The notes beneath the pieces were generated by a model. That model made no database searches. It was not told where the DNA came from and saw nothing but the letters and a program-made list of their open reading frames with translations. DNA of 64,000 nt, from assembly GCA_020058085.1 (NCBI GenBank), contig JAGVER010000005.1, positions 2,743 to 66,742 on the forward strand. The letters are read 5' to 3'. Below, in pieces: positions 1 through 64,000 of this stretch (positions are counted from its first letter, which is position 1; every line of letters starts with the position of its first letter). Source of the stretch: Candidatus Omnitrophota bacterium (GTDB lineage: Bacteria; Omnitrophota; Gorgyraeia; Gygaellales; Profunditerraquicolaceae). The translations under genes and the position numbers were made by a program.

Positions 1-3000
1 GGCGGAACCTGGCAGGATATAGTTTCGAATTTAGATGTTGTTCCGGGGGCTAATACCTACCCCTGGACAGTTCCTGTTTCTACCAGCACAAATACAGTGG
101 TTAAGGTAAGTGATTCTTCCGCGCTTTCTAGCGTCTTTAAGCAGACCGGCGTATTTACTATTCGCGGTGGTTTTAGCTTTGTGCATCCAGTAAGTACAGA
201 CCGTTGGTTGGCCAATAGTTCTAAACTTATAGAATGGAATACATTGGGTAGTATTTCTTCCGTTTATATACAGTATTCCTTGCAAGGCGGGGCAGGAGGA
301 ATTTGGAATTTTGTTAATGACGGTTCACCTATTTCTAATGCTACAGAGCAGTATAGTTGGACAGTTCCTAACGCAATTTCGTCTCAGGCGTGCATAAAAA
401 TCACTGATATTAATGATCCTCAAGCTAGCAAGATTTCGGATATTTTTAATATCCATGGCGCTATAACTTTGACCCAGCCCAATGGACAGGAAAAATTAAA
501 AGCGGGCCAGTCTGATACCTCAAGCAAAATCAAATGGACAATGACTGGGCCTATTTCTAGCGTTGACTTAGCACTTTCTACTAATGGCCAGGCGGGAACC
601 TATACGACTTTTGCTGTCAATCAATCAGCTGCGCTTTTAGAGTATCCGTGGTCAGTGCCTACTACTACGCTTTCAAATAATTGTTTTATCCGTATCCGCG
701 ATTCAGGAGATAATTTAGTGGAGGATTTTTCGGATTTAGCCTTTAAGATTATGGAGAACTTCAATCTTACTTCACCTAATGGCACAGAGCAGTGGGTGGT
801 GAGTGATCCACACGATATCACTTGGAACTCTGTAGGCCTGGCAAGTTCTGTTAATCTTAAATATTCCATAGATGCGGCTCATACCACTTGGACTCCGATT
901 ATTTCACAGACCGTTAATGATGGAGTTCATCCTTGGACTATTCCACCCACAATTTCGTCTACTTGTCAGGTACGGGTTTCTGATTTTAATGACGACACAG
1001 ACTCCTATGATCTTTCTGACAGTGACTTCAAAATCCAGGGTAGGGTTACTTTAATTTCTCCTGTAGGCGGTGAAAAATGGGGTTGCGCTAGCCAGCAGTG
1101 GATACGCTGGGGTTGGGATGGAAACATTGCCAAGGTAGACATTCATTATTATAACGGTTCAACCTGGGTAGCTATTGATGAAGCTCAAGGGTATATCAAT
1201 ACTGGTGAGTACGAATGGACCATACCTACGATTTCTACCATTGCGGCAAAGGTGCGCGTAAGAGATAATGCTGATCCCATCAATGTTTACGATATTTCGG
1301 CTGTTCCTTTTAAGATAATGGGCAGGGTAGTGGTTCAGGTTCCTAATGGCGCAGAGGTCTGGTATGCAGGTAGTAATGCTGTCATTACTTGGACAAAATA
1401 TGGGCCTGCTTCTTTTGATACTGTCCGGATTGATTATTCTCTTGATGACCCGGCGTTTAATAGCCCACAGTCTATCACTACTTCTACACCCAATGATGGC
1501 AGCTTTGACTGGTTAAATATGCCTCAAGAGGCAGTTTCAGGTAAGGTCAGAATTCGTATTGCCAAACCCGATGATATTGCCGATGTTTCGGATATCTCCG
1601 ACGGCGATTTCCGCGTGCGCGTGCAGTTCACTTTAAATTCGCCTAATGGCGGACAGAAATGGAGCGTGGCAGGAGAACAAACAATTACCTGGGCACAGAT
1701 TGGAAATACACAAGGGGTAAAGTTTATTTATTATAGACAGGGTAATCCCGCGATTAATCAAACATTTACTCTTCCTTCGGTTTATACAACCGGGACTTGG
1801 AACCATACCTGGACAATACCTGATTTTATTCAGAATGATTTAATAATGCGCGTAGAAGACCCACTGGACAACGGAGCTTTTGATATTTCTGACGCTACTT
1901 TTAAGATTATGGCGGGATTTGTGGTAACTCGTCCGGATGCTTCTTCGGCAAATGAGGTAGATTATAAATGGTATATAGAAGACCCTGAAATTATCCGTTG
2001 GACTTACACCGGAACAGTTTCAGATGTTGGTATTTATTACTCTACTGTTGGCGGTATAGATGGCAGCTGGGTAGCTTTAACCTCTGTCCCTGCCAGTAAT
2101 TTACAATGGACCTGGCCATCTGTGCCTAACCAGATTACTACGCAATTAAAAGTTAAAGTGGGTTCAGCTACTGATGCCGATGCTTATGGTCTTTCTTTCG
2201 GAATGTCCAGGATCGGATCCAAATTTAATTTAACCGCACCTTTAGGGGCTGAAGAATTAATTGTGCAAGATCCTTTTACGATTATCTGGGCTAATACCGG
2301 CACAGTAAGCAAGGTAGACCTGCATTATTCTACGGATGATTTTGTTACACCCAGGGAAATAATTACGAATCTAAACAATGGAGCAAACGGTGGTTTTTAT
2401 AACTGGACCGTTCCTGATGTATTTAGTCATCCGGGCGATCCGCAGACCGTAAAAGTGCGGGTAAAAAGATACACAGATGATGATTCCTTTTTCTTTGATA
2501 TTTCTGGCAATTTCAGGATTAAAGGTAGTCTCTGGGTTAAATCTCCGATTTTAGATGATGAATGGGATATTGGCCAGCCCTATCAGATTAAGTGGGGTTG
2601 GAAGGGAACAATGCCGCAGGTAAAGATTGCCTACTCTACAAATGGTCTATCCGGCCCGTTCAATCCAATTCTGGAGAGTTACGGAATCCCTAATGATGGT
2701 AAAGTGGCAAATGGCGCCGGCTCCGGCGGCCCCGGTTCAGAATATACCTATACTTGGACAATTCCGGATGAAGCCACAGCCAATGCCGTAATTAGAATTC
2801 AAGATGAGCGTATCACAGAATCAGATATAGTTGATGATAGTGAAATTTTTCATATCATTGGTTACCTTGCCAATGTAAAAATAAAAGACCCGGCAAATGG
2901 CCAGGAGGTGAATAAATTAGCCGTAGCCAGTAATTATAATATCAATTGGGAGTGGGGTGGGTCAATGCCCGAGGTTAAAATAACCTATTCTATAAACGGG

Positions 3001-6000
3001 GATACCGGGCCGTTTAATCCCATTGTGGAGAATTATGGAGTTCCTAATGATGGTAAAGTGGCAAATGGCGCCGGCTCCGGCGGCCCCGGTTCAGAATATA
3101 CCTATACTTGGACAATTCCCGATACTATCTCGCCGAATTGTAAGGTAAGAGTAGCAGACCCTAGGGATGAAACTGTGTTTAGCGAATCTGCAATATTTAA
3201 AATTCAGGGCGCCTTTACTTTGATTACTCCGCTAGTGGTTGATAATGGGCAGGGTGTTTATGAATGCCGCTGGGTTACTAATGAAGTAAGAGAAGTAAAA
3301 TGGACTACTTTTGGAACAATCCCCAAGGTTGATTTGGTTTATGCTAAAGATTCTGATAGTGATGGTGATATCGATAATGCGGATTTTACGCAAGAAATTG
3401 CCATGGTAAATGGGACTAATATTAATAATCTTAATACATTTAATTGGACAATTCCCAATGAGCGCTTAGCCAATCCGCCTTATTATGTGGAAGCCAAGAT
3501 ACGTATTTATGACCATAATGATCATGATGTTTATGTTCAGGGCCCGGTTACCGCCGGTGGAGTGGATAACTTGAAGATTGATTACTATAAGATTACCTGG
3601 GATATTAGGGATCTGATTACTAACCGGCAGATCGAAGGCTTGACAGTAAACGATACCTCCGGCTGGGTAGCTACCGGGCTTGCTTCGCCTATCACTCGTT
3701 ATGTTCCTGCAGGTTTCTGGACAGCAGAATGGACAAATAAAGATTATGGGCCGATATCTGAATCTTATCTTGCAGGCTGGGATGAAGATGCTCAGATTTG
3801 GCGGGGTGACCGCACAATTTATCGCACTATGGAGACTTTGGTAGTGCATATCTGGCGGGCTTATTCAGAATTTTCTTATGATGTTCCGCCTACGGATAAA
3901 TTAAATATTACCAGCTGGTTGGAAAGAGATGGTTATTTGGTTTCCGGCGTTTTGATTACAGATGTAACTATCTATGATGGTTTTGATAAGATAAAGAGAA
4001 AGACTAACTTAGTAGACGAGGCCGCTAATAAATTCTATTATTATACTGATATCCCTCCCGGCGTAAAATTGTGGATAGGCGACCGCTTGGGGGAACTGCG
4101 CACTATGCAAAATGTAATCAATGATTGCGCGCCGTATAAAACCGGCGAGATGGCTATACCTGCTGACTTTGCCGGTTTCTTTATCCAGTCTTGGTCTCCC
4201 ACTTCCTATACTGCCTCAGGCACAAATCACAGTACTTTGCAATCAGGTAGAGTCTACGCAGTTGCCAGCTATATGGGTTTATCCACCGGCGCTACCTTTA
4301 CTACTCCCGTATCATTTACGGTTACGATACCCATAGCCATGGCTAATGTTGAAGCAGCGGTTACTGGAATGGTTGACACGGTTAACTCTGTTTTGGATAA
4401 GCCTATATCCGTAGTCAGTGCGGAGATACAGGCTCAGTTAGAGGCGCAAACCGGGATTATTGACCAAAAAATGACTGAGCAGACCCAGATAATTCAGGTT
4501 GCCACCAATAATATGCAGACGATCATTCAGGATGCGATGGTTAGTTTTGAGACTACGGTGCAGGATTCAATTACTCTCTTGAAATCAAGCGCGGCGACAG
4601 CAGAAGAGGCAGCCGGGCTTCTGGAGACCACTGCTAAAAAATACTCTTGGAATGCTATGGTCTCTCCTGATCCGGCACTTACCGGCGATACTGTTACGCT
4701 AACTGCCCAGGGTATGCCCGGGTTAGCTCCCGTGCTTAAAGTTTATAGCTGGGATAATAAGACTATTTTAGATAATATAAAATTGACTGAGGCCAGCGAG
4801 GGAGTCTATAATTATGAATTTAAGGTGGATGCCCGTTTTACCGCGGGAAAGGCGTATACTTATGTGGTTACTGAGCAGAGTACTGCCGGCATGGTCTCCG
4901 GCTCCGGAATGGTAGAAAGTATGAGTCTTACTACGATTGCTGGTTTAGCGGCAGCCGCGCCTGGAGCGGAAAGGGCTGCCAAGAAGGCATTAGATGCGAT
5001 TGCGGCAGTTGAGGCAGTATTAATCTCTAAGGAGCCGATGAATATTGCCCTTACCCTAAAGAACCTTAAAGATTCCGTAGACGCGCTTCCAGAGGTAATG
5101 ACAAAAGAAGGCCCTTCCGCTCGTCTGGCTCAAACAGTAAATGAGATATCAAACAGGATAAAGAAATTGGGCGGCGATGAGGGGTATGATTTTACTACTT
5201 TAGTAGGTGAAGCTATAAACGAGGCGCCGGCTATCAAAGAATTACGCAGCAAGGCGGATGCAATCAGGACATCTACCGATGTTTTGACAAATGTTTTTGA
5301 AGCCAAATTTGGCGGCGTAGATAAGCCTGTTGTTGTAACTTCACTGGAACCCGGAAGCGTCAAATTCCGGATTGTAGCGCTTAACCCTTCGAAGACCAAG
5401 ACGCAAAAAACAGAGATAAAATACTATTTGCCTGCTGAAGTAAAACCAAAAGATATTTCAGATACAGCGGGCTTAGATTTGGAATATGATTCCGAAAAGT
5501 CTATTTACTACGTATATAAACCTGATCTAGAACTTTCTCCGGGTGAGATGCGCGTATTTGAGGTAGAAGTAGAAGATATTTGGTTCTTAGAGCAGAATAA
5601 ACTTTTAGAACTAAAGAATCGCACTGATATAGTCCTTGGTAAGCTTGAGACAACGCCTTATTATACAAAAGCTAAAGAGATAGCCGATACTATTTATCCG
5701 CGCTTAGATGAGATAGCTCTTTCTCAAAAAGATGATTCAATCAATCGCGAACAACATATAGGTATCTATCGGCAAAACCTTTTGACCTTAGGTCAGGTTA
5801 AAGAAGATATCGCCCGAATGGAAAAGATTCTTGTTACTGCCGGAGGGCCACCTGCGCCTGAAATGTTAGCCAAGACTAAAATAAAGGCGGATGAGCCTTC
5901 AAAGACAATGACCTGGATAGTTATTTGCACAGTTATTATTTTTACCGGGCTCTTAGCTGGAGTTCTTTTCTTTACTTGGCACCGCCAGGCACGCATCAGT

Positions 6001-6078
6001 AAAGAAGAACTTTTATCTGCTAAAAAGTCTGCCTTTCCAGAATCTGGTTCTAAAGAAGAACCTAAAGAAAATTCATAA
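1..6078 (+). CDS. Giant repeat-rich cell-surface protein, 5'-truncated by the window edge. It has >=12 tandem ~95-118 aa beta-rich (Ig-like) repeats, non-repeat beta and helical C-terminal regions, and a single C-terminal TM anchor.
   Basis: Frame 1 is open from nt 1, and GGTWQDIVSNLDVVPGANTYPWTVPVS already fits the repeat consensus, so the GTG at 97 is not the true start. Repeat consensus is roughly [FL]xLxSPNGGExW...ITW...G....V.I.YS....W..I....NDG.Y.WT[IV]P.....C.[IV]R[IV].D......D.SD..F.I.G. The TM helix MTWIVICTVIIFTGLLAGVLFFTW (nt 5908-5979) is followed by the basic tail HRQARISKEE. Confidence 0.85.
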   Translation, partial: GGTWQDIVSNLDVVPGANTYPWTVPVSTSTNTVVKVSDSSALSSVFKQTGVFTIRGGFSFVHPVSTDRWLANSSKLIEWNTLGSISSVYIQYSLQGGAGGIWNFVNDGSPISNATEQYSWTVPNAISSQACIKITDINDPQASKISDIFNIHGAITLTQPNGQEKLKAGQSDTSSKIKWTMTGPISSVDLALSTNGQAGTYTTFAVNQSAALLEYPWSVPTTTLSNNCFIRIRDSGDNLVEDFSDLAFKIMENFNLTSPNGTEQWVVSDPHDITWNSVGLASSVNLKYSIDAAHTTWTPIISQTVNDGVHPWTIPPTISSTCQVRVSDFNDDTDSYDLSDSDFKIQGRVTLISPVGGEKWGCASQQWIRWGWDGNIAKVDIHYYNGSTWVAIDEAQGYINTGEYEWTIPTISTIAAKVRVRDNADPINVYDISAVPFKIMGRVVVQVPNGAEVWYAGSNAVITWTKYGPASFDTVRIDYSLDDPAFNSPQSITTSTPNDGSFDWLNMPQEAVSGKVRIRIAKPDDIADVSDISDGDFRVRVQFTLNSPNGGQKWSVAGEQTITWAQIGNTQGVKFIYYRQGNPAINQTFTLPSVYTTGTWNHTWTIPDFIQNDLIMRVEDPLDNGAFDISDATFKIMAGFVVTRPDASSANEVDYKWYIEDPEIIRWTYTGTVSDVGIYYSTVGGIDGSWVALTSVPASNLQWTWPSVPNQITTQLKVKVGSATDADAYGLSFGMSRIGSKFNLTAPLGAEELIVQDPFTIIWANTGTVSKVDLHYSTDDFVTPREIITNLNNGANGGFYNWTVPDVFSHPGDPQTVKVRVKRYTDDDSFFFDISGNFRIKGSLWVKSPILDDEWDIGQPYQIKWGWKGTMPQVKIAYSTNGLSGPFNPILESYGIPNDGKVANGAGSGGPGSEYTYTWTIPDEATANAVIRIQDERITESDIVDDSEIFHIIGYLANVKIKDPANGQEVNKLAVASNYNINWEWGGSMPEVKITYSINGDTGPFNPIVENYGVPNDGKVANGAGSGGPGSEYTYTWTIPDTISPNCKVRVADPRDETVFSESAIFKIQGAFTLITPLVVDNGQGVYECRWVTNEVREVKWTTFGTIPKVDLVYAKDSDSDGDIDNADFTQEIAMVNGTNINNLNTFNWTIPNERLANPPYYVEAKIRIYDHNDHDVYVQGPVTAGGVDNLKIDYYKITWDIRDLITNRQIEGLTVNDTSGWVATGLASPITRYVPAGFWTAEWTNKDYGPISESYLAGWDEDAQIWRGDRTIYRTMETLVVHIWRAYSEFSYDVPPTDKLNITSWLERDGYLVSGVLITDVTIYDGFDKIKRKTNLVDEAANKFYYYTDIPPGVKLWIGDRLGELRTMQNVINDCAPYKTGEMAIPADFAGFFIQSWSPTSYTASGTNHSTLQSGRVYAVASYMGLSTGATFTTPVSFTVTIPIAMANVEAAVTGMVDTVNSVLDKPISVVSAEIQAQLEAQTGIIDQKMTEQTQIIQVATNNMQTIIQDAMVSFETTVQDSITLLKSSAATAEEAAGLLETTAKKYSWNAMVSPDPALTGDTVTLTAQGMPGLAPVLKVYSWDNKTILDNIKLTEASEGVYNYEFKVDARFTAGKAYTYVVTEQSTAGMVSGSGMVESMSLTTIAGLAAAAPGAERAAKKALDAIAAVEAVLISKEPMNIALTLKNLKDSVDALPEVMTKEGPSARLAQTVNEISNRIKKLGGDEGYDFTTLVGEAINEAPAIKELRSKADAIRTSTDVLTNVFEAKFGGVDKPVVVTSLEPGSVKFRIVALNPSKTKTQKTEIKYYLPAEVKPKDISDTAGLDLEYDSEKSIYYVYKPDLELSPGEMRVFEVEVEDIWFLEQNKLLELKNRTDIVLGKLETTPYYTKAKEIADTIYPRLDEIALSQKDDSINREQHIGIYRQNLLTLGQVKEDIARMEKILVTAGGPPAPEMLAKTKIKADEPSKTMTWIVICTVIIFTGLLAGVLFFTWHRQARISKEELLSAKKSAFPESGSKEEPKENS
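2689..3119 (+). repeat. Two perfect 77-nt direct repeats (2689-2765 and 3043-3119), 354 nt apart, inside adjacent protein repeats of the giant gene
   Basis: cctaatgatggtaaagtggcaaatggcgccggctccggcggccccggttcagaatatacctatacttggacaattcc occurs identically twice. It encodes PNDGKVANGAGSGGPGSEYTYTWTIP in both repeat units, while the flanking sequence has diverged. Confidence 0.95.
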
Positions 6079-6101
6079 AAAGGATAAGATTAAGATAAAA
6101 A

Positions 6102-6335
6102 ATGTTTCTTGATATTACTGTTTTAAGTCCAAAAGAAATAGTTTTTGAAGGAAAGGCTAAAAGTGTTATTTTACCGGGCGAAAATGGCGTATTCGAAGTG
6201 TTAGTGTTTCATAAATTTATCTTAAGCCGGCTTATTTCCGGAAAAATCACGGTAGATGAACAAAGCTTTCCCATACGCAGGGGGATTGTTAAGGCCCGTC
6301 AGAATAAAGTCACCATAATTATGGAAGAAGGATGA
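6102..6335 (+). CDS. atpC: F-type ATPase epsilon subunit, N-terminal beta-sandwich only (77 aa)
   Basis: VILPGENGVFEVLVFHKFILSRL...NKVTIIMEE matches the epsilon N-domain pattern (PG.eG.fgvL..H.p....L ... VtIla). The C-terminal two-helix hairpin is absent. ATGA overlap with the next gene. Confidence 0.7.
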   Translation: MFLDITVLSPKEIVFEGKAKSVILPGENGVFEVLVFHKFILSRLISGKITVDEQSFPIRRGIVKARQNKVTIIMEEG

Positions 6336-6550
6336 GCAGGAATATAGCACTTATTGTAATCTTTGGGTTCTGTGTATTGGGCCCTTGTGCTGTATTTGCC
6401 GCGGGTAGTTTCGCCAGTATTAACGCGCTGGGAAGGAATCCTTCAAGCGCGCCTAAAATATTTACCGCGATGATTATCGCGCTTGTTTTTGCTCAAGCCT
6501 TAGCAATTATAGCAATGTTAATAGTTTTTCAATTGTTCTCGCAATCATAG
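6332..6550 (+). CDS. ATPase c-subunit-like two-helix membrane hairpin lacking any acidic residue
   Basis: 72 aa with two hydrophobic helices joined by the polar loop GRNPSS (cf. ARQPE). It aligns nearly colinearly (one-residue offset) with 72-aa bacterial c subunits. ALVFAQALAIIAML corresponds to GVALVEALPIIGVV, with Gln55 (CAA, nt 6494-6496) at the ion-binding Glu position. The whole protein has no D or E, and the helix-1 GxGxGxG motif is degenerate. Confidence 0.6.
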   Translation: MSRNIALIVIFGFCVLGPCAVFAAGSFASINALGRNPSSAPKIFTAMIIALVFAQALAIIAMLIVFQLFSQS

Positions 6551-6601
6551 GCAGATAGAGTATAATTATCGCAAAGAGAGCTTAATTAGGAAAGGTAAAA
6601 T

Positions 6602-7318
6602 ATGTTTATCGTCCCTTTAATAATATTCCAGATATTTATTTTTGTTATTTTGGTTTTTGCTTTACGTAAAATAATGATGAAAAATGTGGTTTCGGCTACA
6701 AGGCACATTAATGAAATGGGCCAGGATTATGATAAAAAAGAAGAGGAGATAAGCAGGCGGTTTGAAGAACTAAAGCAGGAATCAGAGGAAACGGTTAGAA
6801 AAGCGCAACAAGAAGCGCAAGAGTTAAAGGCAGGGATTATTAAAGAAGCTGAAAGCGAAAGAGATAAAATGTTAAAACAGAGCAGGTCTCAAAGCGATGA
6901 GATAATTAAGCAGGCAGATAAGTCAAGGCAGCTTTTGCTCTCTGAAATAGACGAAAGAATAGCCAAAGAAGCGGTTAACAAAGCCTGTGAATTAATCCAG
7001 GAGACTTTGCCGGAACAGCTTAAGCAGAATGTGCATAGGTATTGGGTAAAAGAACTTATTAACGCTGGATTTAGCGAATTAGAGCGTTTACGCATTCCCA
7101 AAGATATCGACGAGGTAAAGATTATTTCAGCCTTTAATCTGGATGAAGAAGAGCGCAAAAATCTGTTTGATAAATTAAAAAACACGCTGGGTTCCGGGGT
7201 TAAATTTAAAGAAGAGATTGAACCAAAGGTAGTCGCAGGGATTATCATTACTATAGGCAGTCTTGTCCTAGACGGAAGTTTAAGGAATAAGATTAAGGAG
7301 AATATTAGGAATGCCTGA
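6602..7318 (+). CDS. ATPase peripheral-stalk b subunit fused to a delta/OSCP-like C-terminal domain
   Basis: N-terminal TM helix (MFIVPLIIFQIFIFVILVFAL), then a long charged coiled coil typical of subunit b. The C-terminus KVVAGIIITIGSLVLDGSLRNKIKENI matches the delta-subunit C-terminal signature (v.gG..i.iGd.viDgSvr..L..L). No separate atpH gene is present. Confidence 0.65.
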   Translation: MFIVPLIIFQIFIFVILVFALRKIMMKNVVSATRHINEMGQDYDKKEEEISRRFEELKQESEETVRKAQQEAQELKAGIIKEAESERDKMLKQSRSQSDEIIKQADKSRQLLLSEIDERIAKEAVNKACELIQETLPEQLKQNVHRYWVKELINAGFSELERLRIPKDIDEVKIISAFNLDEEERKNLFDKLKNTLGSGVKFKEEIEPKVVAGIIITIGSLVLDGSLRNKIKENIRNA

Positions 7319-8804
7319 TTCGGTATTAAAGGAAACAAGTATTAGAAGTGCGACCCGATTTGAAGTTAGAGAGATTGGACAAGTTCAGTCGGTGCGTAAA
7401 TTTATTCTTATTGTCAAGGGCCTGCCATCTTGTATTAATGGCCAGATTGTGGAGCTCGCAAATGGCACATTAGGATTGGTGATGGGTTTTACCGAAGATA
7501 AAGTCCAGATTTTAGTTTTAGGCGATGCTAGTTCTATCCGCGCGGGAGATGAGGTTTATAATAAAGGAAGGTCTTTGAATTTAGCTGTAGCAGACGCATT
7601 TTTAGGGCGGATAATCAACAGCCTTTGCCAGCCACAGGATGGCTTAGGCCCTATAGTGGTAAGCGAATTATATCCTGTATTTAAAGTGGCGCCGGGAGTT
7701 ATGGACCGCGCGCCTGTAAAAGATACCCTTGAAACAGGAACACTGATTCTGGACGCGATTATTCCTATAGCCAAGGGGCAGCGTCAGCTTCTTATAGGAG
7801 ATAGGCTTACCGGTAAGACAACGGTCGCGATTGACGCTATATTAAATCAAAAAGGCAAGGATGTTATTTGTATTTATTGCTGTATCGGGAAACCGTACTC
7901 CAGCTTCTTAAAGATTTTGGATATTCTAAATGAAAAAGATGCCTTACAATATACAATAATAGTCAGCGGTGTAGCATCTGTATCTACGGGAGAGCAATAT
8001 CTGGCCCCTTATACCGCCTGTATGCTGGGCGAATATTTTATGAATAAAGGCAAAGATGTTTTAGTTGTATTTGATGATTTGACTAAGCACGCGTGGATAT
8101 ATAGGCAGATATCTCTTCTTCTTGAGCGCGCGCCCGGAAGAGAGGCATACCCCGGAGATATATTTTATATTCATTCCCAATTAATGGAGCGCGCAGGTTT
8201 TCTTAAGCAGGAACTAGGTAGCGGATCAATGACATTTTTCCCCATTGTAGAAATACTTCAGGGCGATGTTACCGGTTATGTTTCCACAAACTTAATCTCT
8301 ATGACTGACGGGCAGCTGTATTTCTCTACCACACTTTTTAATAAAGGGTTTAAGCCGGCAATTGATTTTGGCCTTTCAGTTTCCCGTATCGGAAATAAGG
8401 CGCAATGGCCGGCGATGAAAGATTTAAGCAAATCTTTACGCCTGGATTACCTCCAGTATAAAGAACTTTTACAAATGACGCAATTACGGACTAGCGGGTT
8501 ATCCAAAGAAGCAGAGTTACGCTTAAAAAGAGGAGAAGCAATAAATCAACTTATTATTCAGGATAAAAATATCCCTGTTTCCTTGGAGGAGCAGATAATT
8601 TATCTGGTTGCTTTAAGCCGCGGCGTGCTTGATAATTTGCCGGTAAGTAAAATTAAACAATTTAAACAAGAGATCCTCAAATTCTTAGATAAGCGTTATC
8701 CGGGATTTTCTTTAAGCCTTCGTAACAGTAAGGCATTGACAGATGAAACCAAGATACAGATAGAGGATGTTTTGAGGGAGTATTTTAAGGAAGCGATAAA
8801 GTAA
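7311..8804 (+). CDS. atpA: F-type ATPase alpha subunit
   Basis: 497 aa. P-loop GDRLTGKTTVAID, LLLERAPGREAYPGDIFYIHSQLMERA, GLSVSRIG. Confidence 0.9.
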   Translation: MPDSVLKETSIRSATRFEVREIGQVQSVRKFILIVKGLPSCINGQIVELANGTLGLVMGFTEDKVQILVLGDASSIRAGDEVYNKGRSLNLAVADAFLGRIINSLCQPQDGLGPIVVSELYPVFKVAPGVMDRAPVKDTLETGTLILDAIIPIAKGQRQLLIGDRLTGKTTVAIDAILNQKGKDVICIYCCIGKPYSSFLKILDILNEKDALQYTIIVSGVASVSTGEQYLAPYTACMLGEYFMNKGKDVLVVFDDLTKHAWIYRQISLLLERAPGREAYPGDIFYIHSQLMERAGFLKQELGSGSMTFFPIVEILQGDVTGYVSTNLISMTDGQLYFSTTLFNKGFKPAIDFGLSVSRIGNKAQWPAMKDLSKSLRLDYLQYKELLQMTQLRTSGLSKEAELRLKRGEAINQLIIQDKNIPVSLEEQIIYLVALSRGVLDNLPVSKIKQFKQEILKFLDKRYPGFSLSLRNSKALTDETKIQIEDVLREYFKEAIK

Positions 8805-8807
8805 CCA

Positions 8808-9653
8808 ATGAAGACACTTTCAAACATAAAAAAAGATTTAGAGTTTAACCGCGGACTTTCTTCTTTAATCGAAGTGTTAAAAACTATGGCCGTGGCGCAA
8901 TACAGGATATTAGAGGAGAGGTTAAAGATTTTCGAGAAATTAATTGTATCCATAGAAGATTTTTTTGAGCATGTCGATATCACCAAGATTAATCATCCGT
9001 ATTTAATCCCCCAAAATAGATTTCAAGGAGTAGTGGCAATAACTTCTGACAGTGGGCTTTTGGGCGGCCTTAACATGCAGGTCGTCTCCGGCGCGCTTTT
9101 GGAATTAGAAAAGACCCCCGGCAAGCTTATTATTATCGGCGAACGCGGTAAACTTTATGTACGGGAGACTAACATTCCTTTTGTCTCTTTTGGCGGAGTT
9201 AAGGATGATGAGCGCTATGCCCAGGCCATGCAATTAAGGGATTATCTATTAGCTAAGGTTCTTGACGGCTCTTTCGGGTCTTTAAAGATAATTTATCCGC
9301 ATCCTGTATCTTTTACTGTGCAGCACGTGGAAACAGTTTCATTCCTGCCTTATAAGCCGAATTTAGTTAAGGAGAATACCGCTCTCCAAGCTTATCCAGA
9401 AGTTATTTTAGAATCAAGGGTAGGTGATATTATGCAATATTTGGTGTATACCTGGATGGGCCAGAAAATTTATGAAATCTTCGGCTTAAGCCGCTTGGCA
9501 GAATTTGCTGCCCGTTTTGTGCATCTTGAAGGAAGCCATCAGAGATTAAGAGAAATGGATACTAAAATTAAATTGGAGTATTTTCATGTCAGGCACGAAC
9601 TTATTGACCGTAATATGCGTGAGCTTTTCGCGGCAAGATTAGCTTTTTCTTAA
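8808..9653 (+). CDS. atpG: F-type ATPase gamma subunit
   Basis: 281 aa lying between alpha and beta. The N-terminal helix IKKDLEFNRGLSSLIEVLKTMAVAQY and C-terminal helix RHELIDRNMRELFAARLA fit the gamma coiled coil. Confidence 0.75.
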   Translation: MKTLSNIKKDLEFNRGLSSLIEVLKTMAVAQYRILEERLKIFEKLIVSIEDFFEHVDITKINHPYLIPQNRFQGVVAITSDSGLLGGLNMQVVSGALLELEKTPGKLIIIGERGKLYVRETNIPFVSFGGVKDDERYAQAMQLRDYLLAKVLDGSFGSLKIIYPHPVSFTVQHVETVSFLPYKPNLVKENTALQAYPEVILESRVGDIMQYLVYTWMGQKIYEIFGLSRLAEFAARFVHLEGSHQRLREMDTKIKLEYFHVRHELIDRNMRELFAARLAFS

Positions 9654-9656
9654 TAT

Positions 9657-11057
9657 ATGAAAGAAAATAAAGATATTATAATAGGGCATGTATCCGCGGT
9701 TCAGGGGCCTGTAGTGGATGTTAAATTCCAGAATTCAGTTGATGTGCCTAATATATTCAGCGTTATTCAAACCCAAACCATAGATAAAGAAAAGGTTGTT
9801 TTAGAGGTAGCAGAACATCTTCCGGGAAACATTGCCCGTTGCATTGCTATTAACTCGACGATAAATCTTCAGCGTAATCAGGAAGCCTACTCAAGTGGCG
9901 CTACTATTCAAATTCCTACAGGCGATATGCTTTATGGGCGCATAATAAATATGTTGGGGGAGCCCATTGATCAGAAAGGCGAAATTAAAAGTTCAGAGAG
10001 ATCTAATATAAGAAAAGCAGATATGGGAAGCCAGGTTAGATTAAAAAAAGATTTCCATAGGAGCTTTGATGTAATGGAGACCGGGATTAAAGTTATTGAT
10101 CTTCTTTTTCCCGTGGTTAAGGGAGGCAAAACCGGGATTTTAGGTGGCGCGGCTTTGGGAAAAAGTATTTTAACCCTGGAAATTATTCAGCATATTGTAA
10201 AAAGGCATCAGGGTAGCTGCGTATTTGTGGGTGTCGGTGAGCGTATCCGCGAGGGAAACGAGCTTTATTATGAATTATTAAAACACGAAGTTTTAGCTAA
10301 AACAATGATGGTCTTTGGCCAGATGAATGAGCCTCCGGGAGCCCGTTTCGGCGTGGCAATGACAGGTATTACCTTGGCTGAATCTGTTCAAAGGAAGAAT
10401 CAGGATGTCCTGCTTTTTGTGGATAATATTTTCAGGTTTGTTCAGGCAGGAGCAGAGATATCTACCCTTTTAGGCCGCGTTCCATCGGAGACAGGTTATC
10501 AGCCTACCTTGATTTCAGAGGCGAGTGAATTTCATGAGAGGATACGTTCTTCACAGGAAGCAGGCGGCGCGATTACTTCTTTTGAAGCAGTATATGTTCC
10601 TGCCGATGATTTAACTGATCCGGCAGTAGTAGCTATTTTTAGTTTCTTGGATTCAATTCTGGTACTTTCACGCGAACGCATACAATTGGGTTTGTATCCT
10701 GCGGTAGATCCCTTATTATCGTCCTGCGCTAATTTGGATATTGATATCGTCGGCAGAAAACATTTTGATATTTCTCAAGAGGTAATCAGGATTTTTCAGA
10801 GATACGAAGAATTAAGGCGCATTGTTTTAGTTGTGGGAATCGATGAATTATCGTCCACCGACCGCATTCTTTATGAACGCGCCAGAAAATTACAGAATTT
10901 TCTTACCCAGCCATTTTTTGTCGCGGAGACTTACACCGGTAAAAAGGGAGAGTATGTCACTTTGCCCCAGACTCTCGAAGGTTGTGAAAGGATTATCGCG
11001 GGAAGAGTTGATTCTATCCCCGAGGAACAATTTTATTTGATTGGTGTTTTGCCCTAA
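9657..11057 (+). CDS. atpD: F-type ATPase beta subunit (catalytic)
   Basis: 466 aa. P-loop GGAALGKS, VGVGERIREGNELY, DVLLFVDNIFRFVQAG, GRVPSETGYQPTL, YVPADDLTDPA. The DELSEED region reads DELSSTD. Confidence 0.92.
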   Translation: MKENKDIIIGHVSAVQGPVVDVKFQNSVDVPNIFSVIQTQTIDKEKVVLEVAEHLPGNIARCIAINSTINLQRNQEAYSSGATIQIPTGDMLYGRIINMLGEPIDQKGEIKSSERSNIRKADMGSQVRLKKDFHRSFDVMETGIKVIDLLFPVVKGGKTGILGGAALGKSILTLEIIQHIVKRHQGSCVFVGVGERIREGNELYYELLKHEVLAKTMMVFGQMNEPPGARFGVAMTGITLAESVQRKNQDVLLFVDNIFRFVQAGAEISTLLGRVPSETGYQPTLISEASEFHERIRSSQEAGGAITSFEAVYVPADDLTDPAVVAIFSFLDSILVLSRERIQLGLYPAVDPLLSSCANLDIDIVGRKHFDISQEVIRIFQRYEELRRIVLVVGIDELSSTDRILYERARKLQNFLTQPFFVAETYTGKKGEYVTLPQTLEGCERIIAGRVDSIPEEQFYLIGVLP

Positions 11058-11059
11058 AG

Positions 11060-11527
11060 ATGATTAGAAGTCCCAAAAGATTAGGTGATATCTTAATAGA
11101 GAAAGGCTTGATAACCCAAGAAGTGTTAGATGATGCTTTACGCGAGCAGCGGGAAACAAAGGAATTCTTGGGCGCAATATTATTAAGAAAAAAACGGATC
11201 AAAGAAGCGGATTTGTTAACGGCGCTATCTGAACAATTTCATATTCCACTTTTTAGTTTGAAAGATAAATATATTGATTGGAATTTAGTCAAGGGCTTCA
11301 GCGCTTCGCTAATTTTAGATTACAGATGTTTCCCTGTAGCCAAAGATGATTGGTCAATAACCATGGCCATAACTAACCCCTTGGATATCCGGGTACTAAA
11401 GAGGGTCGAAGATGAAGCAAAGGGATTAAGATTGAAATTAGTTTTGGTTTCCGAGGGAGATATCAACGATTCTATTAAGAGGTACAATAGCTATCTAAGG
11501 GGTAATATTTCTAAACTATTCGAGTAA
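11060..11527 (+). CDS. Stand-alone GspE/MshE N-terminal (MshEN / T2SSE_N) domain protein, predicted c-di-GMP receptor
   Basis: 155 aa. Residues 7-30, RLGDILIEKGLITQEVLDDALREQ, match the 24-residue MshEN motif RLGxx[LVI][LVI]xxG[LVI][LVI]xxxxLxxxLxxQ exactly. After a 5-residue spacer comes a second copy, FLGAILLRKKRIKEADLLTALSEQ, with G->K at one position. Confidence 0.8.
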   Translation: MIRSPKRLGDILIEKGLITQEVLDDALREQRETKEFLGAILLRKKRIKEADLLTALSEQFHIPLFSLKDKYIDWNLVKGFSASLILDYRCFPVAKDDWSITMAITNPLDIRVLKRVEDEAKGLRLKLVLVSEGDINDSIKRYNSYLRGNISKLFE

Positions 11528-11530
11528 AAT

Positions 11531-13684
11531 ATGCCTAAGAAACTAGATATAATTTTATCAGAAGCATTAATTGAAAAAAGGTTAATCGCGCAGAATGATA
11601 TAGGCAATTTTCTTAAAGAGGCTGAGTCATTGAATGAAAGCCTGCAGCAAATTTTAATTAAACGGGGCATTTTTCCTGAAAAAGATATTTTGAATATTTT
11701 GGGGGAAAAATTAAAGTTATCCAGCGTTAACTTAAGAGAGATCACAATTGATAAAGCTGTTTTAGCAAAAGTCCCGGTCAAAATTGCCTTGTATTATAGA
11801 TTCGTCCCGGTTCAAATAAAAGACAGGGTTTTAACTATTGCGGTTTCTTGCCCGTTAGAGATAAAAATCCAGGATGAGGTAAGGGCGCAGCTGGGTTATG
11901 ATATTGAGACGGTTCTCTCTTCTTCGGGCGATCTCCTGGAATCCCTGAAGAAATATTATGGCTTGGCGGCCGATACCTTAGAAAAGATTTCTTCTAACGT
12001 CCAGCAGGCCGAAGCATCCCACGAAACGCATTTTGAGACAGTAGAGGATATTGAAAAGCTGGCAGGAGACGCTTCGGTAATAAAATTGGTCAACCAGATA
12101 ATTCTGGAGGGATTCAGGAAACGCGCTACCGATATTCACATTGAGCCTTATAGAGAAGGGGTCTCTTTACGTTATCGCATTGACGGGTTGCTTTACGACG
12201 CAAATTTTCCTCCCGAAATAAAGAATTTCTTAAGCGCTATAATTTCCCGTATTAAGATAATGTCCAATTTAAATATTGTTGAGCGTAGGCTACCCCAGGA
12301 TGGCAGGGCGATAGTAAAGGTTGGAGAGCAGATGCTGGATCTGCGTATTTCCACAATACCTACGCCATTCGGGGAAAGTGTGGTAGTAAGGATCCTGCCT
12401 ACGCAGATGCTTTTTAGCCTGGAGAAGCTTGGGCTTGGGAAAAAAGATTTGCAGGTTTTTGAGGGATTAATTAAGAAACCCCATGGTATAATTTTTGTTA
12501 CCGGTCCGACAGGGAGCGGAAAGACTACTACCTTGTATGCCTGTTTAAGCAGGATTAATACCAAAGAACGTAAAATTATTACCATTGAGGATCCTATTGA
12601 GTATGAAATGTCCGGGATTACCCAGATACAGGTTAGTCCGGATATCGGCCTGGATTTTGCCCGGGGATTACGCAGTATTTTAAGGCATGACCCGGATGTA
12701 ATAATGGTAGGAGAGGTCAGGGATTTAGAAACCGCAGAAATAGCTATTCGCGTGGCCTTGACCGGCCACCTTGTATTTTCCACTCTCCATACTAATGATG
12801 CTGCCAGCGGTATCACCAGATTAATAGACATAGGAGTCGAACCGTTTCTTTTGGCTTCCAGCGTTGAGGCATTCATTGCCCAGCGTTTAATAAGATTAAT
12901 TTGTCCTGATTGTAAAATTGAGGATAACGCCGCTCCCATAGAATTAAAAGAGCTGATTGCCCGGGACATTTCCTTGAAGTCCTTAAATGAGGTTAAGATA
13001 TTTAAAGGTAAGGGTTGCCCGAGTTGCAACTTTACCGGATTTTTCGGCAGGACCGCAATTTACGAAATACTCCCGGTGGACGAAGCAATGAAGGATTTAA
13101 TTTTGAAGAAAGCCACTGCTACTCAGATAAAAAGGCTTGCTCTTTCAAAAGGGATGCGTACATTGCGTCAGGATGGTTGGCATAAAGTAATTCTCGGAGC
13201 GACCACCCCTGAAGAAGTGATGAAAGTTACTTCTGCCGAAGAGTATACGGAAGAAGATAAAAATGCCCGGTTCCTTCCCGCCGGTTCTTTAAAGCCAGTA
13301 ACTTATCAAGTCCCAAATCCCGATGAGAAAAGGGCGTATCTTCGCTTAAACAGCAAAGTGAATTTACGTTATAAAGTATTTGATACGGCAGAGAAGCTGC
13401 TCAAAAAAGGATTTAAGCCGGAAGAGTTTAGCGTTACAAATAATCTTTCCGCGGGGGGCCTGGTCTTTTTTTCAGACGATATGCTGGCTGTTGGTTTGAT
13501 TTTAGAATTAACTATAGAACTGCCTGATAGCGAGGAGCCGATAGGATGCCTGGCTAAAGTGGTAAGGCTGGAAGAGAGGCAGGATCATAAAGGTTATAAT
13601 GTTGCAGTTTGTTTTCTGGATATAACCGGCGCAGGAAGATCAAGGCTAGGAAGGTACATAGAATTAGAAACGGAGATGATATAA
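11531..13684 (+). CDS. GspE/PilB-family secretion ATPase with N-terminal T2SSE_N domain and C-terminal PilZ domain
   Basis: 717 aa. Walker A GPTGSGKTTT, Asp/His boxes, tetracysteine CPDC...CPSC. The C-terminal ~120 aa carry the PilZ motifs KRAYLR (RxxxR) and NLSAGG ([DN]xSxxG). Confidence 0.9.
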   Translation: MPKKLDIILSEALIEKRLIAQNDIGNFLKEAESLNESLQQILIKRGIFPEKDILNILGEKLKLSSVNLREITIDKAVLAKVPVKIALYYRFVPVQIKDRVLTIAVSCPLEIKIQDEVRAQLGYDIETVLSSSGDLLESLKKYYGLAADTLEKISSNVQQAEASHETHFETVEDIEKLAGDASVIKLVNQIILEGFRKRATDIHIEPYREGVSLRYRIDGLLYDANFPPEIKNFLSAIISRIKIMSNLNIVERRLPQDGRAIVKVGEQMLDLRISTIPTPFGESVVVRILPTQMLFSLEKLGLGKKDLQVFEGLIKKPHGIIFVTGPTGSGKTTTLYACLSRINTKERKIITIEDPIEYEMSGITQIQVSPDIGLDFARGLRSILRHDPDVIMVGEVRDLETAEIAIRVALTGHLVFSTLHTNDAASGITRLIDIGVEPFLLASSVEAFIAQRLIRLICPDCKIEDNAAPIELKELIARDISLKSLNEVKIFKGKGCPSCNFTGFFGRTAIYEILPVDEAMKDLILKKATATQIKRLALSKGMRTLRQDGWHKVILGATTPEEVMKVTSAEEYTEEDKNARFLPAGSLKPVTYQVPNPDEKRAYLRLNSKVNLRYKVFDTAEKLLKKGFKPEEFSVTNNLSAGGLVFFSDDMLAVGLILELTIELPDSEEPIGCLAKVVRLEERQDHKGYNVAVCFLDITGAGRSRLGRYIELETEMI

Positions 13685-13688
13685 CAAT

Positions 13689-14903
13689 ATGGGCACGTAT
13701 AAATATCGCGCAAAAAAAGGTTTTAATGAAGTTGTGGAAGGGTTAATTGACGCGCAGTCTGAAAAAGAAGCGATTGAAAAGTTAAGCTCTATGGAGTTGT
13801 TGCCCTTACACTTGGAAGAAGCCCGTGCCAGTAAATCTAAATCCATTTCTTTAGTCAAATTTCGCGGTAAAATTAAATCACGCGAAATTACTATTTTCAG
13901 CCGTCAATTAGCCAGCCTTTTGAAATCCGGCGTAGCTATTTTAAACGCCCTTAATATTATCAATGATCAGTCTGATGATTCTAACCTGAAAAATATACTT
14001 TATAATATTAGCAATGCAATAAAAGATGGCGCTACATTTTCTTCGGTGCTTGCGCAATATCCCCGGGTTTTTTCTCCTCTTTATGTTGCCATGATCCGCA
14101 CGGGAGAAGGCAGCGGGTCGCTTCCGGATGTGCTTTTAAGGATATCTGACTATCGCATCAAGCAAGAAGAGATGCTTTCGCGTTTTCGTATGGCCCTTGT
14201 TTACCCGATACTCATGGCAGTTGTGGGCCTGGGCACTATAATTTTTATGCTCACATTTGTAATGCCAAGATTAATGAAGATATTTTTGAGCATGGGGCAG
14301 GATTTACCTTTACCTACCCGTATTTTAATTGCGATAAGTGGTTTTCTTTGCCATAGCTGGTTTTGGGTAGTCTTAATTTTGGCAATCATAATTTTAATTC
14401 TTCGTAGAGAACTAAGGACAAAGTCCGGAAGGCTATCTTTGAGCCTGTTTAAATTACACCTTCCTTTGTTCGGAAAGCTTATCCTTAAAGCTGAACTTGC
14501 CCGTTTTTGCCGTACCCTGGAATTACTCATAAAAGATGGCATCACTATATTAAAGGCGATTGAAATAGCTGTTCCGGTAATTGACAACGAAATAATAAAG
14601 AACCATTTATTGCAGAGTTATCAACAACTACAGCGCGGCGGTTCTTTTGGTAGGAGTTTAAGAAATGTAAAATTATTTCCTGTTTTCATGAGTAACCTTA
14701 TAGGAGTAGGCGAAGAATCAGGCAGGCTTGATGAGGCCTTGGCGGAAGTGGCAGGTAATTACGAGCGGGATACTGACGAAGCAATTAAGGTAATGAACAG
14801 TCTCTTAGAGCCGGTGATGATTTTAGTAATGGGCTTAATCGTAGGTTTTATCGTGGTTGCAATGATTCTGCCCATATTTGAAATCAACATGATGGCTAAA
14901 TGA
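13689..14903 (+). CDS. GspF/PilC-family inner-membrane platform protein
   Basis: 404 aa with a duplicated T2SSF domain architecture, three TM segments, and a position directly after the GspE-like ATPase. Confidence 0.9.
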   Translation: MGTYKYRAKKGFNEVVEGLIDAQSEKEAIEKLSSMELLPLHLEEARASKSKSISLVKFRGKIKSREITIFSRQLASLLKSGVAILNALNIINDQSDDSNLKNILYNISNAIKDGATFSSVLAQYPRVFSPLYVAMIRTGEGSGSLPDVLLRISDYRIKQEEMLSRFRMALVYPILMAVVGLGTIIFMLTFVMPRLMKIFLSMGQDLPLPTRILIAISGFLCHSWFWVVLILAIIILILRRELRTKSGRLSLSLFKLHLPLFGKLILKAELARFCRTLELLIKDGITILKAIEIAVPVIDNEIIKNHLLQSYQQLQRGGSFGRSLRNVKLFPVFMSNLIGVGEESGRLDEALAEVAGNYERDTDEAIKVMNSLLEPVMILVMGLIVGFIVVAMILPIFEINMMAK

Positions 14904-15757
14904 TAAAGAAAGTAAAGATTTTACTTATTTTCCCGCTGCTATTTTTATCTTTATCTATAGCTAAGGCGGAAGAGTGGCAGGAGTTAAAGAGTGAACATTT
15001 TATCGCTTATTTTACCCGGGATGAAAAATTCGTCAAAGAAGTATTGGATAAAGCAGAGGTTTATTATCGTAGCATCGCTTTAGATTTAGGGTATTCTAGA
15101 TACAAAGAATTCTGGACTTGGGATAAAAGAGTAAAAATTTATATTTATCCGGACCATGCCTCCTATTTAAAGGCAACGGGTCAACCTGACTGGTCTCAGG
15201 GGGTAGCGGATTACAGGGCTAAACAGATAATTAGTTTTATCTGGAGCAGGGGATTTCTTGAATCGCTTCTTCCTCACGAAATGGCCCATTTGATTTTTAG
15301 GGATTTTGTGGGTTTTGAAAGCGATATACCCCTCTGGTTAGATGAAGGCGTGGCGCAATGGGCAGAAGATGTAAAAAGAGGGACAATGAAGAGGATGGTC
15401 AAGGATGCTTATAATCAGAATGGATTATTGAGTATGAATGATATGATGAAATTAGAGATTAGGAATTTAAAGGATAAAAACCTGGTTTTTATCCGGCCAA
15501 CACGCACAAAAGAAGGCAACGACGGAGTTGTAATTTTAAATAGCACTAATTTAGTTAATCTTTATTATTTAGAGGCCGCTTCACTAGTAGATTTTCTTAT
15601 AGCAAAATATGGCTCTGATAGTTTTGCTAATTTGTGTCGTCAGCTGCGCGACGGCAAGCAGATAGAAGAGGCCTTAACTTTTACTTATCCTAGTTCTATC
15701 CGTAGTATCGGTGACTTGGATAATCAGTGGAGAGATTATATAGCGAGGCAGTATTGA
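14900..15757 (+). CDS. Secreted zinc metalloprotease-like protein (peptidase MA-like, HExxH)
   Basis: Signal peptide MIKKVKILLIFPLLFLSLSIAKA. HEMAH at LLPHEMAHLIF and a downstream LWLDEGVAQWAE (gluzincin-type third ligand). ATGA overlap with the GspF-like gene. Confidence 0.6.
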   Translation: MIKKVKILLIFPLLFLSLSIAKAEEWQELKSEHFIAYFTRDEKFVKEVLDKAEVYYRSIALDLGYSRYKEFWTWDKRVKIYIYPDHASYLKATGQPDWSQGVADYRAKQIISFIWSRGFLESLLPHEMAHLIFRDFVGFESDIPLWLDEGVAQWAEDVKRGTMKRMVKDAYNQNGLLSMNDMMKLEIRNLKDKNLVFIRPTRTKEGNDGVVILNSTNLVNLYYLEAASLVDFLIAKYGSDSFANLCRQLRDGKQIEEALTFTYPSSIRSIGDLDNQWRDYIARQY

Positions 15758-15770
15758 CCAGGAGGGATTA

Positions 15771-16184
15771 ATGACTGGAATTAAAAAAACAGATGGTTTT
15801 ACTTTAATTGAGCTTATGCTTGTGGTTGTAATTATCGGTGCATTAGTGGCTATGGTTATGCCCAGGCTTACCGGAAGAGGCGAGCAGGCGCGCGTTGGCG
15901 CGGCCATGGCAGATATCCGCGCTAACATTGCCACTGCTTTAAAACTTTACGAATTAGATAATGGTAGTTTCCCCAGGACAGAAGAAGGATTGAATGCTTT
16001 ATTGAATAAACTTGCTTCTGCGTCAAACTGGAACGGCCCATATCTGGAAAAAAGCCCGGTAGACCCCTGGGGTAGGGAATATAAATATAAATGTCCGGGC
16101 GAACACAGGCCGGCGGATTACGATTTGTATTCATTAGGTAAAGACGGAGTGGAAAGCCAGGATGATGCCAAAAATTGGGAATAA
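15771..16184 (+). CDS. gspG: Type II secretion major pseudopilin GspG
   Basis: Prepilin leader MTGIKKTDG|FTLIELMLVVVIIG. C-terminus NGPYLEK.PVDPWGREYKYKCPGEHRPADYDLYSLGKDG is the classic GspG signature. Confidence 0.9.
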   Translation: MTGIKKTDGFTLIELMLVVVIIGALVAMVMPRLTGRGEQARVGAAMADIRANIATALKLYELDNGSFPRTEEGLNALLNKLASASNWNGPYLEKSPVDPWGREYKYKCPGEHRPADYDLYSLGKDGVESQDDAKNWE

Positions 16185-16557
16185 GCGGGCATTTACCCTT
16201 CTGGAGGTAATGGTTACTACCGCGGTATTATCATTAGGGACTGTTTTAATACATGAATCATTTTTTATTACTTTGGATTCATATGATTATTGTTCTAATT
16301 ATTTTAATGTTGCTCCATGGATGGATGAAAAAATCTGGCAGGTGCGGGATAATATAATCCGTCTTGGTTCATCCAGCCAGATAGAAACAAGCGGCACATT
16401 TACAATCAAAAATAAAGATTTTTCCTGGAATTTATCGCATAGTTTAGTAGAAGGCGCACAAGATTTGCATAAACTGGATCTGGTTGTTTTCTGGAAAGAA
16501 GGTCAGAGAAAGGTAAAATTATCAAGGACTGCTTATGCTAAGTATGCGCAAAGTTAG
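16162..16557 (+). CDS. Minor pseudopilin (prepilin-type N-terminal domain)
   Basis: N-terminus ...KRAFTLLEVMVTTAVLSLG has the conserved Glu5. The -1 residue is Ala rather than Gly. Confidence 0.6.
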   Translation: MMPKIGNKRAFTLLEVMVTTAVLSLGTVLIHESFFITLDSYDYCSNYFNVAPWMDEKIWQVRDNIIRLGSSSQIETSGTFTIKNKDFSWNLSHSLVEGAQDLHKLDLVVFWKEGQRKVKLSRTAYAKYAQS

Positions 16558-17119
16558 CCCGGGAATTACCCTTATTGAGTTACTCATTGTTACCGTATTG
16601 CTATCTGTAGTTTCAATGGCAGTATACGCAACTTTTAACAATGGCATAAAAATCTGGCAGAAACTGAATACACCGGTAGAGGGAGAAGATTTGGGTATTT
16701 TTTTTGATAAATTCACCCGGGACCTGGCGAATGGTTTCAAATTTTCAACTATTCCATTTTCGGGGTCAGAAGACAGGTTCCAATTCGCCACTCTCGTTAA
16801 CAGCCCAAGATTAGGCGGGAAGACAGTGGGCGAGGTAGTTTATTATTATGACCGCGGCAGCGTAACCTTAAATAGGCAGGAACTGGATTTCTCCCTGGTT
16901 TATAAAGGAGAAGAATCCGTAAGTAATCAGAAATTAAGCAATGTAAGATCCCTAAAATTTCAGTACTATTTTTATGATAAAGAAAAAAAAGAATATTCTT
17001 GGCAGGACGAATGGTTGAAAGAGACTCTACCTGTGGCTGTAAAGGTGGAATTTGAGATTAACTATGGTAAGGAAAATAACAAGTTCACGAAGACAGCCAA
17101 TATTCCCGTTGGCAGCTAA
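16535..17119 (+). CDS. Minor pseudopilin, GspJ/PulJ-like
   Basis: N-terminus ...SPG|ITLIELLIVTVLLSVVS. Size and beta-rich C-terminal part fit GspJ-like proteins. Confidence 0.6.
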   Translation: MLSMRKVSPGITLIELLIVTVLLSVVSMAVYATFNNGIKIWQKLNTPVEGEDLGIFFDKFTRDLANGFKFSTIPFSGSEDRFQFATLVNSPRLGGKTVGEVVYYYDRGSVTLNRQELDFSLVYKGEESVSNQKLSNVRSLKFQYYFYDKEKKEYSWQDEWLKETLPVAVKVEFEINYGKENNKFTKTANIPVGS

Positions 17120-18113
17120 AAAGGGAAGCATATTAATAATTGTGTTGTGGTCGCTTTGTTTATTAACTACTTTTGCTGTAATATTGGGTTATGGAGTTAG
17201 GCAGAAGCTTTCTTTGGCCAGCCGGATAGATGAGAGAGATAAGTTGCATTTTATCGTCGGGATTGGTGCAGAAAGGGCGATCCTTGAATTGAAGAATGAA
17301 CCGGAAAAGACTTATGACGTTTTTAAGGATAACTGGAGCAGTAATACCAACGCGTTTAAAGATATAGATATTGGCGACGCCAGGATTAATATCTGCTATA
17401 ATTATATCAACGAGCCTCAGGGGTTAGTTGAGGTTAGGTACGGGCTCATTGATGAGGAAAGAAAAATAAACATAAATAAGGCTGAGGTAAAAGTATTAGA
17501 GCGGTTTTTTCGCATTGCTCTTAATTACAATGAGAATCAGGCGCAGGAGTTGGCCGCATCTATTGTTGACTGGCGCGATAGTGATAGTGAACTATCCGTC
17601 CCTTTAGGCAGCGCGGAAGATTCATATTACAGGGATCTTGAGCAACCCTATGAAGCAAAGGACGCGGTATTTGAAATTTTAGAAGAACTCCTTTTGGTTA
17701 GAGGCATTAGAGAGGATAGCTTCCAGAAAATAAAAGATTATCTTACTGTCTACGGAAGTGGTAGAATTAATATCAATACCGTTTCTAAGCCGGTTCTTTT
17801 GGCCTTAGGATTAAGTGATGATATTACAGGTAAGATCTTAAATTTTCGTTCGGGAGAGGACGGGATTTTAGGTACCGACGATGACAATGTTTTCGATCAG
17901 ACCGCGAATATACTGCCGAAGTTAAGCCAGTTTTATGACTTAAGCGAATCTGAAGTAGCGGCGCTTAGCGCGGTTGTCAGCGAATATTTAACTACAAAAT
18001 CAAATATTTTTATGGCCAAAAGCACAGCCAGATTAAACGGCAAGAATTATACAGAAGAATTGACTTGCGTGTTTGACCGCAAGGGCAAGATTCTTTATTG
18101 GCAGGAGCAGTAA
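17052..18113 (+). CDS. GspK-like minor pseudopilin
   Basis: Hydrophobic N-terminus KKGSILIIVLWSLCLL without Glu5 (a GspK hallmark), plus HhH-like segments (RININTVSKPVLLALGL). The start is uncertain: ATG 17052/17064 or in-frame TTG 17109. Confidence 0.6.
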   Translation: MRLTMVRKITSSRRQPIFPLAAKKGSILIIVLWSLCLLTTFAVILGYGVRQKLSLASRIDERDKLHFIVGIGAERAILELKNEPEKTYDVFKDNWSSNTNAFKDIDIGDARINICYNYINEPQGLVEVRYGLIDEERKININKAEVKVLERFFRIALNYNENQAQELAASIVDWRDSDSELSVPLGSAEDSYYRDLEQPYEAKDAVFEILEELLLVRGIREDSFQKIKDYLTVYGSGRININTVSKPVLLALGLSDDITGKILNFRSGEDGILGTDDDNVFDQTANILPKLSQFYDLSESEVAALSAVVSEYLTTKSNIFMAKSTARLNGKNYTEELTCVFDRKGKILYWQEQ

Positions 18114-19601
18114 ATGTCTGGGGTCAACTTAAAGAGAATTAATCTTAGATCCTTCGCGAGAAACAGAAATGAACTTGTAGGCATAGATTTTAGCGGCAAT
18201 AATTTAAAGTTTGCCCATGCAAGAATCTCATCTAATAAAAGAGAGGTGATCAATCTTTCTAGCCGCGATATAAGCGGCCTAGCCGATGCCGATATCTCCA
18301 AGGTTATAAGGTCCGGCTATGGCGAATTAGGCGCTAAAAACCCACAAATTATAAATATCATACCTCCGCATTTGGTGATAACTAAGAATATTGAAATTCC
18401 TTCGGTTAATGAAAAAGAGATAAGAGAGATTATAAACCTGCAGGCAGGCAGGCATACTCCATATTCGCGCGAAGAGATAATTGTGGATTATATTGATATA
18501 GGCACTTACAAGAATAGTTATACCAAAATACTTTTGGTGATTGTTGCGCGTAGTGTCGTAAAAAGGCAGTTTGAGATATTGGATAAAGCCGGCCTTCAGT
18601 TAGAGCGGGTGTTGCTTGCTCCGGAAGGCTTGGCCTGGTCTGTTTCCAAGGTATTAAAGATTGAAACCCAGGATTCTCCGGCTAACGTCGTACATATTGA
18701 TGAAGGTTTTACCGATTTTAGTATTGTTTTTAAGAATAACGTAGTCTTTATCAGGTCTATCCCCATAGGAACAAGGCATTTATTAAATGAGAAGGGAAAG
18801 TATGAAAGCAGATTTGTTGAAGAGCTTAAAAATTCTCTCGAGGCTTATCAAAATGAGGATATAGAAAAGAGCCCCAGTGTTATTATTTTAACAGGAGCTG
18901 TTGAAGAATTAAAAGATTTGGAAGCCGTCTTAAATAGCAGTTTGCATTTGCCTATTAAAGTAATGCCTTATTTTAAGAATCTTACAATTTCAGACCAGGC
19001 ATTAAAGGCAGCATCCGCAACAAGGAATTTATCTTTTCTGAATGTAATTGCCCCTCTTCTTACAACGCAAGATATGAAGATAAACCTTGTGCCCGAGGAA
19101 GTAAAACTAAGAAAATCGCTTGAAGAAAAAGGAAGAGATCTGATTAAAGCAGGGATTTTTGTTTTATTGTCTTTTGTTTTGTTATTTTCTATAATGGCAA
19201 GTAAAATTTATTTTAAAAGCGCTTATTTAAAGGTTTTAAATAATAAATACCAGCCATTGAGCCAGGATGCGCAAAAATTAGAAGAAGATTTTACCAAAGT
19301 GAGCGCGATAAAAGGTTATCTGGCTAAGCGCGGATATCTTTTAGAGATATTAACTGAATTATATAATGTTACTCCGGAGGGCTTAGAGTTAAACGATATC
19401 CGTTTTGATGAGCAGGGTAAGTTTACCGTTAGAGGCGTTGCTGAGTCCATGTCTACGGTATTTTCTTTTGTTGGCAGTATGGAAAAATCAAAATATTTTG
19501 AAGATGTTAAGACCAAATACACCTCAAAACGAAAAGACGGGATGAAAGATGTAACTGATTTTGAGATAGCTGCTTCGCTTAAAAAGTATTTTTCTTCATG
19601 A
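18114..19601 (+). CDS. PilM-PilN fusion (GspL-like) assembly protein
   Basis: N-terminal actin-like PilM region (VGIDFSGNNLKFAHARIS...), then a single TM (IFVLLSFVLLFSIMASKIYF), then a PilN-like periplasmic domain. Confidence 0.7.
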   Translation: MSGVNLKRINLRSFARNRNELVGIDFSGNNLKFAHARISSNKREVINLSSRDISGLADADISKVIRSGYGELGAKNPQIINIIPPHLVITKNIEIPSVNEKEIREIINLQAGRHTPYSREEIIVDYIDIGTYKNSYTKILLVIVARSVVKRQFEILDKAGLQLERVLLAPEGLAWSVSKVLKIETQDSPANVVHIDEGFTDFSIVFKNNVVFIRSIPIGTRHLLNEKGKYESRFVEELKNSLEAYQNEDIEKSPSVIILTGAVEELKDLEAVLNSSLHLPIKVMPYFKNLTISDQALKAASATRNLSFLNVIAPLLTTQDMKINLVPEEVKLRKSLEEKGRDLIKAGIFVLLSFVLLFSIMASKIYFKSAYLKVLNNKYQPLSQDAQKLEEDFTKVSAIKGYLAKRGYLLEILTELYNVTPEGLELNDIRFDEQGKFTVRGVAESMSTVFSFVGSMEKSKYFEDVKTKYTSKRKDGMKDVTDFEIAASLKKYFSS

Positions 19602-20161
19602 AAATAATAAATCTGCAGGTTTTGTCTATGGTTCTTTCTCGTTTATCTAAAAGAGAAAAGGCCATTCTTTATGGCACGGTTCTTGTCGTATCTTTGACCG
19701 CGATAGATCGCTTAATAATAAATCCTATTTTCTCTAAGATGGAGGCGTTAAATAAGCAGATACAGGAAAAAGATGCCGGGATTAAAAAGGATTTGCGCAT
19801 ACTGGCGCAGAAAGAGAGGATCCTGGCTGAAAAGGTAAAATATGCCTCTTTTTTAAGTTCTTCAGCATCCGAAGAAGAAGAGATGACCTCAATTTTGAAA
19901 GAAGTTGAAGCCTTGGCGGGAAAAAGTTCGGTGTATCTTGTCGATATGAAGCCCGTGGGTTTGAAAAAGTCCGGTTCATCGGAAAAATACCTGATTAATG
20001 TTAATTGCGAGGCGCAAATGGAACAACTTACTGAATTTATTTATAATATAGAAAGTTCAAACAAGTTACTCTCCGTTGAGAAGTGCCAGATAAACCCGAA
20101 ATCAAAAGATTCAAGCGTGGTAAAGTGCAGTATGTCAATAGCCAAAATAGTGGTAAAATAA
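19598..20161 (+). CDS. PilO/GspM-like bitopic assembly protein
   Basis: N-terminal TM (AILYGTVLVVSLTAIDRLII), a coiled coil, then a small alpha/beta C-terminal domain. ATGA overlap with the PilMN gene. Confidence 0.5.
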   Translation: MKIINLQVLSMVLSRLSKREKAILYGTVLVVSLTAIDRLIINPIFSKMEALNKQIQEKDAGIKKDLRILAQKERILAEKVKYASFLSSSASEEEEMTSILKEVEALAGKSSVYLVDMKPVGLKKSGSSEKYLINVNCEAQMEQLTEFIYNIESSNKLLSVEKCQINPKSKDSSVVKCSMSIAKIVVK

Positions 20162-20163
20162 AT

Positions 20164-20379
20164 ATGCCTGATGCGATTACACAAGTAGGTTTGGTAGCCG
20201 GAGAGATATGGCATTTTATTAATGATAAGGGCGGTGAGGCAACTTTATCCGCGCTCTTAAGTTCCATAAACCATAGCCAACAAGTTGTTTTTATGAGCCT
20301 TGGCTGGTTAGCGCGCGAGGGCCAGGTGTTCTTGGAAGAAAAAGATAGTGATTTCAAGGTGGTAGTTAAAAAACGGTAA
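20164..20379 (+). CDS. Small winged-helix protein (DUF2582-like)
   Basis: The ATG at 20164 lies 2 nt after the upstream stop. MPDAITQVGLVAGEIWHFINDKGGEATLSALL...LGWLAREGQV fits the small wHTH family. The ORF-track start at 20083 would overlap the PilO-like gene by 79 nt. Confidence 0.5.
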   Translation: MPDAITQVGLVAGEIWHFINDKGGEATLSALLSSINHSQQVVFMSLGWLAREGQVFLEEKDSDFKVVVKKR

Positions 20380-20427
20380 CACCCGGCCTTAATGGATAGG
20401 CCGGTGTGCACTTACTGTGCAAGGAGG
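20379..20427 (+). promoter_or_regulatory. Hairpin-hairpin-SD leader motif (copy 1 of a repeated element)
   Basis: acacccggcc(20379-88)/ggccggtgtg(20399-408) form a stem with a bulged C. A second hairpin, tgcac-ttact-gtgca, is followed by SD aggagg (20422-27) and the ATG at 20433. The motif is nearly identical to 22028-22076. Confidence 0.6.
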
Positions 20428-20432
20428 TTTAG

Positions 20433-20924
20433 ATGAAGAAAGTAACCGGTATTATCTTAGCCTTGTTGATAGCCACAAGCTTAAATTCTTTTGCCTTGGA
20501 TATTCCGCTTATGGACATGCGTAATAAAATCTTTGAAGAATCTAAAGTCATGAAGAAGAAATTGGCGAATTCAAAAGATATTATTTTCTTAAACAGCATG
20601 TGGGATTCATGCGTAATAGCGATTAACCAATTAGACGCGTATTTTTCTTTAGTGGGGATTTTTAATACTATTAAAAAAGAAAACCTGACAGAAGCTTCCG
20701 TAGGATACCTTATCAGTTGGCTAAATCAGACTAAGCAGACGAACGAATTGAATATAAAAAACCTGAATTCGTTGACATCTACATTTGAGGCAAGGACCAA
20801 GCTTTACAAGGCAAAATTAACAAATATTTTTACCGAGTTAGATAGCCACATAACTAAAGAGCTGGAGAAGCTTTCGTTATTACAGAGATCTCTTCAAAAA
20901 ACTAAGCCCGGTAAGAAACCTTAG
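20433..20924 (+). CDS. Hypothetical secreted helical protein
   Basis: Signal peptide MKKVTGIILALLIATSLNSFA and a strong SD. I recognise no family. Confidence 0.6.
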   Translation: MKKVTGIILALLIATSLNSFALDIPLMDMRNKIFEESKVMKKKLANSKDIIFLNSMWDSCVIAINQLDAYFSLVGIFNTIKKENLTEASVGYLISWLNQTKQTNELNIKNLNSLTSTFEARTKLYKAKLTNIFTELDSHITKELEKLSLLQRSLQKTKPGKKP

Positions 20925-20933
20925 GGTATGTGA

Positions 20934-21287
20934 ATGTTTATCAAAATAAAAAATATCTGCCTGTTAGCTATATTTTCTCTTATTATTTTATTCCCTCTCT
21001 TCGCGCAGGATGATACGGGCCTGAAGGAAGATGCCGAGGGGAAAACAGTAATTAAGACTGTATCCGGGCTTAAATTTGAAGTTCCTGAAGACAGGCCCAT
21101 CGAAGAGAGGAATAATATTATCGCCCCAATGCCCTTGGATGAATATGTCGCGTTAAAATTTTCGAAGTTTGAATCCCGCTTGCAGAAAATCGAGGAGAAT
21201 ATCAACCAAATTCAGGATCAATTAAATATTATTCAAGGGGAGTTAAACTCACCCAAGGCCAAAGAAAACCCTTCGCAAAAACCGTAA
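20934..21287 (+). CDS. Hypothetical secreted protein with C-terminal coiled coil
   Basis: Signal peptide MFIKIKNICLLAIFSLIILFPLFAQ. The C-terminal heptad-like segment is LQKIEENINQIQDQLNIIQGEL. Confidence 0.55.
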   Translation: MFIKIKNICLLAIFSLIILFPLFAQDDTGLKEDAEGKTVIKTVSGLKFEVPEDRPIEERNNIIAPMPLDEYVALKFSKFESRLQKIEENINQIQDQLNIIQGELNSPKAKENPSQKP

Positions 21288-21422
21288 TCAGTTAAGAAAT
21301 AAAAAAAAGATACTATAATAAACTCTGCTGACTTTTATGTTTTTATCTTTGGCTTCACTCACGTTCAGGTCCTTGTTGCCTACGGCAATTTCGCTAAACA
21401 AAAACTTAAAGAGCTCAAATTT

Positions 21423-21637
21423 CGCACAGCCAGTGCGCATACCTCGCCTCGACCGAAGGGCGAGTGTGTTGCTTTCTGCAGCACTTGCCAATCGCCTCAG
21501 AAGAGGCGCACTTTACTATCAGATAAGTAAAGGTGCCTATTTGGCAAGGTGCGCTAGACCAAAGATTAAGGTGCTCTTATCCTTGATCTCACTTGCGTTC
21601 GATCAAGGATTTCGCTGGACCAAAGATTAAGGTGCTC
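21423..21637 (+). ncRNA. Candidate structured RNA or long 5' leader of unknown class
   Basis: Consecutive hairpins: cgcac/gtgcg (21423-37), ctcgcc/ggcgag (21443-64), gtgttgc/gcagcac (21466-84, U.G wobble only on the plus strand). There is also a three-way junction closed by cttgccaa/ttggcaag (21484-21548), then two 25-nt direct repeats cgct[ag]gaccaaagattaaggtgctc (21552-76, 21613-37) flanking the hairpin atccttgatc/gatcaaggat. Confidence 0.35.
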
Positions 21638-21714
21638 AAATTATTATTGCATTAATCTGACTTTAGCTATACAATAAAAAGCCTGTGAAAGTTTTATGCT
21701 AAAAAGGAGAAGAG

Positions 21715-21876
21715 ATGGTTGAGCGTAGTGAGTTTAAGGGTAAGCCTGTTTTGGTAATCAAGAGGGATGAGAATGATCAATACCCGTTTTCATTCGGAAT
21801 TAGCAAGGCCAAGTTGATCCTGGAGAACATTGAAGAGATCAAAAAGTTTGTTTCAGAGACAGAGGCTAAGCAATAA
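21715..21876 (+). CDS. Small hypothetical protein (53 aa), absent from the ORF track
   Basis: SD aaaaggaga sits 5 nt upstream of the ATG at 21715. Product is MVERSEFKGKPVLVIKRDENDQYPFSFGISKAKLILENIEEIKKFVSETEAKQ, with protein-like composition. Confidence 0.5.
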   Translation: MVERSEFKGKPVLVIKRDENDQYPFSFGISKAKLILENIEEIKKFVSETEAKQ

Positions 21877-21890
21877 AAAATATGAATATG

Positions 21891-21919
21891 TTGACTTGGG
21901 AATTAAATTAAAGTATAAT
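21891..21919 (+). promoter_or_regulatory. Sigma70-type promoter for rpsO-pnp
   Basis: TTGACT (21891-96), 17-nt spacer, TATAAT (21914-19). Confidence 0.65.
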
Positions 21920-21931
21920 ATTAAATATGAG

Positions 21932-22076
21932 ACACCCCGCGTTAAACATGAGGCACCTGGCCTCGATAGGAATTAGGCCAGTGTTCGCCTGGTGGCGAAA
22001 ATTGCGCGGGTGTGCGCTTACTGTGCAACACCCGGCCTTATTTGAGAGGCCGGTGTGCACTTACTGTGCAAGGAGG
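21932..22076 (+). promoter_or_regulatory. Structured rpsO 5' leader made of two tandem copies of the hairpin motif; candidate S15 autoregulatory element
   Basis: Unit A is acaccccgcg(21932-41)/cgcgggtgtg(22005-14) enclosing two internal hairpins, then tgcgc-ttact-gtgca. Unit B is acacccggcc(22028-37)/ggccggtgtg(22048-57), then tgcac-ttact-gtgca, then SD aggagg (22071-76). Stem sequences covary between units (ccgcg/cgcgg vs cggcc/ggccg). Confidence 0.6.
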
Positions 22077-22085
22077 TGATTAAGG

Positions 22086-22355
22086 TTGGTTTTGGTAAAA
22101 GAAAAGAAGATAAAGATCATTGATGAGTTTAGGGTTCACGCTAGGGATACCGGTTCAGCCGAGGTCCAGATCGCAATATTAACTGAAAGAATTAATCAGT
22201 TAGGGGATCATTTTAAGGCCCACAAAAAAGATTTTAGTTCTCGCCGCGGTTTACTTTGCCTTGTAGGCACGCGCCGTAGTCTGCTCAGTTATCTCAAGAA
22301 GAAAAATGCCAAGAAGTACGAAGAGGTTTTGGGCAAGCTTCACTTGAGAAAATAA
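22086..22355 (+). CDS. rpsO: 30S ribosomal protein S15
   Basis: TTG start 9 nt after the SD. ...DTGSAEVQIAILTERINQLGDHFKAHKKDFSSRRGLLCLVGTRRSLLSYLKKKN... is canonical S15. Confidence 0.95.
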   Translation: MVLVKEKKIKIIDEFRVHARDTGSAEVQIAILTERINQLGDHFKAHKKDFSSRRGLLCLVGTRRSLLSYLKKKNAKKYEEVLGKLHLRK

Positions 22356-22380
22356 ACCGGAGTTATAATCCTAAAATAAT

Positions 22381-24462
22381 ATGAATGATAATACCTTAAA
22401 ATTAAAATTTGGTAGGAACGACCTAATCTTAGAAACAGGTAAGGTTGCTAAGCAAGCTAACGGTTCCGTAGTTGTTACTTATGGCGGAACAGTTGTGCTA
22501 ATTACTGCCTGTATGTCTCGCGAAGTAAGAGAAGGGCGTGATTTCTTTCCTTTAACAGTAGAATATCAGGAGAAGACTTACGCTGCCGGAAGGATTCCGG
22601 GAGGTTTTTTCAAGCGAGAGGGCAGGCCTTCGGAGAGCGAGATTCTTGCTGCCCGATTAATCGACCGGCCAATAAGGCCGCTTTTCCCAAAAGGTTTATT
22701 TAATGACGTACAGGTTATGGCTATTGTCCTCTCAAGCGACGGAGAGAATGATCCGGATGTCTTAGCGGTCAATGGCGCTTCAGCGGCATTATGTATATCT
22801 GATATACCATTTAATGGCCCATTAGTAGCATGTCGTGTAGCCAGAGTAAATAACGAATTAATAATTAATCCTACTTATGCCGAATTAGATATCGCGGACT
22901 TAGAAGTAATTATAGCCGCTAACAATAAAGGTATCGTGATGCTTGAATCAAAAGCCAAAGAGATATCCGAAGAAGAGTATCTTGAGGTAGTTAGGTTTGG
23001 GCATAATCATTTGAAAGATCTGATTCATCTTCAGGAGGAATTTGCTAAGAAGTACGGAAAACCTAAAGCAAATGTTGAATTTAAGAAGATAGACCCGGAT
23101 TTAAAGGCTAAGGTTAACGAATTATCGCGCGATAGGCTAAAAGAAGTCTATAGCCTTGGTAAAAAAGAAGAGCGTGAAGAAGCAGTGCATTTATTGGCTA
23201 AAGAACTTGAAGAAAAACTTACTGCTGAAGGTTATTCTAGCGATCAGATTAAGCTTGCGCTTGATGAAGTAGAGGCGCAGCAAGTTAGAAATAAGATACT
23301 TACCGAAAATGTGCGTATTGACGGCAGGGGTTTTAAAGATATACGACCGATTACTTGTGAAGTTTCTCTCTTACCCCGTACTCATGGTTCAAGTTTGTTT
23401 ACCCGCGGGCAGACACAGAGTCTTGCTGTAACTACTTTAGGCACAGGTGAAGATGAACAGATGGTCGAAGCCTTAGAGGGCAAAAAATATAAATCTTTTA
23501 TGTTGCATTATAGTTTTCCGCCTTTTAGTGTTGGTGAGACCGGGCCTGTGCGTGGTCCGGGCAGAAGAGAGATAGGCCATGGAGCATTGGCTGAGAAAGC
23601 TATCCTTGCAGTAATGCCGTCTAAAGAAAAATTTCCTTATACAGTAAGAGTGGTATCCGAGATTTTAGAGTCAAATGGCTCTTCAAGCATGGCTACAGTT
23701 TGTGCTGTGGCTTTATCGCTTATGGATGCGGGTGTGCCTATAAAAGATACTGTTGCCGGTATTGCTTTAGGTTTAATTAAAGAAGGGGATAAAGCTTTAA
23801 TTCTGACAGATATCGCGGGCCTTGAAGATCATTTCGGAGATATGGATTTTAAAGTTGCCGGAACTAGGCAGGGTGTTACTGCTGTGCAATTAGATTTAAA
23901 AATAGACGGCATAGAGATAGAGTTATTAGGTAAGTGTTTATCTGAAGCTAAAATAGCCAGAATGACCATTTTAGATAAAATGAGCGAAGCCTTATCCAAG
24001 CCCCGCGAGAAATTATCCAGCTATGCCCCGCGTATAGATGTATTAAAGATAAATACCGAGAAGATCGGGGAACTTATTGGCCCAGGCGGAAAGAATATCA
24101 AAGCGATTATTGCCGCAACCGGAGCAAGCGTAGATATAGAGGACGATGGCACGGTTTTGGTTGGTTCTACTGACGCTTTAAAGTCAGAGGCGGCGATTAA
24201 GATGATTAGGGCAATAACCGATGATGTAGAAGTTGGCCGTGTCTATATAGGTAAAGTAAAGCGTATCATGCCGTTTGGCGCTTTCTGTGAAATTGCCCCG
24301 CGTAAAGAAGGTTTGGTGCATGTTTCAGAACTTTCGGATAAATTCATCAAGAATGTTGATGAAGTGGTTAAAATCGGCGATGAGATTAAAGTTAAGGTCA
24401 TCGGTATAGATGAATTAGGCAGGATAAATTTAAGTAAGAAACAAGCCGAGCAGGCTGGTTAG
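22381..24462 (+). CDS. pnp: Polyribonucleotide nucleotidyltransferase (PNPase)
   Basis: 693 aa with two RNase PH domains, KH and S1 domains. rpsO-pnp synteny. Confidence 0.95.
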   Translation: MNDNTLKLKFGRNDLILETGKVAKQANGSVVVTYGGTVVLITACMSREVREGRDFFPLTVEYQEKTYAAGRIPGGFFKREGRPSESEILAARLIDRPIRPLFPKGLFNDVQVMAIVLSSDGENDPDVLAVNGASAALCISDIPFNGPLVACRVARVNNELIINPTYAELDIADLEVIIAANNKGIVMLESKAKEISEEEYLEVVRFGHNHLKDLIHLQEEFAKKYGKPKANVEFKKIDPDLKAKVNELSRDRLKEVYSLGKKEEREEAVHLLAKELEEKLTAEGYSSDQIKLALDEVEAQQVRNKILTENVRIDGRGFKDIRPITCEVSLLPRTHGSSLFTRGQTQSLAVTTLGTGEDEQMVEALEGKKYKSFMLHYSFPPFSVGETGPVRGPGRREIGHGALAEKAILAVMPSKEKFPYTVRVVSEILESNGSSSMATVCAVALSLMDAGVPIKDTVAGIALGLIKEGDKALILTDIAGLEDHFGDMDFKVAGTRQGVTAVQLDLKIDGIEIELLGKCLSEAKIARMTILDKMSEALSKPREKLSSYAPRIDVLKINTEKIGELIGPGGKNIKAIIAATGASVDIEDDGTVLVGSTDALKSEAAIKMIRAITDDVEVGRVYIGKVKRIMPFGAFCEIAPRKEGLVHVSELSDKFIKNVDEVVKIGDEIKVKVIGIDELGRINLSKKQAEQAG

Positions 24463-24469
24463 ACAAGAA

Positions 24470-26617
24470 GTGAGAGAGAAAAGGTTAAATGAAATAAAAG
24501 GCGTAATTTTGGTTGCGGTAGGCCTAATGGTTTTGGCCAGCCTCGTACGATTTGAACGCTTTGACCTTCCGTTTTATACTTCGTATCCCAATCTCCCCCC
24601 AAAAAATCTATTAGGAATATTCGGCGCTTATTTAGGCGAGTTGATTGTATTCTTATTTGGCAGGCCCACCAGTTTTGTCTTACCGATATTGATTATCTTG
24701 TTAGGTGTTAAATTCTTTCGCCAGGAGAAACCTTATTTGAGCATACCTAGGATTTCAGGGATGTTCGTATTGCTTATTTCTATAAGTTCCCTGATAGGCA
24801 TGTTTAATTTAAGCAGCGAAAGCATGAGGTTTTATTATTCCGGGCTTTTTGGGGCCTTGTTAACAAAATTCATAACTACTTACTTTAGCCGTTTAGGCGG
24901 GTTTATTATATTTATTACTTTTGCTCTTTTGTCATTAGCATTAGTTAGCGAGATCTTATTATCTTCATTATTTGCTAATTCTGCGGAAAAACTCAAGGGT
25001 TTATTAGCGGCTATATTTAAACCAAGGAAGGCGATAGAAGTCAAGTCTAAGATTATTGAAAAGAAAAATAATCTTTCTCTCTTTCCTAAGCCTAGCCTAG
25101 TTAAAGAAGAGTCGCTTGTCTCTAGGCCAAAGATTCAGATTAAGGCTAAGCCTATTAATCCGGAGCCGAAAGCAAAACCGCAGGAATTAAAAATTGGCGA
25201 TTATCGTCTTCCTTCTCTGGATTTATTAGATGCTCCTCCGCCGCCAGAGGCGAGGCAGATTAAGGAAAACCTGGAGGATAATGCTAGAATACTCGAAGAT
25301 ACTTTAGGAGATTTCGGTATTGTGGCTAAAGTTACGGATATTGAGCGCGGCCCGATAATCACTCGTTATGAGCTTGAGCCTGCGCCGGGTATAAAACTAA
25401 GCCGTATTATGAATTTAAGCGATGATATCGCTTTAAGTATGAAGGCGCAATCAGTAAGAATTCTTGCTCCTATCCCGGGTAAGGATAGGGTGGGGATAGA
25501 AGTTCCTAATACTCAAGGGAGTTTTGTATATTTGGAGGAGGTTTTTGCTTCTAGTGAATTTCAGAAAACCGATACTGCCCTTACTCTCGCTTTAGGTAAA
25601 GATATCACCGGCCGGCCCATAATTACCGATCTTGACGACATGCCACATCTTTTGATTGCCGGGACTACCGGTTCAGGAAAAACAGTTTGCGTAAATTCTC
25701 TGATTTTGTCTTTGCTTTTTAAGAGTTCTCCAACAGATTTGAAATTCGTGATGATCGACCCTAAGATGGTTGAGCTTATGCCTTTTAACGGCCTGCCGCA
25801 TCTTTTATGCCCGGTTGTAACGGATTCTAAGAAAGCTTACACTGCCCTTAATTGGGTGGTAGGAGAGATGGAAGAGCGTTATCGGCTCTTGTCTAAGGCA
25901 AGCGCGAGGAATATCGAAGCTTATAACGAAAAGCAGGAAAAACTGCCTTATATAATTGTTATTGTTGATGAATTTGCTGATCTTATGACTGTGGCCCGTG
26001 ATCAGACCGAGACAGCAGTTCAGCGTTTAGCGCAGTTATCCCGCGCCGTCGGCATTCATCTTATATTGGCAACTCAAAGGCCTTCGGTAAATGTTATTAC
26101 CGGAGTGATTAAGGCAAATTTACCTGCGCGTATCTCTTTTAAGGTTGCATCTAAAGTAGATTCACGTACGGTCTTGGATATGAATGGAGCAGATAAATTA
26201 TTGGGTAAGGGGGATATGCTTTTTTTGCGTCCCGGGGAATCAAAACCTATTCGTATTCAGGGTACATTGATTAGCGATAAGGAGATAGAAAGAGTTGTGA
26301 ATTTTATAAAATCGCAAGCTGAACCCGTATACGATGAAGAGATATTGAAGGAACAGCAAAAGAGCGGAATAAATGGTAACGAAAAAGATGAATTTTATAA
26401 TGAGGCGGTAAAGATTATAATGGAGAGTAACCAAGCCTCGGTATCTATATTGCAGAGGAGGATGCGCTTGGGTTATACTCGTGCCGCCCGGATTATTGAT
26501 ATGATGGAGCAGGAAGGATTAGTCGGTCCATTTGAGGGAAGTAAACCACGCAGGATTTTGATTGACCGGGATGCTTGGTTAAAAAATACTGTTGCCGGAA
26601 TCGGAGATAAAGAATAA
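24470..26617 (+). CDS. ftsK: DNA translocase FtsK
   Basis: N-terminal TM segments, a proline-rich linker, a motor domain with AGTTGSGKT, and a C-terminal gamma wHTH (ASVSILQRRMRLGYTRAARIID). Confidence 0.92.
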   Translation: MREKRLNEIKGVILVAVGLMVLASLVRFERFDLPFYTSYPNLPPKNLLGIFGAYLGELIVFLFGRPTSFVLPILIILLGVKFFRQEKPYLSIPRISGMFVLLISISSLIGMFNLSSESMRFYYSGLFGALLTKFITTYFSRLGGFIIFITFALLSLALVSEILLSSLFANSAEKLKGLLAAIFKPRKAIEVKSKIIEKKNNLSLFPKPSLVKEESLVSRPKIQIKAKPINPEPKAKPQELKIGDYRLPSLDLLDAPPPPEARQIKENLEDNARILEDTLGDFGIVAKVTDIERGPIITRYELEPAPGIKLSRIMNLSDDIALSMKAQSVRILAPIPGKDRVGIEVPNTQGSFVYLEEVFASSEFQKTDTALTLALGKDITGRPIITDLDDMPHLLIAGTTGSGKTVCVNSLILSLLFKSSPTDLKFVMIDPKMVELMPFNGLPHLLCPVVTDSKKAYTALNWVVGEMEERYRLLSKASARNIEAYNEKQEKLPYIIVIVDEFADLMTVARDQTETAVQRLAQLSRAVGIHLILATQRPSVNVITGVIKANLPARISFKVASKVDSRTVLDMNGADKLLGKGDMLFLRPGESKPIRIQGTLISDKEIERVVNFIKSQAEPVYDEEILKEQQKSGINGNEKDEFYNEAVKIIMESNQASVSILQRRMRLGYTRAARIIDMMEQEGLVGPFEGSKPRRILIDRDAWLKNTVAGIGDKE

Positions 26618-27384
26618 TGAATATAGAATTAATAGGTGAGAGGTTAAAAAAGATTCGTCAAGAAAAAGGCTTAACCTTAGAGGATCTCCAGAAGAAAACC
26701 AAGGTACATCTTAATATTTTAAAGGCTATAGAGGGAGAGACGCTTACTAATTTAAGCCCAATATATTTGAAAGGGTTTATTAAGATTTATTGTAAGGCCC
26801 TAGATTTAGAACCTAAGGATTATATACCAGATTATAAAGAATCATCTTCGAGCGTTATATTAGGAGCACATAAAACTAAGGATTCGTTCCTAAGAAGTGT
26901 AGGCATGAAGATGAGTTTTTTAAAACCAAATAAGAATATAAGAAAGATAATTATTATTGGATTAATTATTCTGGCTTTTTCAATTGTTTTGTTTAAAGTG
27001 GTTGGCTGTTTGTCCTCGAGGCGAACCGCCGCCATTCCTCTCTCCTCAAAAATTAACCAGTCTAGAAAACAAGAATCTTTTCAGCCAGCCGCAGGAACCA
27101 ATATTCCTAAAGAGGCATCGGGTGGTATAAGGCTTGTGGTCAGCGCAAGGGAAAATTGTTTAGTTCTTGTTAAGTCTGATGGAAAGGTAGTTTTCCATAG
27201 GGTCTTAGAAAAAGGAAGGTCTAACAACTGGAAAGCTAAAGAAAGAATAGATCTTTCTCTGGGTAATGCTTCAGCTGTAGAGATAGTTGTTAACGGCCAG
27301 CGTTTTAAAGATTTAGGTAGAAAGGGCCAGCCTTTAAAGAATATAGTCATTACTGAAAAAGAAGGTTTGAGTATTCCCCGGTGA
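26617..27384 (+). CDS. rodZ: RodZ-like cytoskeleton protein (HTH + TM + DUF4115)
   Basis: N-terminal XRE-type HTH (IGERLKKIRQEKGLTLEDLQKKTKV), one TM, and a C-terminal beta domain. Confidence 0.7.
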   Translation: MNIELIGERLKKIRQEKGLTLEDLQKKTKVHLNILKAIEGETLTNLSPIYLKGFIKIYCKALDLEPKDYIPDYKESSSSVILGAHKTKDSFLRSVGMKMSFLKPNKNIRKIIIIGLIILAFSIVLFKVVGCLSSRRTAAIPLSSKINQSRKQESFQPAAGTNIPKEASGGIRLVVSARENCLVLVKSDGKVVFHRVLEKGRSNNWKAKERIDLSLGNASAVEIVVNGQRFKDLGRKGQPLKNIVITEKEGLSIPR

Positions 27385-28634
27385 AGCCAAGGATCGGGAT
27401 ATTAAGCTTAGGTTGTCCTAGGAATCTGGTAGATTCAGAAGATATCTTAGGTAGATTATTTAGAAAAGGCTACGAAATAGTTGATATAGATAAAGCTCAG
27501 GTCGCGTTGGTAAATACATGTGCATTTATTGAAGAAGCAAAACAGGAATCTATTGAGGCGATTCTGGAGCTGATAGATTTAAAGAAAAAAGGCAAGCTTA
27601 AGAAGGTTATTGTGTATGGCTGTTTATCCCAGCGCTATAAAAGTATCTTAAGCAAGGAATTATCGGAAGTAGATGCTTTTGTAGGCAGGATTTCACTTAA
27701 TTATGGGCTTAGCCGGTTTGCTATTACTCCTAAACATTACGCGTATCTGAAGATTTGCGAAGGTTGCGTAAACCTGTGCAGTTTCTGTGTAATCCCCAAG
27801 ATTAAAGGAAGGCTGAATAGTCTTTCTTTTGATTCGATTATAAGTAAAGTAGGGCAATTCTCAAAAGAAAGAATTTCGGAATTAAATATCGTTGGCCAAG
27901 ATATTACGGGATACGGTATAGATTTGAAGAATGGTATAAACCTTGCTAAGCTTCTTGGCAAAATAATTAAGAAGGCCAAGGGGATAGATTGGATTAGGCT
28001 CTTATATCTCAATCCGATAAGATTAGGCGAAGACTTATTAGAATTAATAAGGGAAGAGGGAAAGATCTGCAAGTATATTGATTTACCTATTCAACATATC
28101 AATAATCGTATCTTAAAGCTTATGAATAGGAATGTTTCCCGGGATCCCCGGGGGGGGATTGTTAAGGTTATTGATAAGGTGCGTAAGAATATACCCGGAG
28201 TTGCCTTACGCACTAGCGTAATTACCGGTTTCCCGGGTGAGACAGATAAAGAGTTCTTGGAACTTTTGGAATTTATCAAAGAGGCTAAGTTTGAAAGATT
28301 GGGTGCATTTAAATACTCAAGAGAAGAAGGGACAAAAGCTTATGATTTTAAAGGGCAGATCCCCGAAGCAGTTAAATCCGATCGTTTTAGCCAAATAATG
28401 TCTCTTCAGCAGGAGATCTCGACCGGAATCAATAGTAAATTTATTGGTAAAACCTTGAAGGTTTTGGTTGATGAATGTAAGAATGGCGATTATGTTGGGC
28501 GTAGCGAGTTTGATGCACCCGAGGTGGACGGCCTAGTCTATATAAAATCAAAAAGAAGGCTCAAACCGGGAGATTTTGTGAATTTGAAAATTACAGATAC
28601 GCTAGAATATGATTTAGTAGGGGAGGAGAGATAA
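27381..28634 (+). CDS. rimO: Ribosomal protein S12 methylthiotransferase RimO
   Basis: SLGCPRNLVDSE N-terminus, radical-SAM CEGCVNLCSFC, and a C-terminal TRAM domain. Confidence 0.85.
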   Translation: MKPRIGILSLGCPRNLVDSEDILGRLFRKGYEIVDIDKAQVALVNTCAFIEEAKQESIEAILELIDLKKKGKLKKVIVYGCLSQRYKSILSKELSEVDAFVGRISLNYGLSRFAITPKHYAYLKICEGCVNLCSFCVIPKIKGRLNSLSFDSIISKVGQFSKERISELNIVGQDITGYGIDLKNGINLAKLLGKIIKKAKGIDWIRLLYLNPIRLGEDLLELIREEGKICKYIDLPIQHINNRILKLMNRNVSRDPRGGIVKVIDKVRKNIPGVALRTSVITGFPGETDKEFLELLEFIKEAKFERLGAFKYSREEGTKAYDFKGQIPEAVKSDRFSQIMSLQQEISTGINSKFIGKTLKVLVDECKNGDYVGRSEFDAPEVDGLVYIKSKRRLKPGDFVNLKITDTLEYDLVGEER

Positions 28635-29213
28635 ATGAATTTAGCCAATAGGTTAACAATGTTTAGAATACTGCTTACTTTTTTATTCATGTTTGTTTTT
28701 TCTTGGCAGGGATTGTGGTTTAAAGTTGTGGCACTTCTTATATTTACGGCTGCGGCGCTCTCCGATCTTTTCGACGGTATGATTGCCAAAAAAAGAAACA
28801 TGATTACTGACTTTGGCCGGCTTATGGATCCTATAGCTGATAAGATTCTAGTTCTTGCGGCATTTGCTGCCTTTTTAGAGATGCAGTTATTTGAGGCTTG
28901 GATGTTTGTGATTATTGTTTCCCGTGAGATTTTAATTACATCCCTAAGACTATTTGCTCTTAATAAGGGCAAGATACTCTCTGCTGTGCGCGCAGGAAAA
29001 CATAAGACAGTATCTCAGATGGCGGTGATATTTTACATCTTGATTTTTATTGTGATTAAAGAGGCAGTTAAGATTTATTCTGTCTGGAATCCGGTTTGGG
29101 AGGAGCTTTTCCGCAAGAGCATAAATATCCTGATGTTAATAACTGTCGGGCTTACCCTTTATTCGGGTTTAGCTTATTTATGGGAGAACCGTAAAATAGT
29201 TACTAAGTTGTAA
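28635..29213 (+). CDS. pgsA: CDP-diacylglycerol--glycerol-3-phosphate 3-phosphatidyltransferase
   Basis: CDP-alcohol phosphatidyltransferase motif DGMIAKKRNMITDFGRLMDPIADK. Confidence 0.88.
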   Translation: MNLANRLTMFRILLTFLFMFVFSWQGLWFKVVALLIFTAAALSDLFDGMIAKKRNMITDFGRLMDPIADKILVLAAFAAFLEMQLFEAWMFVIIVSREILITSLRLFALNKGKILSAVRAGKHKTVSQMAVIFYILIFIVIKEAVKIYSVWNPVWEELFRKSINILMLITVGLTLYSGLAYLWENRKIVTKL

Positions 29214-29674
29214 TGGATAAATTCATCACAAAAATATTAAGTACTTTTTTTTATATTGGTTATTTGCCCCTTATCCCCGGCACGTTCGGCAGCCTCGCGG
29301 GTATTTTTTTATTTTACTTAGTTAAGATCAATGCTTTAAATTATACCTTATTTACTTTGGCAGTTATAGTTGTTGGTTTTTTGGTTTGCGGGAAGGCCGA
29401 GAAGGCAATGCATAAGAATGATCCGCGCTACGTTGTAATAGATGAGGTCTCCGGGATGCTTTTAAGCCTTATATTTATTCCTTACGATATTAAATTGGTC
29501 ATAAGCGCTTTTATTTTATTCCGCATTTTGGATACGCTCAAGCCATATCCTGCGGGGCGCTTGGAAAGATCGAAAGGGAGTATAGGGATAATGAGCGACG
29601 ATTTAATCGCGGGATTATATACGAATCTTATTCTTCAGGTAGTGTCGAGGGTTACTTCTTTCAAGACTTCGTAG
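29213..29674 (+). CDS. pgpA: Phosphatidylglycerophosphatase A
   Basis: GYLPLIPGTFGSLAG, VIDEVSG and DTLKPYP motifs. Confidence 0.85.
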   Translation: MDKFITKILSTFFYIGYLPLIPGTFGSLAGIFLFYLVKINALNYTLFTLAVIVVGFLVCGKAEKAMHKNDPRYVVIDEVSGMLLSLIFIPYDIKLVISAFILFRILDTLKPYPAGRLERSKGSIGIMSDDLIAGLYTNLILQVVSRVTSFKTS

Positions 29675-30207
29675 ATTGGCCCGTTGGGTTTAAGGCTGCT
29701 CTTAAAAAGAGTAATTTTATCTGCAATAAAGCTAATCTTTTCCTTAGGCAAGTCATCTCTTAGGGTGCTTAGTCCTCCAATTAGTTTATCTTTATTAAGC
29801 CAAGATTTTATTCTGCCAATAGTAATGTGTCCCGAGAATTGCCGTTCCTCTTTAGGTATATTTAGTCTTTGTAATTTTTCTTCAAGCTCTTCAGCTATGA
29901 GTTTAGTCTCGTTATCCCCATTTTTAATTCCAACCCAGATTATTTTAGGATGATTTATATTCGGGAAGACCCCTAATCCGGCGAGTGTTATTTCAAATTT
30001 AAGTTTATTCTCAGCGGTGTCCTTAATTATTTGATTAATCTTCTCCAGTTTACTATCTTCAATTTCGCCCAAGAATTTTAAGGTTAAATGGATATTATGA
30101 GGCTCTACCCATTTTACATCCGCCCCGCATTGCTTTAATTTATCTTGGAGGCGGCTAAGAGTAGTTTTAATATTTTCGGGTAATTCAATAGCAATAAATG
30201 TTCTCAT
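29635..30207 (-). CDS. thpR: RNA 2',3'-cyclic phosphodiesterase (2H family, LigT/ThpR)
   Basis: Two HxTx motifs: HLTLKFLGE and HITIGR. Confidence 0.88.
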   Translation of the reverse strand: MRTFIAIELPENIKTTLSRLQDKLKQCGADVKWVEPHNIHLTLKFLGEIEDSKLEKINQIIKDTAENKLKFEITLAGLGVFPNINHPKIIWVGIKNGDNETKLIAEELEEKLQRLNIPKEERQFSGHITIGRIKSWLNKDKLIGGLSTLRDDLPKEKISFIADKITLFKSSLKPNGPIYEVLKEVTLDTT

Positions 30208-30220
30208 TATAATATAGTGT

Positions 30221-30398
30221 GAGCTTTTACGTTTTCGCTTCCGGCGCTGAAAACTTTCGCCGTCTGCTTCGGTTTACGGCTCGTTCTCGGCCGACCATAC
30301 AAGGCGTCGGCCTCCACTCGCCGTAATCCCTCGCAGACAAATATTTAATAGCAGTGCCGAAAGTTTTCTAATGCGCCTTCAGCAAAAACGCAAAAGCT
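30221..30398 (-). repeat. GC-rich long imperfect hairpin (~178 nt rod-like inverted repeat) between pncC and thpR
   Basis: The outer arms 30221-59 and 30358-98 are largely complementary. Inner helices are gtctgc/gcagac, ttacggc/gccgtaa and ggccgac/gtcggcc, with apical loop catacaag. One A.C mismatch on the plus strand becomes U.G on the minus strand, which is the transcribed one. Confidence 0.7.
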
Positions 30399-30405
30399 TA
30401 TTATA

Positions 30406-30873
30406 CTATAAAACTAGTTTTAATAATTGTAAGGCTTTTAGCGCCGACTGTTTTCTTATAGAGGCGCGATTGCCTTGAAAGATAAACTTTTTACAGATAG
30501 TTTTATTCTTGTTGGCTAGAGCAATAAAAACTGTGCCGACAGGTTTATCAGGAGTTGCTCCGGTTGGCCCGGCAATGCCTGTTATACCGATTCCGAAATC
30601 AGTTTTGGCTATGCGGCGGATACTTTTTGCCATAAGGCAGGCAATATCTTTTGAGACTACGCCTTTTCTGGTGATTATTGAAGCAGGCACTTTTAGGATA
30701 CTTCTTTTGGCTTGGTTGTTGTAAGTGATTACTCCCAGGATGAAGTATTGAGAGCTACCGGAGAATTGAGTAAGGAGGCTGGAGAGGATTCCACCGGTGC
30801 AAGATTCGGCGGTTGCTATGGTTTTGTTGTTTTTTATTAGAGACTTATGTATATGTTCTGTAATGTTTTGCAT
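30406..30873 (-). CDS. pncC: Nicotinamide-nucleotide amidohydrolase (CinA C-terminal domain)
   Basis: TIATAESCTGGILSSLLT and GITGIAGPTG motifs. Confidence 0.85.
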   Translation of the reverse strand: MQNITEHIHKSLIKNNKTIATAESCTGGILSSLLTQFSGSSQYFILGVITYNNQAKRSILKVPASIITRKGVVSKDIACLMAKSIRRIAKTDFGIGITGIAGPTGATPDKPVGTVFIALANKNKTICKKFIFQGNRASIRKQSALKALQLLKLVL

Positions 30874-30906
30874 AGTTATACTAATATTATAGCCTTTTTA
30901 TCCTTC

Positions 30907-30934
30907 TTGACAAGATGAGTTTTTGTGCTACAAT
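30907..30934 (+). promoter_or_regulatory. Sigma70-type promoter of the rib operon
   Basis: TTGACA (30907-12), 16-nt spacer, TACAAT (30929-34), just upstream of the riboswitch. Confidence 0.6.
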
Positions 30935-30948
30935 TAATCAATAGATTA

Positions 30949-31149
30949 ATCTTCAGGGCAGGGTGGAATTCCCGACCGGCGGTTGCGCAGAAGCGCACAC
31001 CGACGCTTCCTTTAGCGTTGGGTGAAAAGTCCGCGAGCTCTTAACGAAAGTTAGAGCATGAACCGGTGAGACTCCGGTACCGATGGTAGCGCACAGGCGC
31101 ATACTAACCTATCCTATTAGGTTGGGTAACAGTCCAGATGAAAGAAGAT
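30949..31149 (+). ncRNA. FMN riboswitch (RFN element) with expanded peripheral stems
   Basis: P1 is atcttc/gaagat. Conserved cores are cagggcagggtggaattcccgaccggcgg, aaaagtccgcgagc, accggtgagactccggtaccgatgg and aacagtccagatgaaagaaga. It lies upstream of ribBA. Confidence 0.92.
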
Positions 31150-31160
31150 GTTTACACTTA

Positions 31161-31188
31161 AGCCCGAAGATTATATCCGGGCTTTTTT
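31161..31188 (+). terminator. Intrinsic terminator (riboswitch expression platform)
   Basis: agcccg(31161-66)/cgggct(31178-83) stem followed by a T6 tract. Confidence 0.6.
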
Positions 31189-31299
31189 AATGAGCGGATA
31201 ATTTGCGGAAGCGAAGCGACGCAAATTATAGGCTGAAAGCCGTCCGCGAATTAACCCTACCTATTTTATAGATGGGCGGGGGTCATCAGGTCATAATAT

Positions 31300-32511
31300 A
31301 TGCTGAATACTATTCCAGAAATACTTGAGGATTTAAAAAACGGGAAGATGGTCATTGTGGTTGATGATGAAAGCCGCGAGAACGAAGGTGACCTGGTTGT
31401 GGCTGCGTCTTTTACCAAACCAGAAGACATAAATTTCATGGCCAAATTTGGCCGTGGGCTAATTTGTGTCCCTATGGAAGAATCAAGACTTGATTCTCTA
31501 GGTCTAGGACCAATGTTAAAGGAGCAGTATCTTCCTATTCAGAAAGATCCTTTTTCTACTGCTTGGGTTATCTCGGTTGATGCGGCTAGAGGAGTTACTA
31601 CCGGGATATCTGCTTATGACCGTTCGCGTACAATTGAAGTTTTGATCGATCCTAAAACAAGGCCTGAAGATTTAGTTAAGCCAGGGCATGCATTTCCTTT
31701 AAGGGCGCGTCAAGGAGGTGTTTTAGTTCGTGCAGGCCATACTGAAGCAACTCTGGATCTTATGCGTTTAAGCGGATTATATCCGGCAGGAGTTATCTGT
31801 GAGATTATGAATGATGACGGAAGTATGAGTCGGATGCCGCAGCTCTTAGAATTCTCTAAGAAACATAATTTGAAGATCTGTTCTATCGCTAATCTTATTG
31901 AATACCGGCGTAAATCTGAAAGATTAATTGAGAAGTTAGCGGAGACTATTTTACCCACAGAATTCGGAGAATTTAAACTTATCCTTTACAAGGACCTTAC
32001 GAATAATAAGGTTCATACTGCTTTAGTTATGGGACAATTGAACGAGGATCCGGTTTTAGTGCGCGTGCATTCAGAGTGTTTGACTGGAGATGTCTTTGGT
32101 TCATTGCGTTGTGACTGCGGCCGGCAGTTAGCTAAGGCAATGCAGATTATATCTTCTGAAGGTAGGGGAGTTATACTTTATATGAATCAAGAGGGTAGGG
32201 GGATTGGCCTTGTGGATAAGATCAAGGCTTATCATTTGCAGGATAAAGGCATGGATACAGTTGAGGCTAATGAAGCATTGGGGCATAAGCCTGATTTAAG
32301 AGATTATGGAATAGGCGCGCAGATTCTGGTAGATTTAGGAATAAAAAATATAAGGTTGTTTACCAATAATCCGCGTAAGATTATCGGCTTGGAGGGTTAT
32401 GGCCTGCGTGTTGTTGAGCGGGTTTCTTTAGAGATTGGGCATAATCCGGCGAATTACAAATATCTAAAAACCAAAAAGGAGAAGTTGGGGCATAATTTAA
32501 AGATAGAATAA
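31300..32511 (+). CDS. ribBA: Bifunctional 3,4-dihydroxy-2-butanone-4-phosphate synthase / GTP cyclohydrolase II
   Basis: [12 protein letters not shown] (RibB part) and [18 protein letters not shown] (RibA part). Confidence 0.95.
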
Positions 32512-32528
32512 ATAATAGGAGGTGTGAA

Positions 32529-32996
32529 ATGAGTAAAGTAATTGAAGGTAATTTGATCGCCAAGGGGAGAAAGTTTAGTATTGTTGCTTCGCGTTTCAAT
32601 GATTTTATGACTAAGGAACTGGTTTCTGGTTGCGAGGACACTTTAGTCAGGCATGGTGTTTTGGATCAGGATCTAACTATAGCTTGGGTTCCGGGCGCTT
32701 TTGAGATCCCTACTGTTGCCCAGAAGTTGGCTAAAACTAAAGCATATGACGCAGTAATTTGTTTAGGTACGATTATACGCGGAGCAACCCCGCATTTTGA
32801 TTATATTGCTTCTGAAGTAGTCAAGGGTATTGCCAAAGTCTCTTCTGATACGGGGGTTCCGGTAATCTTTGGGGTAATCACCGCTGATACAATTGAACAG
32901 GCGATAGAGCGTTCAGGAACTAAGGATGGTAATAAGGGCCGCGATGCTGCTCTTTCAGCGATCGAGATGGTAAATATTTTAGAGAAGATAAAATAA
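32529..32996 (+). CDS. ribH: 6,7-dimethyl-8-ribityllumazine synthase
   Basis: 155 aa. VPGAFEIP and TPHFDYI motifs. Confidence 0.95.
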
Positions 32997-33412
32997 TGCG
33001 TAAGCGTACAGTTTCCCGCGAATTTGCCTTACAAATTCTTTATCAGTTGGATATTACCCGTGATACCCCTGAGGCTGCTTTGGAAAACTTTTGGTCTGCG
33101 CGCAGCCAAGAGGTGATTGAAGTCGAGTTAAAGGAATTTACTTCCAAACTGGTCAAGGGCGTTGCCTCTTATATAGATGAGATCGATAAAAAGATATCCA
33201 AATATGCCGCTAATTGGCAGCTTAAGCGCATGGCTGTTGTAGATAGGAATATTATGCGCATGGGCTGTTTTGAGATTCTCTATTGCGAGGATATTCCCCC
33301 TAAGGTCTCAATTAACGAGGCAGTTGACCTTGCCAAGAAATTCTCAGGTATAGAGGCAGGCAAATTTGTTAACGCAATTCTGGATAAGGTAAAGATAGAA
33401 AAGGAAAAGTGA
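32996..33412 (+). CDS. nusB: Transcription antitermination factor NusB
   Basis: RKRTVSREFALQILYQLD N-terminus and conserved ribH-nusB synteny. Confidence 0.9.
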   Translation: MRKRTVSREFALQILYQLDITRDTPEAALENFWSARSQEVIEVELKEFTSKLVKGVASYIDEIDKKISKYAANWQLKRMAVVDRNIMRMGCFEILYCEDIPPKVSINEAVDLAKKFSGIEAGKFVNAILDKVKIEKEK

Positions 33413-34233
33413 GATTCGCAGATTTGCACCTACACACCATTTTTTCCGACGGAACATATACTCCTGTTGAGTTGGTATCAAAGGCATTAGATGCCGGTTT
33501 ATCCTGTGTTGCCTTAACTGATCATGATACCGTAGATGCCCTAGAGGAGACGATTAGCATAGGTAATGATCGCGGGCTTGAGGTATTACCTGGCATAGAA
33601 CTTAGCGCTGAATATGAATCTCAAGAAGTGCATGTATTAGGTTATCTTGTTGATTACAGATCGCCTCCATTCTTAAAACAGCTAGAGATCTTAAAAGAAA
33701 ATCGCGTTAAGCGCGTATACAAAATAGTTGAAAAATTAAATAAGCTTGGCATAGGTTTAAATGCACAAGATGTATTTAATATTTCTGAAGGCGCGACTCC
33801 CGGCAGGTTGCATATTGCCCGGGCTTTGGTTAAATCTGGTTTTGTAAAATCAATTTTTGAGGTTTTCAATAGATATATTGGGGACAGAGGTCCGGCTTAT
33901 AGTTTAGGTTTTCGTTTTAGCCCTAAAGAGGCGATAAAATTTATCCGTGATGCAGGAGGGGTACCGGTTTTAGCGCATCCTTACGTCCTTCATAATGATG
34001 AGCTGATCTTGGAATTTATAAGATTAGGGCTTATGGGCCTAGAGGCTTATTACCCGGAACATTCTCAAGGAGAAGTAAACTTTTATTTGAATCTAGCTAA
34101 GGAACATAATTTGTTAGTTACCGGAGGTTCAGATTGCCATGGTAAGGCTAAACCTGAAGTGCGCATTGGTTCATTAAAGATACCTTATGAATTAGTAGAA
34201 AAATTAAAAGAGGCGAAGGAAGGTTTAAAATGA
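33409..34233 (+). CDS. PHP-domain metal-dependent phosphoesterase (TrpH/YciV-like)
   Basis: FADLHLHTIFSDGTYTP, ALTDHDT, AHP and GGSDCHG motifs. Confidence 0.8.
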   Translation: MRFADLHLHTIFSDGTYTPVELVSKALDAGLSCVALTDHDTVDALEETISIGNDRGLEVLPGIELSAEYESQEVHVLGYLVDYRSPPFLKQLEILKENRVKRVYKIVEKLNKLGIGLNAQDVFNISEGATPGRLHIARALVKSGFVKSIFEVFNRYIGDRGPAYSLGFRFSPKEAIKFIRDAGGVPVLAHPYVLHNDELILEFIRLGLMGLEAYYPEHSQGEVNFYLNLAKEHNLLVTGGSDCHGKAKPEVRIGSLKIPYELVEKLKEAKEGLK

Positions 34234-35321
34234 AGAAGTCCCACGAATATTATATGAATTTGGCGATGAAGCTTGCTTTAAGGGCTAAGGGGAAGACATA
34301 TCCTAATCCTATGGTCGGCGCTTTGGTTGTTAAGGGCGACAGGATTTTAGGCAGAGGTTTTCATGCAAAAGCCGGTTTGCCTCACGCGGAGATTATAGCC
34401 TTAGATGAAGCTGGCAAGAATTCTAAGGGAGCAACTCTTTATGTAACTTTGGAACCTTGCGTGCATTTTGGCAGGACTGCGCCTTGCGTGGATAGAATTA
34501 TTAGCAGCCGGATTAAGGAAGTCATTGTAGGTATGATTGATCCTAATCCAATAAATAACGGTAAAGGTATCGCTATCTTAAAGCAGCGTGGGATTAAGGT
34601 TAGCGTAGGGATTTTAGAGGGTAAATTGAAGCGGATGAACGAAGTTTTTATAAAGTATATCTCTAAAAGGATGCCATTTATTACGGTAAAAGTTGCGGAA
34701 TCTCTAGATGGCCGTATTGCCACTAGGACAGGGGATTCTAAATGGATTACCTCGGATAAATCACGAGGTTTTGCGCATCGCATTCGGCAGGATTTTGACG
34801 CAATTATGGTTGGTGTGAATACGGTATTAAGGGATAATCCTAAATTAGACGCGTGGTTTACTAAGAAGCAGCCAGTTAAGATAATTGTAGATAGTCAATT
34901 AAGCACGCCTCAAAGCTCGAATGTTTTTTCTCATGGCGCAGCAGTAATAATTGTAACATTACCTACCAAATCAGGACAGGAGACTGAGAATAGGAAGATT
35001 TTGGTTGATAAAGCTAAGGTTTTAGAAGTTAAAGAAAAAGATGGGCAGATTAATTTAAAAGATATGTTTAAAAAGTTATTTCAGATGGGCATAAGAAGCA
35101 TATTGGTTGAAGGCGGGGGGACATTAAACGGATCTTTGTTTGACGACGGGCTTGTAGATAAGGTAATGTTTTTTATAAGCCCTAGAATCATCGGCGGGAA
35201 AGAAGCGATTGGTTCAGTGATGGGGCAGGGGATAGCGCGTGTTGAACGCTCTGTCAGGATAAAAGATTTGAGGTTAAGGCGCTTCGGCGAAGATATTTTA
35301 GTGGAAGGTTACGTAAAATAA
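34230..35321 (+). CDS. ribD: Bifunctional diaminohydroxyphosphoribosylaminopyrimidine deaminase / 5-amino-6-(5-phosphoribosylamino)uracil reductase
   Basis: HAEIIAL and LEPCVHFGRTAPC (deaminase), plus a C-terminal reductase domain. Confidence 0.93.
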   Translation: MKKSHEYYMNLAMKLALRAKGKTYPNPMVGALVVKGDRILGRGFHAKAGLPHAEIIALDEAGKNSKGATLYVTLEPCVHFGRTAPCVDRIISSRIKEVIVGMIDPNPINNGKGIAILKQRGIKVSVGILEGKLKRMNEVFIKYISKRMPFITVKVAESLDGRIATRTGDSKWITSDKSRGFAHRIRQDFDAIMVGVNTVLRDNPKLDAWFTKKQPVKIIVDSQLSTPQSSNVFSHGAAVIIVTLPTKSGQETENRKILVDKAKVLEVKEKDGQINLKDMFKKLFQMGIRSILVEGGGTLNGSLFDDGLVDKVMFFISPRIIGGKEAIGSVMGQGIARVERSVRIKDLRLRRFGEDILVEGYVK

Positions 35322-35322
35322 T

Positions 35323-35898
35323 ATGTTTACCGGTATAATTGAAGAATTAGGGATAGTTAAGAGAATATCGCGTTCTGGCAATTTTATTCTTCTTGAGATC
35401 TCTGCTCTCAAGGTTACCGAGGCTGTTAAGATAGGGGATAGCATATCTGTGAATGGAGTTTGTCTTACAGTAGTTAAGTCTGGAAATAGTTCAATTAGTT
35501 TTGAGGTAATGGCTGAGACATTTAAAATAACTAACTTAGGTGTTTTAAGGATTAATGAAAAGGTTAACCTTGAAAGCAGCCTAAAAGTAGGGGATAGGCT
35601 ATCCGGACATTTTGTCCTAGGCCATATTGATTGTTTAGGGATAATCCGTAAGAAAGGGATAGTTTCAGGAAACCTAGCGTTCGAAATAACTATACCAGAC
35701 GGGTTTACTAAATATTGCCTGCCTAAAGGTTCAGTTGCTGTCGATGGAATTAGCCTGACTATTCAAGAGAAAAAGTTCGGTTCTTTTAGTGTCTACATTA
35801 TTCCGCATACACTTAAGAATACTACTTTAAGTTTTAAGGGCCCATCTGATAAAGTTAATATTGAATTTGATATGCTCGCCAAAAAAGCTGTATCATGA
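35323..35898 (+). CDS. ribE: Riboflavin synthase alpha chain
   Basis: MFTGIIEELG start and duplicated lumazine-binding barrels (GDSISVNGVCLTV / GSVAVDGISLTI). Confidence 0.93.
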   Translation: MFTGIIEELGIVKRISRSGNFILLEISALKVTEAVKIGDSISVNGVCLTVVKSGNSSISFEVMAETFKITNLGVLRINEKVNLESSLKVGDRLSGHFVLGHIDCLGIIRKKGIVSGNLAFEITIPDGFTKYCLPKGSVAVDGISLTIQEKKFGSFSVYIIPHTLKNTTLSFKGPSDKVNIEFDMLAKKAVS

Positions 35899-35918
35899 GT
35901 TATGTTAACCTGTAGTTA

Positions 35919-35947
35919 TTGCCAACCTCGATAATTTCTGGTATACT
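35919..35947 (+). promoter_or_regulatory. Sigma70-type promoter upstream of tRNA-Pro
   Basis: TTGCCA (35919-24), 17-nt spacer, TATACT (35942-47). Confidence 0.5.
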
Positions 35948-36007
35948 AATAAAATAATAATTTAGGTATTACACGCAAGGATTTCGCCACGGTGCCAAAA
36001 AGATTAA

Positions 36008-36081
36008 CGGGGCGTGGCTCAGTTTGGTAGAGCGCTTGGTTCGGGACCAAGAGGCCGACAGTTCGAATCTGTCCGCCCCGA
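36008..36081 (+). tRNA. tRNA-Pro (anticodon CGG), CCA not encoded
   Basis: Acceptor stem cggggcg/cgccccg, D-arm gctcagtttggtagagc, anticodon stem cttgg/ccaag with loop ttCGGga, T-arm gacag-ttcgaat-ctgtc. Confidence 0.9.
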
Positions 36082-36086
36082 TAACT

Positions 36087-36359
36087 ATGAAAAAGCTCGT
36101 TCATGTTTATTATTTTGGCAGGGTGCAGGGAGTAGGATTTAGATTTACTGCTCAACGTATTGCCGAAGAGCTTGGTCTTTGTGGTTGGGTTAGTAATCTT
36201 GACGACGGGAGTGTTGAGATATGCGCTGAAGGAGATGAAGGCGTATTAAATGATTTTCTTACGCAGATTAACAGTGCTTTTAACAGCTATATTAAGGATA
36301 AGCAAGTAAACTGGAAGCCTGCTGCAGGCGAGTTCCGTGATTTTAGCATAAAGTTTTAA
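36087..36359 (+). CDS. acyP: Acylphosphatase
   Basis: The ATG at 36087 lies just after the t[17 protein letters not shown] and [13 protein letters not shown] motifs. The ORF-track start at 36024 would overlap the tRNA. Confidence 0.85.
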
Positions 36360-38351
36360 ATGCAAGATATTAAAAAAACCATAGAATCCCTAAGAGAAGA
36401 GATTCGCCAGCACGACTACCTTTATTATATTTTAAGCCAACCTAAAGTCTCCGATAAAGAATACGATTTATTGCTCTCTAAACTAAAGAAATTGGAGGAT
36501 GGATTTCCTAAGCTTAAATCCGACGATTCTCCTACTGTGCGCGTATCCGGTGGAATCTCAGAAGGTTTTAGTACGGTCAAGCATAGGGAGAAAATGCTTT
36601 CTCTTGAAAATACCTATTCTTTTGAAGAGTTAAAAGAGTGGGATGCGCGGGTACTCAAGGGTTTAGGCAAGAGTAAAAAAATAGAATATGTTCTTGAGCT
36701 TAAAATTGACGGGGTAAGCGCAAACCTAAGTTACAAGCAAGGCAAATTTGTTATTGGAGCAACTAGGGGGGACGGCGAGAGAGGTGAAGACGTTACACAG
36801 AATTTAAAAGCAATCAGAGCGATACCTCTAAAGTTATTAGGAAAAAATATCCCCGCGTTTATTGAAATACGCGGTGAAGTCTATATGGAAAGGGCTGATT
36901 TTATTAAGTTAAATGAGGAGAGGGAGGATGAGGGAGAAGTTTCGTTTGCTAACCCTCGTAATGCTACAAGTGGTTCTTTAAAGCTTCTTGATTCCGGGCT
37001 TACCTATAAACGTAGGCTCAATTTCTTCGCGCATTCTTTAGGTGAGCTTAAGGGTTTAGAGATTAAGACTCACTGGGATTTCTTGAGCTTATTAAAAGAG
37101 TGGGGGGTGCGCGGAAATATGCACGCTAAACTTTGCCGTAATTTAAATGAAGTAATTGAGTATTGCAATTTCTGGGAGAAGAAACGAGAAAAGCTAACTT
37201 ATGATATAGATGGAATAGTAGTAAAGGTTAATGAGATTACGCAGGAGAAGAGTTTAGGAGCTACCTTAAAGAGCCCGCGCTGGGCAGTGGCTTATAAATT
37301 TCCCGCGCGCCAGGCGACTACTGAAGTTTTAAAGATAAATGTTAATGTTGGCAGAACCGGAGTGATAACTCCGGCTGCAGAGCTTGCACCCGTAGAATGC
37401 GCAGGGGTAATTATTAGCCACGCGACCCTACATAATTTTGACGAGATAAAACGCCTGAATATAAGAGTAGGCGATCGTGTGCTCATTGAACGCGCAGGTG
37501 AGGTTATCCCAAAGGTAATTAAGGTGGTGGAGCCCCGAGGTAAGGAAGAATTTAAGATTCCCAAGAGTTGTCCGGCGTGCCAAGGGCGCGTAGTTAAAGA
37601 GAAGAAAGAAGATGTGGCTTACCGCTGTATTAATCCTTTTTGTCCGGCGCAGCTCGAAAGAGGGATATTTCATTTTGCATCACGCGCGGCTATGGATATC
37701 GAGGGTTTAGGAGAATCAGCCATAGCACAACTGGTCAAACTAAGATTGGTAAAGAACTTTGCAGATATTTATAAATTAAGGCAGGCGGATCTAGAAAAGT
37801 TGGATCTATTTAAAGAGAAAAAGATAGATAATTTACTTACGGCAATTCAAAAAAGCAAGACCCGTCCCTTATCTCGGCTTATTTATGCTTTAGGTATTCG
37901 TCATGCAGGAGAGAAAGCTTCTTTTGTTTTGGCTAAAAAGTTTAAGTCGCTGGATAATTTATTAAAGGCTAAAAAAGAGGACTTAGAGAAAATATACGAG
38001 GTGGGCCCGGTTATTGCTGATTCAGTTATAGGTTATTTTTCTCAGAGTCAGACTAAGCAGATGATTAGAACTTTAAAAGAAATGGGTTTAAATTTTAATG
38101 AAGAATTCGCTCCTCTTAGGGATACGGATTTGGCCGGTAAGTCAGTAGTTTTTACCGGAGAGTTGAAAGATTATAGCCGTCTTCAAGCTGAAGAATTAGT
38201 GCGTAACCTCGGAGGAAATTCGTCTTCATCGGTTAGCAAGAATACGGATTTTTTAGTGGCAGGAGATAGCCCCGGGTCTAAATTTGAAAAAGCAAAAAAG
38301 TTAAGCGTGAAGATTATTGACGAAAGAAAATTTAAGGAGATAATCAGATGA
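36360..38351 (+). CDS. ligA: NAD-dependent DNA ligase
   Basis: Adenylation motif ELKIDGVS, Zn finger CPACQG...C..C, HhH and BRCT domains. Confidence 0.95.
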   Translation: MQDIKKTIESLREEIRQHDYLYYILSQPKVSDKEYDLLLSKLKKLEDGFPKLKSDDSPTVRVSGGISEGFSTVKHREKMLSLENTYSFEELKEWDARVLKGLGKSKKIEYVLELKIDGVSANLSYKQGKFVIGATRGDGERGEDVTQNLKAIRAIPLKLLGKNIPAFIEIRGEVYMERADFIKLNEEREDEGEVSFANPRNATSGSLKLLDSGLTYKRRLNFFAHSLGELKGLEIKTHWDFLSLLKEWGVRGNMHAKLCRNLNEVIEYCNFWEKKREKLTYDIDGIVVKVNEITQEKSLGATLKSPRWAVAYKFPARQATTEVLKINVNVGRTGVITPAAELAPVECAGVIISHATLHNFDEIKRLNIRVGDRVLIERAGEVIPKVIKVVEPRGKEEFKIPKSCPACQGRVVKEKKEDVAYRCINPFCPAQLERGIFHFASRAAMDIEGLGESAIAQLVKLRLVKNFADIYKLRQADLEKLDLFKEKKIDNLLTAIQKSKTRPLSRLIYALGIRHAGEKASFVLAKKFKSLDNLLKAKKEDLEKIYEVGPVIADSVIGYFSQSQTKQMIRTLKEMGLNFNEEFAPLRDTDLAGKSVVFTGELKDYSRLQAEELVRNLGGNSSSSVSKNTDFLVAGDSPGSKFEKAKKLSVKIIDERKFKEIIR

Positions 38352-38842
38352 TGCGCAAGTCGTTTATTTATATTCTCGGATTAATCATGTTAATGAATTT
38401 AGTGGGTTGCGAAGCATTCGTGCGCAAGTTTACCCGCAAATCTAAAAAGGAGAAGGCTCCGGAAGAGATGGTCATTGCCCCTGAAGAGTGGAAGGGGCCA
38501 AAAATGACTAAGGAGCAGATGTATAGGCAATATTATACCTTTTGGAAATCTTGGCAGGATGAATTAATTAGCGCCTTATCGCAGAGTAGCGTGTCTTTAA
38601 AGAAAAAGAATGATTGCGCAGAACAGGCAGTTAAGAATCTTTTAGGGATGAGGACGATGTTAAATGAGACCGAGCAAAAACAATTGGATGTTTATCTGAA
38701 GCAGATGACTGATTTAAAGAACGCAATCAAGTCCGATATCTATGGAGCGTCCAATAATTCTAACCGTCAGGATGCCGAAAGAGTAAGAAGGAACATACTC
38801 CAGAGGTATTCTTACAGCGATATTAAGGATGATCTAAAATGA
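38348..38842 (+). CDS. Hypothetical lipoprotein
   Basis: Lipobox LMNLVGC. Confidence 0.55.
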   Translation: MMRKSFIYILGLIMLMNLVGCEAFVRKFTRKSKKEKAPEEMVIAPEEWKGPKMTKEQMYRQYYTFWKSWQDELISALSQSSVSLKKKNDCAEQAVKNLLGMRTMLNETEQKQLDVYLKQMTDLKNAIKSDIYGASNNSNRQDAERVRRNILQRYSYSDIKDDLK

Positions 38843-39450
38843 TTCTGGAGACAGTTTCTGTAGGGGCAATGGGAGTAAATTGTTATATACTTGCCTCAAA
38901 AGAAGGCTCTAAGGCTATTATTATTGATCCCGGAGATCAGGAACGTAAGATTCGGCAAGTATTAGATAAACATAAATTAGTGCCGGGTTTTATTATTAAT
39001 ACCCATGGACATTATGATCATATCGGGGCAGATGATAAATTTAATGTGCTAGTATATGCGCATAAGCTCGAAGTACCTTTATTAAAAGAGCCGATGCTTA
39101 ATCTCTCCGGTTTGTTTTCTCTGCCCTATCAAGTCAAATCAGAGGTTAAGTCTTTAGAAGATGGAGAAAGAGTCACTTTGGATGATATTCAGTTAAAGGT
39201 GATACATACTCCCGGGCATACTCGTGGAGGAATAACCTTATTATTAGAAAAGCCAGTAGATAAAGTTGCTTTTACCGGGGATACATTATTTTGTCAGGGG
39301 ATCGGCAGGTCGGATTTATCCGGAGGAGATGAAGAGTTGTTAATTAAATCCATAAAAGAGAAGCTCTTTACCTTACCTTCTGAAACTAAGATCTATCCCG
39401 GGCATGGAGCGTCTTCTACGATAGGAGAAGAGAAGAATAATTTAAGATGA
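38839..39450 (+). CDS. MBL-fold metallo-hydrolase
   Basis: NTHGHYDHIG motif, later HTPGHT and GD..F. Confidence 0.85.
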   Translation: MILETVSVGAMGVNCYILASKEGSKAIIIDPGDQERKIRQVLDKHKLVPGFIINTHGHYDHIGADDKFNVLVYAHKLEVPLLKEPMLNLSGLFSLPYQVKSEVKSLEDGERVTLDDIQLKVIHTPGHTRGGITLLLEKPVDKVAFTGDTLFCQGIGRSDLSGGDEELLIKSIKEKLFTLPSETKIYPGHGASSTIGEEKNNLR

Positions 39451-40334
39451 AGGAATTAATTGATACATTTCTTAATTATCTTTCAGTTGAGCGGGGTTTA
39501 GCCAATAATACGATTATTGCCTACCGTGAAGATTTAAATAATTATTTAGGTTTTATTGAGAAGAGCCATATCGAAGTTTTATCAAAAATATCTAAAGACA
39601 ATATTACAGGTTTTATGCTTAGCCAGCGGGATAGCGGGATTGCTCCTAATTCAGTAGCGAGAAGGCTTGCGGCAATCAGGATGTTTCACAGATTCTTGGC
39701 TCGCGAGAGGATCTTAAAATCTGACCCTAGCACCCTGATTGATTCGCCAAAATTATGGAAGAGGGTCCCGGATACACTTACAGTTAATGAGGTTGAGGCT
39801 TTAATCGCCCAACCAAATGTGCATGATACGCAAGGAACAAGAGACAAGGCAATATTAGAGACGCTTTATGCCACAGGGATGCGTGTTTCCGAAGCAGTAA
39901 ACCTAAAAAAAGACAATACGAACTTGGATATCGGGTTTTTGCGTTGTATCGGCAAGGGGAATAAAGAGAGGATTATTCCTTTGGGAAAGAAGGCCATCGT
40001 CAGCATAAATAGGTATCTTCAAGTCTCTCGGCCCAAGCTTCTTAAAGATAAAGAATCCGAATTCTTATTTGTAAGCCGTTTTGGTAAAAAGATCTCACGC
40101 CAATCATTTTGGAAGATTATTAAAAAATACGCGAAACTTGCGCGCATTAAGAAGCCGATTAAGCCGCATACCTTAAGGCATTCTTTTGCCACGCACCTAT
40201 TAGAGCATGGAGCGGATCTGCGTTCTGTTCAGGAGATGCTCGGGCATTCGGATATCTCTACGACCCAGATTTATACGCATATAAATAAAGATAGATTAAA
40301 GAGCGTGCATAAACAATTTCACCCAAGGCCGTAA
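39447..40334 (+). CDS. xerD: Tyrosine site-specific recombinase XerD/XerC
   Basis: C-terminal catalytic region HTLRHSFATHLLEHGADLRSVQEMLGHSDISTTQIYTH. Confidence 0.85.
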   Translation: MKELIDTFLNYLSVERGLANNTIIAYREDLNNYLGFIEKSHIEVLSKISKDNITGFMLSQRDSGIAPNSVARRLAAIRMFHRFLARERILKSDPSTLIDSPKLWKRVPDTLTVNEVEALIAQPNVHDTQGTRDKAILETLYATGMRVSEAVNLKKDNTNLDIGFLRCIGKGNKERIIPLGKKAIVSINRYLQVSRPKLLKDKESEFLFVSRFGKKISRQSFWKIIKKYAKLARIKKPIKPHTLRHSFATHLLEHGADLRSVQEMLGHSDISTTQIYTHINKDRLKSVHKQFHPRP

Positions 40335-40335
40335 A

Positions 40336-41649
40336 ATGGAAAAACTTTTAAGTAAAATACCGGAAGAATTAAGAAGCCTAATAAGCAAGTTGCGTGAACA
40401 AGCCTTAGCGCAAGATTTAAAGGTATATCTTGTGGGCGGATTTGTGCGCGATCTTATCCTAGGGGTTAAGAATCTTGATTTAGATATTGTGGTAGAAGGT
40501 GATGGGATAAAATTTGCCGAGGATTTTGTTAAGCCACAAGAGGGCAAGATTATTGTGCATAAACATTTCGGCACAGCTACGGTTTTTCTGGAAAAAATAT
40601 TTAAAGTAGATTTCTCAAGCGCAAGAAAAGAGATCTACCCTAAGCCTGCACACTTGCCAATAGTCTCACCTGGATCATTAAAGGATGATTTATTCCGCCG
40701 TGACTTTACTATTAATGCTATGGCGATAAGTTTAGCCGAAGGAACAATTGTAGATTATTTTGACGGTCAAGACGATTTACGCAATAAGAAGATACGCATC
40801 CTGCATGATTTAAGCTTTATAGACGATCCTACGCGGGTATTAAGGGGGATACGTTTTGAGCAAAGATTTAATTTTAGTATAGAATCTAAGACGCTCAAAC
40901 TCCTTAAAGAAGCAGTAAAGCTTAGAATGCTAGAAAAGGTTCAGCCTCACCGCACACGTGATGATCTGATCCTAGCGTTGAAAGAAAATAATCCCATAGG
41001 TAATATTATTCGGATAAAACAACTCGTAGGTTTTAAGTTTATCCATCCCAAACTTCGTCTCTTCGCGAATAATTTTGCCTATTTAAGGTCTTTGGAAAAA
41101 GAGATTAAATGGTTTGATAAGAATTATCCCCAGCGCAGAGGATTGGATGTTTGGTTAATTTATCTTATAGGGCTAGTCGATTCTCTTAAGCCTCTAGCTA
41201 TCAGAAATATCTGTGATAGGTTTGGGCTACGTAAGGGCGAAGAAAAAAGGTTACTAGGTCCTAAGCAAGTTACACGCAGGTTTATCGTTGATTTAAGTAA
41301 TCCCAAGATTAAGCCAGCGAGAATATTTGCTTTATTAAATCCTTTAAGTTACGAAACGGTTATTGCCTTGAAGGCAAAATATAATAATCCCGTATTAAAG
41401 CGGCACATTGCTGATTTCTTGGAGATTTATAATGATATGTGTATCTTTGTTTCCGGGGATGATTTACATTGTCTGGGGCTCTCTCCCGGTCCAAGGTATC
41501 AGGAGATATTTACTCTGGTTTTAAATGCCAAGCTTAACGGTGAGGTTAAGAATAAAGAAGAAGAGTTGTCTCTAATCAAAGAGTTGTTAAACAAGAGGCA
41601 CCCAATTCTAAGAGGAGTGGCACCCAATTCTAAAGGCACCTTGCCCTAA
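40336..41649 (+). CDS. cca: tRNA nucleotidyltransferase / poly(A) polymerase family (CCA-adding enzyme)
   Basis: VGGFVRDLILG..NLDLDIVVEG and RRDFTINAMA motifs. Confidence 0.8.
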   Translation: MEKLLSKIPEELRSLISKLREQALAQDLKVYLVGGFVRDLILGVKNLDLDIVVEGDGIKFAEDFVKPQEGKIIVHKHFGTATVFLEKIFKVDFSSARKEIYPKPAHLPIVSPGSLKDDLFRRDFTINAMAISLAEGTIVDYFDGQDDLRNKKIRILHDLSFIDDPTRVLRGIRFEQRFNFSIESKTLKLLKEAVKLRMLEKVQPHRTRDDLILALKENNPIGNIIRIKQLVGFKFIHPKLRLFANNFAYLRSLEKEIKWFDKNYPQRRGLDVWLIYLIGLVDSLKPLAIRNICDRFGLRKGEEKRLLGPKQVTRRFIVDLSNPKIKPARIFALLNPLSYETVIALKAKYNNPVLKRHIADFLEIYNDMCIFVSGDDLHCLGLSPGPRYQEIFTLVLNAKLNGEVKNKEEELSLIKELLNKRHPILRGVAPNSKGTLP

Positions 41650-41716
41650 AGGATAAGCAAGTGTCCCGCCTTCTGCGGGAATGAATTGGTGCCCATAACC
41701 ATGGGAGTTAAATAAG

Positions 41717-42103
41717 ATGTCAAGACAGGAAAAGATAGCTGAAGCAATCAGGCAGGAAGCAAGTGTTATAATACATGATAAGCTCAAGGATCCGCGATTA
41801 GGGTTTGTAACTATTACCAATGTTGAGATAACCCATGACTTAAGATTCGCTAAGATATTCTTTAGCGTGTTAGGTAATGAAGTGGCTTATAAGAAGACTA
41901 AGGCGGCTTTAAATTCTTCTCTGGGATTTGTGCGCAAGCTGATCGCCCAGAGGTTATCCTTAAGATTCGCGCCGGAGATCGCTTTTTACGATGATAGGTC
42001 TACTGAATATAGCGTGCGTATCGAAGAGGTATTAAATTCGTTAAAGGAGAATGATGAACAAGCAAAACCTAAAAAAAGTCGCCGGAGCAATAAGAAAATA
42101 TAA
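41717..42103 (+). CDS. rbfA: Ribosome-binding factor A
   Basis: LKDPRLGFVTITNVEITHDLRFAKIFFSV. Confidence 0.92.
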   Translation: MSRQEKIAEAIRQEASVIIHDKLKDPRLGFVTITNVEITHDLRFAKIFFSVLGNEVAYKKTKAALNSSLGFVRKLIAQRLSLRFAPEIAFYDDRSTEYSVRIEEVLNSLKENDEQAKPKKSRRSNKKI

Positions 42104-43034
42104 CAGTTTTTTAATCACAGTTCATACTTCTCCCGAAGGTGATGCTATTGGTTCGGAATTAGCGTTTTATCATCTCTTAAGGAAGTTGAGAAAAACCGCG
42201 ATTGTTGTAAATGAAGACCCCACACCCGTAGAGTATGATTCTTTCCCTGAAAAAGAACGGATACAAGTCTATAAGCCCAATCTAAAAGATATTGATTTTG
42301 ACTGCATGGTTGTTTTGGATTGCTCTGATTTAATCCGCACAGGAGAGATTTATAAATTAAATAAAGATAATAAGCCTGTAATTAATATAGATCACCATAT
42401 AAGTAATAGTAACTTCGGCACTCTAAATTTAGTTGATGCAGGAGCATCTTCTGCCTCCGAATTAGTTTATAGTTTATATAAAAAGATGCATGTACCTTTT
42501 GATAAAGACTCTGCGTTTCTTTTATATGTCGGGATTATGACTGACACTGGCTCATTCCGTTATTCTAATACTACAAGTTATACACATAGAGCAGTAGCAG
42601 AGTTGATGTGTTTTGGATTTGATGTTCGGAAAACTTACAGTGATATCTACGAAAACATTCCTTTTGCAGATACGCAATTATTGATTAAGGCCCTTGCGCA
42701 TGTGCATCTTACGGCTAATGGCAGAATTGCTTGGGTTGAGCTTCCAGCTAAACTCTTAAGGCATAAAAAACTATCCTTTGATCTATCCGACCATATTTTA
42801 AGTTTTATCCGCTCAATAAAAAATACGCAGGTTGTCGTGCTCTTTAGGGAGAATCTGGGTACAAAGAAAGAGATTCGTTTTAATTTGAGATCTAGCGGTA
42901 TGGTTGATGTAAATAAAGTCGCGCAAGCATTTGGCGGTGGCGGACACAAAAGCGCCGCTGGCTGCACTACTCTTGGTAAGCTTTCAGAAGTCCGCCGTAA
43001 GGTTATTGCCAAGATTTGCGCGGATCTCAAATAG
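42051..43034 (+). CDS. nrnA: DHH-family phosphoesterase, NrnA-like (oligoribonuclease/pAp phosphatase)
   Basis: SPEGDAIGS, IDHH and GGGHKSAAG motifs. It overlaps the rbfA 3' end by 53 nt. Confidence 0.85.
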   Translation: MMNKQNLKKVAGAIRKYNSFLITVHTSPEGDAIGSELAFYHLLRKLRKTAIVVNEDPTPVEYDSFPEKERIQVYKPNLKDIDFDCMVVLDCSDLIRTGEIYKLNKDNKPVINIDHHISNSNFGTLNLVDAGASSASELVYSLYKKMHVPFDKDSAFLLYVGIMTDTGSFRYSNTTSYTHRAVAELMCFGFDVRKTYSDIYENIPFADTQLLIKALAHVHLTANGRIAWVELPAKLLRHKKLSFDLSDHILSFIRSIKNTQVVVLFRENLGTKKEIRFNLRSSGMVDVNKVAQAFGGGGHKSAAGCTTLGKLSEVRRKVIAKICADLK

Positions 43035-43052
43035 AGATTACCTTTATTTATT

Positions 43053-43721
43053 ATGCTTAACGACTATGTATTAAAGAATAGGAATAACCTTAACGCGAGA
43101 ATTATTCTTCTCGGGTTTTTTATTCTATTGAGTCCATTTCTCCATCCACAAGCGGCAATTCCCGCGGAGTATCCTTGGCAGCTTAGGTTAAATAAAGAGG
43201 AGATCTTAGTCTATACCCGCAGGGTTGAAGCTTCCCCGATTCTTGAGTTTAAAGCGAATATAATTGTGGATGAGCCGCTGGATAAAGTAGTTCGCTTCTT
43301 TGAAGACGAAAAAAATATGACTCAATGGTATTATCAATGTGTTCGGGCGGAACTTGTCCAGAAGGAGAGCGTAGGGAAAAAGATCTTTTATTTTGTTCTT
43401 CATCTACCTTGGCCGGTTACAGAACGTGATTGCGTTTTTAGCCAGATCAAGTCTATTAATCCTGATAATGGGGTGGTTAGTTATATTATTAGCGTGCTTC
43501 CCGAGAGGCTCCTAGAACAAAAAGGAAAGATCCGTGTACTTTCTCTTAACTCCATCTGGCGTTTTGTTCCCTTAAAAGATGGCCGGACGGAGGTTTATTT
43601 TCAACAACATAGCAATCCCGGAGGCAGCATTCCATCTTTTCTGATAAATAAGCTCTCCGTAGAAATTCCTTTCTATAGTCTTAAAAATCTAAGTAAGATG
43701 GTTAAGGATATAAAAGAATAG
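43053..43721 (+). CDS. START/SRPBCC lipid-binding domain protein with signal peptide
   Basis: N-terminal hydrophobic signal, ~200 aa domain with the START-like pattern (W..........F.....V......V......D...WD). Confidence 0.5.
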   Translation: MLNDYVLKNRNNLNARIILLGFFILLSPFLHPQAAIPAEYPWQLRLNKEEILVYTRRVEASPILEFKANIIVDEPLDKVVRFFEDEKNMTQWYYQCVRAELVQKESVGKKIFYFVLHLPWPVTERDCVFSQIKSINPDNGVVSYIISVLPERLLEQKGKIRVLSLNSIWRFVPLKDGRTEVYFQQHSNPGGSIPSFLINKLSVEIPFYSLKNLSKMVKDIKE

Positions 43722-43733
43722 GGGCTAAATTTT

Positions 43734-44501
43734 ATGTCTAAATATTATACTGGCAGGAGAACCAAGAATTTATTTGATCCGCAATCCAAGGCTCCTTTTA
43801 AGCTAAGCCGCACGAAAATTGAACTTTTTATTAACTGCCCGCGATGTTTTTATTTAGATAGGAGGTTGGGCGTAGGGCAGCCTCCCGGATATCCCTTTGC
43901 TTTAAATTCCGCAGTAGATAAACTATTGAAAAAAGAATTTGATTTTTATAGGGAGAGGCAAAGAGTCCATCCTCTTATGGAAGCCAATGGAATTAAGGCA
44001 GTTCCTTTTAAGCATGAGAAGATGGATTATTGGCGGGATGCCCTGCGCGGTGGAATTGAGTATTTGCATCCTCCGACTAATCTTTTGCTTTGTGGGGGTA
44101 TCGATGATCTTTGGGTTGCGCCAAGCGGAGAGCTTTTTATCGTGGATTACAAGAGCACAGCCAAGGAAGAAGAAGTAAACATAGATGCGGATTGGCAGAT
44201 ATCTTATAAGAGGCAGATGGAGATATACCAGTGGTTATTCAGGCGCAATGGTTTTAATGTATCGCCAACCAGTTATTTTGTATATTGCAACGGCTTGACG
44301 GATAAAGAGAGTTTTGAGGCAAGGCTTGATTTTGATATAAAGATAATACCTTATCTGGGGGATGATTCTTGGTTGGAGGCTAAGATTGTTCAGATGCATA
44401 AATGCCTGATTAGCACTGAAGTTCCTGATTGCGGCGCTGACTGTGACTATTGCCGATATAGGAAGGCTATCTCTGAAGTGAGTAAACAAAGCTTTTGTTA
44501 G
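43734..44501 (+). CDS. PD-(D/E)XK nuclease family protein with Cas4-like cysteine cluster
   Basis: IDDLW...IVDYKS core. An N-terminal cysteine pair (NCPRC) and C-terminal CGADCDYC suggest a 4Fe-4S cluster. Confidence 0.6.
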   Translation: MSKYYTGRRTKNLFDPQSKAPFKLSRTKIELFINCPRCFYLDRRLGVGQPPGYPFALNSAVDKLLKKEFDFYRERQRVHPLMEANGIKAVPFKHEKMDYWRDALRGGIEYLHPPTNLLLCGGIDDLWVAPSGELFIVDYKSTAKEEEVNIDADWQISYKRQMEIYQWLFRRNGFNVSPTSYFVYCNGLTDKESFEARLDFDIKIIPYLGDDSWLEAKIVQMHKCLISTEVPDCGADCDYCRYRKAISEVSKQSFC

Positions 44502-44512
44502 GCTAGTAAAGA

Positions 44513-45583
44513 ATGAAAAGCAAAGTATATTTTATTCGTCTTAGGAATTCAGAGGAGTTACGAGTGGTTATAAGCAAGCTTGAACATCTGCTTGAAAAAA
44601 GCCATCTCTTTGATTTTATTCGTCCAAATTCTAAGGTTGCTGTTAAGATGCATTTCGGAGAAGAAGGGAACACCGGATTTGTCAAACCAGAGTATCTGCG
44701 TGTAGTCTGCAATAAGGTATCCGGTCAGGGAGCAAGCGCATTTATATCAGATACCAATACTCTTTACCGTGGCCGGCGCACTAATTCCCCAGATCATTTG
44801 GCACTTGCCCGCGAACATGGTTTTACCCGCGAGGCAACCGGTGTTGAAGTGGTTGTGCCCGATGATCATGATAAAGGAAGTACCATAGATATACCAATCA
44901 ATCAAAGATTTATCAAGATTGCTAAGCTTGCGCGAATTTTTGTGGATGCTGATGCCATCGTAGGTGTCAGCCATTTCAAGGGGCATATCATGACTGGTTT
45001 TGGCGGAGCTCTGAAAAATCTTGGTATGGGTTGTGCCGCGCGGGTAGGTAAACTACAGCAGCATTCTGATATTTCGCCTATTGTCTATGAGCAGAGATGC
45101 ACGGGTTGCGGGGAGTGCGTTAATGTTTGTCCTGTAGACGCAATTCTTATTAAAAATAATAAATCGGTTATCAATGGCTTAAAATGTATTGGTTGCGCAA
45201 CTTGTATCGCAGTATGCCCTTATTCGGCGATAGATGTACCTTGGGAATCAGGCGGAGCCATTATTCAGGAGAAGATGATTGAATATGCTTCGGCGGTGAT
45301 GAGAAACAAGAAGGGAAAAGCCACGTTTTTAAATTTTGCTCTTAAGATTACCAAGGAATGCGACTGTCTGGCAAAGGATGACCCCAGGATTGCGCCTGAT
45401 ATCGGAGTATTGGCGTCGAATGATCCGGTAAGTATTGATAAGGCCAGTTTTGATTTAATAAATCAGGCATGCGGTAGGGATATCTTTAAAGAGCTTCATC
45501 CTCAGCGTGATGGTAGCAAACAGCTTAAGTATGCTCAAGAATTGGGTTTGGGTAGTTTGGATTATGAGCTGATTGATTTGTAG
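44513..45583 (+). CDS. DUF362-domain protein with 2x[4Fe-4S] ferredoxin insert
   Basis: CTGCGECVNVCP and CIGCATCIAVCP motifs inside a DUF362-like frame. Confidence 0.75.
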   Translation: MKSKVYFIRLRNSEELRVVISKLEHLLEKSHLFDFIRPNSKVAVKMHFGEEGNTGFVKPEYLRVVCNKVSGQGASAFISDTNTLYRGRRTNSPDHLALAREHGFTREATGVEVVVPDDHDKGSTIDIPINQRFIKIAKLARIFVDADAIVGVSHFKGHIMTGFGGALKNLGMGCAARVGKLQQHSDISPIVYEQRCTGCGECVNVCPVDAILIKNNKSVINGLKCIGCATCIAVCPYSAIDVPWESGGAIIQEKMIEYASAVMRNKKGKATFLNFALKITKECDCLAKDDPRIAPDIGVLASNDPVSIDKASFDLINQACGRDIFKELHPQRDGSKQLKYAQELGLGSLDYELIDL

Positions 45584-46643
45584 TAAAAATAGGGTTGAAT
45601 TGATAATGGAAAAGAATCGGAAAGAATATGAAGTTGGCGATCAGGCAATCGATAGCTTAATTAATGAACTTGCCAAGAGGTCCAGTTCTGTTGAAACCGA
45701 GCATTTATTGCGCGAGATACTCACGACTACAGTTAAATTGGGTATGGAGTCCGGAGACAGAGGAGATCTTAAGCTTGTAAATAATGCACTAAAGGAATTG
45801 CGCTATTCTTTTAAGATTTTTTTTCCTTATCGGGCTGTTAAAAAGGTAATAATCTTTGGGTCGGCAAGGTCAAAGAAAGAATCAGCAGAATATAAGATGG
45901 CCGAGGCATTCTCCGGAAAACTGACAAAAAAAGGCTATATGATTGTAACCGGAGGTGGCCCCGGGGTAATGGAAGCTGGCAATAAGGGTGCGGAAATCGG
46001 GAAAGACTTCGCGCTAAACATCCGTCTTCCTTTTGAGCAAAAACCAAATCCTTACGTGCATGAAAAAGATAAATTAATTAATTTTAAATATTTTTTCACG
46101 AGAAAGTTAATTTTTGTAAAAGAAACTGATGCAACCGCTCTTTTCCCGGGTGGATTCGGGACTCAAGATGAGGGGCTTGAAATGCTTACTCTAATCCAAA
46201 CCGGTAAATCCCGGCCCCGTCCCGTAGTTTTAATGGAACCGAAAGGTTCAAGATACTGGTCCGCGTGGATGGATTTTGTGAATAACCAGTTAGTTAAGAA
46301 AGGTTTTATTAAAAAAGAAGACCTTAATATTTTTCGTATCGTGAAAACTGTTGATCAAGGAATTAAGTATATAGAAGATTTTTATCGAGTATACCACTCG
46401 ATAAGGTATGTTCTAGGCTTAACTGTGCTAAGGCTGAATAAGGAGATTTCCGGAAAAAAGTTGAAGTTTATCAATCAAGAATTTAAGGACATTTTGACAA
46501 GCGGAGAGATTAAAGTTTCTCCTCCGACGAAGAAAGAAATTTTGGAAAATGAATTTCTTAATCTACCTAGGCTCGCGATGAATTTTAACTTACGTGATTA
46601 CGGCAGGCTCTTCGAGTTGATTCGAGTTATTAACGAAGTTTAA
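45573..46643 (+). CDS. LOG/TIGR00730-family nucleotide 5'-monophosphate nucleosidase-like protein (PpnN-like long form)
   Basis: IFGSAR, TGGGPGVMEAGNKGA and PGGFGTQDE motifs. The start may be ATG 45606. Confidence 0.7.
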   Translation: MICSKNRVELIMEKNRKEYEVGDQAIDSLINELAKRSSSVETEHLLREILTTTVKLGMESGDRGDLKLVNNALKELRYSFKIFFPYRAVKKVIIFGSARSKKESAEYKMAEAFSGKLTKKGYMIVTGGGPGVMEAGNKGAEIGKDFALNIRLPFEQKPNPYVHEKDKLINFKYFFTRKLIFVKETDATALFPGGFGTQDEGLEMLTLIQTGKSRPRPVVLMEPKGSRYWSAWMDFVNNQLVKKGFIKKEDLNIFRIVKTVDQGIKYIEDFYRVYHSIRYVLGLTVLRLNKEISGKKLKFINQEFKDILTSGEIKVSPPTKKEILENEFLNLPRLAMNFNLRDYGRLFELIRVINEV

Positions 46644-46660
46644 TGCGCAGGCGGGAGAAT

Positions 46661-47158
46661 TTAGGGTGTTTCTTGTTCGGCCTTATTTGTTATCTTCTGA
46701 ATTATCGGATTATCTTTAAGCCGTATCAATTTCTCATTATTCATCAAGCTAGCGGTATTTCCGGATTTTACCGCATTAATAATTTCAGGGTCATTAAGGA
46801 CCGCCTGAAACTGGGGATCATTTTGCAGTGACGTAACCATTCCCATGGTTTCTTTGTCGCCGAGTATTTTATTTTTCATAGCTTCTATCTGATCTGAAGA
46901 AGGTCCATAGCCTCGGGGTGTCGTAACTCCTGGATTTTTCTCGGTGTCAGCGAGAATGATCTGCTTAATACGCGATTCTTCTATTTGTAACACGCCCATC
47001 TCTTGAGAATTAATGGTATATTTCCCGTTATTTATTCCAGAGACTTCACCGATAATAACACTTCCATCAACAAGCTCAACCTTGCTTAACTTATTTGCTA
47101 GCGCTAGAGAGATAAAAATATTAAAGAATACAATCAAAGTTAATATAGTCTTCTTCAT
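46661..47158 (-). CDS. Hypothetical secreted protein with C-terminal DP/STI1-like repeats
   Basis: Signal peptide MKKTILTLIVFFNIFISLALA. The C-terminus is LQNDPQFQAVLNDPEIINAVKSGNTASLMNNEKLIRLKDNPIIQKI. Confidence 0.6.
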   Translation of the reverse strand: MKKTILTLIVFFNIFISLALANKLSKVELVDGSVIIGEVSGINNGKYTINSQEMGVLQIEESRIKQIILADTEKNPGVTTPRGYGPSSDQIEAMKNKILGDKETMGMVTSLQNDPQFQAVLNDPEIINAVKSGNTASLMNNEKLIRLKDNPIIQKITNKAEQETP

Positions 47159-47271
47159 TATTTTTTCCTTTCTTTTCCAGATTTATATTTTACAATATAG
47201 CATTTTTTATTTTGAATAGCAATAAGATATTGATATTTACTTTATTATCTTTATAATAAGAACTATAAAAT

Positions 47272-48222
47272 ATGAAAATCATTTACGGAATAAATAAGAT
47301 TGAAGAATTTAAGAAGCCTGTTTTGGCGATGGGGGTCTTTGATGGAGTCCATCGCGGGCATAAGAAGATACTTAAGGCGGCTGTGGAGAAAGCGCGTAAG
47401 ATTAGAGGCACGAGCATTGCCTTGACTTTCTGGCCGCATCCGCAGAAAGAAGGGAACCTTTATTCTTTGGAGCATAGATTACGGCTTATCGCCGAGCTAG
47501 GGATTGATCTCTGCATTGTGGTTAATTTTAGCCGGAATTTTGCCGAGATTAAGGCGCAGGATTTTATAAAAGATATCTTAGTTGATAAAATATGCGCAGA
47601 ATATATTTATGTGGGCAATGATTTTAAGTTTGGCAAGAATGCGGAAGGCGACCTTGTCCTTTTAGATAATTTAGGCAGGATTTATGGTTTTAAAGCAAAG
47701 GGCCTTAAGATAATTAAGTCCGGAAGTAAACCTGTAAGTAGTACGTTAATCCGTAGCCTTGTCAAAAAAGGCGAGATAAGAAAAGCGCAAGGGCTCTTGC
47801 ACCGGCCGGTAAGTATTCTTGGGACTGTAATAAGGGGAACAACTTTGGGCAGGATATTAGGTTTTCCGACGGCAAATATAGATCCGCATCATGAAGTAAT
47901 CCCGGCAACGGGAATCTATGCTGTAAAAGTTGTTCTTGGAAAAAATAAATTAAAAGGCGTTTGTTACATTGGCATAAGGCCAACCATTAAAACAAGGGGA
48001 CGGTTCTATTTTTCTAAAAATAGAACCGTCCCCATTGTTTTAAAAAATAACAAGGTGAATGTCGAAGTTTACATATTTAATTTTAAGAAAAATATTTACG
48101 GAAAATATCTGGAGATCCAATTTGTGAAAAAGATCCGTTCGGACAGAAAATTTCCTTCTTTAACGCTCTTAGCCAATCAGATCAAAAAAGACGTAGCCTC
48201 TGCAAAGAAAATCCTCTCCTAA
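47272..48222 (+). CDS. ribF: Bifunctional riboflavin kinase / FMN adenylyltransferase
   Basis: GVFDGVHRGH, FWPHP, GFPTANI and IRSDRKFPSL motifs. Confidence 0.92.
   Translation: MKIIYGINKIEEFKKPVLAMGVFDGVHRGHKKILKAAVEKARKIRGTSIALTFWPHPQKEGNLYSLEHRLRLIAELGIDLCIVVNFSRNFAEIKAQDFIKDILVDKICAEYIYVGNDFKFGKNAEGDLVLLDNLGRIYGFKAKGLKIIKSGSKPVSSTLIRSLVKKGEIRKAQGLLHRPVSILGTVIRGTTLGRILGFPTANIDPHHEVIPATGIYAVKVVLGKNKLKGVCYIGIRPTIKTRGRFYFSKNRTVPIVLKNNKVNVEVYIFNFKKNIYGKYLEIQFVKKIRSDRKFPSLTLLANQIKKDVASAKKILS
47989..48041. repeat. Perfect 18-bp-arm palindrome (extended to ~25 bp) lying in-frame inside ribF
   Basis: ggggacggttctattttt (47996-48013), ct, aaaaatagaaccgtcccc (48016-48033). It is flanked by aaaacaa/ttgtttt. 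It encodes ...KTRGRFYFSKNRTVPIVLK..., which sits between conserved RibF blocks (GIRPT ... VEVYIFNF). Confidence 0.9.
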
Positions 48223-48307
48223 GCCTTTTGAGCACCACAATGCCTAGTAATTTAATCTAGATTAGCCACTACCTCTTGTTTTAGAGCAATTTAGGTAAAT
48301 TTTTTTC

Positions 48308-48336
48308 TTGACAAAGGGGAGGATTATATCTATACT
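48308..48336 (+). promoter_or_regulatory. Near-consensus sigma70 promoter of the dcw cluster (Pmra)
   Basis: TTGACA (48308-13), 17-nt spacer, TATACT (48331-36). Confidence 0.7.
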
Positions 48337-48347
48337 TTGACTACAAA

Positions 48348-48372
48348 GTGGATGAAAGTGGGACATAGTGGA
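48348..48372 (+). promoter_or_regulatory. MraZ operator: three GTGG[AG] boxes at 10-nt periodicity
   Basis: GTGGA(48348) tgaaa GTGGG(48358) acata GTGGA(48368), between the -10 element and the mraZ SD. Confidence 0.75.
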
Positions 48373-48385
48373 AGGAGTCTAAGCC

Positions 48386-48823
48386 ATGTTCTATGGCGAA
48401 TATTTGCATTCTATAGATCGTAAGGGCCGCTTAATATTGCCTGCCAAATTTCGTGAGGCTGCCAAAGCACATTTTATTGAAAAATTCTTTGTGACTCGAG
48501 GTTTGGATAGCTGTCTTTTTATGCTCGCTGAAGAAGAGTGGAAGACTCAAGAAAGCAAGTTTAAGGCAATCTCTTTTACTAAGGCAGAGTCACGAAAATT
48601 TAACCGTCTTTATTTTTCCGGGGCCGTAGAGGTAAATTTTGATACACAAGGCAGGATTCTTCTGCCGCAATACTTAAAAGATTTCGCCCAGATTAAGAAA
48701 GATGTAGTTATCGTTGGTGTTTCTAACAGGATTGAGATTTGGGCAAAAGATAAATGGAACGAGTTTTACGGAAATTCTAAGCAGTCTTTCGAAGAGATTG
48801 CCGAGAAGTTGATGGATGCTTAA
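48386..48823 (+). CDS. mraZ: Transcriptional regulator MraZ
   Basis: MFYGEY.HSIDRKGRLILPAKFR and a second DTQGRILLPQYL SpoVT-AbrB repeat. Confidence 0.95.
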   Translation: MFYGEYLHSIDRKGRLILPAKFREAAKAHFIEKFFVTRGLDSCLFMLAEEEWKTQESKFKAISFTKAESRKFNRLYFSGAVEVNFDTQGRILLPQYLKDFAQIKKDVVIVGVSNRIEIWAKDKWNEFYGNSKQSFEEIAEKLMDA

Positions 48824-49718
48824 TACAAAATTTCATACTCCCGTAATGCTGCGGGAGGTCTTAGAATATTTAGATTTAAAGCCCGGCAAGGTAATAGTGG
48901 ATGCTACATTAGGGACCGCTGGGCATTCGGAAAATATATTAGAGCGGATTCTCCCTGGAGGAGGGCTCATCGGAATTGACCGCGATGAAGAATCTTTGTC
49001 TATCGCGCGAGAAAGGTTGAGTAAATTTGGGTTCGCTGCTAAATTTATCCACGGAAATTTCGTGGATTTAGATACGCTCTTAGAAAACTTGAAAGTAAGT
49101 AAGGTTGATGGCGTGCTTTTTGATTTAGGTATTTCTTCTGTCCAGCTTCAAGACACTGGCCGCGGTTTTAGTTTTCAAAGGGAGGGGCCTTTGGATATGC
49201 GTATGGATAAAGATAGTTATGTATCGGCGTATGATTTAGTGAATAACTTAAATGAAGAAGAGCTTTCTACTCTACTCTGGAATTTCGGAGAAGAGAGGTG
49301 GCATAATCGTATCGCTCGTATTCTGGTTCAGGAGAGAGAGAAGCATCCTATAACTACTACTCTAGAATTGGCCGATATCGTAGCCAGATCAATTCCTTCA
49401 AGGTATCGTTACCACCATTACCGTATACATCCGGCAACTCGGACTTTTCAGGCAGTGCGTATTGCCGTAAACAGGGAGTTGGAGATCCTGGAGTCCGCGG
49501 TTAATAAAGCCATTGCGATTTTAAATAAAAAAGCTAGGATTTGCGTTATTTCATTTCATTCGCTAGAAGACAGGGTGATAAAATTTGCGTTCCGTAGGGC
49601 AGAGGCCGACGGATTAATAAATATAGTAACTCCTAAACCTTTAACTCCGGCTCAGTCAGAAGTTGTGGCTAATCCGGCAAGCCGCTCCTCAAAGTTGAGA
49701 GTGGCAGAAAGAATATAA
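48816..49718 (+). CDS. rsmH: 16S rRNA (cytosine1402-N4)-methyltransferase
   Basis: HTPVML.EV, DATLGTAGHS, FDLGISS.Q, SFHSLEDR. Confidence 0.95.
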   Translation: MLNTKFHTPVMLREVLEYLDLKPGKVIVDATLGTAGHSENILERILPGGGLIGIDRDEESLSIARERLSKFGFAAKFIHGNFVDLDTLLENLKVSKVDGVLFDLGISSVQLQDTGRGFSFQREGPLDMRMDKDSYVSAYDLVNNLNEEELSTLLWNFGEERWHNRIARILVQEREKHPITTTLELADIVARSIPSRYRYHHYRIHPATRTFQAVRIAVNRELEILESAVNKAIAILNKKARICVISFHSLEDRVIKFAFRRAEADGLINIVTPKPLTPAQSEVVANPASRSSKLRVAERI

Positions 49719-49722
49719 AGCT

Positions 49723-50091
49723 ATGAGACTAAATAAATTCTTATCCCTGATTATTTCTGTTACTCTTTTCTCGGTGCTTTATGTTTACCAACAAAGCGAA
49801 ATTGTACGATTGGCTTATGCAGAACAAAAGCAACATACGGTCTTTCAGGATTTGTTAGATAAGAATAGTCTCCTAAGGTATAATATTGAAAAGAACTCTT
49901 CTCTGGTTAATATCGGGAATACTTTATCAAGCCGTTCGGATTTCCAGATGCCGGAGAAATATCAGTTAGTAAGATTAGTACCTACTAAGACAGGCGTTAC
50001 TTTTGCTCAAGGTTTTGGAGTCAGAGAAACTTTATTATCGCGTATTTTTGGTCCCAATAAGCAAGCGGAAGCAAGGACTATCAACCCCTAA
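49723..50091 (+). CDS. ftsL: FtsL-like bitopic division protein
   Basis: Single N-terminal TM and a position between rsmH and ftsI. Confidence 0.55.
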   Translation: MRLNKFLSLIISVTLFSVLYVYQQSEIVRLAYAEQKQHTVFQDLLDKNSLLRYNIEKNSSLVNIGNTLSSRSDFQMPEKYQLVRLVPTKTGVTFAQGFGVRETLLSRIFGPNKQAEARTINP

Positions 50092-50112
50092 TTTTCTTAG
50101 TCAAGGCTTAAT

Positions 50113-51828
50113 GTGCATATAAGTAACTATCGCCGAAAGTGCGAGGCGGTATTCCTATTTCTCCTTCTATTTTTAATCTTCTGCATTCTTAGATTACTCT
50201 ATATTCAAATCTTCCGCTCGAATTATCTAGCGGAAATTGCCAATAAGCAGCATAATCTATTTGCGGAGCTGGAACCATTTCGCGGCATAATTTATGATAT
50301 TAACTTTAAGCCGCAAACTCTTAATCTTCCTGCGGATTCGCTCTATGCTTCCCCGAACATGATGACAGAGAAGGATAAAGAAGCAGCTATCTTTCAACTA
50401 TCTGGTATATTAAATTTTAGCAAGGATTATTTAAGGGGTAGGTTATATCGCAAAAAATCTTTTATTTGGCTTGCGCGCAAAATAACTCCGGAACAAGCGC
50501 AGGCAATTAAGAAGCTAAAGATTAAAAGTTTAGGTTTCCTAAGGGAGAGCAAACGCAGTTATCCTAATACTTATCTGGCCAGTCAGATTATAGGATTTGC
50601 CGGGATTGACAATAGAGGATTAGAGGGGATCGAGCTTTATCTGGATAGATACTTAATGGGTGAGCCGGGGTGGGGAATATTTCTAAGGGACGCGCGGCAG
50701 AAGAGGTTGGATATTTACCAAAAAATGGTTTTGCCTAAAGATGGCATGGATGTTGTTTTAACTATTGATCAGGTGGTACAATATATCGCTGAGAGGGAAC
50801 TGGATAAGGCGTATAAGACTCACAATGCCAAAGGCGCAAGTATTATTGTTATGGATCCGCATACTGGTAGGATCCTGGCTTTAGCTAATCGGCCTACTTA
50901 TAACTTAAATGAGTATAGCAATGTTAGTAAAGATCAGACACGCAACCGCGCGATATGCGATTTATTCGAGCCGGGTTCAGTATTTAAGATAGTTACTGCT
51001 TCTGCAGCTTTGGAAGAGAAGAGGATAACCGAGGAGGATAAGATATTTTGCGAAAATGGATCTTATCGCGTAGCTAATCATACTTTACATGACCATACTT
51101 CGCATGGGTGGCTAACGTTTCGGGAGGTAATCGAGCAGTCAAGTAATATTGGTACTACTAAAATTGCCCAGATGCTTGGTCCGGAAATAGTCTATAAATA
51201 TGTAAGGCTTTTCGGTTTTGGCTCTAAGCTGGGGATCGACCTGCAGGGAGAGATATCTGGAATGATTAAGGAGCCGCGTTTCTGGTCTAAGACATCTATA
51301 GGCGCTGTGCCGATAGGGCAGGAAGTAGGAGTAACTACCCTGCAATTAGCTAGTGCGCTCTCCGTTATTGCGAACGGTGGCCAATTAATGAAGCCTTATA
51401 TTATAGAGGAGATTCGTGATAAACAGGGAAGGGTTATCAAGCGGACATCCCCTACCTTAATACGTAAAGTTATCTCTTTAGATACTGCGGCGCGAATATC
51501 TAAGATGCTTACCGGAGTAGTTGAGGAAGGGACGGGCAGAATGGCTCAGATTCCCGGGCTTACTTCTGCAGGCAAGACCGGAACTGCCCAGAAACTAGAT
51601 GCTAATGGCGCATACTCGCATGATAAGTTTGTCGCTTCATTTATTGGTTTTGCTCCGGTAGAAGACCCGGTGGTGACAATTGTAGTTTCTCTTGATGAAC
51701 CTCATCCATATTATTTTGGAGGCGTGGTTGCTGCTCCGGTATTTAGAAATGTAGCTGCCGATGTAGTGCGATACTTAAAGACAAAGCAGTCTTTAGATAC
51801 CCAGATGAACTCACTGAGTCATCAATAA
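50113..51828 (+). CDS. ftsI: Peptidoglycan D,D-transpeptidase FtsI (class B PBP)
   Basis: GTG start, N-terminal TM, and SxxK (GSVFK), SSN and KTGT motifs. Confidence 0.9.
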   Translation: MHISNYRRKCEAVFLFLLLFLIFCILRLLYIQIFRSNYLAEIANKQHNLFAELEPFRGIIYDINFKPQTLNLPADSLYASPNMMTEKDKEAAIFQLSGILNFSKDYLRGRLYRKKSFIWLARKITPEQAQAIKKLKIKSLGFLRESKRSYPNTYLASQIIGFAGIDNRGLEGIELYLDRYLMGEPGWGIFLRDARQKRLDIYQKMVLPKDGMDVVLTIDQVVQYIAERELDKAYKTHNAKGASIIVMDPHTGRILALANRPTYNLNEYSNVSKDQTRNRAICDLFEPGSVFKIVTASAALEEKRITEEDKIFCENGSYRVANHTLHDHTSHGWLTFREVIEQSSNIGTTKIAQMLGPEIVYKYVRLFGFGSKLGIDLQGEISGMIKEPRFWSKTSIGAVPIGQEVGVTTLQLASALSVIANGGQLMKPYIIEEIRDKQGRVIKRTSPTLIRKVISLDTAARISKMLTGVVEEGTGRMAQIPGLTSAGKTGTAQKLDANGAYSHDKFVASFIGFAPVEDPVVTIVVSLDEPHPYYFGGVVAAPVFRNVAADVVRYLKTKQSLDTQMNSLSHQ

Positions 51829-51830
51829 AT

Positions 51831-51949
51831 AATGGTCACATTGGCTGAGCTGATTTTGGTGCGAGACAAGGAACGAGGACGCAGGCGTAGCCTTCTGCTA
51901 CGCCAAGGACGAGTGACGCAGTCAGAGCCCAAAATCAGCTCAGCCCATT
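51831..51949 (+). repeat. GC-rich long hairpin element B (ftsI-murE spacer)
   Basis: Perfect 17-bp arms ggctgagctgattttgg (51843-59)/ccaaaatcagctcagcc (51929-45), and an apical hairpin ggcgtagc-cttct-gctacgcc (51884-51904). Confidence 0.8.
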
Positions 51950-51962
51950 AAATAGAATTAGC

Positions 51963-52070
51963 AGGGGAAGCCCGCCTTTCGGCCGTCTGCGGCGTTGCTC
52001 CTCCTCGGCGTAGTGCTTCGACTACGCCATCGTCGTCGCGCCTTGCATACGGCCTAAACTCGGGCTTTCA
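51963..52070 (+). repeat. GC-rich long hairpin element C (ftsI-murE spacer)
   Basis: Helices are gaagcccg/cgggcttt (G.U on the plus strand), ggccgt/acggcc, and the apical ggcgtagt-gcttcg-actacgcc (52007-28). It shares the ggcgtag apex with element B. Confidence 0.75.
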
Positions 52071-52100
52071 ATGTGCCCATTATTTGTTGATGACTCAGTA

Positions 52101-53537
52101 ATGCAAATAGAAGACCTCATTAAATTAATTAGGGCTCGTAAGATTAACGGCATAAGTTGTAATTCTAAGGCCGTGAAGAAAGGTTCTCTCTTTGTGGCGG
52201 TAAAAGGCGCGAAAGAGGACGGAAGCAGGTTTATTGATCAGGCGATATCAAGAGGCGCAAAGATTATAGTTTACGGATTAGGTTTAAGAAAGAATATAAA
52301 GAGAGGTGTTTCTTTGGTAAAAGTTAAAGATACACGTCTGGCGATAGCGCAATTATCTTCGGAATTCTACGGTAATCCTTCTGAACAATTAAAGATTATA
52401 GGAGTTACCGGGACTAACGGTAAAACTACGATTACCTATATCTTAGAGGCCATACTGAAGGAAGCGGGATCTAAGGTAGCAGTTATAGGCACGGTAAATT
52501 ATCGTTTTAAGGATATTATTCTGCCGGCTAGAAATACTACCCCTGGGCCGTTGGAACTTCAGTCAATGATGGCAAGTATGGTTAAAGAGAGGATTGATTA
52601 TTGTGCAATCGAAGTTTCTTCTCACGCCTTGGAGCAGGGGAGAGTTTTGGGTATAAATTTTCAATCCGCGATATTTACTAATCTCGCTCAAGATCATCTT
52701 GATTACCATAAGACCATAGGAAGTTATTTTTTGGCGAAAACTAAGCTTTTTAAGGGGCTATCCCCGCGTTCTTTTGCTGTTTTGAATTATGATGATAAAT
52801 ATTTTTCGTCGCTCAAAAAATTAACTAAGGCAAAAGTAATCACTTATGGGTTAAGCGTTAAATCTCAGGTGAGAGCCGTAAATATAAAATATGGTTTAAG
52901 TTCTACAGAGTTCTTACTATTTTTTCCTAAAGGAGAGATGGAGATAAAAACCCGTCTTATTGGCAAGCATAATCTCTATAATCTGTTGGCTGCATTTAGT
53001 TGGGCTTATCAGGAAGACATAGATTTAAAAGATATAAAGACTGCACTAGAAAAATTCTCTTTTGTGCCAGGCAGGCTTGAAAGAATAGAATGCAAAAAAG
53101 GATTTTATGTATTTGTGGATTACGCCCATACCGAAGATGCCTTAAAAAATATCCTCCTTTTTTTAAGAGGTTTATCGCCGAGAAAAATTATCACTGTTTT
53201 TGGTTGCGGTGGAGAGAGGGATAAGCTTAAGCGTCCAAAGATGGGGAGAGTAGCAACCGAGTTATCAGATTTTGTGGTGATTACGGATGACAATCCGCGT
53301 TCTGAAAAATCCGAAAATATAATTAGTGATATAAAAAAAGGGACAAAGAAAGATAATTATTCTGTTTTCCCAGCTAGAAAAGCGGCGATAAAAAACGCAA
53401 TATCTATGGCGGTTAAGGGAGATATTGTGGTAATTGCTGGTAAGGGGCATGAGGATTATCAGGTGCTTGGGGATGGTGTTATACATTTTGATGATCGGGA
53501 GGAGGTAAGGTTATGTTTAAAATCCCTGAATTATTAA
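52101..53537 (+). CDS. murE: UDP-N-acetylmuramoyl-L-alanyl-D-glutamate--2,6-diaminopimelate ligase
   Basis: GVTGTNGKTT, and DNPR at ITDDNPRSE. ATG 52101 is preferred because ATG 52071 lies within or next to hairpin element C. Confidence 0.9.
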   Translation: MQIEDLIKLIRARKINGISCNSKAVKKGSLFVAVKGAKEDGSRFIDQAISRGAKIIVYGLGLRKNIKRGVSLVKVKDTRLAIAQLSSEFYGNPSEQLKIIGVTGTNGKTTITYILEAILKEAGSKVAVIGTVNYRFKDIILPARNTTPGPLELQSMMASMVKERIDYCAIEVSSHALEQGRVLGINFQSAIFTNLAQDHLDYHKTIGSYFLAKTKLFKGLSPRSFAVLNYDDKYFSSLKKLTKAKVITYGLSVKSQVRAVNIKYGLSSTEFLLFFPKGEMEIKTRLIGKHNLYNLLAAFSWAYQEDIDLKDIKTALEKFSFVPGRLERIECKKGFYVFVDYAHTEDALKNILLFLRGLSPRKIITVFGCGGERDKLKRPKMGRVATELSDFVVITDDNPRSEKSENIISDIKKGTKKDNYSVFPARKAAIKNAISMAVKGDIVVIAGKGHEDYQVLGDGVIHFDDREEVRLCLKSLNY

Positions 53538-54859
53538 AAGCCACGCAGGGTAAATTAACTTCCGGAGATGATGGCGTAATTGTCAAGGACATTTCTATTG
53601 ATTCCCGTCAGATTAGAAAAGGCATGGCTTTTATTGCCATCAAGGGTGATAATTTCGATGGTCATAATTTTATTTGGAAATCCGTAGAGAAAGGCGCAAA
53701 TTGCGTTATTACAGAGAGGAAAATCAAGAAAATAGATAATCTAGCTATAATCAAGGTTAAGAATACTATCCGAGCCTTAGGAGATATTGCCCGGTTTAAT
53801 CGCAATAGATATAAGATTCCAGTTATCATAGTTACCGGTTCTAACGGCAAGACTACAACTAAGGATATGATTGCTGAGGTTTTATCTAAAGATCTTAGAG
53901 TTCTTAAAAATGAGGGGACCAAGAATAACCATATCGGCCTTCCCCTGACTCTGCTTAAACTGAATAGTTCTTACGACGTAGCTGTATTAGAGGTAGGTAC
54001 TAATCATTTCGGAGAAGTAAAATATCTTAGCGATATAGCTTGTGCGAACATAGGGGTAGTTACCAATATCGGTCCTTCTCACTTGGAGTACTTTAAAGAC
54101 CTAAGAGGAGTCTTTAAGGAAAAATATGATTTGATAAGAAGCCTTAAAGATCCGGCTATTGCAGTATTAAATGCCGATGATCCGTATTTAAGGAGAGAGC
54201 TAATTAAGAAAAAGAATAAGCCATTTCTTATAGGCGTGGGTGTAAAAAACAAAAGCGATTATCTGGCTTCTGATATTTTGGATTTTTTCGGTAAGTATAG
54301 CTTTAAGCTGAATCAAAGATTAGAATTTGCATTAAACGTCCCGGGGTACTATAATATCCATAATAGTTTACTTGCTATAGCTGTGGCTAGGATTCTCGGA
54401 GTGGAGCATCGCAAGATCGCTTCGGCGTTATCAAGCTTTGAGCTTCCCAAGGGCAGGCTAAATTTCCTTAAGGTAAAAGGCGTTAGATTTATCGACGATA
54501 CTTATAATTCTAATCCACTTTCTTTAAAGCAGGCCTTGGGTTTAGTTAAAGAGGCTAGGGTTAAGGGAAGAAAGATTGTTGTTATGGGCGATATGCTGGA
54601 GCTGGGCGCAGCAAGTAAAAAGCTGCATATTCAGGCTATAGAAGATGCCGCTAAAGTTTGTGATAATCTTATAATTGTAGGCAGGATTAACGGTTTAAGC
54701 TTAAAAGATGCGCGTCCATTAAAGAATAATGTAATCTCCTGCGAAAATTCATTGCAGGCAAAGAAGATCTTATTAGAGAGAATAATTGTTGAGCCCGGAG
54801 ATATGGTTTTGGTGAAAGGCTCACGGATGATGAAAATGGAAGAGGTCTTTAGCTTTTAA
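53513..54859 (+). CDS. murF: UDP-N-acetylmuramoyl-tripeptide--D-alanyl-D-alanine ligase
   Basis: VTGSNGKTTTKDM and dcw synteny. Confidence 0.92.
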   Translation: MFKIPELLKATQGKLTSGDDGVIVKDISIDSRQIRKGMAFIAIKGDNFDGHNFIWKSVEKGANCVITERKIKKIDNLAIIKVKNTIRALGDIARFNRNRYKIPVIIVTGSNGKTTTKDMIAEVLSKDLRVLKNEGTKNNHIGLPLTLLKLNSSYDVAVLEVGTNHFGEVKYLSDIACANIGVVTNIGPSHLEYFKDLRGVFKEKYDLIRSLKDPAIAVLNADDPYLRRELIKKKNKPFLIGVGVKNKSDYLASDILDFFGKYSFKLNQRLEFALNVPGYYNIHNSLLAIAVARILGVEHRKIASALSSFELPKGRLNFLKVKGVRFIDDTYNSNPLSLKQALGLVKEARVKGRKIVVMGDMLELGAASKKLHIQAIEDAAKVCDNLIIVGRINGLSLKDARPLKNNVISCENSLQAKKILLERIIVEPGDMVLVKGSRMMKMEEVFSF

Positions 54860-55947
54860 TGTTCTATAATCTACTTTACCCCCTACACAATATAATATCC
54901 GCTTTTAATATATTCCGTTATATTACCTTTCGTTCAGCTATGGCTGCTTTGACCAGTTTTATTATAAGCCTCTTATTAGGCCCCATTGTAATAAAAAAGC
55001 TTAAGGCTTTAAAGATAGGGGAGAAGATAAATAAGGGGGATAGTGTTAAGCTTGATGATTTACATCGTATTAAACATGACACCCCTACTATGGGGGGAAT
55101 ACTTATATTAATCGCAATAGTTTCTTCTACGTTGCTTTGGGCGGATATGACTAATAAATATATCTGGGTTGCCCTTTTTAGCACCATATGGCTTGGGGTA
55201 ACCGGATTTGCCGATGACTATCTAAAGCAGGTTAAGAAAAAGTCTAAGGGACTTTCTGCCAAAACAAAATTTACCAGTCAAGTTGTCCTTGGCTTAATTC
55301 TCGGTGTGATCTTCCTCTTTAATTTTCAGAATAGCCTAAAATTGGACGTGCCATTCTTAAAGAATGTAGCTCTGGATTTAGACGGTCTTTATATAATTTT
55401 TGTTATTTTGGTTGTAGCTGGAACTTCTAACGCGGTAAACCTTACCGACGGATTAGACGGTTTGGCTATAGGGATTGTAGTCATGGCGGCTTTAGCTTTT
55501 AGCATTCTTTGCTATGTCTCCGGTAATATAAAAATGAGCGAATATCTTCTAGTGCCTTATCTTCAGGGTAGCGGAGAGTTAACTGTCTTTTGCGCGGGCA
55601 TATTAGGCGCAGGTTTAGGTTTTCTATGGTTTAACTGTTATCCTGCCACTATATTTATGGGGGATGTGGGTTCTTTGGCCCTTGGCGGAGCATTAGGCAC
55701 AGTAGCACTCTTAATACGCAAAGAGCTTCTTTTGATTCTTGTAGGAGGAATCTTTGTGGTTGAGGCCTTATCCGTAATATTGCAGGTAGGGTCTTTTCGT
55801 CTAACCAAGAAGCGAATCTTTAAGATTGCGCCGTTGCATCATCATTTTCAGTTTCTTAACTGGCCGGAGAATAAGGTTATTGTCAGGTTTTGGATTATTG
55901 CCGGTTTTTTGGCGCTTATGACTATAGTGACTTTAAAGATTCGCTAG
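54859..55947 (+). CDS. mraY: Phospho-N-acetylmuramoyl-pentapeptide transferase
   Basis: NAVNLTDGLDGLA, PATIFMGDVGSL, APLHHHF. Confidence 0.95.
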   Translation: MFYNLLYPLHNIISAFNIFRYITFRSAMAALTSFIISLLLGPIVIKKLKALKIGEKINKGDSVKLDDLHRIKHDTPTMGGILILIAIVSSTLLWADMTNKYIWVALFSTIWLGVTGFADDYLKQVKKKSKGLSAKTKFTSQVVLGLILGVIFLFNFQNSLKLDVPFLKNVALDLDGLYIIFVILVVAGTSNAVNLTDGLDGLAIGIVVMAALAFSILCYVSGNIKMSEYLLVPYLQGSGELTVFCAGILGAGLGFLWFNCYPATIFMGDVGSLALGGALGTVALLIRKELLLILVGGIFVVEALSVILQVGSFRLTKKRIFKIAPLHHHFQFLNWPENKVIVRFWIIAGFLALMTIVTLKIR

Positions 55948-55954
55948 TTTTTCC

Positions 55955-57229
55955 ATGAAAAATAAAGATTACTTTAGAGGTAAGAATGTTTTAATTACCG
56001 GATTTGCGCGTAGTGGCTTGGCTTCAGCTAATCTTCTTTATGATTTAGGAGCCAATGTAAGTGTAACTGATAATCAGGATAATCTAATAACCCATCAGAA
56101 TTTAAAAGAACTAAAATCTCAAAAGATAAAAATAGAGCTAGGCAAGCATTCCCGCGAGTTTATCAAGGATGTCGATCTTTTGGTTATTTCTCCGGGGGTG
56201 CCTAACAATGCCTTGCCAATCCTCTGGGCGAGAGAAGCTAGGGTTCCGGTTATCAGCGAGATTGAGTTGGCTTGGATCTTATGCCCGGCGCAAATTATTG
56301 CCATAACCGGGACTAACGGTAAAACTACGGTTACTACATTACTAGGCAAAATAATCGAGGCTTCAGGTAAAAGAGTTTTTACCTGCGGAAATATCGGAAA
56401 ACCTTTTTCTTCGGAAGTAGATAAAATGCGAGAGGGTGATTTTGTTTCTCTTGAAGTTAGCTCTTTTCAGCTTGAGAATATAGATAAATTTAAGCCAAAT
56501 GTTTCAGTAGTTCTTAATCTAAGTCGTAATCACCTCGATCGTTATAATGATATGCAGGAATATCTTGAAGCTAAGAAACGTATATTTAAGAATCAGGATA
56601 GTTCTGATTCTTTAGTATTAAATTATGATGATCCTGTAATCCGCGATTTAAGTCGAGATTCGAGGGCTAAGATAGTTTATTTCAAGAAAGAGGCTGGCTT
56701 GAATCCCAATCAATCGGCAGCCTTAGTAATTGCCGCTATTTTTAATATAGAGAGGGATCTGGTCTTTAATATCTTTCGGGATTTTAAGGGAGTCGAGCAT
56801 CGGATGGAGGAGGTTTCAGAATTAGACGGGGTAAGGTTTATCAATGATTCTAAATCTACTACTACAGAGGCAACGGTATGGGCCTTAAAGAGCCTCTCTT
56901 GCCCGGTTATTCTTATTGCCGGCGGCAGGGAGAAGGGTAATGATTATAGCGAAGTCTTAAAGCTCGCGCGTGGTAAAGTTAAGTCGGCGATATTAATCGG
57001 AGAGGCAAAAGATAAAATACGCGAGGCATTCACAGGAGTGGTTGATACAGAATTTGCCGCTACTCTCGGTGAAGCTGTAAAAAAAGCCGTCTCTCTGGCG
57101 CCTAAAGGAGACTGCGTTTTGTTTTCTCCTATGTGTAAAAGTTTTGATATGTTTCCCAATTATGAAGAAAGAGGGAAGGCTTTTAAGTCAATAGTATCTG
57201 ATTTATCTAAATTCAAGCCTAAGTTATGA
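55955..57229 (+). CDS. murD: UDP-N-acetylmuramoylalanine--D-glutamate ligase
   Basis: ITGTNGKTTV and dcw synteny. Confidence 0.92.
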   Translation: MKNKDYFRGKNVLITGFARSGLASANLLYDLGANVSVTDNQDNLITHQNLKELKSQKIKIELGKHSREFIKDVDLLVISPGVPNNALPILWAREARVPVISEIELAWILCPAQIIAITGTNGKTTVTTLLGKIIEASGKRVFTCGNIGKPFSSEVDKMREGDFVSLEVSSFQLENIDKFKPNVSVVLNLSRNHLDRYNDMQEYLEAKKRIFKNQDSSDSLVLNYDDPVIRDLSRDSRAKIVYFKKEAGLNPNQSAALVIAAIFNIERDLVFNIFRDFKGVEHRMEEVSELDGVRFINDSKSTTTEATVWALKSLSCPVILIAGGREKGNDYSEVLKLARGKVKSAILIGEAKDKIREAFTGVVDTEFAATLGEAVKKAVSLAPKGDCVLFSPMCKSFDMFPNYEERGKAFKSIVSDLSKFKPKL

Positions 57230-58320
57230 TACGCAATATTAGAATTAATCTTTTTACGGTTTCGGTTATACTTATGTGCATAGGTATTATAATGATTTAT
57301 AGCTCGTCAAGTATCTATGCTTGGGAGAGATATAAGGATGGTTTCTTCTTTTTAAAGAGGCATTTAGTCTTTATGCTTATAGGCGCTCTCCTTACGTTTA
57401 TTTTTATGGCTATTGATTATCGCAAGCTAAGAAGTATTGTCCAGCCGTTGATTTTAATTTCTATCCTCTTGTTAGTATTAGTTTTGATCCCGGGCATAGG
57501 AAGAGAAGTCTCCGGAGCGCGAAGGTGGTTTAGGTTTAAGATGTTAAGTTTTCAGCCTTCGGAGTTTGCTAATCTTGCAGTTATTATTTATATCTCTGAT
57601 TTTATCGCCCGTAAAGGCAACCTTATCAAAACATTCTTGAAAGGTTTTCTACCCCCGATGTTTTTATTGGGTGTTTTTTCTATACTGATACTAATACAGC
57701 CGGATCTAGGAACAACAGTGGCTTTAGGGCTTGTAGTTATAACTATGCTTTTTGTGGCAGGGGTTCGGCCGGCGTATATATTGTCTCTAATTCTAAGTAG
57801 TATTCCGTTGTTGTATGTTTTAATATTTAGCGTACCCTATCGAAGGGCAAGGATTATGGCATTTATTAATCCTTGGCTTGATCCTAGAGGAAGCGGTTTT
57901 CAGATAATTCAATCGCAGATTGCCTTAGGGTCTGGAGGAATATTTGGTGTTGGTCTAGGGCATTCAAGGCAGAAGTTATTTTATCTTCCGGCGGCGCATA
58001 CCGATTTTATCTTCTCCATAATCGGAGAAGAGCTAGGGTTATTAGGCACCATAGGCGTAATCATATTATTCATTATTTTTATTCAGCAGGGAATTAAGAT
58101 TATCAAGAATGCTCCGGATAAATTTGGTTATTTTCTTAGTTTAGGTTTGGTTTTGATGATCTCATTCAGGGCAATAGTAAATATAGGAGTCTCCTGCGGC
58201 ATGTTGCCTACTAAAGGACTGCCACTTCCCTTTATCAGTTATGGAGGTTCGTCTTTTATTTTTGATATGGTTAGTGTGGGCATATTGGTTAATATCGCGC
58301 GCACCGGAGAGTATCCTTAA
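57226..58320 (+). CDS. ftsW: SEDS peptidoglycan glycosyltransferase FtsW
   Basis: Multi-TM protein with FQPSEFA, PDLGT and LPTKGLPLPFISYGGSS motifs. Confidence 0.92.
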   Translation: MIRNIRINLFTVSVILMCIGIIMIYSSSSIYAWERYKDGFFFLKRHLVFMLIGALLTFIFMAIDYRKLRSIVQPLILISILLLVLVLIPGIGREVSGARRWFRFKMLSFQPSEFANLAVIIYISDFIARKGNLIKTFLKGFLPPMFLLGVFSILILIQPDLGTTVALGLVVITMLFVAGVRPAYILSLILSSIPLLYVLIFSVPYRRARIMAFINPWLDPRGSGFQIIQSQIALGSGGIFGVGLGHSRQKLFYLPAAHTDFIFSIIGEELGLLGTIGVIILFIIFIQQGIKIIKNAPDKFGYFLSLGLVLMISFRAIVNIGVSCGMLPTKGLPLPFISYGGSSFIFDMVSVGILVNIARTGEYP

Positions 58321-58326
58321 AATAGT

Positions 58327-59412
58327 ATGAAAATTATAGCTGTTGCAGGAGCAAGCGGCGGGCATATCTATCCGGCCTTAGCTTTTCTAGAGAGGTTTTC
58401 AGGGGAAGAGGGAGAAATTGAAGCATTATTGGTCCTACCCTCTAGAAGCATAAAGGCTGATTTTGATTCTTGCAATTATCCGATAAAATACATATCTTCT
58501 GGCCGGGTTAGTTTCTCTCTGAACCAGAGAAGCGTTTTAGCTTTTCTAAAATTTCTAAAAGGGGGATGGGAAAGCCTTTCTATACTACTTAAGTTTAATC
58601 CTGATATTGTAATAGGTTTTGGCAGTATTGATTCTGTTCCTTTGGTTATGCTGGCTTGGTTTTTTAGGATTAAAACCATTATACACGAACAGAATCTCCT
58701 GCCGGGTAAGGCGAACAGGTTTTTAGCTAGGTTTGTAGATAAGATTGCTCTCTCTTATCCTGGCTCTGGGAGATATTTTAATTTATCAGAGAGCAAAATA
58801 CTCCTTACCGGGAATCCAATAAGGGGGAGGCTAAGGAAGATTGGTAGAGAAGAGGCTTTAAATTTCTTTGGATTAAAGAAGGATAAGTTTACTATCTTGG
58901 TTATGGGCGGCAGCCAGGGGAGTAAACATATTAATACCGCGTTTCTTAATATAACAGGATTGATAAAAGATAAAGCTAATCTGCAGGTCATACATCTTTT
59001 GGGTAAGGAGGAACGCAAGGAGATCAGAGAGGCATATGAAAAAATAGGTATTAAAGCTAAAGTATTTGATTTTTTTAGCGCCATGGAATTTGCCTATAGC
59101 GCCGCGGATCTGGCGGTAACTCGCGCCGGTGCGTCTACTATATCCGAATTGATTTATTTTAAGCTACCGGCGATAATCTTCCCGTATCCGTATGCTTACG
59201 AGCATCAGCTTGAGAACGCCAAGATATTAAGTGAGAGAGGGTGCGCGGTAGTTATGAATGAGAGTAATTTAGAGGATGGTTTATTTTTGGAGAGATTAGA
59301 GTTGTTAATTAAAGACAAGAATATATTAAATAATATGGTTTTGAACTTCGATAGTTTTCCTGTAATTTCTGCCGCAAACAGGCTTAAGGAAGTAGTACTA
59401 GCTTTAAATTAG
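58327..59412 (+). CDS. murG: UDP-N-acetylglucosamine--N-acetylmuramyl-(pentapeptide) pyrophosphoryl-undecaprenol N-acetylglucosamine transferase
   Basis: GGHIYPALA, MGGSQGS, RAGASTISE. Confidence 0.92.
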   Translation: MKIIAVAGASGGHIYPALAFLERFSGEEGEIEALLVLPSRSIKADFDSCNYPIKYISSGRVSFSLNQRSVLAFLKFLKGGWESLSILLKFNPDIVIGFGSIDSVPLVMLAWFFRIKTIIHEQNLLPGKANRFLARFVDKIALSYPGSGRYFNLSESKILLTGNPIRGRLRKIGREEALNFFGLKKDKFTILVMGGSQGSKHINTAFLNITGLIKDKANLQVIHLLGKEERKEIREAYEKIGIKAKVFDFFSAMEFAYSAADLAVTRAGASTISELIYFKLPAIIFPYPYAYEHQLENAKILSERGCAVVMNESNLEDGLFLERLELLIKDKNILNNMVLNFDSFPVISAANRLKEVVLALN

Positions 59413-59413
59413 A

Positions 59414-60775
59414 ATGCAAAAACATTATCATTTGGTGGGTATTGGCGGGATAGGGATGAGTGGGATTGCGCAGTTACTTTTGTGCTGTAATTATAAAGTA
59501 ACCGGTTCAGACTTAAAAGAGAATAAGAATACGAAGGAGTTAAGAAGATTAGGCGCGGTGATTTTTATCGGCCATAGTCCGGAAAACATAAAAGGCGCTG
59601 ATGTGGCAGTATATTCCTCGGCGATAAAAGAAGATAATCCGGAGGTTAAGGAAGCCAAGAGATTAAAAATTACTTTGATTATGCGTGCTCAGGCCCTAGC
59701 AGAACTGATGATTGATAAATCAGTAGTTACTGTAGCCGGAAGCCATGGCAAGACTACGATCACATCATTGGTCTCTTACCTCTTGCTTGAAGCCGGGCTT
59801 TCACCTACTGTGGCCATAGGCGGGATCTTGAGAAATATTGATACCAATGCCTGTGTAGGAAACGGTAAGTTTTTTGTTGCTGAAGCTGATGAATCTGACG
59901 GCTCATTCCTTTATTATAGACCGAAGTTTTCCATAATTACTAATATTGACCATGAGCATCTTGATTACTATAAAGATTTTGAGAAAGAAGTCGAGGCGTT
60001 CCGTAAATTCTTAAATTCAACCAGTGAAGACGGCTGTGTATTTTGTTGCAGTGATGATTTAAATCTTAAAGAGCTAATTAAAGGATACAAGAAGAGATTT
60101 GTTTTGTTCGGTTTAAAACCGGGGGCGGATATATATCCTAAGAATATAACGATGGAGGGCCTGCGTAGTGATTTCGACTGCTTCTTTAAGGACAAATTTG
60201 TGGCGAGGTTCAGCCTTGCTTTAGGAGGCGAGCATAATATCTCTAATGCTCTCTCAGTAATTGCCTTAGGCTTGGAACTTGGCATAGATCTAAAGTTTAT
60301 TAAGGATGCGCTCGCAGGATATAAAGGCGCCGTGAGGCGGTTAGAAGTAAAATTTAAGGATCAAAATTATACAATTATCGATGATTATGCGCATCATCCT
60401 ACAGAGATTAAGGCGACGCTAAAAGCAGTAAGTAATTTAAAGGCAAAAAGAGTTATTGCTATATTCCAGCCGCATCGTTTTACGCGCACACAATTGCTTT
60501 TTGATGAATTTGTCAAAAGTTTTGATAATGCCGACTATCTTATTATTACGGATATATATCCCGCAAGTGAGCAGCCAATCTTAAATATCAATAGTGCTAA
60601 TCTTTGCCGTAGAATTAAAGAGTATGCGTCTGATAAAAAGGTTTATTTTGTTCCTAAGGAAGAGATCGTAAATAAGGTTTCAGAGATAGCTAAGCCCGGG
60701 GATATAATTATTACGCTTGGGGCAGGTGATATCGTGAGGATAAGCGATGAATTGGCAGAGAAGTTTAGAAATTAA
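59414..60775 (+). CDS. murC: UDP-N-acetylmuramate--L-alanine ligase
   Basis: HLVGIGGIGMSGIA, VAGSHGKTTITS, DDYAHHPTEI. Confidence 0.93.
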   Translation: MQKHYHLVGIGGIGMSGIAQLLLCCNYKVTGSDLKENKNTKELRRLGAVIFIGHSPENIKGADVAVYSSAIKEDNPEVKEAKRLKITLIMRAQALAELMIDKSVVTVAGSHGKTTITSLVSYLLLEAGLSPTVAIGGILRNIDTNACVGNGKFFVAEADESDGSFLYYRPKFSIITNIDHEHLDYYKDFEKEVEAFRKFLNSTSEDGCVFCCSDDLNLKELIKGYKKRFVLFGLKPGADIYPKNITMEGLRSDFDCFFKDKFVARFSLALGGEHNISNALSVIALGLELGIDLKFIKDALAGYKGAVRRLEVKFKDQNYTIIDDYAHHPTEIKATLKAVSNLKAKRVIAIFQPHRFTRTQLLFDEFVKSFDNADYLIITDIYPASEQPILNINSANLCRRIKEYASDKKVYFVPKEEIVNKVSEIAKPGDIIITLGAGDIVRISDELAEKFRN

Positions 60776-61634
60776 GCGCAACCAGTCGTTAAAAAATAAA
60801 ACCACCTTTAAAATCGGAGGCAAGGCTGATTTTTTTAGCGAGCCCAATGATCTAGCGGAATTAAATCTGGTTGTTAGTTGGGCTAAAAAAAATAGTATAC
60901 CTGTTTCTGTTGTTGGCGCGGGGAGTAACTTATTGATAAGCGATAAAGGGGTTAGAGGGCTGGTAATAAGATTAAACTCTGCTTATTTTAGAAATATATC
61001 ATTAAAGGGGAGTTGTATAGAGGCGGGCAGCGGGGTAACGCTTCCCCAACTTATCCAATTCGTGAAAAATAAGTCATTGAGCGGATCTGAATTTTTAGCG
61101 GGAATACCCGGAACTTTAGGCGGGGCATTAGCGATGAATGCCGGATGCTGGGGAAAGAGTATCGGGGATTTAGTTAGGGAAGTAGAGGTGCTGGATTACG
61201 CGGGGAATATAAAAAAGATTAGAAGCAAAGAGATAAAATTCGGTTATCGTAAAACCAATCTGAAGAATTGTATTATTTTAAGCGCGGTATTAAAGTTCAA
61301 GAGAGGCGGCAGAGAGGCGATTATTCGTAGTATTAAGGAATATATTTTGAAGAGGCGCAATAGTCAGGACTTGACTTTTCCTAATGCCGGGTGTATCTTT
61401 AAAAATCCCAAATCTTTATCTGCAGGCAGGCTGATAGATCTTTGTGGGCTAAAAGGCAAAAGCATGGGGGGCGCACTCATCTCTGATAAACATGCGAATT
61501 TTATCTTAAATAAAGGTGATGCTAAGGCTGGAGACGTTTTAAAGCTTATGCGTTTGATTAAAACGAGGGTGAGGAAGAGATTCAAAGTTAATCTAGAGCC
61601 GGAAATAAAAATATGGGGAGGCACTCAACGCTAA
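60747..61634 (+). CDS. murB: UDP-N-acetylenolpyruvoylglucosamine reductase
   Basis: FAD-binding N-terminus (TTFKIGGKADFF, GAGSNLL), SAGRLID and HANFILN motifs. Confidence 0.9.
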   Translation: MNWQRSLEIKRNQSLKNKTTFKIGGKADFFSEPNDLAELNLVVSWAKKNSIPVSVVGAGSNLLISDKGVRGLVIRLNSAYFRNISLKGSCIEAGSGVTLPQLIQFVKNKSLSGSEFLAGIPGTLGGALAMNAGCWGKSIGDLVREVEVLDYAGNIKKIRSKEIKFGYRKTNLKNCIILSAVLKFKRGGREAIIRSIKEYILKRRNSQDLTFPNAGCIFKNPKSLSAGRLIDLCGLKGKSMGGALISDKHANFILNKGDAKAGDVLKLMRLIKTRVRKRFKVNLEPEIKIWGGTQR

Positions 61635-61702
61635 GGGGTACCTGGCGCAAATAGGTATTGCGCCAGTATGCGCTTGGTAGCGCAGAATTGCGTTGGTGCC
61701 CC
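61635..61702 (+). repeat. GC-rich multi-hairpin element D (murB-ddl spacer)
   Basis: The outer stem ggggtacc/ggtgcccc (U.G on the plus strand) encloses ctggcgcaa/ttgcgccag and tgcgct/agcgca hairpins. Confidence 0.7.
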
Positions 61703-61708
61703 ATTGGT

Positions 61709-62647
61709 ATGGGGAAAAAAGATTTTGGTAGAGTTGGTGTTTTAATGGCCGGACCATCGAGCGAGAAGAAGATTTCGCTAAAGTCAGGGCACGCGGTATT
61801 AAATGCCTTAAGGGAATCAGGGGTTAACGCTCTTCCGGTAATTATTAAGAATGATAGCATTAAAGATAATATACGCCTGCTTAAATCTAAGAATATAGAT
61901 TGCGCTTTTATTGCTTTGCATGGTTCATTTGGTGAAGATGGTGGGATACAAAATATTTTGAGCAAACTCAAAATACCTTTTACCGGTTCAGGGGTTTGCG
62001 CGAGCAGATTAGCTATGGATAAGGTTGCTTCGCGAAATATCTTTAAAAAACATGGTTTAGATGTGCCGTGTTTTCAAGTAATCAAAAGAAATTCTTATAA
62101 GATTAATAATCTCCGGGCATTTAATTTTCCTTTAGTAGTCAAGCCGGTTAGCCATGGTTCAAGTATCGGGCTTTCTATCGTGGATAGTAAAAAGAATATT
62201 CCTAAAGCAATAAAGCTAGCTTTTAAGTTTGACAAAAGAATAATTATTGAGGAATATATAAGGGGGAGAGAATTAACCGTTGGGATCATCGACGGTAAGG
62301 CTCTTCCGGTGGTGGAGATATTCACTAAACATTTTTTCTTTGATTATCAAGCTAAATATAAAAAGGGGTTAACGGATTACGTTGTTCCGGCTAAGTTGCC
62401 AAGTAAGGTCGCCACTAAGGTAAAGAAAAAAGCGCTATTGGCACATAAGCTTTTAGGTTGTTTTGGTTGTTCCAGAGTAGATATTATTTTGGATGCTAAA
62501 AGTAAGCCTTTTATACTTGAGTTAAATACGATACCCGGTTTTACCGCAACCAGCCTTTTGCCTAAAGCAGCAAATAAATCTGGCATAGGTTTTAATGAAT
62601 TATGCATTAAATTAATTAGTTTAGCTTATGAAAAGACGCAAAGATAA
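61709..62647 (+). CDS. ddl: D-alanine--D-alanine ligase
   Basis: RVGVLMAGPSSE, ALHGSFGEDGGIQ, ELNTIPG. ATG 61709 is preferred because ATG 61658 lies inside hairpin element D. Confidence 0.9.
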   Translation: MGKKDFGRVGVLMAGPSSEKKISLKSGHAVLNALRESGVNALPVIIKNDSIKDNIRLLKSKNIDCAFIALHGSFGEDGGIQNILSKLKIPFTGSGVCASRLAMDKVASRNIFKKHGLDVPCFQVIKRNSYKINNLRAFNFPLVVKPVSHGSSIGLSIVDSKKNIPKAIKLAFKFDKRIIIEEYIRGRELTVGIIDGKALPVVEIFTKHFFFDYQAKYKKGLTDYVVPAKLPSKVATKVKKKALLAHKLLGCFGCSRVDIILDAKSKPFILELNTIPGFTATSLLPKAANKSGIGFNELCIKLISLAYEKTQR

Positions 62648-63416
62648 TTTTCCTGTTAGGCCATTGTTTTTAAGTATAATTATTATTGCTATTATTTTTA
62701 TTATAGGTTATATCCGGAAAGTTTTGACTACTTCAGATTATTTTAAGGTCAAAGGTATTATTAGCCGAGAGGAATTAAATACTGATTTTTCATATCTTAA
62801 AGGGAGAAATATATTTACTCTTGATTTGAGCGGAGAATCTGTGAATATCGCCAAGAAATGCCCGGATTGTTTAAGGGTAAGGTTAGCGCGCGTCTTACCA
62901 GACCACTTATTTGTAGAATTTATAAGGCGTAGGCCAGTAGCATTAGTAAAACTTTATCGTTATTTTGTCGTTGACCAGTACGGTGTATTCTTTGGTAGTG
63001 TCTTAAATCCCGACGGCTTAAACTTGCCTTTGGTTACCGGGTTAGAGACAAGATTATTTGGAATAACTCTCGGTAAGAGGAGCGCGACAAAAGAGTTGAT
63101 TTTAGTCCTAAGTATTATTAAGGAATTCAATAAGTCGTTTTTAATGAGAGATTACCAAATTCGCAGGATTGAAGTTGGTACGGTGGAAGATATTACGATT
63201 TTTATCCCCTTTGATTTAAATAAAGACGCATATTCCCAATGGCAGGTGCCGGCAAGAGAAAATATACTTGAAGTTAGGATATCTCAAGGTAATATATTAG
63301 AGAAGATTGCGGTTATCTCTGGATTGATGAATCAGGAAAAGCATAATCTCGGTAACATTAAATACATAGACTTACGGTTTAAGGAGCCGGTAATAAAGTT
63401 TAAGGATGCTAAATAA
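62628..63416 (+). CDS. ftsQ: Cell division protein FtsQ
   Basis: N-terminal TM, POTRA-like region, and a position between ddl and ftsA. Confidence 0.8.
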   Translation: MKRRKDNFPVRPLFLSIIIIAIIFIIGYIRKVLTTSDYFKVKGIISREELNTDFSYLKGRNIFTLDLSGESVNIAKKCPDCLRVRLARVLPDHLFVEFIRRRPVALVKLYRYFVVDQYGVFFGSVLNPDGLNLPLVTGLETRLFGITLGKRSATKELILVLSIIKEFNKSFLMRDYQIRRIEVGTVEDITIFIPFDLNKDAYSQWQVPARENILEVRISQGNILEKIAVISGLMNQEKHNLGNIKYIDLRFKEPVIKFKDAK

Positions 63417-64000
63417 TTATATTTGCGCGTTAGATATTGGTTCAAGCAAGATTGCTGTAGTTTTAGCAGAGTTTAGAAAGAAGAAGCTTGCGAATATTTA
63501 CTTTGATTCTATCTCTGTTAAGGGGGTGAAAGAAGGGGCGATTGTAGACTCCACAAACCTTATCGGTTTGGTAAGCAAGATACTAAAAGGTCTGAAGATA
63601 AAATCCGGGATAAATATTAAATTTGTTTCAGTAAATATCTCCGGCCAGGATATAATCACCAAGCATAGCCGCGCGGTTATCCCCCTAGCCGAGAGGGGGA
63701 ATAAGGTTATAAGTATCGCTGATTTGCAGCGGGTGAATGAGCAGGCGCGAATACTCGGCTCAAGCATTGAAGACGAAATAATCCATATGATTCCTTTGAG
63801 TTATTCCATAGATGCTAAGGGCGACATATTAAATCCTCTAGGGTTATATAGCCATAGGCTGGAGGTGGATTTATATCTGGTTTGTAGCAAATTATCTTCG
63901 GTGCAGAGCCTGACCCGGATAATCAACCAGTCAGGGTATGAGGTTAGAGATCTTTTCCTCTCAGGGATAGCCACTAGTAAAGCAGTCTTTGGCCCGGGAT
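63406..64000 (+). CDS. ftsA: Cell division protein FtsA, 3'-truncated by the window edge (absent from the ORF track)
   Basis: The ATG at 63406 overlaps the ftsQ stop. MLNNYICALDIGSSKIAVVLAE...VNISGQDI...IHMIPLSYSIDAKGDILNPLG is a typical FtsA N-terminus, and the frame is open to nt 64000. Confidence 0.88.
   Translation, partial: MLNNYICALDIGSSKIAVVLAEFRKKKLANIYFDSISVKGVKEGAIVDSTNLIGLVSKILKGLKIKSGINIKFVSVNISGQDIITKHSRAVIPLAERGNKVISIADLQRVNEQARILGSSIEDEIIHMIPLSYSIDAKGDILNPLGLYSHRLEVDLYLVCSKLSSVQSLTRIINQSGYEVRDLFLSGIATSKAVFGPG

Follow-up and report, generated by a model that had tools for sequence, protein, structure and literature searches.

The DNA between a 117-aa gene and a 53-aa gene of a Candidatus Omnitrophota bacterium folds into a dense series of hairpins with 25-nt direct repeats, and the question is what this region does. 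The window analysed here is the whole stretch of 64,000 nucleotides in which it lies. A preliminary description had read the region as a novel small RNA (sRNA) or as a long regulatory leader of the 53-aa gene, and its observations on the DNA itself were borne out. The promoter-like sequence TTAAGA (21292-21297), followed by a 16-nt spacer and TATAAT (21314-21319), is present and agrees with 10 of 12 consensus positions, as a consensus match only. The two copies of the direct repeat (21552-21576 and 21613-21637) are identical at 24 of 25 positions and share an exact core of 20 nt, for which 0 chance matches are expected, and the 10-bp hairpin between them was found at 21579-21588/21601-21610. 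The consecutive hairpins are real, and the three-way junction, placed at 21485-21548 by the minimum-free-energy fold, recurs at another locus (L086). The folding energy has a z-score of about -3.2 on both strands, which is significant but modest and gives no indication of the strand. The local GC content (0.435-0.48 vs about 0.35-0.40 nearby) is mildly enriched, and the open reading frames of 97 and 67 aa inside the region have no Pfam match.

Positions 21362-21642 are, in our view, probably a tandem array of three units (A, B and C) of a dispersed, modular repeat family of Omnitrophota. They form a lineage-specific block that coincides exactly with a break in synteny. The preceding segment, 21288-21361 (plus strand, as are all features of the array given below), lies outside the repeats and is the native 3' flank of the 117-aa gene; up to about 21357 it can be aligned with the DNA 3' of the 117-aa gene homologues in two relatives (L016 and L017), more weakly beyond 21310, and it holds the TTAAGA and TATAAT hexamers. 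The array opens with the decayed hairpin of unit A (21368-21391), the stem of which consists of TTGCC (21376-21380) and GGCAA (21384-21388). Its 5' arm, GGTCCTTG, has no partner, and six bases, CAAGGA, are missing in comparison with the intact form aggtccttgttgcctacggcaacaaggattt, which is present in L061, L082 and L084. Next comes a third copy of the direct repeat, hereafter the tail, that had been overlooked previously. This tail copy 1, CGCTAAACAAAAACTTAAAGAGCTC (21392-21416), is degenerate, with the ribosome-binding motif AAGGUG changed to AAAGAG; it was detected by the tail profile (nhmmer, E=9e-8), also satisfies the degenerate search pattern described below, and is grouped with the other two copies by repeat analysis.

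The following module K (21417-21551) has the canonical form AAUUUCGCACAGNNAGUGCGCACUUGCCAAUCCUAUUUGGCAAGGUG, seen in L082, L065, L021, L091, L048 and others, and is elaborated by insertions in the window. It comprises the K1 hairpin (21423-21437), a window-specific insert (21438-21484) with two hairpins (21443-21464 and 21466-21484), and the three-way junction, which replaces a simple UUGCCAA...UUGGCAA hairpin. The three-way-junction form is common to the window and L086 (88.5% identity over 96 nt), and one arm of the junction carries a compensatory change (ctttact/agtaaag in the window vs ctttgcc/ggcaaag in L086). According to the fold, the closing helix of the module is intact despite the insertions. 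Tail copy 2, CGCTAGACCAAAGATTAAGGTGCTC (21552-21576; E=6e-9), is followed by the hairpin of unit C, ATCCTTGATC-TCACTTGCGTTC-GATCAAGGAT (21579-21610), which is recognised from the inverted repeat and the fold and has, besides its 10-bp stem, a UC/UC internal loop and a 2-bp apical stem. It belongs to the commonest hairpin subtype of the family, and near-identical hairpins occur in L023, L026, L033, L055, L071, L080, L084 and L087. After tail copy 3, CGCTGGACCAAAGATTAAGGTGCTC (21613-21637; E=1.5e-10), the array ends at about 21642. The tail copies are spaced 160 and 61 nt apart. Unit C and the sequence following it are 90% identical to L047 over 111 nt, and BLAST of the window region against the loci bearing units covered 21362-21648 piecewise, at 76-95% identity. 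The tail profile found no additional copy elsewhere in the 64-kb window.

For the search of other genomes, we used the degenerate pattern CGCTRRACMAAARMTTAARGWGCTC, which accommodates all three tail copies of the window. It was found at 91 loci, 23 of them in genome contigs and 68 in metagenome contigs; the chance expectation in the genome collection is about 0.14 by our own estimate. The named genomes with the pattern are nearly all Omnitrophota, with up to 6 unit-bearing contigs per genome, and the matches are frequently at contig ends. A unit consists of a covarying hairpin, UUU, and the 25-nt tail CGCUAGACMAAARCUUAAGGUGCUC. The modules, namely hairpin (short, long and plain subtypes), tail and module K, are combined as hairpin-tail, as hairpin-tail-K-tail, or as two to five successive hairpin-tail pairs, so that tandem arrays have 2-5 units; the composite order hairpin-tail-K-tail-promoter is also found in L082, L065 and L021. 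The number of units varies at orthologous sites, with one unit ahead of glmS in L018 vs five in L054. Only 7 of 114 profile matches lie inside an open reading frame. Literature searches on Omnitrophota or Omnitrophica repeats, RNA motifs and Velamenicoccus returned no description of this element, and those on interspersed intercistronic hairpin or Shine-Dalgarno repeats returned nothing comparable. In our reading, the units constitute a new, modular family of repeats interspersed between genes, with a loose resemblance to BOX, REP or MIRU elements.

The predicted hairpin ends 0-4 nt ahead of the tail in 74 of 82 units. Its closing pairs AUCC/GGAU are conserved and the UC/UC internal loop is frequent, and the rest of the stem varies, with 46 different 8-nt 3' arms among 81 units. 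An ungapped test of arm complementarity discriminated poorly (65 of 81 units with at least 7 of 8 pairs vs 38% of controls), and we replaced it by counting pairs on an anchored alignment. At the eight outer stem pairs, 84% of the cells are paired vs 59.6% in shuffles, and 95 cells have changed on both sides vs 32.6 +/- 4.3 in shuffles, a count reached by 0 of 500 shuffles; the partners in this alignment were chosen by RNAfold, which biases it toward pairing. In the long variant of the hairpin, compensatory changes were found in 13 of 25 pairs. Stem mismatches of the G.U type and of the A.C type are equal in number (10 each); therefore, the stems give no strand signal, and a hairpin of single-stranded DNA remains compatible with the data. 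Identical subtypes recur at unrelated places: a 60-nt hairpin ahead of purF (L030) is 98% identical to one ahead of glmS (L108), and the subtype with ATCCTTGATC is present at more than 10 loci.

The position of the tail relative to genes suggests a use of its conserved sequence. A start codon follows the tail within 25 nt in 30 of 90 non-redundant units, and in 24 of those within 1-5 nt. Ahead of the genes for GlmS, PurF and AsnB-like proteins, the order is AAGGUG, CUCA and then AUG, and AAGGUG is also found ahead of the genes for SerS and NusB. The N-terminus MCGI... of GlmS, PurF and AsnB-like proteins, with its obligatory Met-Cys, fixes the start codon of these genes. In about one third of the units, AAGGUG thus stands directly ahead of the AUG of a housekeeping gene, which argues that the tail provides the ribosome-binding site there, as the predicted Shine-Dalgarno sequence of the next gene. 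It is the only Shine-Dalgarno sequence of the glmS, purF, serS and nusB orthologues that carry units. The tail is kept upstream of such orthologues at a protein identity of 70-79%; for glmS at this distance, the tail is 88-96% identical and the sequence of the hairpin is replaced. The starts of dnaK (13 nt past the tail) and recA (15-17 nt) have a GGAGG of their own between the tail and AUG. Extended pairing of the tail with 16S rRNA, in the manner of the T7 'epsilon' enhancer, was rejected, because the longest run with E. coli 16S rRNA is 9 and shuffled tails reach 9-10 routinely. Ribosome binding leaves the equal invariance of the 15 nt upstream of AAGGUG unexplained, as it does the frequent position of the tail just ahead of a -35 box.

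With regard to orientation, the downstream open reading frame is on the strand of the unit in 80 of 94 cases, and about 15% of the units point away from it. Both flanking open reading frames share the strand of the unit in 50 cases and lie opposite to it in 7. Some units begin directly after the stop codon of the upstream gene; that at recA (L024 and L036) is preceded by a perfect TTGACA-17-TATAAT promoter. From these positions, the units appear to sit inside mRNAs, either between cistrons after a stop codon or in the 5' UTR below a clear promoter. Other units, for example those in L065 and L020, are located on the upstream side of a promoter between divergent genes, where they could not be transcribed from any upstream gene. 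A hexamer resembling a -35 box is found 3-13 nt past the tail in 15 of 90 units including the window (TTGACA in 9); the DNA between the tail and this hexamer is rich in A/T, and apart from that the promoter spacers show no relationship.

Known RNA families and element classes were compared with the region. Scanning the whole window with Rfam 15 at the gathering threshold detected only an FMN riboswitch (30945-31153) and tRNA-Pro; an E-value scan of 21150-22150 gave preQ1-II as the best match, at 21.5 bits (threshold 47; E=0.77), and no unit at sixteen other unit-bearing loci had an Rfam match. ARAGORN found no tmRNA in the region. The region thus matches no known RNA family, in agreement with the previous statement that it has no recognisable signature of tmRNA, RNase P, SRP RNA or common riboswitches. 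A CRISPR array was rejected: the spacing is irregular, the "spacers" are hairpins with conserved closing pairs that recur elsewhere, no array exceeds 5 units and many stop 1 nt short of a start codon, and there is no cas gene among the adjacent genes, for which Pfam gives pilM/N, a pilO-like gene, a DUF2582 gene, S15 and PNPase. Of the features of a Rho-independent terminator, the units have the hairpin, which is followed by just UUU and CGCU. Only one unit lies between convergent open reading frames vs 50 between co-directional ones, and many lie within operons directly ahead of AUG; the terminator scan reports a single site, at 21443-21464, inside the window-specific insert. A type III toxin-antitoxin system of the ToxI type was dismissed because the downstream 53-aa protein is conserved without the repeats and the spacing is irregular. 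Mobile DNA of phages or plasmids was likewise dismissed, as neither blastn ("distant" mode) against collections of phages and plasmids nor scanning viral contigs for the pattern produced a match.

Three classes of bacterial repeats are closer. The BOX elements of Streptococcus pneumoniae are intergenic repeats of modular structure, boxA-boxB(n)-boxC, with predicted stable stem-loops, and are non-coding and co-transcribed with neighbouring genes. Like them, the Omnitrophota units are short and dispersed between genes and are assembled from a small set of modules whose number and order vary; they are predicted to form stem-loops, to be co-transcribed with their neighbours and to lack coding capacity. 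However, in the Omnitrophota family the conserved part is a single-stranded Shine-Dalgarno tail used by housekeeping genes and the hairpin varies, and the family extends over many genomes of a phylum whereas BOX belongs to one species; going by their descriptions, the two appear dissimilar in sequence. Mycobacterial interspersed repetitive units (MIRUs) also form tandem arrays of units of tens of bases between the cistrons of operons, with downstream expression preserved. They are described as containing short open reading frames overlapping the flanking stop and start codons, which leads to translational coupling, whereas the Omnitrophota units supply a hairpin and a ribosome-binding site. 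REP/BIME sequences have a conserved palindrome with a 5' GTAG tetranucleotide, are associated with RAYT transposases and can stabilise the 3' ends of mRNA. The Omnitrophota units are similarly extragenic, multi-copy, hairpin-forming (91 loci; 74 of 82 units), orientation-biased, sometimes clustered and possibly able to stabilise mRNA 3' ends. The palindrome, however, varies with compensatory changes of the arms, and what is conserved is the non-palindromic 3' tail of 25 nt. As a functional analogy only, a defined hairpin with a fixed single-stranded leader for ribosome binding, reused ahead of many genes, recalls synthetic insulator cassettes (Csy4, ribozyme insulators) and the 5'-stabilising stem-loop of the ompA 5' UTR. 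Those are engineered or confined to a single gene, whereas the Omnitrophota cassette is natural and common to many genes and genomes, which would be unusual to our knowledge.

At the window locus, the 53-aa gene (21715-21876, plus strand), described earlier as a tiny open reading frame, is a real gene, widely conserved, with more than 800 homologues at 72-96% identity and a ribosome-binding site of its own, AAAGGAG (21702-21708). It is followed by rpsO (22086-22355; Pfam S15) and pnp (22381-24462), and this order is common to L001-L008 and L012-L015. The 53-aa protein had no sequence match in Pfam, NCBIfam or PDB, and its AlphaFold model had no Foldseek match in PDB; the exact sequences of the 53-aa and 117-aa proteins of the window have no database record. 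The putative promoter of the 53-aa gene (21647-21675, plus strand), TTGCAT (21647-21652), a 17-nt spacer and TACAAT (21670-21675), begins 9 nt past tail 3. The region of this promoter aligns with L015 (90% identity, 21645-21714) and with L001-L014 (80%, 21639-21678). In the relatives whose 53-aa protein is 85-96% identical (L001-L008 and L012-L015), a gene of 55 or 56 aa occupies the position of the array, only about 120-170 nt are present ahead of the 53-aa gene, and homology to the window starts at about 21640-21645. The closest relatives thus match the window in the 53-aa gene, its promoter, rpsO and pnp, and differ in having no array. The tail profile found no copy in L001-L017, and when the contexts of relatives on both sides were compared, the block was absent near the 117-aa gene homologues too. 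Lack of conservation in relatives had been named beforehand as evidence against the sRNA or leader reading; the block is indeed absent from this locus in the relatives, yet it is conserved as a dispersed family. A degraded gene was considered and rejected, as the 55/56-aa protein found in relatives had no tblastn match in the window and the internal reading frames had no Pfam match. As a separate observation on the right-hand junction, unit C agrees at 18 of 22 positions with the 3' end of the small gene in L015 (reached by 1 of 1000 shuffles); this possible microhomology is suggestive only and is unsupported by L001 or L005.

None of the three tails of the window, by inspection, serves as a ribosome-binding site, although the tail appears to do so in other family members: AAGGUG is lost from tail 1, a further hairpin comes after tail 2, and 9 nt beyond tail 3 the promoter of the 53-aa gene begins with its -35 box. 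The array occupies the interval from the 3' flank of the pil/117-aa block to this promoter, exactly where gene order departs from that of relatives; it is therefore most likely a by-product of proliferation or recombination of the repeat, and would at most provide a 3' end or an insulator for transcripts reading through from upstream. What stands of the preliminary description is thus a non-coding, hairpin-forming region of no known family; the array is neither a dedicated sRNA gene nor the leader of the 53-aa gene.

As for how the repeat family works, we infer from these comparisons that a unit may act at the RNA level as intergenic punctuation. Where the upstream message ends, the hairpin would serve as a barrier, whether for stabilisation, processing or read-through; the tail would give the next gene a standard leader for ribosome loading, and units would be spread or exchanged between loci by duplication or recombination.

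Other explanations were weighed against the reading of the window sequence as part of a dispersed repeat family. That the region is a long cis-regulatory leader or riboswitch of the 53-aa gene was a natural suggestion for a structured sequence directly upstream on the same strand, but we consider it highly improbable. The promoter common to the relatives is downstream of the repeats, and therefore the mRNA of the 53-aa gene need not contain them; moreover, relatives with 85-96% identical proteins have a different gene in place of the region, no Rfam match was obtained, and the same modules stand beside unrelated genes. An independent sRNA of about 320 nt, transcribed from TTAAGA-16-TATAAT (21292-21319), might present three decoy tails that titrate ribosomes or an RNA-binding protein, as a sponge of the CsrB/RsmZ type. 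Such a role would account for the 10/12 promoter match upstream of the array, the several copies of a motif that elsewhere is a ribosome-binding site, the folding z-score of -3.2 and the insertions in module K that leave the closing helix intact. It is nevertheless unlikely: comparable arrays (L082, L065, L021, L038, L085 and L080) have no promoter-like site just upstream, the hexamers fall in the stretch aligning with the 3' flank in L016 and L017, which do not have them, there is no terminator at the end of the array (the only terminator-like site being internal), and close relatives have no array. The recurrence of the modules at about 90 unrelated loci, beside unrelated genes, also speaks against a novel sRNA gene. 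Very doubtful, too, is a DNA element upstream of promoters, in which a transcription factor or the alpha subunit of RNA polymerase would bind to the tail, alone or together with the hairpin region, at about -45 to -70 of the 53-aa gene promoter and many others. Its basis is the tail placed 3-13 nt ahead of a -35-like hexamer in those 15 of 90 units, some in divergent intergenic regions. However, within operons the same tail directly precedes start codons and no promoter comes after it, the covariation of the stem indicates a folded single strand, the relatives use the same 53-aa promoter without any unit, and the tail has neither dyad nor direct-repeat symmetry.

Concerning the family as a whole, it could be a selfish repeat of single-stranded DNA, a miniature element derived from REP/RAYT or IS200/605 in which a transposase or recombinase recognises the hairpin and its flank. 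The copies would persist where they are harmless, with no RNA function; the ribosome-binding site in the tail would make insertion between genes tolerable, and the window array would be junk at a recombination junction. The multiple copies per genome, often at contig ends, the identical hairpin subtypes at unrelated loci, the different unit numbers at orthologous glmS sites, the location of the window array exactly at a synteny break and the stems without an RNA-strand signal are all in line with this possibility, which we hold to be rather unlikely, as the tail is kept as the sole Shine-Dalgarno sequence of orthologous glmS, purF, serS and nusB, terminal inverted repeats and target-site duplications were not seen, phage, plasmid and viral collections gave no matches, and the conserved part, unlike that of REP elements, is not a palindrome. 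If the family is merely selfish, it would be an example of a repeat surviving inside operons by carrying its own ribosome-binding site. A more specific version of the punctuation model, which we put forward only tentatively, is a dedicated signal of this phylum: a factor would recognise the closing pairs, the UC/UC loop and the tail, cut or mark polycistronic transcripts, and hand the leader to the ribosome. If so, the candidate factor would be, for example, an endoribonuclease, an RNA-binding protein or a special ribosome contact, the units would be a natural operon punctuation with a universal ribosome-binding cassette, and multi-unit arrays, including that of the window, would be decoys or buffers for the factor.

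Omnitrophota are uncultured, ultra-small bacteria, and their gene regulation is essentially obscure. For this phylum, 176 complete genomes are reported (bioRxiv 10.64898/2026.06.07.730766), and metatranscriptomic data sets exist for a methanogenic limonene culture with Ca. Velamenicoccus (PMC12583861). A 25-nt sequence bearing a ribosome-binding site is near-invariant ahead of unrelated housekeeping genes in genomes whose orthologues are 70-79% identical, and it is coupled to a covarying hairpin, a situation that is, as far as we know, unusual for bacteria. The repeat family may offer a direct way of testing how mRNA is processed and how translation is initiated in this phylum. For the window, a supposed novel sRNA or leader of 400 nt becomes a three-unit repeat array at a breakpoint of gene order, and the real promoter and the real small gene both lie downstream of it. 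The family can also serve as an annotation marker for intergenic regions of Omnitrophota, the assemblies of which often break at such arrays.

Interval 21288-21714 separates a 117-aa ORF (20934-21287, + strand) from a 53-aa ORF (21715-21876, + strand), with a pilM/N fusion, a pilO-like gene and a DUF2582 gene as upstream neighbours and rpsO (22086-22355) and pnp (22381-24462) downstream. The elements named here in the preliminary description were found again: the promoter-like TTAAGA-16-TATAAT at 21292-21319 (10 of 12 consensus positions matched), a 25-nt direct repeat at 21552-21576 and 21613-21637 (exact 20-nt core; 0 matches expected by chance), a 10-bp hairpin between the two copies, a three-way junction (21485-21548, seen in the minimum-free-energy fold) and a raised local GC content, which is modest (0.435-0.48). 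The region matched no Rfam family and contains no tmRNA, and no Pfam match was found for the two ORFs within it. The folding z-score of the region was -3.2, both strands alike. In addition, a third, degenerate repeat copy is present at 21392-21416.

Homologues of the 53-aa protein number more than 800, mostly in Omnitrophota, and at 85-96% identity the gene order in all contexts was UvrD/PD-(D/E)XK helicase, 55/56-aa gene, 53-aa gene, rpsO and pnp. These relatives have merely about 120-170 nt ahead of the 53-aa gene, and their homology with the window starts no earlier than about 21640-21645; the homologous part consists of the promoter common to them (TTGCAT 21647-21652, 17-nt spacer, TACAAT 21670-21675), a short 5' UTR and the ribosome-binding site of the 53-aa gene. 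On the other side, the 117-aa protein had only three protein-database matches (one identical sequence and two homologues), and the DNA 3' of the homologues (loci L016 and L017) can be aligned with the window as far as about 21357, past which the sequences are unrelated. These limits on both sides therefore define a lineage-specific block at 21362-21642. It sits exactly where the gene order departs from that of the relatives, and the 55/56-aa gene is absent throughout the 64-kb window.

The block proved to be an array from a dispersed repeat family. Each unit consists of a hairpin, UUU and a 25-nt tail with the ribosome-binding motif AAGGUG; the three repeat copies are the tails of units A, B and C. 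A degenerate pattern fitting all three (CGCTRRACMAAARMTTAARGWGCTC; chance expectation in the genome collection about 0.14 by our own estimate) occurred at 68 metagenome loci and at 23 loci in one-genome-per-species contigs, of which 14 are labelled Omnitrophota/Omnitrophica, 8 'Planctomycetales' MAGs and 1 'Patescibacteria group'; up to six contigs with the pattern came from one genome. One of the 'Planctomycetales' MAGs (L018) shares its hairpin with an Omnitrophica MAG (L028), and the GlmS proteins of the two are 91% identical. A tail profile search gave 123 significant hits in 92 sources, the window included, with no copy in the relatives of the 53-aa and 117-aa genes (L001-L017) and no further one in the window. 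Searches of phage, plasmid and viral collections returned no matches. Many family hits are within a few dozen bases of contig ends (L023, L026, L029, L032, L050, L066, L071, L087 and others); thus, arrays of near-identical units seem to break short-read Omnitrophota assemblies, and unit copy numbers are probably underestimated.

The tails retrieved hardly vary; the search pattern itself prescribes 18 of the 25 bases. At the other seven positions, where it permits two bases, both occur among 62 distinct tail-plus-flank sequences, and the flanks are biased (T at -2 in 59/62, A at +1 in 52/62). A predicted hairpin ends 0-4 nt ahead of the tail in 74 of 82 units. The stem sequence is varied (46 different 3' arms in 81 units), yet its pairing is preserved: with partners taken from RNAfold predictions, a choice that favours pairing, 84% of stem cells were paired versus 59.6% in shuffles and 95 were changed on both sides versus 32.6 +/- 4.3; 0 of 500 shuffles reached either observed value, and slid-partner controls were 29-48% paired. 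Recurrent features are the closing pairs AUCC/GGAU and a UC/UC internal loop followed by two base pairs. Hairpins were classified as short (about 32 nt), plain (without the internal loop) or long (about 60 nt, with a second, A/U-rich helix), and compensatory changes were found in 13 of 25 pairs of the long class. This long variant resembles a defined RNA motif (alignment A5; L018, L022, L025, L030, L031, L052, L058, L069, L077, L107, L108), with a covarying P1, the UC/UC internal loop, a UCRUAA junction and a P2 that has a conserved AAAAUU:AAUUUU core, covarying outer pairs and often the apical loop CUCUUNCGAU. A second module type, K (UUUCGCACAGNNAGUGCGCACUUGCCAAUCCUAUUUGGCAAGGUG), can stand in place of the hairpin; the copy in the window (21417-21551) has insertions and an intact closing helix.

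By BLAST against the family loci, 21362-21648 was covered piecewise. L082, L065, L061 and L021 have counterparts of unit A and the first part of module K. The three-way junction plus tail 2 has its counterpart in L086 (88.5% over 96 nt), where one junction arm differs by a compensatory change (ctttact/agtaaag in the window, ctttgcc/ggcaaag in L086), and unit C together with what follows it corresponds to a stretch of L047 (90% over 111 nt). Only 21438-21484, containing two hairpins, has no counterpart elsewhere.

The units are intergenic, with just 7 of 114 profile hits inside ORFs. By crude longest-ORF calls, unit and downstream ORF were co-oriented in 80 of 94 cases, both flanking ORFs were on the strand of the unit in 50 cases and on the opposite strand in 7, and only one unit lay between convergent ORFs. 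Because many units start right after an upstream stop codon (others after a tRNA gene), and because the unit at recA (L024 and L036) comes after a perfect TTGACA-17-TATAAT promoter, units appear to be inside mRNAs. A start codon follows the tail within 25 nt in 30 of 90 non-redundant units, in 24 of them at 1-5 nt, where AAGGUG is the sole Shine-Dalgarno sequence. Among the genes that follow are glmS, purF and an asnB-like gene (each product has an obligatory Met-Cys N-terminus), serS, nusB and an isocitrate/isopropylmalate-dehydrogenase-like gene. At dnaK (13 nt) and recA (15-17 nt), the gene's own GGAGG stands between tail and AUG. Before start codons, N-terminal-nucleophile glutamine amidotransferases (glmS, purF, asnB-like) are strikingly frequent (L018, L022, L030, L031, L054, L072, L108), which could reflect a shared regulon, recent copying or search-pattern bias. 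Tandem arrays have 2-5 units (five before glmS in L054; two in L033, L049, L071, L072 and L084). In 15 of the 90 units, including the window, a -35-like hexamer (TTGACA in 9) begins 3-13 nt past the tail, and the promoter spacers that follow are mutually unrelated. Window 21368-21576 is built like the composite hairpin(ccttgttgcctacggcaacaagg)-tail-K-tail-promoter in L082, L065 and L021.

Between orthologous glmS genes whose proteins are 70-79% identical, the tail is preserved (88-96% identity) but the hairpin is a different one, which argues that the tail is maintained by function. On the other hand, hairpins before purF (L030, about 2555-2641) and glmS (L108, about 236-322) are 98% identical over 60 nt, the ATCCTTGATC hairpin subtype occurs at more than 10 loci, and unit number varies between orthologous sites. 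Such near-identity at unrelated loci and the differing unit number argue that units are copied or exchanged between loci; selection on the tail and spread of units can act together. The mechanism that we favour from position and conservation is that the hairpin would serve RNA stability, processing or as a read-through barrier, and the tail would be a standard ribosome-loading leader.

In the window array, unit A is decayed (its 3' arm is six bases short and AAGGUG is now AAAGAG), after tail 2 comes the next hairpin and after tail 3 the native promoter, and the 53-aa gene has its own ribosome-binding site, AAAGGAG; thus, judged from the sequence, none of the three tails is able to serve as a ribosome-binding site here. 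The array occupies the gap from the 3' flank of the 117-aa gene to the next promoter. Our best reading is that these copies of the repeat were left behind, or arose, at the junction of a rearrangement and would, at most, give read-through transcripts a structured 3' end or an insulator.

Among the other explanations, a selfish element acting on single-stranded DNA is unlikely but deserves the most weight, as the stems carry no strand signal and unit orientation may go with replication. Transcription from 21292-21319 as an independent sponge RNA seems improbable, since similar arrays at other loci lack a promoter-like site immediately ahead of them. Still more doubtful is a DNA-level promoter-upstream element, which would explain the fixed distance to -35 boxes but leaves unexplained the units abutting start codons inside operons. 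A riboswitch or leader of the 53-aa gene (a leader was once proposed for this region) is effectively excluded and has the slightest chance of all, because the block is missing at the locus of the relatives. A CRISPR array and type III antitoxin repeats were ruled out by spacing, the nature of the 'spacers' and the neighbouring genes. The family, absent from Rfam 15 and without a published description in the literature searched, is most like the modular interspersed intergenic repeats BOX, REP/BIME and MIRU of other bacteria. However, unlike these, it conserves a single-stranded tail and not a palindrome, the tail is a working ribosome-binding site of conserved housekeeping genes, and the family is common to many genomes of one phylum.

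Several observations concern the neighbouring genes. The 53-56-aa gene between the helicase gene and the 53-aa gene is conserved in all relatives keeping rpsO-pnp downstream (L001 2708-2878, L005 2665-2832, L015 378-539; product ME.KIGHLKV...AAVCCEHLTEG... in L001 and L005). In L015 its 3' end (TCAAGGCTTTGCGCCGGACTAA) agrees at 18 of 22 positions with the base of unit C and the first bases of that unit's tail, a likeness reached by 1 of 1000 shuffles; on this weak evidence, there may be microhomology at the rearrangement junction. In L005-L008, one and the same two-hairpin 5' UTR stands before both the 55-aa and the 53-aa gene (about 2598-2664 and 2931-3000), a duplicated leader cassette ctccgcRcatagYgcggag ... 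aaacgtt..aacgttt ... aaggagg. The 53-aa family, encoded directly upstream of rpsO-pnp in Omnitrophota relatives, has 19 invariant residues and members labelled Omnitrophota, Margulisbacteria, WOR-1 and Planctomycetes. No sequence match was found in Pfam, NCBIfam or PDB; the AlphaFold2 model (pLDDT 84.5) is a beta-hairpin with two helices, for which Foldseek found no PDB match.

The window also contains a second, unrelated hairpin-plus-RBS cassette, CACCCGGCC...GGCCGGUG, then UGCACUUACUGUGCA, then AGGAGGU (as DNA, CACCCGGCC..GGCCGGTG, TGCACTTACTGTGCA, AGGAGGT). One copy (20380-20428) lies right after the DUF2582 stop codon and directly before a 163-aa gene, another (22029-22078) immediately before rpsO, next to a partial copy (22006-22028); the two full copies are identical at 46 of 49 positions, and the 12-mer CTTACTGTGCAA occurs 3 times versus 0.32 expected. 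The cassette is also at the orthologous site in L016 (about 1055-1105). Since this cassette, too, is reused before different genes, such reuse may be a more general habit of this genome. The rpsO leader of about 165 nt (window 21880-22085), below a strong promoter-like TTGACT-17-TATAAT (21891-21919), is highly structured (-73 kcal/mol) and, by comparison with the leader of about 60 nt in relatives such as L001, seems to have grown by tandem duplication and insertion. A candidate leader for S15 autoregulation, it has no match in Rfam (best, the L31 leader at 13.5 bits). An FMN riboswitch (30945-31153; 85.1 bits, E=6.5e-18) upstream of an ORF starting at 31300 is unusual in that two of its loops carry large insertions (43 and 45 nt). 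Giant proteins are a known feature of Omnitrophota, and a very long ORF of 1993 aa is present at the start of the window (97-6078).

Follow-up and report, generated by a model that had tools for sequence, protein, structure and literature searches.

A palindrome read in-frame within ribF of an Omnitrophota bacterium, a probable minimal copy of the terminal inverted repeats of a Y1 transposon

The ribF gene located within the 64-kb window (i.e. the whole stretch of 64,000 nucleotides that was analyzed) carries a palindromic insertion, which maintains the reading frame and whose two arms are identical to the 18-nt terminal inverted repeat of a dispersed family. We consider it likely that the palindrome consists of the two terminal inverted repeats of a transposon, joined back to back as a minimal non-autonomous copy, and that it is tolerated in RibF. 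The features of the locus are as follows:

47272-48222, + strand: ribF, encoding a bifunctional riboflavin kinase / FMN adenylyltransferase of 316 aa, the host gene of the insertion (open reading frame and Pfam)
47987-48043, strand not applicable: the whole palindromic element, 57 nt, with extended arms, a 2-nt centre and one bulged A
47996-48013, + strand: left core arm GGGGACGGTTCTATTTTT, identical to the 18-nt terminal inverted repeat of the family (position weight matrix of 340 copies)
48016-48033, − strand: right core arm, the exact reverse complement of the left arm (sequence match)
47986-48033, + strand: net gain of 48 nt / 16 codons, residues 239-254, IKTRGRFYFSKNRTVP (protein alignments and codon-level comparison with loci L001, L244 and L245)
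48064-48066, + strand: codon of Glu265, invariant in 119 RibFs, 11 residues past the insert

The ribF product was identified by its Pfam domains (FAD_syn, 7.7e-40; Flavokinase, 4e-36), and its sequence matches solved FAD synthetases along the whole length. RibF is an enzyme essential in most bacteria. When the whole window was searched with Rfam at gathering thresholds, an FMN riboswitch (30945-31153, + strand; 85 bits, gathering score 66) and one tRNA were detected, and no more. The genes ribBA, ribH, nusB, a PHP-domain gene, ribD and ribE are located downstream of the riboswitch (31300-35898); the product of RibF feeds back on this riboflavin operon, 17 kb upstream of ribF. The presence of the riboswitch and the rib operon indicates that the cell makes and senses FMN, and thus presumably needs a working RibF. 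Upstream of ribF there is a 165-aa ORF (46661-47158, − strand) without a Pfam match, whose position is conserved in relatives, and mraZ is preceded by a strong sigma-70-like site (TTGACA-17-TATACT, 48308-48336). The GC skew is positive in all 2-kb bins of the window.

A sequence-only reading of this DNA had pointed to an 18-bp perfect inverted repeat with a 2-nt centre inside the riboflavin kinase domain, and we were able to locate both arms exactly, on either side of the centre 'CT' (48014-48015). The palindrome does extend beyond these perfect 18+18-nt arms, as had been proposed, and its extent is slightly larger than the 47989-48041 given there (47987-48043); one bulged A (48034) lets the pairing continue through TTAAAACAA / TTGTTTTAA. 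It is the strongest inverted repeat across the window, and none of 100 shuffles gave two arm matches. No other copies of the arm were found in the 64-kb window, even with 3 mismatches allowed. The predicted RNA fold of the palindrome has an energy of −36.5 kcal/mol (z = −8.7), a stability equalled by 0 of 200 shuffles, and the DNA fold has −26.2 kcal/mol. In Rfam, the palindrome region produced sub-threshold miRNA-hairpin noise alone. The extended arms (TTAAAACAA-GGGGACGGTTCTATTTTTCT ... AAAAATAGAACCGTCCCC-TTGTTTTA) are also present in a copy from an Omnitrophota MAG (L209), which has the same 9-nt flanks, TTAAAACAA and TTGTTTTA, and a spacer of 16 nt.

Other identities of the palindrome were considered and rejected. 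A programmed frameshift site would require a slippery heptamer, and none is present, the stem beginning immediately. A DNA-uptake sequence does not agree with one copy per 64 kb, the cross-phylum distribution and the link of the arms to a transposase. A resemblance to a group II intron or attC was dropped, as no matching features were found.

The comparison with orthologues supports an insertion. When 5.8 billion proteins were searched, RibFs of Omnitrophota were retrieved, of which the nearest (at least 12, with 72-85% identity) are all 300 aa long, versus 316 aa here. In the alignment the nearest RibFs have a 16-residue gap, which follows the invariant RPT and comes before the I-x-x-K located ahead of the invariant Glu265. 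At the DNA level, locus L001, which is syntenic with the window over 20 kb, aligns at 83-88% identity, and so do the syntenic loci L002 and L244; in each case the BLAST alignment stops at 47966-47972 and restarts at 48043-48046. The relatives lacking the palindrome share the same ribF-mraZ gene layout. A non-palindromic segment of similar length, by which an ancestral loop would have been recognized, does not occur in the near relatives, which lack the segment. The reading frame is kept across the palindrome, and its flanks are in-frame with the orthologues. The sequence-only reading was right that residues had been added to the protein, and its figure of 18-20 is to be replaced by a net 16 (48 nt). 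Judged from these alignments, the ribF segment is a genuine in-frame insertion. The event was probably recent, because the arms are perfect and the element is absent from relatives with 83-88% DNA identity.

The placement of the net gain is ambiguous: positions 47996-48043 are equally valid, and the ancestral I-x-x-K codons may be those of either flank. The element as defined by the L209 copy measures 57 nt, versus a net gain of 48 nt, which leaves nine nucleotides unaccounted for. Possible explanations are that (i) the ancestral loop was three codons shorter, (ii) nine nucleotides were lost at insertion, or (iii) the element entered through microhomology with ATTGTTTTAAAA. Neither a target-site duplication nor a target-site signature was recognized at the ribF insertion.

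RibF was modelled with AlphaFold. A 25-sequence alignment proved too shallow (kinase domain pLDDT <50) and was replaced by one of 119 sequences, which gave a model with pLDDT 91 and pTM 0.86. The model superposes on the FAD synthetases of C. ammoniagenes (TM 0.84) and T. maritima, with TM 0.84-0.86. The sole segment below pLDDT 50 comprises residues 243-258, i.e. the insert, between strands 225-234 and 263-268; the remainder of the model is confident, and the surface position of the insert that the sequence-only reading had thought worth modelling is what the prediction gives. The loop from T238 to E265 is 9-10 residues long in 75 of the 119 Omnitrophota RibFs (range 6-35), and 26 residues long here. 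Glu265 corresponds in the alignment to Glu268, the catalytic base of C. ammoniagenes FADS (2x0k-type chains), for which the PDB includes an 'E268D mutant' entry, 3zug, and all invariant residues of RibF are retained despite the insert. According to the model, the insert is disordered; the loop that contains it, hypervariable among relatives, is solvent-exposed and joins two beta strands of the riboflavin-kinase domain. We regard the insert as a tolerated passenger without a dedicated function, probably neutral for RibF.

The same loop carries a different, G+C-rich perfect palindrome in another RibF clade of Omnitrophota, TCCCCCGACGT-T-ACGTCGGGGGA, encoding the peptide FSRQGGIPRRYVGG. The RibF loop has therefore been struck by two unrelated palindromes. 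The one of L242 contains 39 nt extra, in the form of nested 7-bp hairpins. Loose matches to the G+C-rich motif number 4 in 1.7 Mb of loci. The palindromes of this clade are located as follows:

L243, approx. 1244-1266: ribF palindrome (P0064 / P0096 proteins of L243 and L242)
L242, approx. 775-870: ribF palindrome

The search for further copies, which had been proposed together with the palindrome, revealed that the arm is dispersed through hundreds of contigs and is tied to a family of Y1 transposases. At least 120 metagenome stretches contain the exact 18-mer GGGGACGGTTCTATTTTT, and so do at least 119 from GTDB species representatives. Its hosts are mainly Omnitrophota and Aminicenantes; further copies are in DNA labelled as Planctomycetes, Deltaproteobacteria/Smithella, Nitrospirota and Clostridia (the last being MAGs). 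Matches in cultured Clostridia (L131, L220) were attributed to chance, and one in a methyltransferase (L185, 'GDGSIFIHLDW') to chance or coding; they have neither the A-rich flank nor a partner and were excluded from the family. As to a viral vector, IMG/VR gave one solo arm match. A literature search for the arm sequence found no relevant description.

Over 340 distinct oriented copies, the conserved unit consists of an A-run (−7 to −1), the 18-mer and then T/C, with nothing conserved beyond. A single arm has hardly any fold (−2 to 0 kcal/mol, z approx. 0), and the usual form is that of two arms inverted around an unrelated spacer of 2 to approx. 100 nt. An inverted partner within 150 nt was found for 86 of the 98 arms in Omnitrophota loci and for 17 of 32 in Aminicenantes, and the number of inverted pairs ranged from 104 to 144, depending on the search criteria. 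In 54 of 142 pairs complementarity extends outward by at least 5 nt, in co-varying, non-homopolymer sequence. Where an ORF lies within 300 nt on both sides, the genes flanking a pair are tandem in 53 cases, convergent in 15 and divergent in 15, and the median distance from the upstream stop codon to the pair is 17 nt. Density differs greatly between genomes: 56 arms were present in 66 kb of sampled loci of one Lac Pavin Omnitrophota MAG, compared with one element in the 64-kb window and 0 in 29 kb of its relatives.

Recurring spacers are few, and offer thin direct support for pairs moving as units. One subfamily of pairs shares the spacer TTGGCAGAGGTGACAGTCACAAAAAGCGTGACAGTCACCTTTCTC, which contains two GTGACAGTCAC palindromes and could represent protein-binding cargo:

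L004, 3900-4030: pair of the spacer subfamily
L064, 3803-3886 and 11399-11481: two pairs of the spacer subfamily
L074, 2977-3060: pair of the spacer subfamily
L122, approx. 5755: pair of the spacer subfamily

Some loci (L013, L032, L046, L049, L073, L121) contain stuttered partial arms (AAAAGGGGAC, AAAAGGGGACGGTT, AAAAGGGGATAAAAAGGGGACGGTTT) just upstream of exact arms, and others (L016, L030, L031, L046, L067) tandem arms of the same orientation, 34-57 nt apart.

The association with a transposase was observed at the level of the family. When the ORFs within 2.5 kb of arms were clustered, the top protein family was one of approx. 230 aa, with an HUH motif and a conserved Tyr region. Its members score 50-67 bits against Pfam Y1_Tnp (cut-off 23), and 68-77 bits against NCBIfam REP_Tyr_transpos (REP-associated tyrosine transposase, cut-off 80), the best NCBIfam match, versus 20-30 bits against IS200. 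In six loci (L239, L150, L197, L096, L119 and L088) the arms bracket the transposase gene, pointing inward and lying 30-80 nt from the ends of its ORF, to form units of 760-925 bp; the right arm contains the stop codon TAG in L119 and L197. The transposases of five of these loci are listed here:

L119, 395-1100: Y1 transposase
L150, 5921-6605: Y1 transposase
L197, 6653-7400: Y1 transposase
L088 and L096: further Y1 transposases

The transposases compared are approx. 42-60% identical to one another, while the arm is invariant. Approximately 100 residues follow the Y1 domain, without an HTH match in Pfam; the longer neighbours of L006 and L087 end in an HTH-like sequence. The approx. 230-aa proteins end in an AT-hook-like (K/R)GRPKK, and the arms are flanked by a conserved A/T run. 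No Y1 transposase gene was found in the 64-kb window or in the 29 kb of its relatives.

RibF is not the only protein into which the element is translated. Approximately 10% of the exact arms lie in long open frames, as do 9 of 144 pairs. Pfam domains match on either side of the element in PriA (L117, L067) and in a GH94 hydrolase (L094), and on either side of a solo arm in an O-antigen ligase (L186); elements are also present in giant Omnitrophota ORFs (L159, L140, L167, L205). The palindrome can be read through in two of its three frames, which encode GDGSIF..KIEPSP or, in RibF, RGRFYF..KNRTVP.

The PriA proteins of L117 and L067, which come from two metagenomes, are 48% identical and have the element at a homologous position, after LRKGK. 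One of these copies is an inverted pair and the other consists of two arms of the same orientation, and all of the arms are the exact 18-mer:

L117, 1809-1862: element within the PriA gene
L067, 2039-2093: element within the PriA gene

This recurrence could result from ancient retention under constraint, from re-insertion or from gene conversion. By eye, the canonical Walker A motif (GxxGSGKT) appears to be absent from its expected place past the element in these Omnitrophota PriA proteins (HDLDGEARWD in L117, GKDRMGVY in L067).

The sequence of events that we propose for ribF would start from a parent element in which the repeats bracket, as they normally do, a small Y1 transposase gene (HUH, IS200-like, RAYT/TIRYT-type). 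Judging from the analogous IS200/IS605 and REP-RAYT systems, pairing of the arms on single-stranded DNA may produce a hairpin, which would be recognized and moved in trans by a transposase encoded elsewhere in the genome, the existence of this autonomous partner being assumed. RibF would thereby have gained the disordered 16-residue loop IKTRGRFYFSKNRTVP. The insert may have survived because its 57 nt (net 48 nt) are divisible by three, because it entered a frame without a stop codon, and because the site is a hypervariable, solvent-exposed loop.

There are other ways in which the same sequence could have come to be in ribF. An element of this family may have arrived by recombination, gene conversion or template switching through microhomology, with no part played by the transposase. 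The right flank of the element, (A)TTGTTTTAA, has the same sequence as the host codons ATT GTT TTA AAA, the net gain of 48 nt is 9 nt short of the 57 nt defined by L209, and the window has no transposase nearby, all of which would fit such a route. We nevertheless find it rather unlikely: homology at the left junction is limited to 2-3 nt (ATT), loops of 6-9 residues occur, so that the ancestral one may simply have been shorter by 3 codons, and throughout the family the arms bracket a Y1 transposase, which argues for transposase-mediated spread. Another proposal is that the palindrome is an artefact of assembly or amplification (an inverted chimera or repeat-induced misjoin). The RibF protein described here (P0001) is indeed found in one assembly only (1 member, 1 contig), but on both sides of the palindrome the gene is collinear and in-frame with its orthologues, and the arms are not copies of gene sequence nearby but identical to a repeat that has the same architecture in >240 independent contigs from many studies, which makes an artefact very improbable. 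The suggestion that the segment is an ancestral RibF loop, or a palindrome made locally that resembles the repeat by chance, is hardly credible. In its favour, the loop is hypervariable and another RibF clade has a palindrome at the same position; all near relatives, however, lack the segment, both arms match the family consensus at 18/18 positions, and the 9-nt flanks are common to L209.

A different kind of alternative, raised in the sequence-only reading as an internal attenuator, concerns what the hairpin does, namely that it has been recruited as a cis-regulator of ribF, either a translation-coupled terminator/attenuator or an mRNA-stability element. On both strands, the 17-pair stem followed by ATTGTTTT fits the consensus of a terminator. 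The hairpin is also very stable, and for copies of the family between genes the median distance past a stop codon is 17 nt, as with terminators and REPs. This terminator-like palindrome sits inside the ORF, 180 nt ahead of the stop codon, and a translating ribosome is normally expected to unwind a hairpin inside a coding region, which counts against such a role. In addition, the palindrome is absent from all relatives with the same ribF-mraZ layout, the same sequence is scattered over unrelated genes and spacers, and mraZ has its own promoter-like site at 48308-48336. We therefore judge a regulatory recruitment to be improbable.

As a probable minimal copy of transposon ends, the ribF palindrome belongs to a family for which the best-fitting known description is TIRYT. 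The repeats of TIRtrons/TIRYTs have the motif GGGGWSAS in common and are dispersed singly, as dimers or in clusters (Di Nocera, De Gregorio & Rocco 2013; PMC3733652), and REPs inside genes, notably replication and repair genes, have been documented (PMC3733652). TIRYTs correspond to subclass 2.1 of TnpA_REP (Quentin et al. 2018; PMC6006769). In common with them, the family described here has long terminal inverted repeats, and not REP hairpins, on both sides of a RAYT-like Y1 HUH transposase gene; repeats scattered as singles, dimers and clusters; and copies inside genes, including a replication gene (PriA in this case). The repeat starts with GGGGACGG, which agrees with GGGGWSAS at 7 of 8 positions (G for A at position 7). 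In contrast, the hosts belong to uncultured Omnitrophota, Aminicenantes and further anaerobes that those papers do not cover, the 18-nt repeat does not vary between phyla although the transposases have only approx. 42-60% identity, the proteins of approx. 230 aa end in GRPKK and have no Pfam HTH match, and the ribF copy is reduced to two bare arms with a 2-nt centre.

The REP/REPIN-RAYT systems (Nunvar 2010; Bertels & Rainey 2011, PMC3116915) are similar in that inverted doublets form long hairpins, and in that the repeats flank an associated Y1 transposase, are mostly located just downstream of genes and are abundant in some genomes. They differ from the family studied here, whose single arm is not a hairpin and has no unpaired GTAG tag, GACG/CGTC being within the paired stem, and whose transposase scores just below the NCBIfam REP_Tyr_transpos cut-off. 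The absence of a fold in the single arm indicates that the arms are not classical REP units, and that the mode of recognition may differ from that of REP-RAYT. The distribution is also cross-phylum rather than lineage-specific, and the identity of the arms across phyla argues against their being specific to a lineage.

With the Rickettsia palindromic elements, to which the sequence-only reading had compared the ribF palindrome, the family shares the presence of palindromic repeats in-frame in presumably functional genes, to which they add a surface peptide. RPE-1 elements are approx. 100-150 bp long and restricted to Rickettsia, and no transposase is known for them. The element described here is 57 nt long, is tied to a Y1 transposase family, occurs in other hosts, and presumably has no sequence relationship to RPEs. 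The analogy thus holds for the way of working (in-frame copies in real genes), in which the element also resembles intragenic REPs, and fails for family membership. MITEs derived from DDE transposons (Correia/NEMIS, RUP, Nezha) are likewise short, non-autonomous, bounded by terminal inverted repeats and sometimes in-frame. Here, the enzyme is of the Y1 HUH and not the DDE type and no target-site duplication was recognized; the flanks of the pairs are complementary to each other, and are not the direct repeats by which DDE-type MITEs are defined.

The ribF insertion represents a palindromic mobile element read in-frame outside Rickettsia and Proteobacteria, 11 residues from the catalytic Glu. 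It does not open a new category of biology. The occurrence of filled and empty ribF alleles allows them to be compared, which makes of them a natural experiment. More generally, the element belongs to a large repeat family of Omnitrophota and Aminicenantes, which has a candidate transposase and an 18-nt end that does not vary, and for which the literature search returned no description. The family should be useful for annotation, because its inserts inflate or split gene calls, and for quality control of binning and assembly, because it acts as a repeat-induced breakpoint. It also provides a tractable substrate for studying the TIRYT-type Y1 transposases, whose mechanism is, to our knowledge, uncharacterized.

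The most interesting loose ends are the invariance of the arm across phyla and the recurrence in PriA. A broader scenario, which we put forward as a conjecture and consider unlikely as it stands, is that the arm is the recognition site of an ancient and still active Y1 transposon family, common to several phyla of uncultured anaerobes, whose hairpins recurrently yield bidirectional terminators as well as new protein loops (RGRFYF..KNRTVP / GDGSIF..KIEPSP, in RibF, PriA, GH94 and the giant Omnitrophota proteins). If this were true, the identity of the arms across phyla and the persistence of the PriA site would reflect ongoing re-insertion, gene conversion or inter-phylum exchange, and not simple vertical decay. 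Inter-phylum exchange could, in turn, be linked to the host-associated lifestyle that has been proposed for Omnitrophota.

Follow-up and report, generated by a model that had tools for sequence, protein, structure and literature searches.

The closest known counterparts of the element described here are the TA-flanked, stem-forming MITEs Correia/NEMIS and ERIC/YPAL. In Neisseria, Correia/NEMIS elements duplicate a TA target, carry terminal inverted repeats (TIRs) that pair into a long stem in the transcript, insert beside genes and share their transcripts; in the 155-bp Correia form every frame is closed by stop codons (PMC2229807, PMC10969869). ERIC/IRU (RU-1) and YPAL (RU-2), from enterobacteria and Yersinia, have TA ends, are palindromic and occupy transcribed intergenic regions, and what they do to mRNA varies with their orientation and with whether ribosomes translate into them. 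The Correia TIR stems are cleaved by RNase III, and in ERIC an exposure to RNase E depends on orientation and on ribosomes (PMC10969869, PMC2229807). Stowaway-type MITEs, mobilised by Tc1/mariner/IS630, combine TA duplication with short TIRs and have no transposase of their own. Translational coupling by termination and reinitiation, for its part, requires gene overlaps or very short spacers (PMC10666635, PMC6728339). Here we describe a mobile element that shares the target, the repeats, the stem and the gene-adjacent position of these MITEs, and that has settled in just such overlaps. Its best overall explanation, and in our view a probable one, is a MITE adapted to operon junctions by a relay cistron that preserves translational coupling.

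The element lies between ftsI and murE in the window, the whole 64,000-nt stretch of Candidatus Omnitrophota DNA that was analysed, where the neighbouring ORFs are rsmH, ftsL, ftsI (SpoVD/PBP type), murE, murF and mraY. A sequence-only reading of this DNA had seen at the junction two adjacent, long, GC-rich hairpins spanning 51831-52070, and had taken them for related copies that stand out from an AT-rich genome. The hairpins are real: the plus-strand RNA fold of 51825-52075 reaches -117.7 kcal/mol, against -81.5 +/- 4.8 in dinucleotide shuffles (z = -7.55, with 0 of 200 shuffles as good), and the minus-strand fold of the same region reaches -111.9 (z = -5.83). The contrast in composition holds as well, since the GC content is 59-64% in the hairpins and 53.7% in the element, against 40.1% in the 64-kb window. 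The apical motif GGCGTAG..CTACGCC occurs exactly twice in the 64 kb (0 expected), once in hairpin A and once in hairpin B. In fact, the left half of the hairpin region aligns over its full length with the reverse complement of the right half (~62% identity), so hairpin B is an inverted paralogue of A; the two are indeed related copies, though inverted. The interior of A holds three tandem G.A/A.G oppositions (5'-GA-3'/5'-GA-3') between Watson-Crick pairs. Where the first reading fell short was in the outer limits. The refined hairpins (Table 1) lie inside the span first given, but that span is too narrow and misses a 31-nt inverted repeat (51813-51843 / 52069-52099, 94% complementary) whose arms embrace the two hairpins and run over the stop codon of ftsI and the murE start given by the ORF finder.

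Homologues of FtsI place the DNA in a Candidatus Omnitrophota MAG, while exact look-ups of the window's FtsI, MraY and P0001 matched no record. Comparison with the dcw clusters of relatives, which the sequence-only reading had called for, reveals what happened at this junction. In L001 (FtsI 94% identical) and in L002-L004 (FtsI 88% identical), the 574-aa ftsI and the 478-aa murE share 23 nt and no sequence separates them, which agrees with the expectation that this junction is normally tight or overlapping. Aligned with these four loci, the window has 286 extra nt (51814-52099) between ..GATGAACT(T/C)A and AATGCAAATA..; this is the net gain at the junction, where 287 nt are expected for the element plus one TA. 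In the window copy both ends are a little degenerate: CA stands at the left, and one A is missing at the right. The element begins within the last ftsI codons and ends 2 nt ahead of the real murE ATG, and the FtsI C-terminus now reads ..NSLSHQ (571 aa) where the relatives have ..NLNANKRSR (574 aa). On this alignment the true start of murE is ATG 52101, and the in-frame ATG 52071 chosen by the ORF finder sits inside the element. In the Hainich H41 lineage (L005-L007), the ftsI-murE junction holds instead a 13-nt CCGAGGCATTAAT, a scar that by its sequence is a remnant of the element's left end. The FtsI identities of the close relatives are star-like, at 91-94%, a pattern compatible with one shared insertion or with separate ones behind the window copy and the Hainich scar. 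We are highly confident that the two hairpins form one copy of a MITE family, inserted in the 23-nt ftsI/murE overlap.

Table 1. Features of the ftsI-murE junction, numbered along the window
Feature	Position	Strand	Basis or remark
ftsI (PBP transpeptidase), 571 aa	50113..51828	+	NCBIfam/PBP matches
ftsI final 5 codons + stop (L S H Q *)	51814-51828	+	element-derived, replacing ancestral 8-codon tail
left flanking dinucleotide CA	51812..51813	.	degenerate copy of the TA target-site duplication
element core, 285 bp, CTGAG...CTCAG	51814..52098	+	absent in L001-L004 at the same junction; blastn family
left TIR, left arm of closing stem P1	51812..51842	+	inverted-repeat search, pair counts
left-arm codons	TGA 51815-17, TAA 51826-28 (ftsI stop), TAA 51830-32, ATG 51832-34	+	
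hairpin A	51843..51945	+	17-bp lower stem, purine-rich interior, apical stem GGCGTAGC/GCTACGCC
AT-rich linker between hairpins A and B	51946..51965	+	length varies over the family
in-frame TAA in linker of window copy	51949-51951	+	breaks the pass-through frame
hairpin B	51966..52069	+	pyrimidine-rich interior, apical stem GGCGTAGT/ACTACGCC; inverted paralogue of A
right TIR, right arm of P1	52070..52100	+	ends CTCAG, then TA duplication (52099-52100)
relay frame, part 1	51832..51951	+	ATG, 39 codons, then TAA
relay frame, part 2	51952..52101	+	open 49 codons; TAA 52099-52101 overlaps murE ATG as TAATG
murE, 478 aa, start ATG 52101	52101..53537	+	NCBIfam MurE; relatives' aligned start MQIKDL

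This copy is far from alone. A search for the ggcgtag-apex hairpin family, another suggestion of the first reading, was rewarded with recurrences in Omnitrophota MAGs and in metagenomes. A 21-nt pattern from hairpin A has exact matches in 12 contigs of 9 species-representative Omnitrophota MAGs, and a 20-nt pattern matched 62 metagenome contigs, 60 of them truly; the pattern matches in L026 and L030 are chance hits in GC-rich DNA. With blastn we collected 81 copies, 58 of which are near full length, at 77-97% identity to the window copy, and these resolve into 46 distinct full-length sequences of 282-303 bp. L002 has the apex motif twice, in full copies that follow an unrelated gene and murG. 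Contigs often break off within the element, the usual effect of a repeat on assembly. In a divergent relative, L082, the hairpin core is retained, its stems altered by compensatory changes, and the unit is bounded by terminal repeats of 25-30 nt (TTGATGTTCGCATAAG) that are unrelated to those of the main family and are again flanked by TA.

So far the family has been seen only in Candidatus Omnitrophota. An nhmmer profile search of Omnitrophota loci added no further diverged copies, a scan of viral contigs and BLAST against plasmids and phages returned nothing similar, and the Rfam, plasmid and phage searches gave no sequence similarity to any described family. Since the searchable literature yielded neither a description of the element family nor a report of any MITE in the Omnitrophota phylum, the 285-bp family is apparently undescribed.

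The ends of the element suggest how it moves. Copies are laid out as TA-CTGAG-(8 variable nt)-AAATAATGRNCACATTG ... CAATGTGCCCATTATTT-(8 variable nt)-CTCAG-TA, with terminal inverted repeats in all 46 full copies and TA on both sides in 32 of them. A filled site in L020 reads ..GCTAACT-TA-(element)-TA-ATTCCC and the corresponding empty site in L018/L072 reads ..GCTAACT-TA-ATTCCC, with a single TA; the two differ by exactly the element plus one TA. In silico deletion of the element and one TA at the L002 and L006 insertions brings back gene overlaps of the ATGA and TAATG kinds. Thus, the TA duplication at filled and empty sites makes the family a TA-duplicating MITE, and the other hallmarks of MITEs are present too: terminal inverted repeats, a small size without transposase, and dispersed, polymorphic copies. 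The MITE-like insertion that the first reading had listed among several options is therefore what stands, given the absence from the relatives' junction, 44 distinct insertion sites among the 81 copies, the inverted repeats and the TA duplication.

Such a target duplication points to an IS630/Tc1-mariner-type transposase, a TA-specific DDE enzyme that presumably moves the element in trans. Duplication of a TA dinucleotide, as in Stowaway-like elements, is seen also in the L082 subfamily. The element itself encodes no transposase: its sole ORF has no Pfam match, no long homologues and no conserved peptide, and the idea that this ORF is a remnant of a parent transposase found no support, none of its 101 homologous clusters exceeding 142 aa. 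A search of 582 kb of Omnitrophota loci for a partner or parent IS gave no extra TIR pairs and no autonomous element, only scars. Group I and II introns and ribozymes were also set aside, since no model matches, the fold is one of simple rods and the TA duplication speaks for cut-and-paste transposition of DNA.

What, then, does the element do inside an operon? Its copies sit at gene junctions in a strikingly regular manner. A co-oriented gene starts within 25 nt of the right end at 36 of the 44 sites, and within 7 nt at 26. Candidates for the antisense arrangement number 0-3, and all 3 also have a sense gene (binomial p = 4e-8). At about 28 sites the upstream ORF extends into the element, where it ends at TGA (2), TAA (13) or TGA (33), numbered from the left end, all three frames being closed within the first 35 nt; at 6 further sites the native upstream stop directly precedes the TA. 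Because the ends are near-symmetrical and the TA is palindromic, DDE insertion should not pick an orientation relative to genes. Insertion alone predicts no bias and yet the copies are biased, which implies that the interior of the element is sensitive to orientation. The sense bias could instead reflect the direction of replication, which on the contigs examined is inseparable from gene direction.

An orientation bias relative to replication is what a hairpin repeat moved by a single-strand HUH/tyrosine transposase (REP/REPIN + RAYT or IS200/IS605-derived) would naturally give, and the two large hairpins would suit such a repeat as well. Nevertheless, REP/REPIN and IS200/IS605-derived elements, built on short REP palindromes or subterminal hairpins, have neither terminal inverted repeats nor a target duplication, the Omnitrophota element has both (31-nt TIRs and a duplicated TA), and its 285 bp far exceed a REP unit; this origin is very improbable.

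The fold shows strong covariation. RNAalifold on the 46 sequences gives a three-way junction made of a closing stem, P1, formed by the terminal repeats, and of the rods A and B. With P1 extended to 30 pairs, standard pairs fill 97.9% of the cells, and both sides have changed in 33 of 98 pairs, where shuffles give 14.4 +/- 1.8 and slid partners 5-7. Seventeen of the 30 P1 pairs carry such both-side changes, and the predicted P1 duplex is 31-33 bp long. Covariation is concentrated in the 8-nt block of P1, in the apical stems and in the lower stem of A, and compensatory change reaches as far as the terminal CTGAG/CTCAG and the flanking TA; elsewhere the fold, including the purine-rich interior of A, is nearly invariant. 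Pairing is maintained by compensatory changes, in an element that folds as DNA or RNA.

The sequence-only reading had gone further and argued, from mismatches that resolve as G.U on the plus strand, that selection acts on the RNA. This argument does not survive comparison with the family. The G.U that it cited (gaagcccg/cgggcttt) is private to the window copy, the pair being G-C in 44 of the 46 copies and G-U in 1. Over the variable-site cells of the 46 copies G.U occurs 77 times and A.C 58 times, mean MFEs are -150.8 (plus strand) and -151.7 (minus strand), and of the 46 copies only 22 fold more stably as the plus strand. We therefore dropped the argument for RNA-specific selection on the symmetry of these measures; with no strand asymmetry, the pairing constraint may act on DNA or RNA. 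Attenuators, another of the early suggestions, found no footing either. A promoter and terminator scan of 51000-53000 gave no terminator-like site on the sense strand, so the GC-rich hairpin followed by a U-run that marks an intrinsic terminator or attenuator is missing from the transcribed strand, and Rfam 15 has no gathering-level match in the region to any structured RNA, the matches at E <= 10 being chance hits to miRNA and lncRNA models.

These results bear on a different role, in which the host would have co-opted the element as a cis-acting RNA. By analogy with Correia and ERIC, P1 and the rods could serve as RNase III/RNase E sites or as stability determinants that uncouple or tune the expression of the flanking genes, and a downstream ribosome-binding site could be masked until upstream translation melts P1. 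P1 is indeed long, near-perfect and maintained by covariation, and every upstream stop codon falls within its left arm. In about 20 of the 46 copies the right arm carries a GGAG, placed 7-12 nt ahead of the next start and opposite a CCTCC. The hairpin core is conserved in L082 despite entirely different terminal repeats, and processing of this kind is published in the form of RNase III cleavage for Correia and RNase E exposure for ERIC (PMC10969869, PMC2229807). Against this role stand the lack of a G.U excess over A.C and of a stability difference between the strands, the absence of an Rfam match and of a sense-strand terminator, and an open reading frame with indels summing to 3n that it leaves unexplained. 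We consider it improbable. Masking of the Shine-Dalgarno sequence as the sole mechanism is further weakened by numbers: the GGAG is present in only those ~20 right arms, and a recognisable Shine-Dalgarno sequence precedes only 18 of the 51 genes of the window.

The reading frame is a further unexpected feature of the family. An ATG at element position 19, within the conserved AAATAATG of the left repeat and 3 nt past the TAA of position 13, opens a frame that in most copies runs for 88-89 codons through hairpins A and B and ends at CAG-TA(A/G), a stop built on the duplicated TA. Among the ATG-bearing sense copies 34 of 40 keep at least 80 codons of this frame, against 4 of 43 for the equivalent antisense frame. 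The ATG is absent in 4 of 46 copies and the frame is broken in about 10, the window copy included. No Shine-Dalgarno sequence precedes the element ATG, itself base-paired in P1. In intact cases the relay stop lies -8 to +7 nt from the next start (21 of 26), 7 of them as TAATG or TGATG.

Gene callers take this frame for a gene, and it is tempting to see in it a real small protein, with the hairpins incidental. In the protein database, where the matches are ascertained for intact ORFs, it forms 101 clusters, nearly all of 83-95 aa and mostly of 88-90 aa, with none above 142 aa. Nonetheless, the 88-codon ORF has no match in Pfam, and its substitutions fall evenly over the codon positions (60/57/56), with no third-position bias; neither codon-position bias nor the amino-acid conservation of a small protein is seen. 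Between subfamilies the same nucleotides of the central parts are read in two or three frames, the N- and C-termini being common, and the sequence as a whole is a TA-flanked inverted-repeat unit at unrelated sites. A small-protein gene is thus very improbable.

If the peptide does not matter, is the frame open by accident? An ordinary selfish MITE would need no translational role. It would survive only between genes because the genome is very compact, its GC-rich hairpins would make the RNA inert by preventing Rho loading and RNase entry, and the open frame and the orientation would be by-products, for example the one of a master copy with an open frame, the other of a replication-linked insertion bias. 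Several observations are at ease with this account: MITEs typically show TA duplication, terminal inverted repeats and polymorphism (PMC2229807), the folding shows no strand asymmetry, the scarcity of Shine-Dalgarno sequences in the window suggests that initiation may be permissive, and the relay frame has only slightly fewer distinct stop-creating substitutions (6) than the 8.9 expected. In the window copy, moreover, a +1 indel at about 51940 perfects the lower stem of A and at the same time creates the linker TAA, so the frame is broken ahead of an essential gene, murE, and an intact relay is not indispensable.

The history of the frame over the family, however, is difficult to reconcile with a by-product. 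The relay frame has 20 stops summed over copies, whereas the two remaining sense frames have 207 and 146, a depletion of sixfold or more in exactly the frame that runs from the TIR ATG to the TA; the antisense frames have 91, 45 and 102. Of 42 copies 36 are intact, whereas randomly repositioned shared mutations leave 15.5 +/- 5.4, and 0 of 2000 simulations reach 36; this randomisation moves each shared substitution and indel, keeps which copies share each mutation, and ignores structural constraints on where substitutions can fall. Frameshifts have been compensated repeatedly: 11 of 18 indel haplotypes are net 3n, and among those made of several non-3n indels 8 of 11 sum to 3n. Taken at the level of the aligned copies, these comparisons show a frame kept open against substitutions and frameshifts while its peptide varies freely. 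Insertion alone, with near-symmetrical ends and a palindromic target, should not orient the element either. A purely selfish MITE is to us a rather unlikely explanation.

The relay cistron, to which we now return, would account for the tolerance of the element in tightly packed, translationally coupled operons. Omnitrophota genes are tightly packed and often overlap, and few of those in the window have a recognisable Shine-Dalgarno sequence, so termination-reinitiation coupling is probably important. We envision that a ribosome leaving the upstream gene would stop at the TGA (2), TAA (13) or TGA (33) of the element, no more than about 15 nt from the ATG (19), reinitiate at this ATG and translate across both hairpins. 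It would then terminate at CAG-TA(A/G), overlapping the next start or a few nt from it, and reinitiate a second time there! P1 and the GC-rich rods would keep the two ends of the element together, and they may also shield untranslated copies from Rho or RNases. The path of this ribosome is predicted to be obstructed by two rods of ~-50 kcal/mol each. In the window copy, murE could be reached by reinitiation, by melting of P1 by the ribosomes that terminate ftsI, or from the in-frame ATG 52071. A relay layout would at once explain why only the sense orientation occurs, why AAATAATG is invariant and why the indels obey a 3n rule. That the mechanism really operates seems to us, on sequence patterns, slightly less than an even call, and we stop short of asserting it. 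Somewhat more tentative still is the evolutionary scenario, that a MITE family may have evolved a self-contained relay cistron which hands ribosomes on and which let it colonise overlapping stop/start junctions in essential operons such as dcw. As a corollary of that tentative scenario, the GC-rich hairpin core might be a reusable 'stealth' module, common to subfamilies with unrelated terminal repeats such as L082.

If the relay is true, this transposon does not avoid genes but lives in compact, coupled operons by bringing along the signals to stop, restart and stop again, and mobile DNA would have found a new route to neutrality. The element would then be a natural experiment on relayed termination-reinitiation through very stable structure, 270 nt of it, and an off-the-shelf part for synthetic operons. 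The plain reading has its interest as well: a MITE family with no description found in the searchable literature, in a candidate phylum for which we found no reported MITE. In practice, the element breaks Omnitrophota metagenome assemblies and misleads gene callers: the start that they give murE is false, the FtsI tail comes out truncated, and ~100 clusters of 'hypothetical' 88-aa proteins arise. It also provides a presence/absence marker for strain-level population genetics of an uncultured phylum.

Mobile pairs of GC-rich hairpins in an AT-richer genome are known from quite another setting, the double-hairpin elements and GC clusters of fungal mitochondria, which in this respect resemble the Omnitrophota element. 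The host is unrelated, and we know of no TIR/TA architecture and no reading frame in them.

Set beside the bacterial families, the element combines familiar parts in an unfamiliar way. The Caulobacter CIR has an RNA model with independent long stem-loops at the 5' and 3' sides, joined by a linker (PMC2229807), much like rods A and B, but it is only partly MITE-like, has stops in six frames and a GANTC methylation motif, and no junction preference is described for it. The Rickettsia RPE, also a palindromic mobile repeat, survives in translated regions by virtue of an open frame (PMC2229807); it inserts in frame and joins the host protein, whereas the Omnitrophota element closes off the upstream protein and starts a frame of its own. 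Correia elements, 105-155 bp long, form a single stem-loop, while the Omnitrophota element has 285 bp, two GC-rich rods and a three-way junction, and in contrast to Correia it lies almost exclusively 0-16 nt before start codons, in one orientation, with a frame open from end to end. Both orientations are known for ERIC, whose published effect is destabilising, via RNase E, whereas our element is found in sense only, its frame forming a cistron complete in itself that starts at an ATG in the left repeat and stops on the target TA. Unlike in Stowaway-type MITEs, the terminal bases and the 8-nt block of the TIRs vary in a compensatory manner, which is unexpected for a transposase binding site. 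Thus, the Omnitrophota element is set apart from the known MITEs by its size, its GC-rich three-way junction, its sense placement, its compensatory terminal repeats and the frame that these repeats bound.

Three G.A/A.G oppositions in tandem, each flanked by single Watson-Crick pairs (CGAG opposite CGAG), make up the interior of hairpin A, and this interior shows no variation in 46 of 46 copies in A4, the alignment of distinct full-length elements. Its pyrimidine-rich complement is carried by hairpin B. This interior could be a protein-binding or a non-canonical helical motif. In a copy from a divergent subfamily (at the Omnitrophota locus L082), the hairpin core is the same as the main family's, with compensatory stem changes, while the 25-30 nt terminal repeats (TTGATGTTCGCATAAGTTATAGGAG) are unrelated. 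As in the main family, TA is found on both flanks of this copy, which also holds an 84-codon frame ending inside the right repeat. The hairpin core seems to be a module common to different sets of terminal inverted repeats.

Coordinates of element parts, of the divergent copy at L082 and of other features in the window
Feature	Position	A4 columns	Further details
8-nt block within terminal repeats	window 51819-51826 / 52086-52093	8-15 / 311-318	
Hairpin A interior	window 51871-51881 / 51921-51931	60-70 / 122-132	
Divergent element subfamily copy	L082:2975-3260		GCA_040960315.1
Near-perfect palindrome	window 47989-48040		25-nt arms, 2-nt gap (AAAACAAGGGGACGGTTCTATTTTT / AAAAATAGAACCGTCCCCATTGTTT)
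FMN riboswitch	window 30945-31153		plus strand; 85 bits
tRNA gene	window 36008-36081		plus strand

The near-perfect palindrome lies at the 3' end of a ribF-like ORF, upstream of mraZ, and is without relation to the MITE.

Window 38765-38886 is the empty counterpart of the insertion site at 466 in another Omnitrophota locus, L002, which holds a full element there. The empty site reads ..GATCTAAAATGATT.., with one TA and an ATGA overlap. What look like element scars are found elsewhere: a 13-nt left-end remnant (CCGAGGCATTAAT) at the ftsI-murE junction of the Hainich groundwater relative (L005:5903-5917; also L006 and L007), and, at L076:9755-9775, a solo left end (CTGAGGCATCAACAAATAATG) that runs straight into a lepA-like ATG. 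Both are consistent with loss of the DNA between the left repeat's TAATG and the one at the right junction.

In the Hainich relative, an element copy also stands between murF and ispD, mraY being absent from that place (L006:3490-5809; also L005 and L007). Either the locus was rearranged at the repeat or the assembly is chimeric. At L062:2099-2135, a partial second right end (..CCATTGATGGCTCAGTAAG) directly follows a full copy, suggesting that one element inserted next to or inside another, or that this end is a remnant.

Two further copies (L041:253-559 and L076:8809-9095) lack the terminal stop of the element frame, which is fused in-frame to the downstream gene, ftsA-like in L041 (508 codons) and cmk-like in L076 (309 codons). 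Hairpin A of the L041 copy carries a 21-nt insertion that preserves the frame.

Within the terminal repeats, the 8-nt block is hypervariable, yet its complementarity between the element ends is kept, as in the variants CATCAAT/ATTGATG, CCTCCGGT/ACCGGAGG and GGCCCCAAT/ATTGGGGCC. In the right arm, the block occupies the position where the Shine-Dalgarno sequence of the next gene would sit. Such a hypervariable, complementary block is not what one would expect of a transposase binding site.
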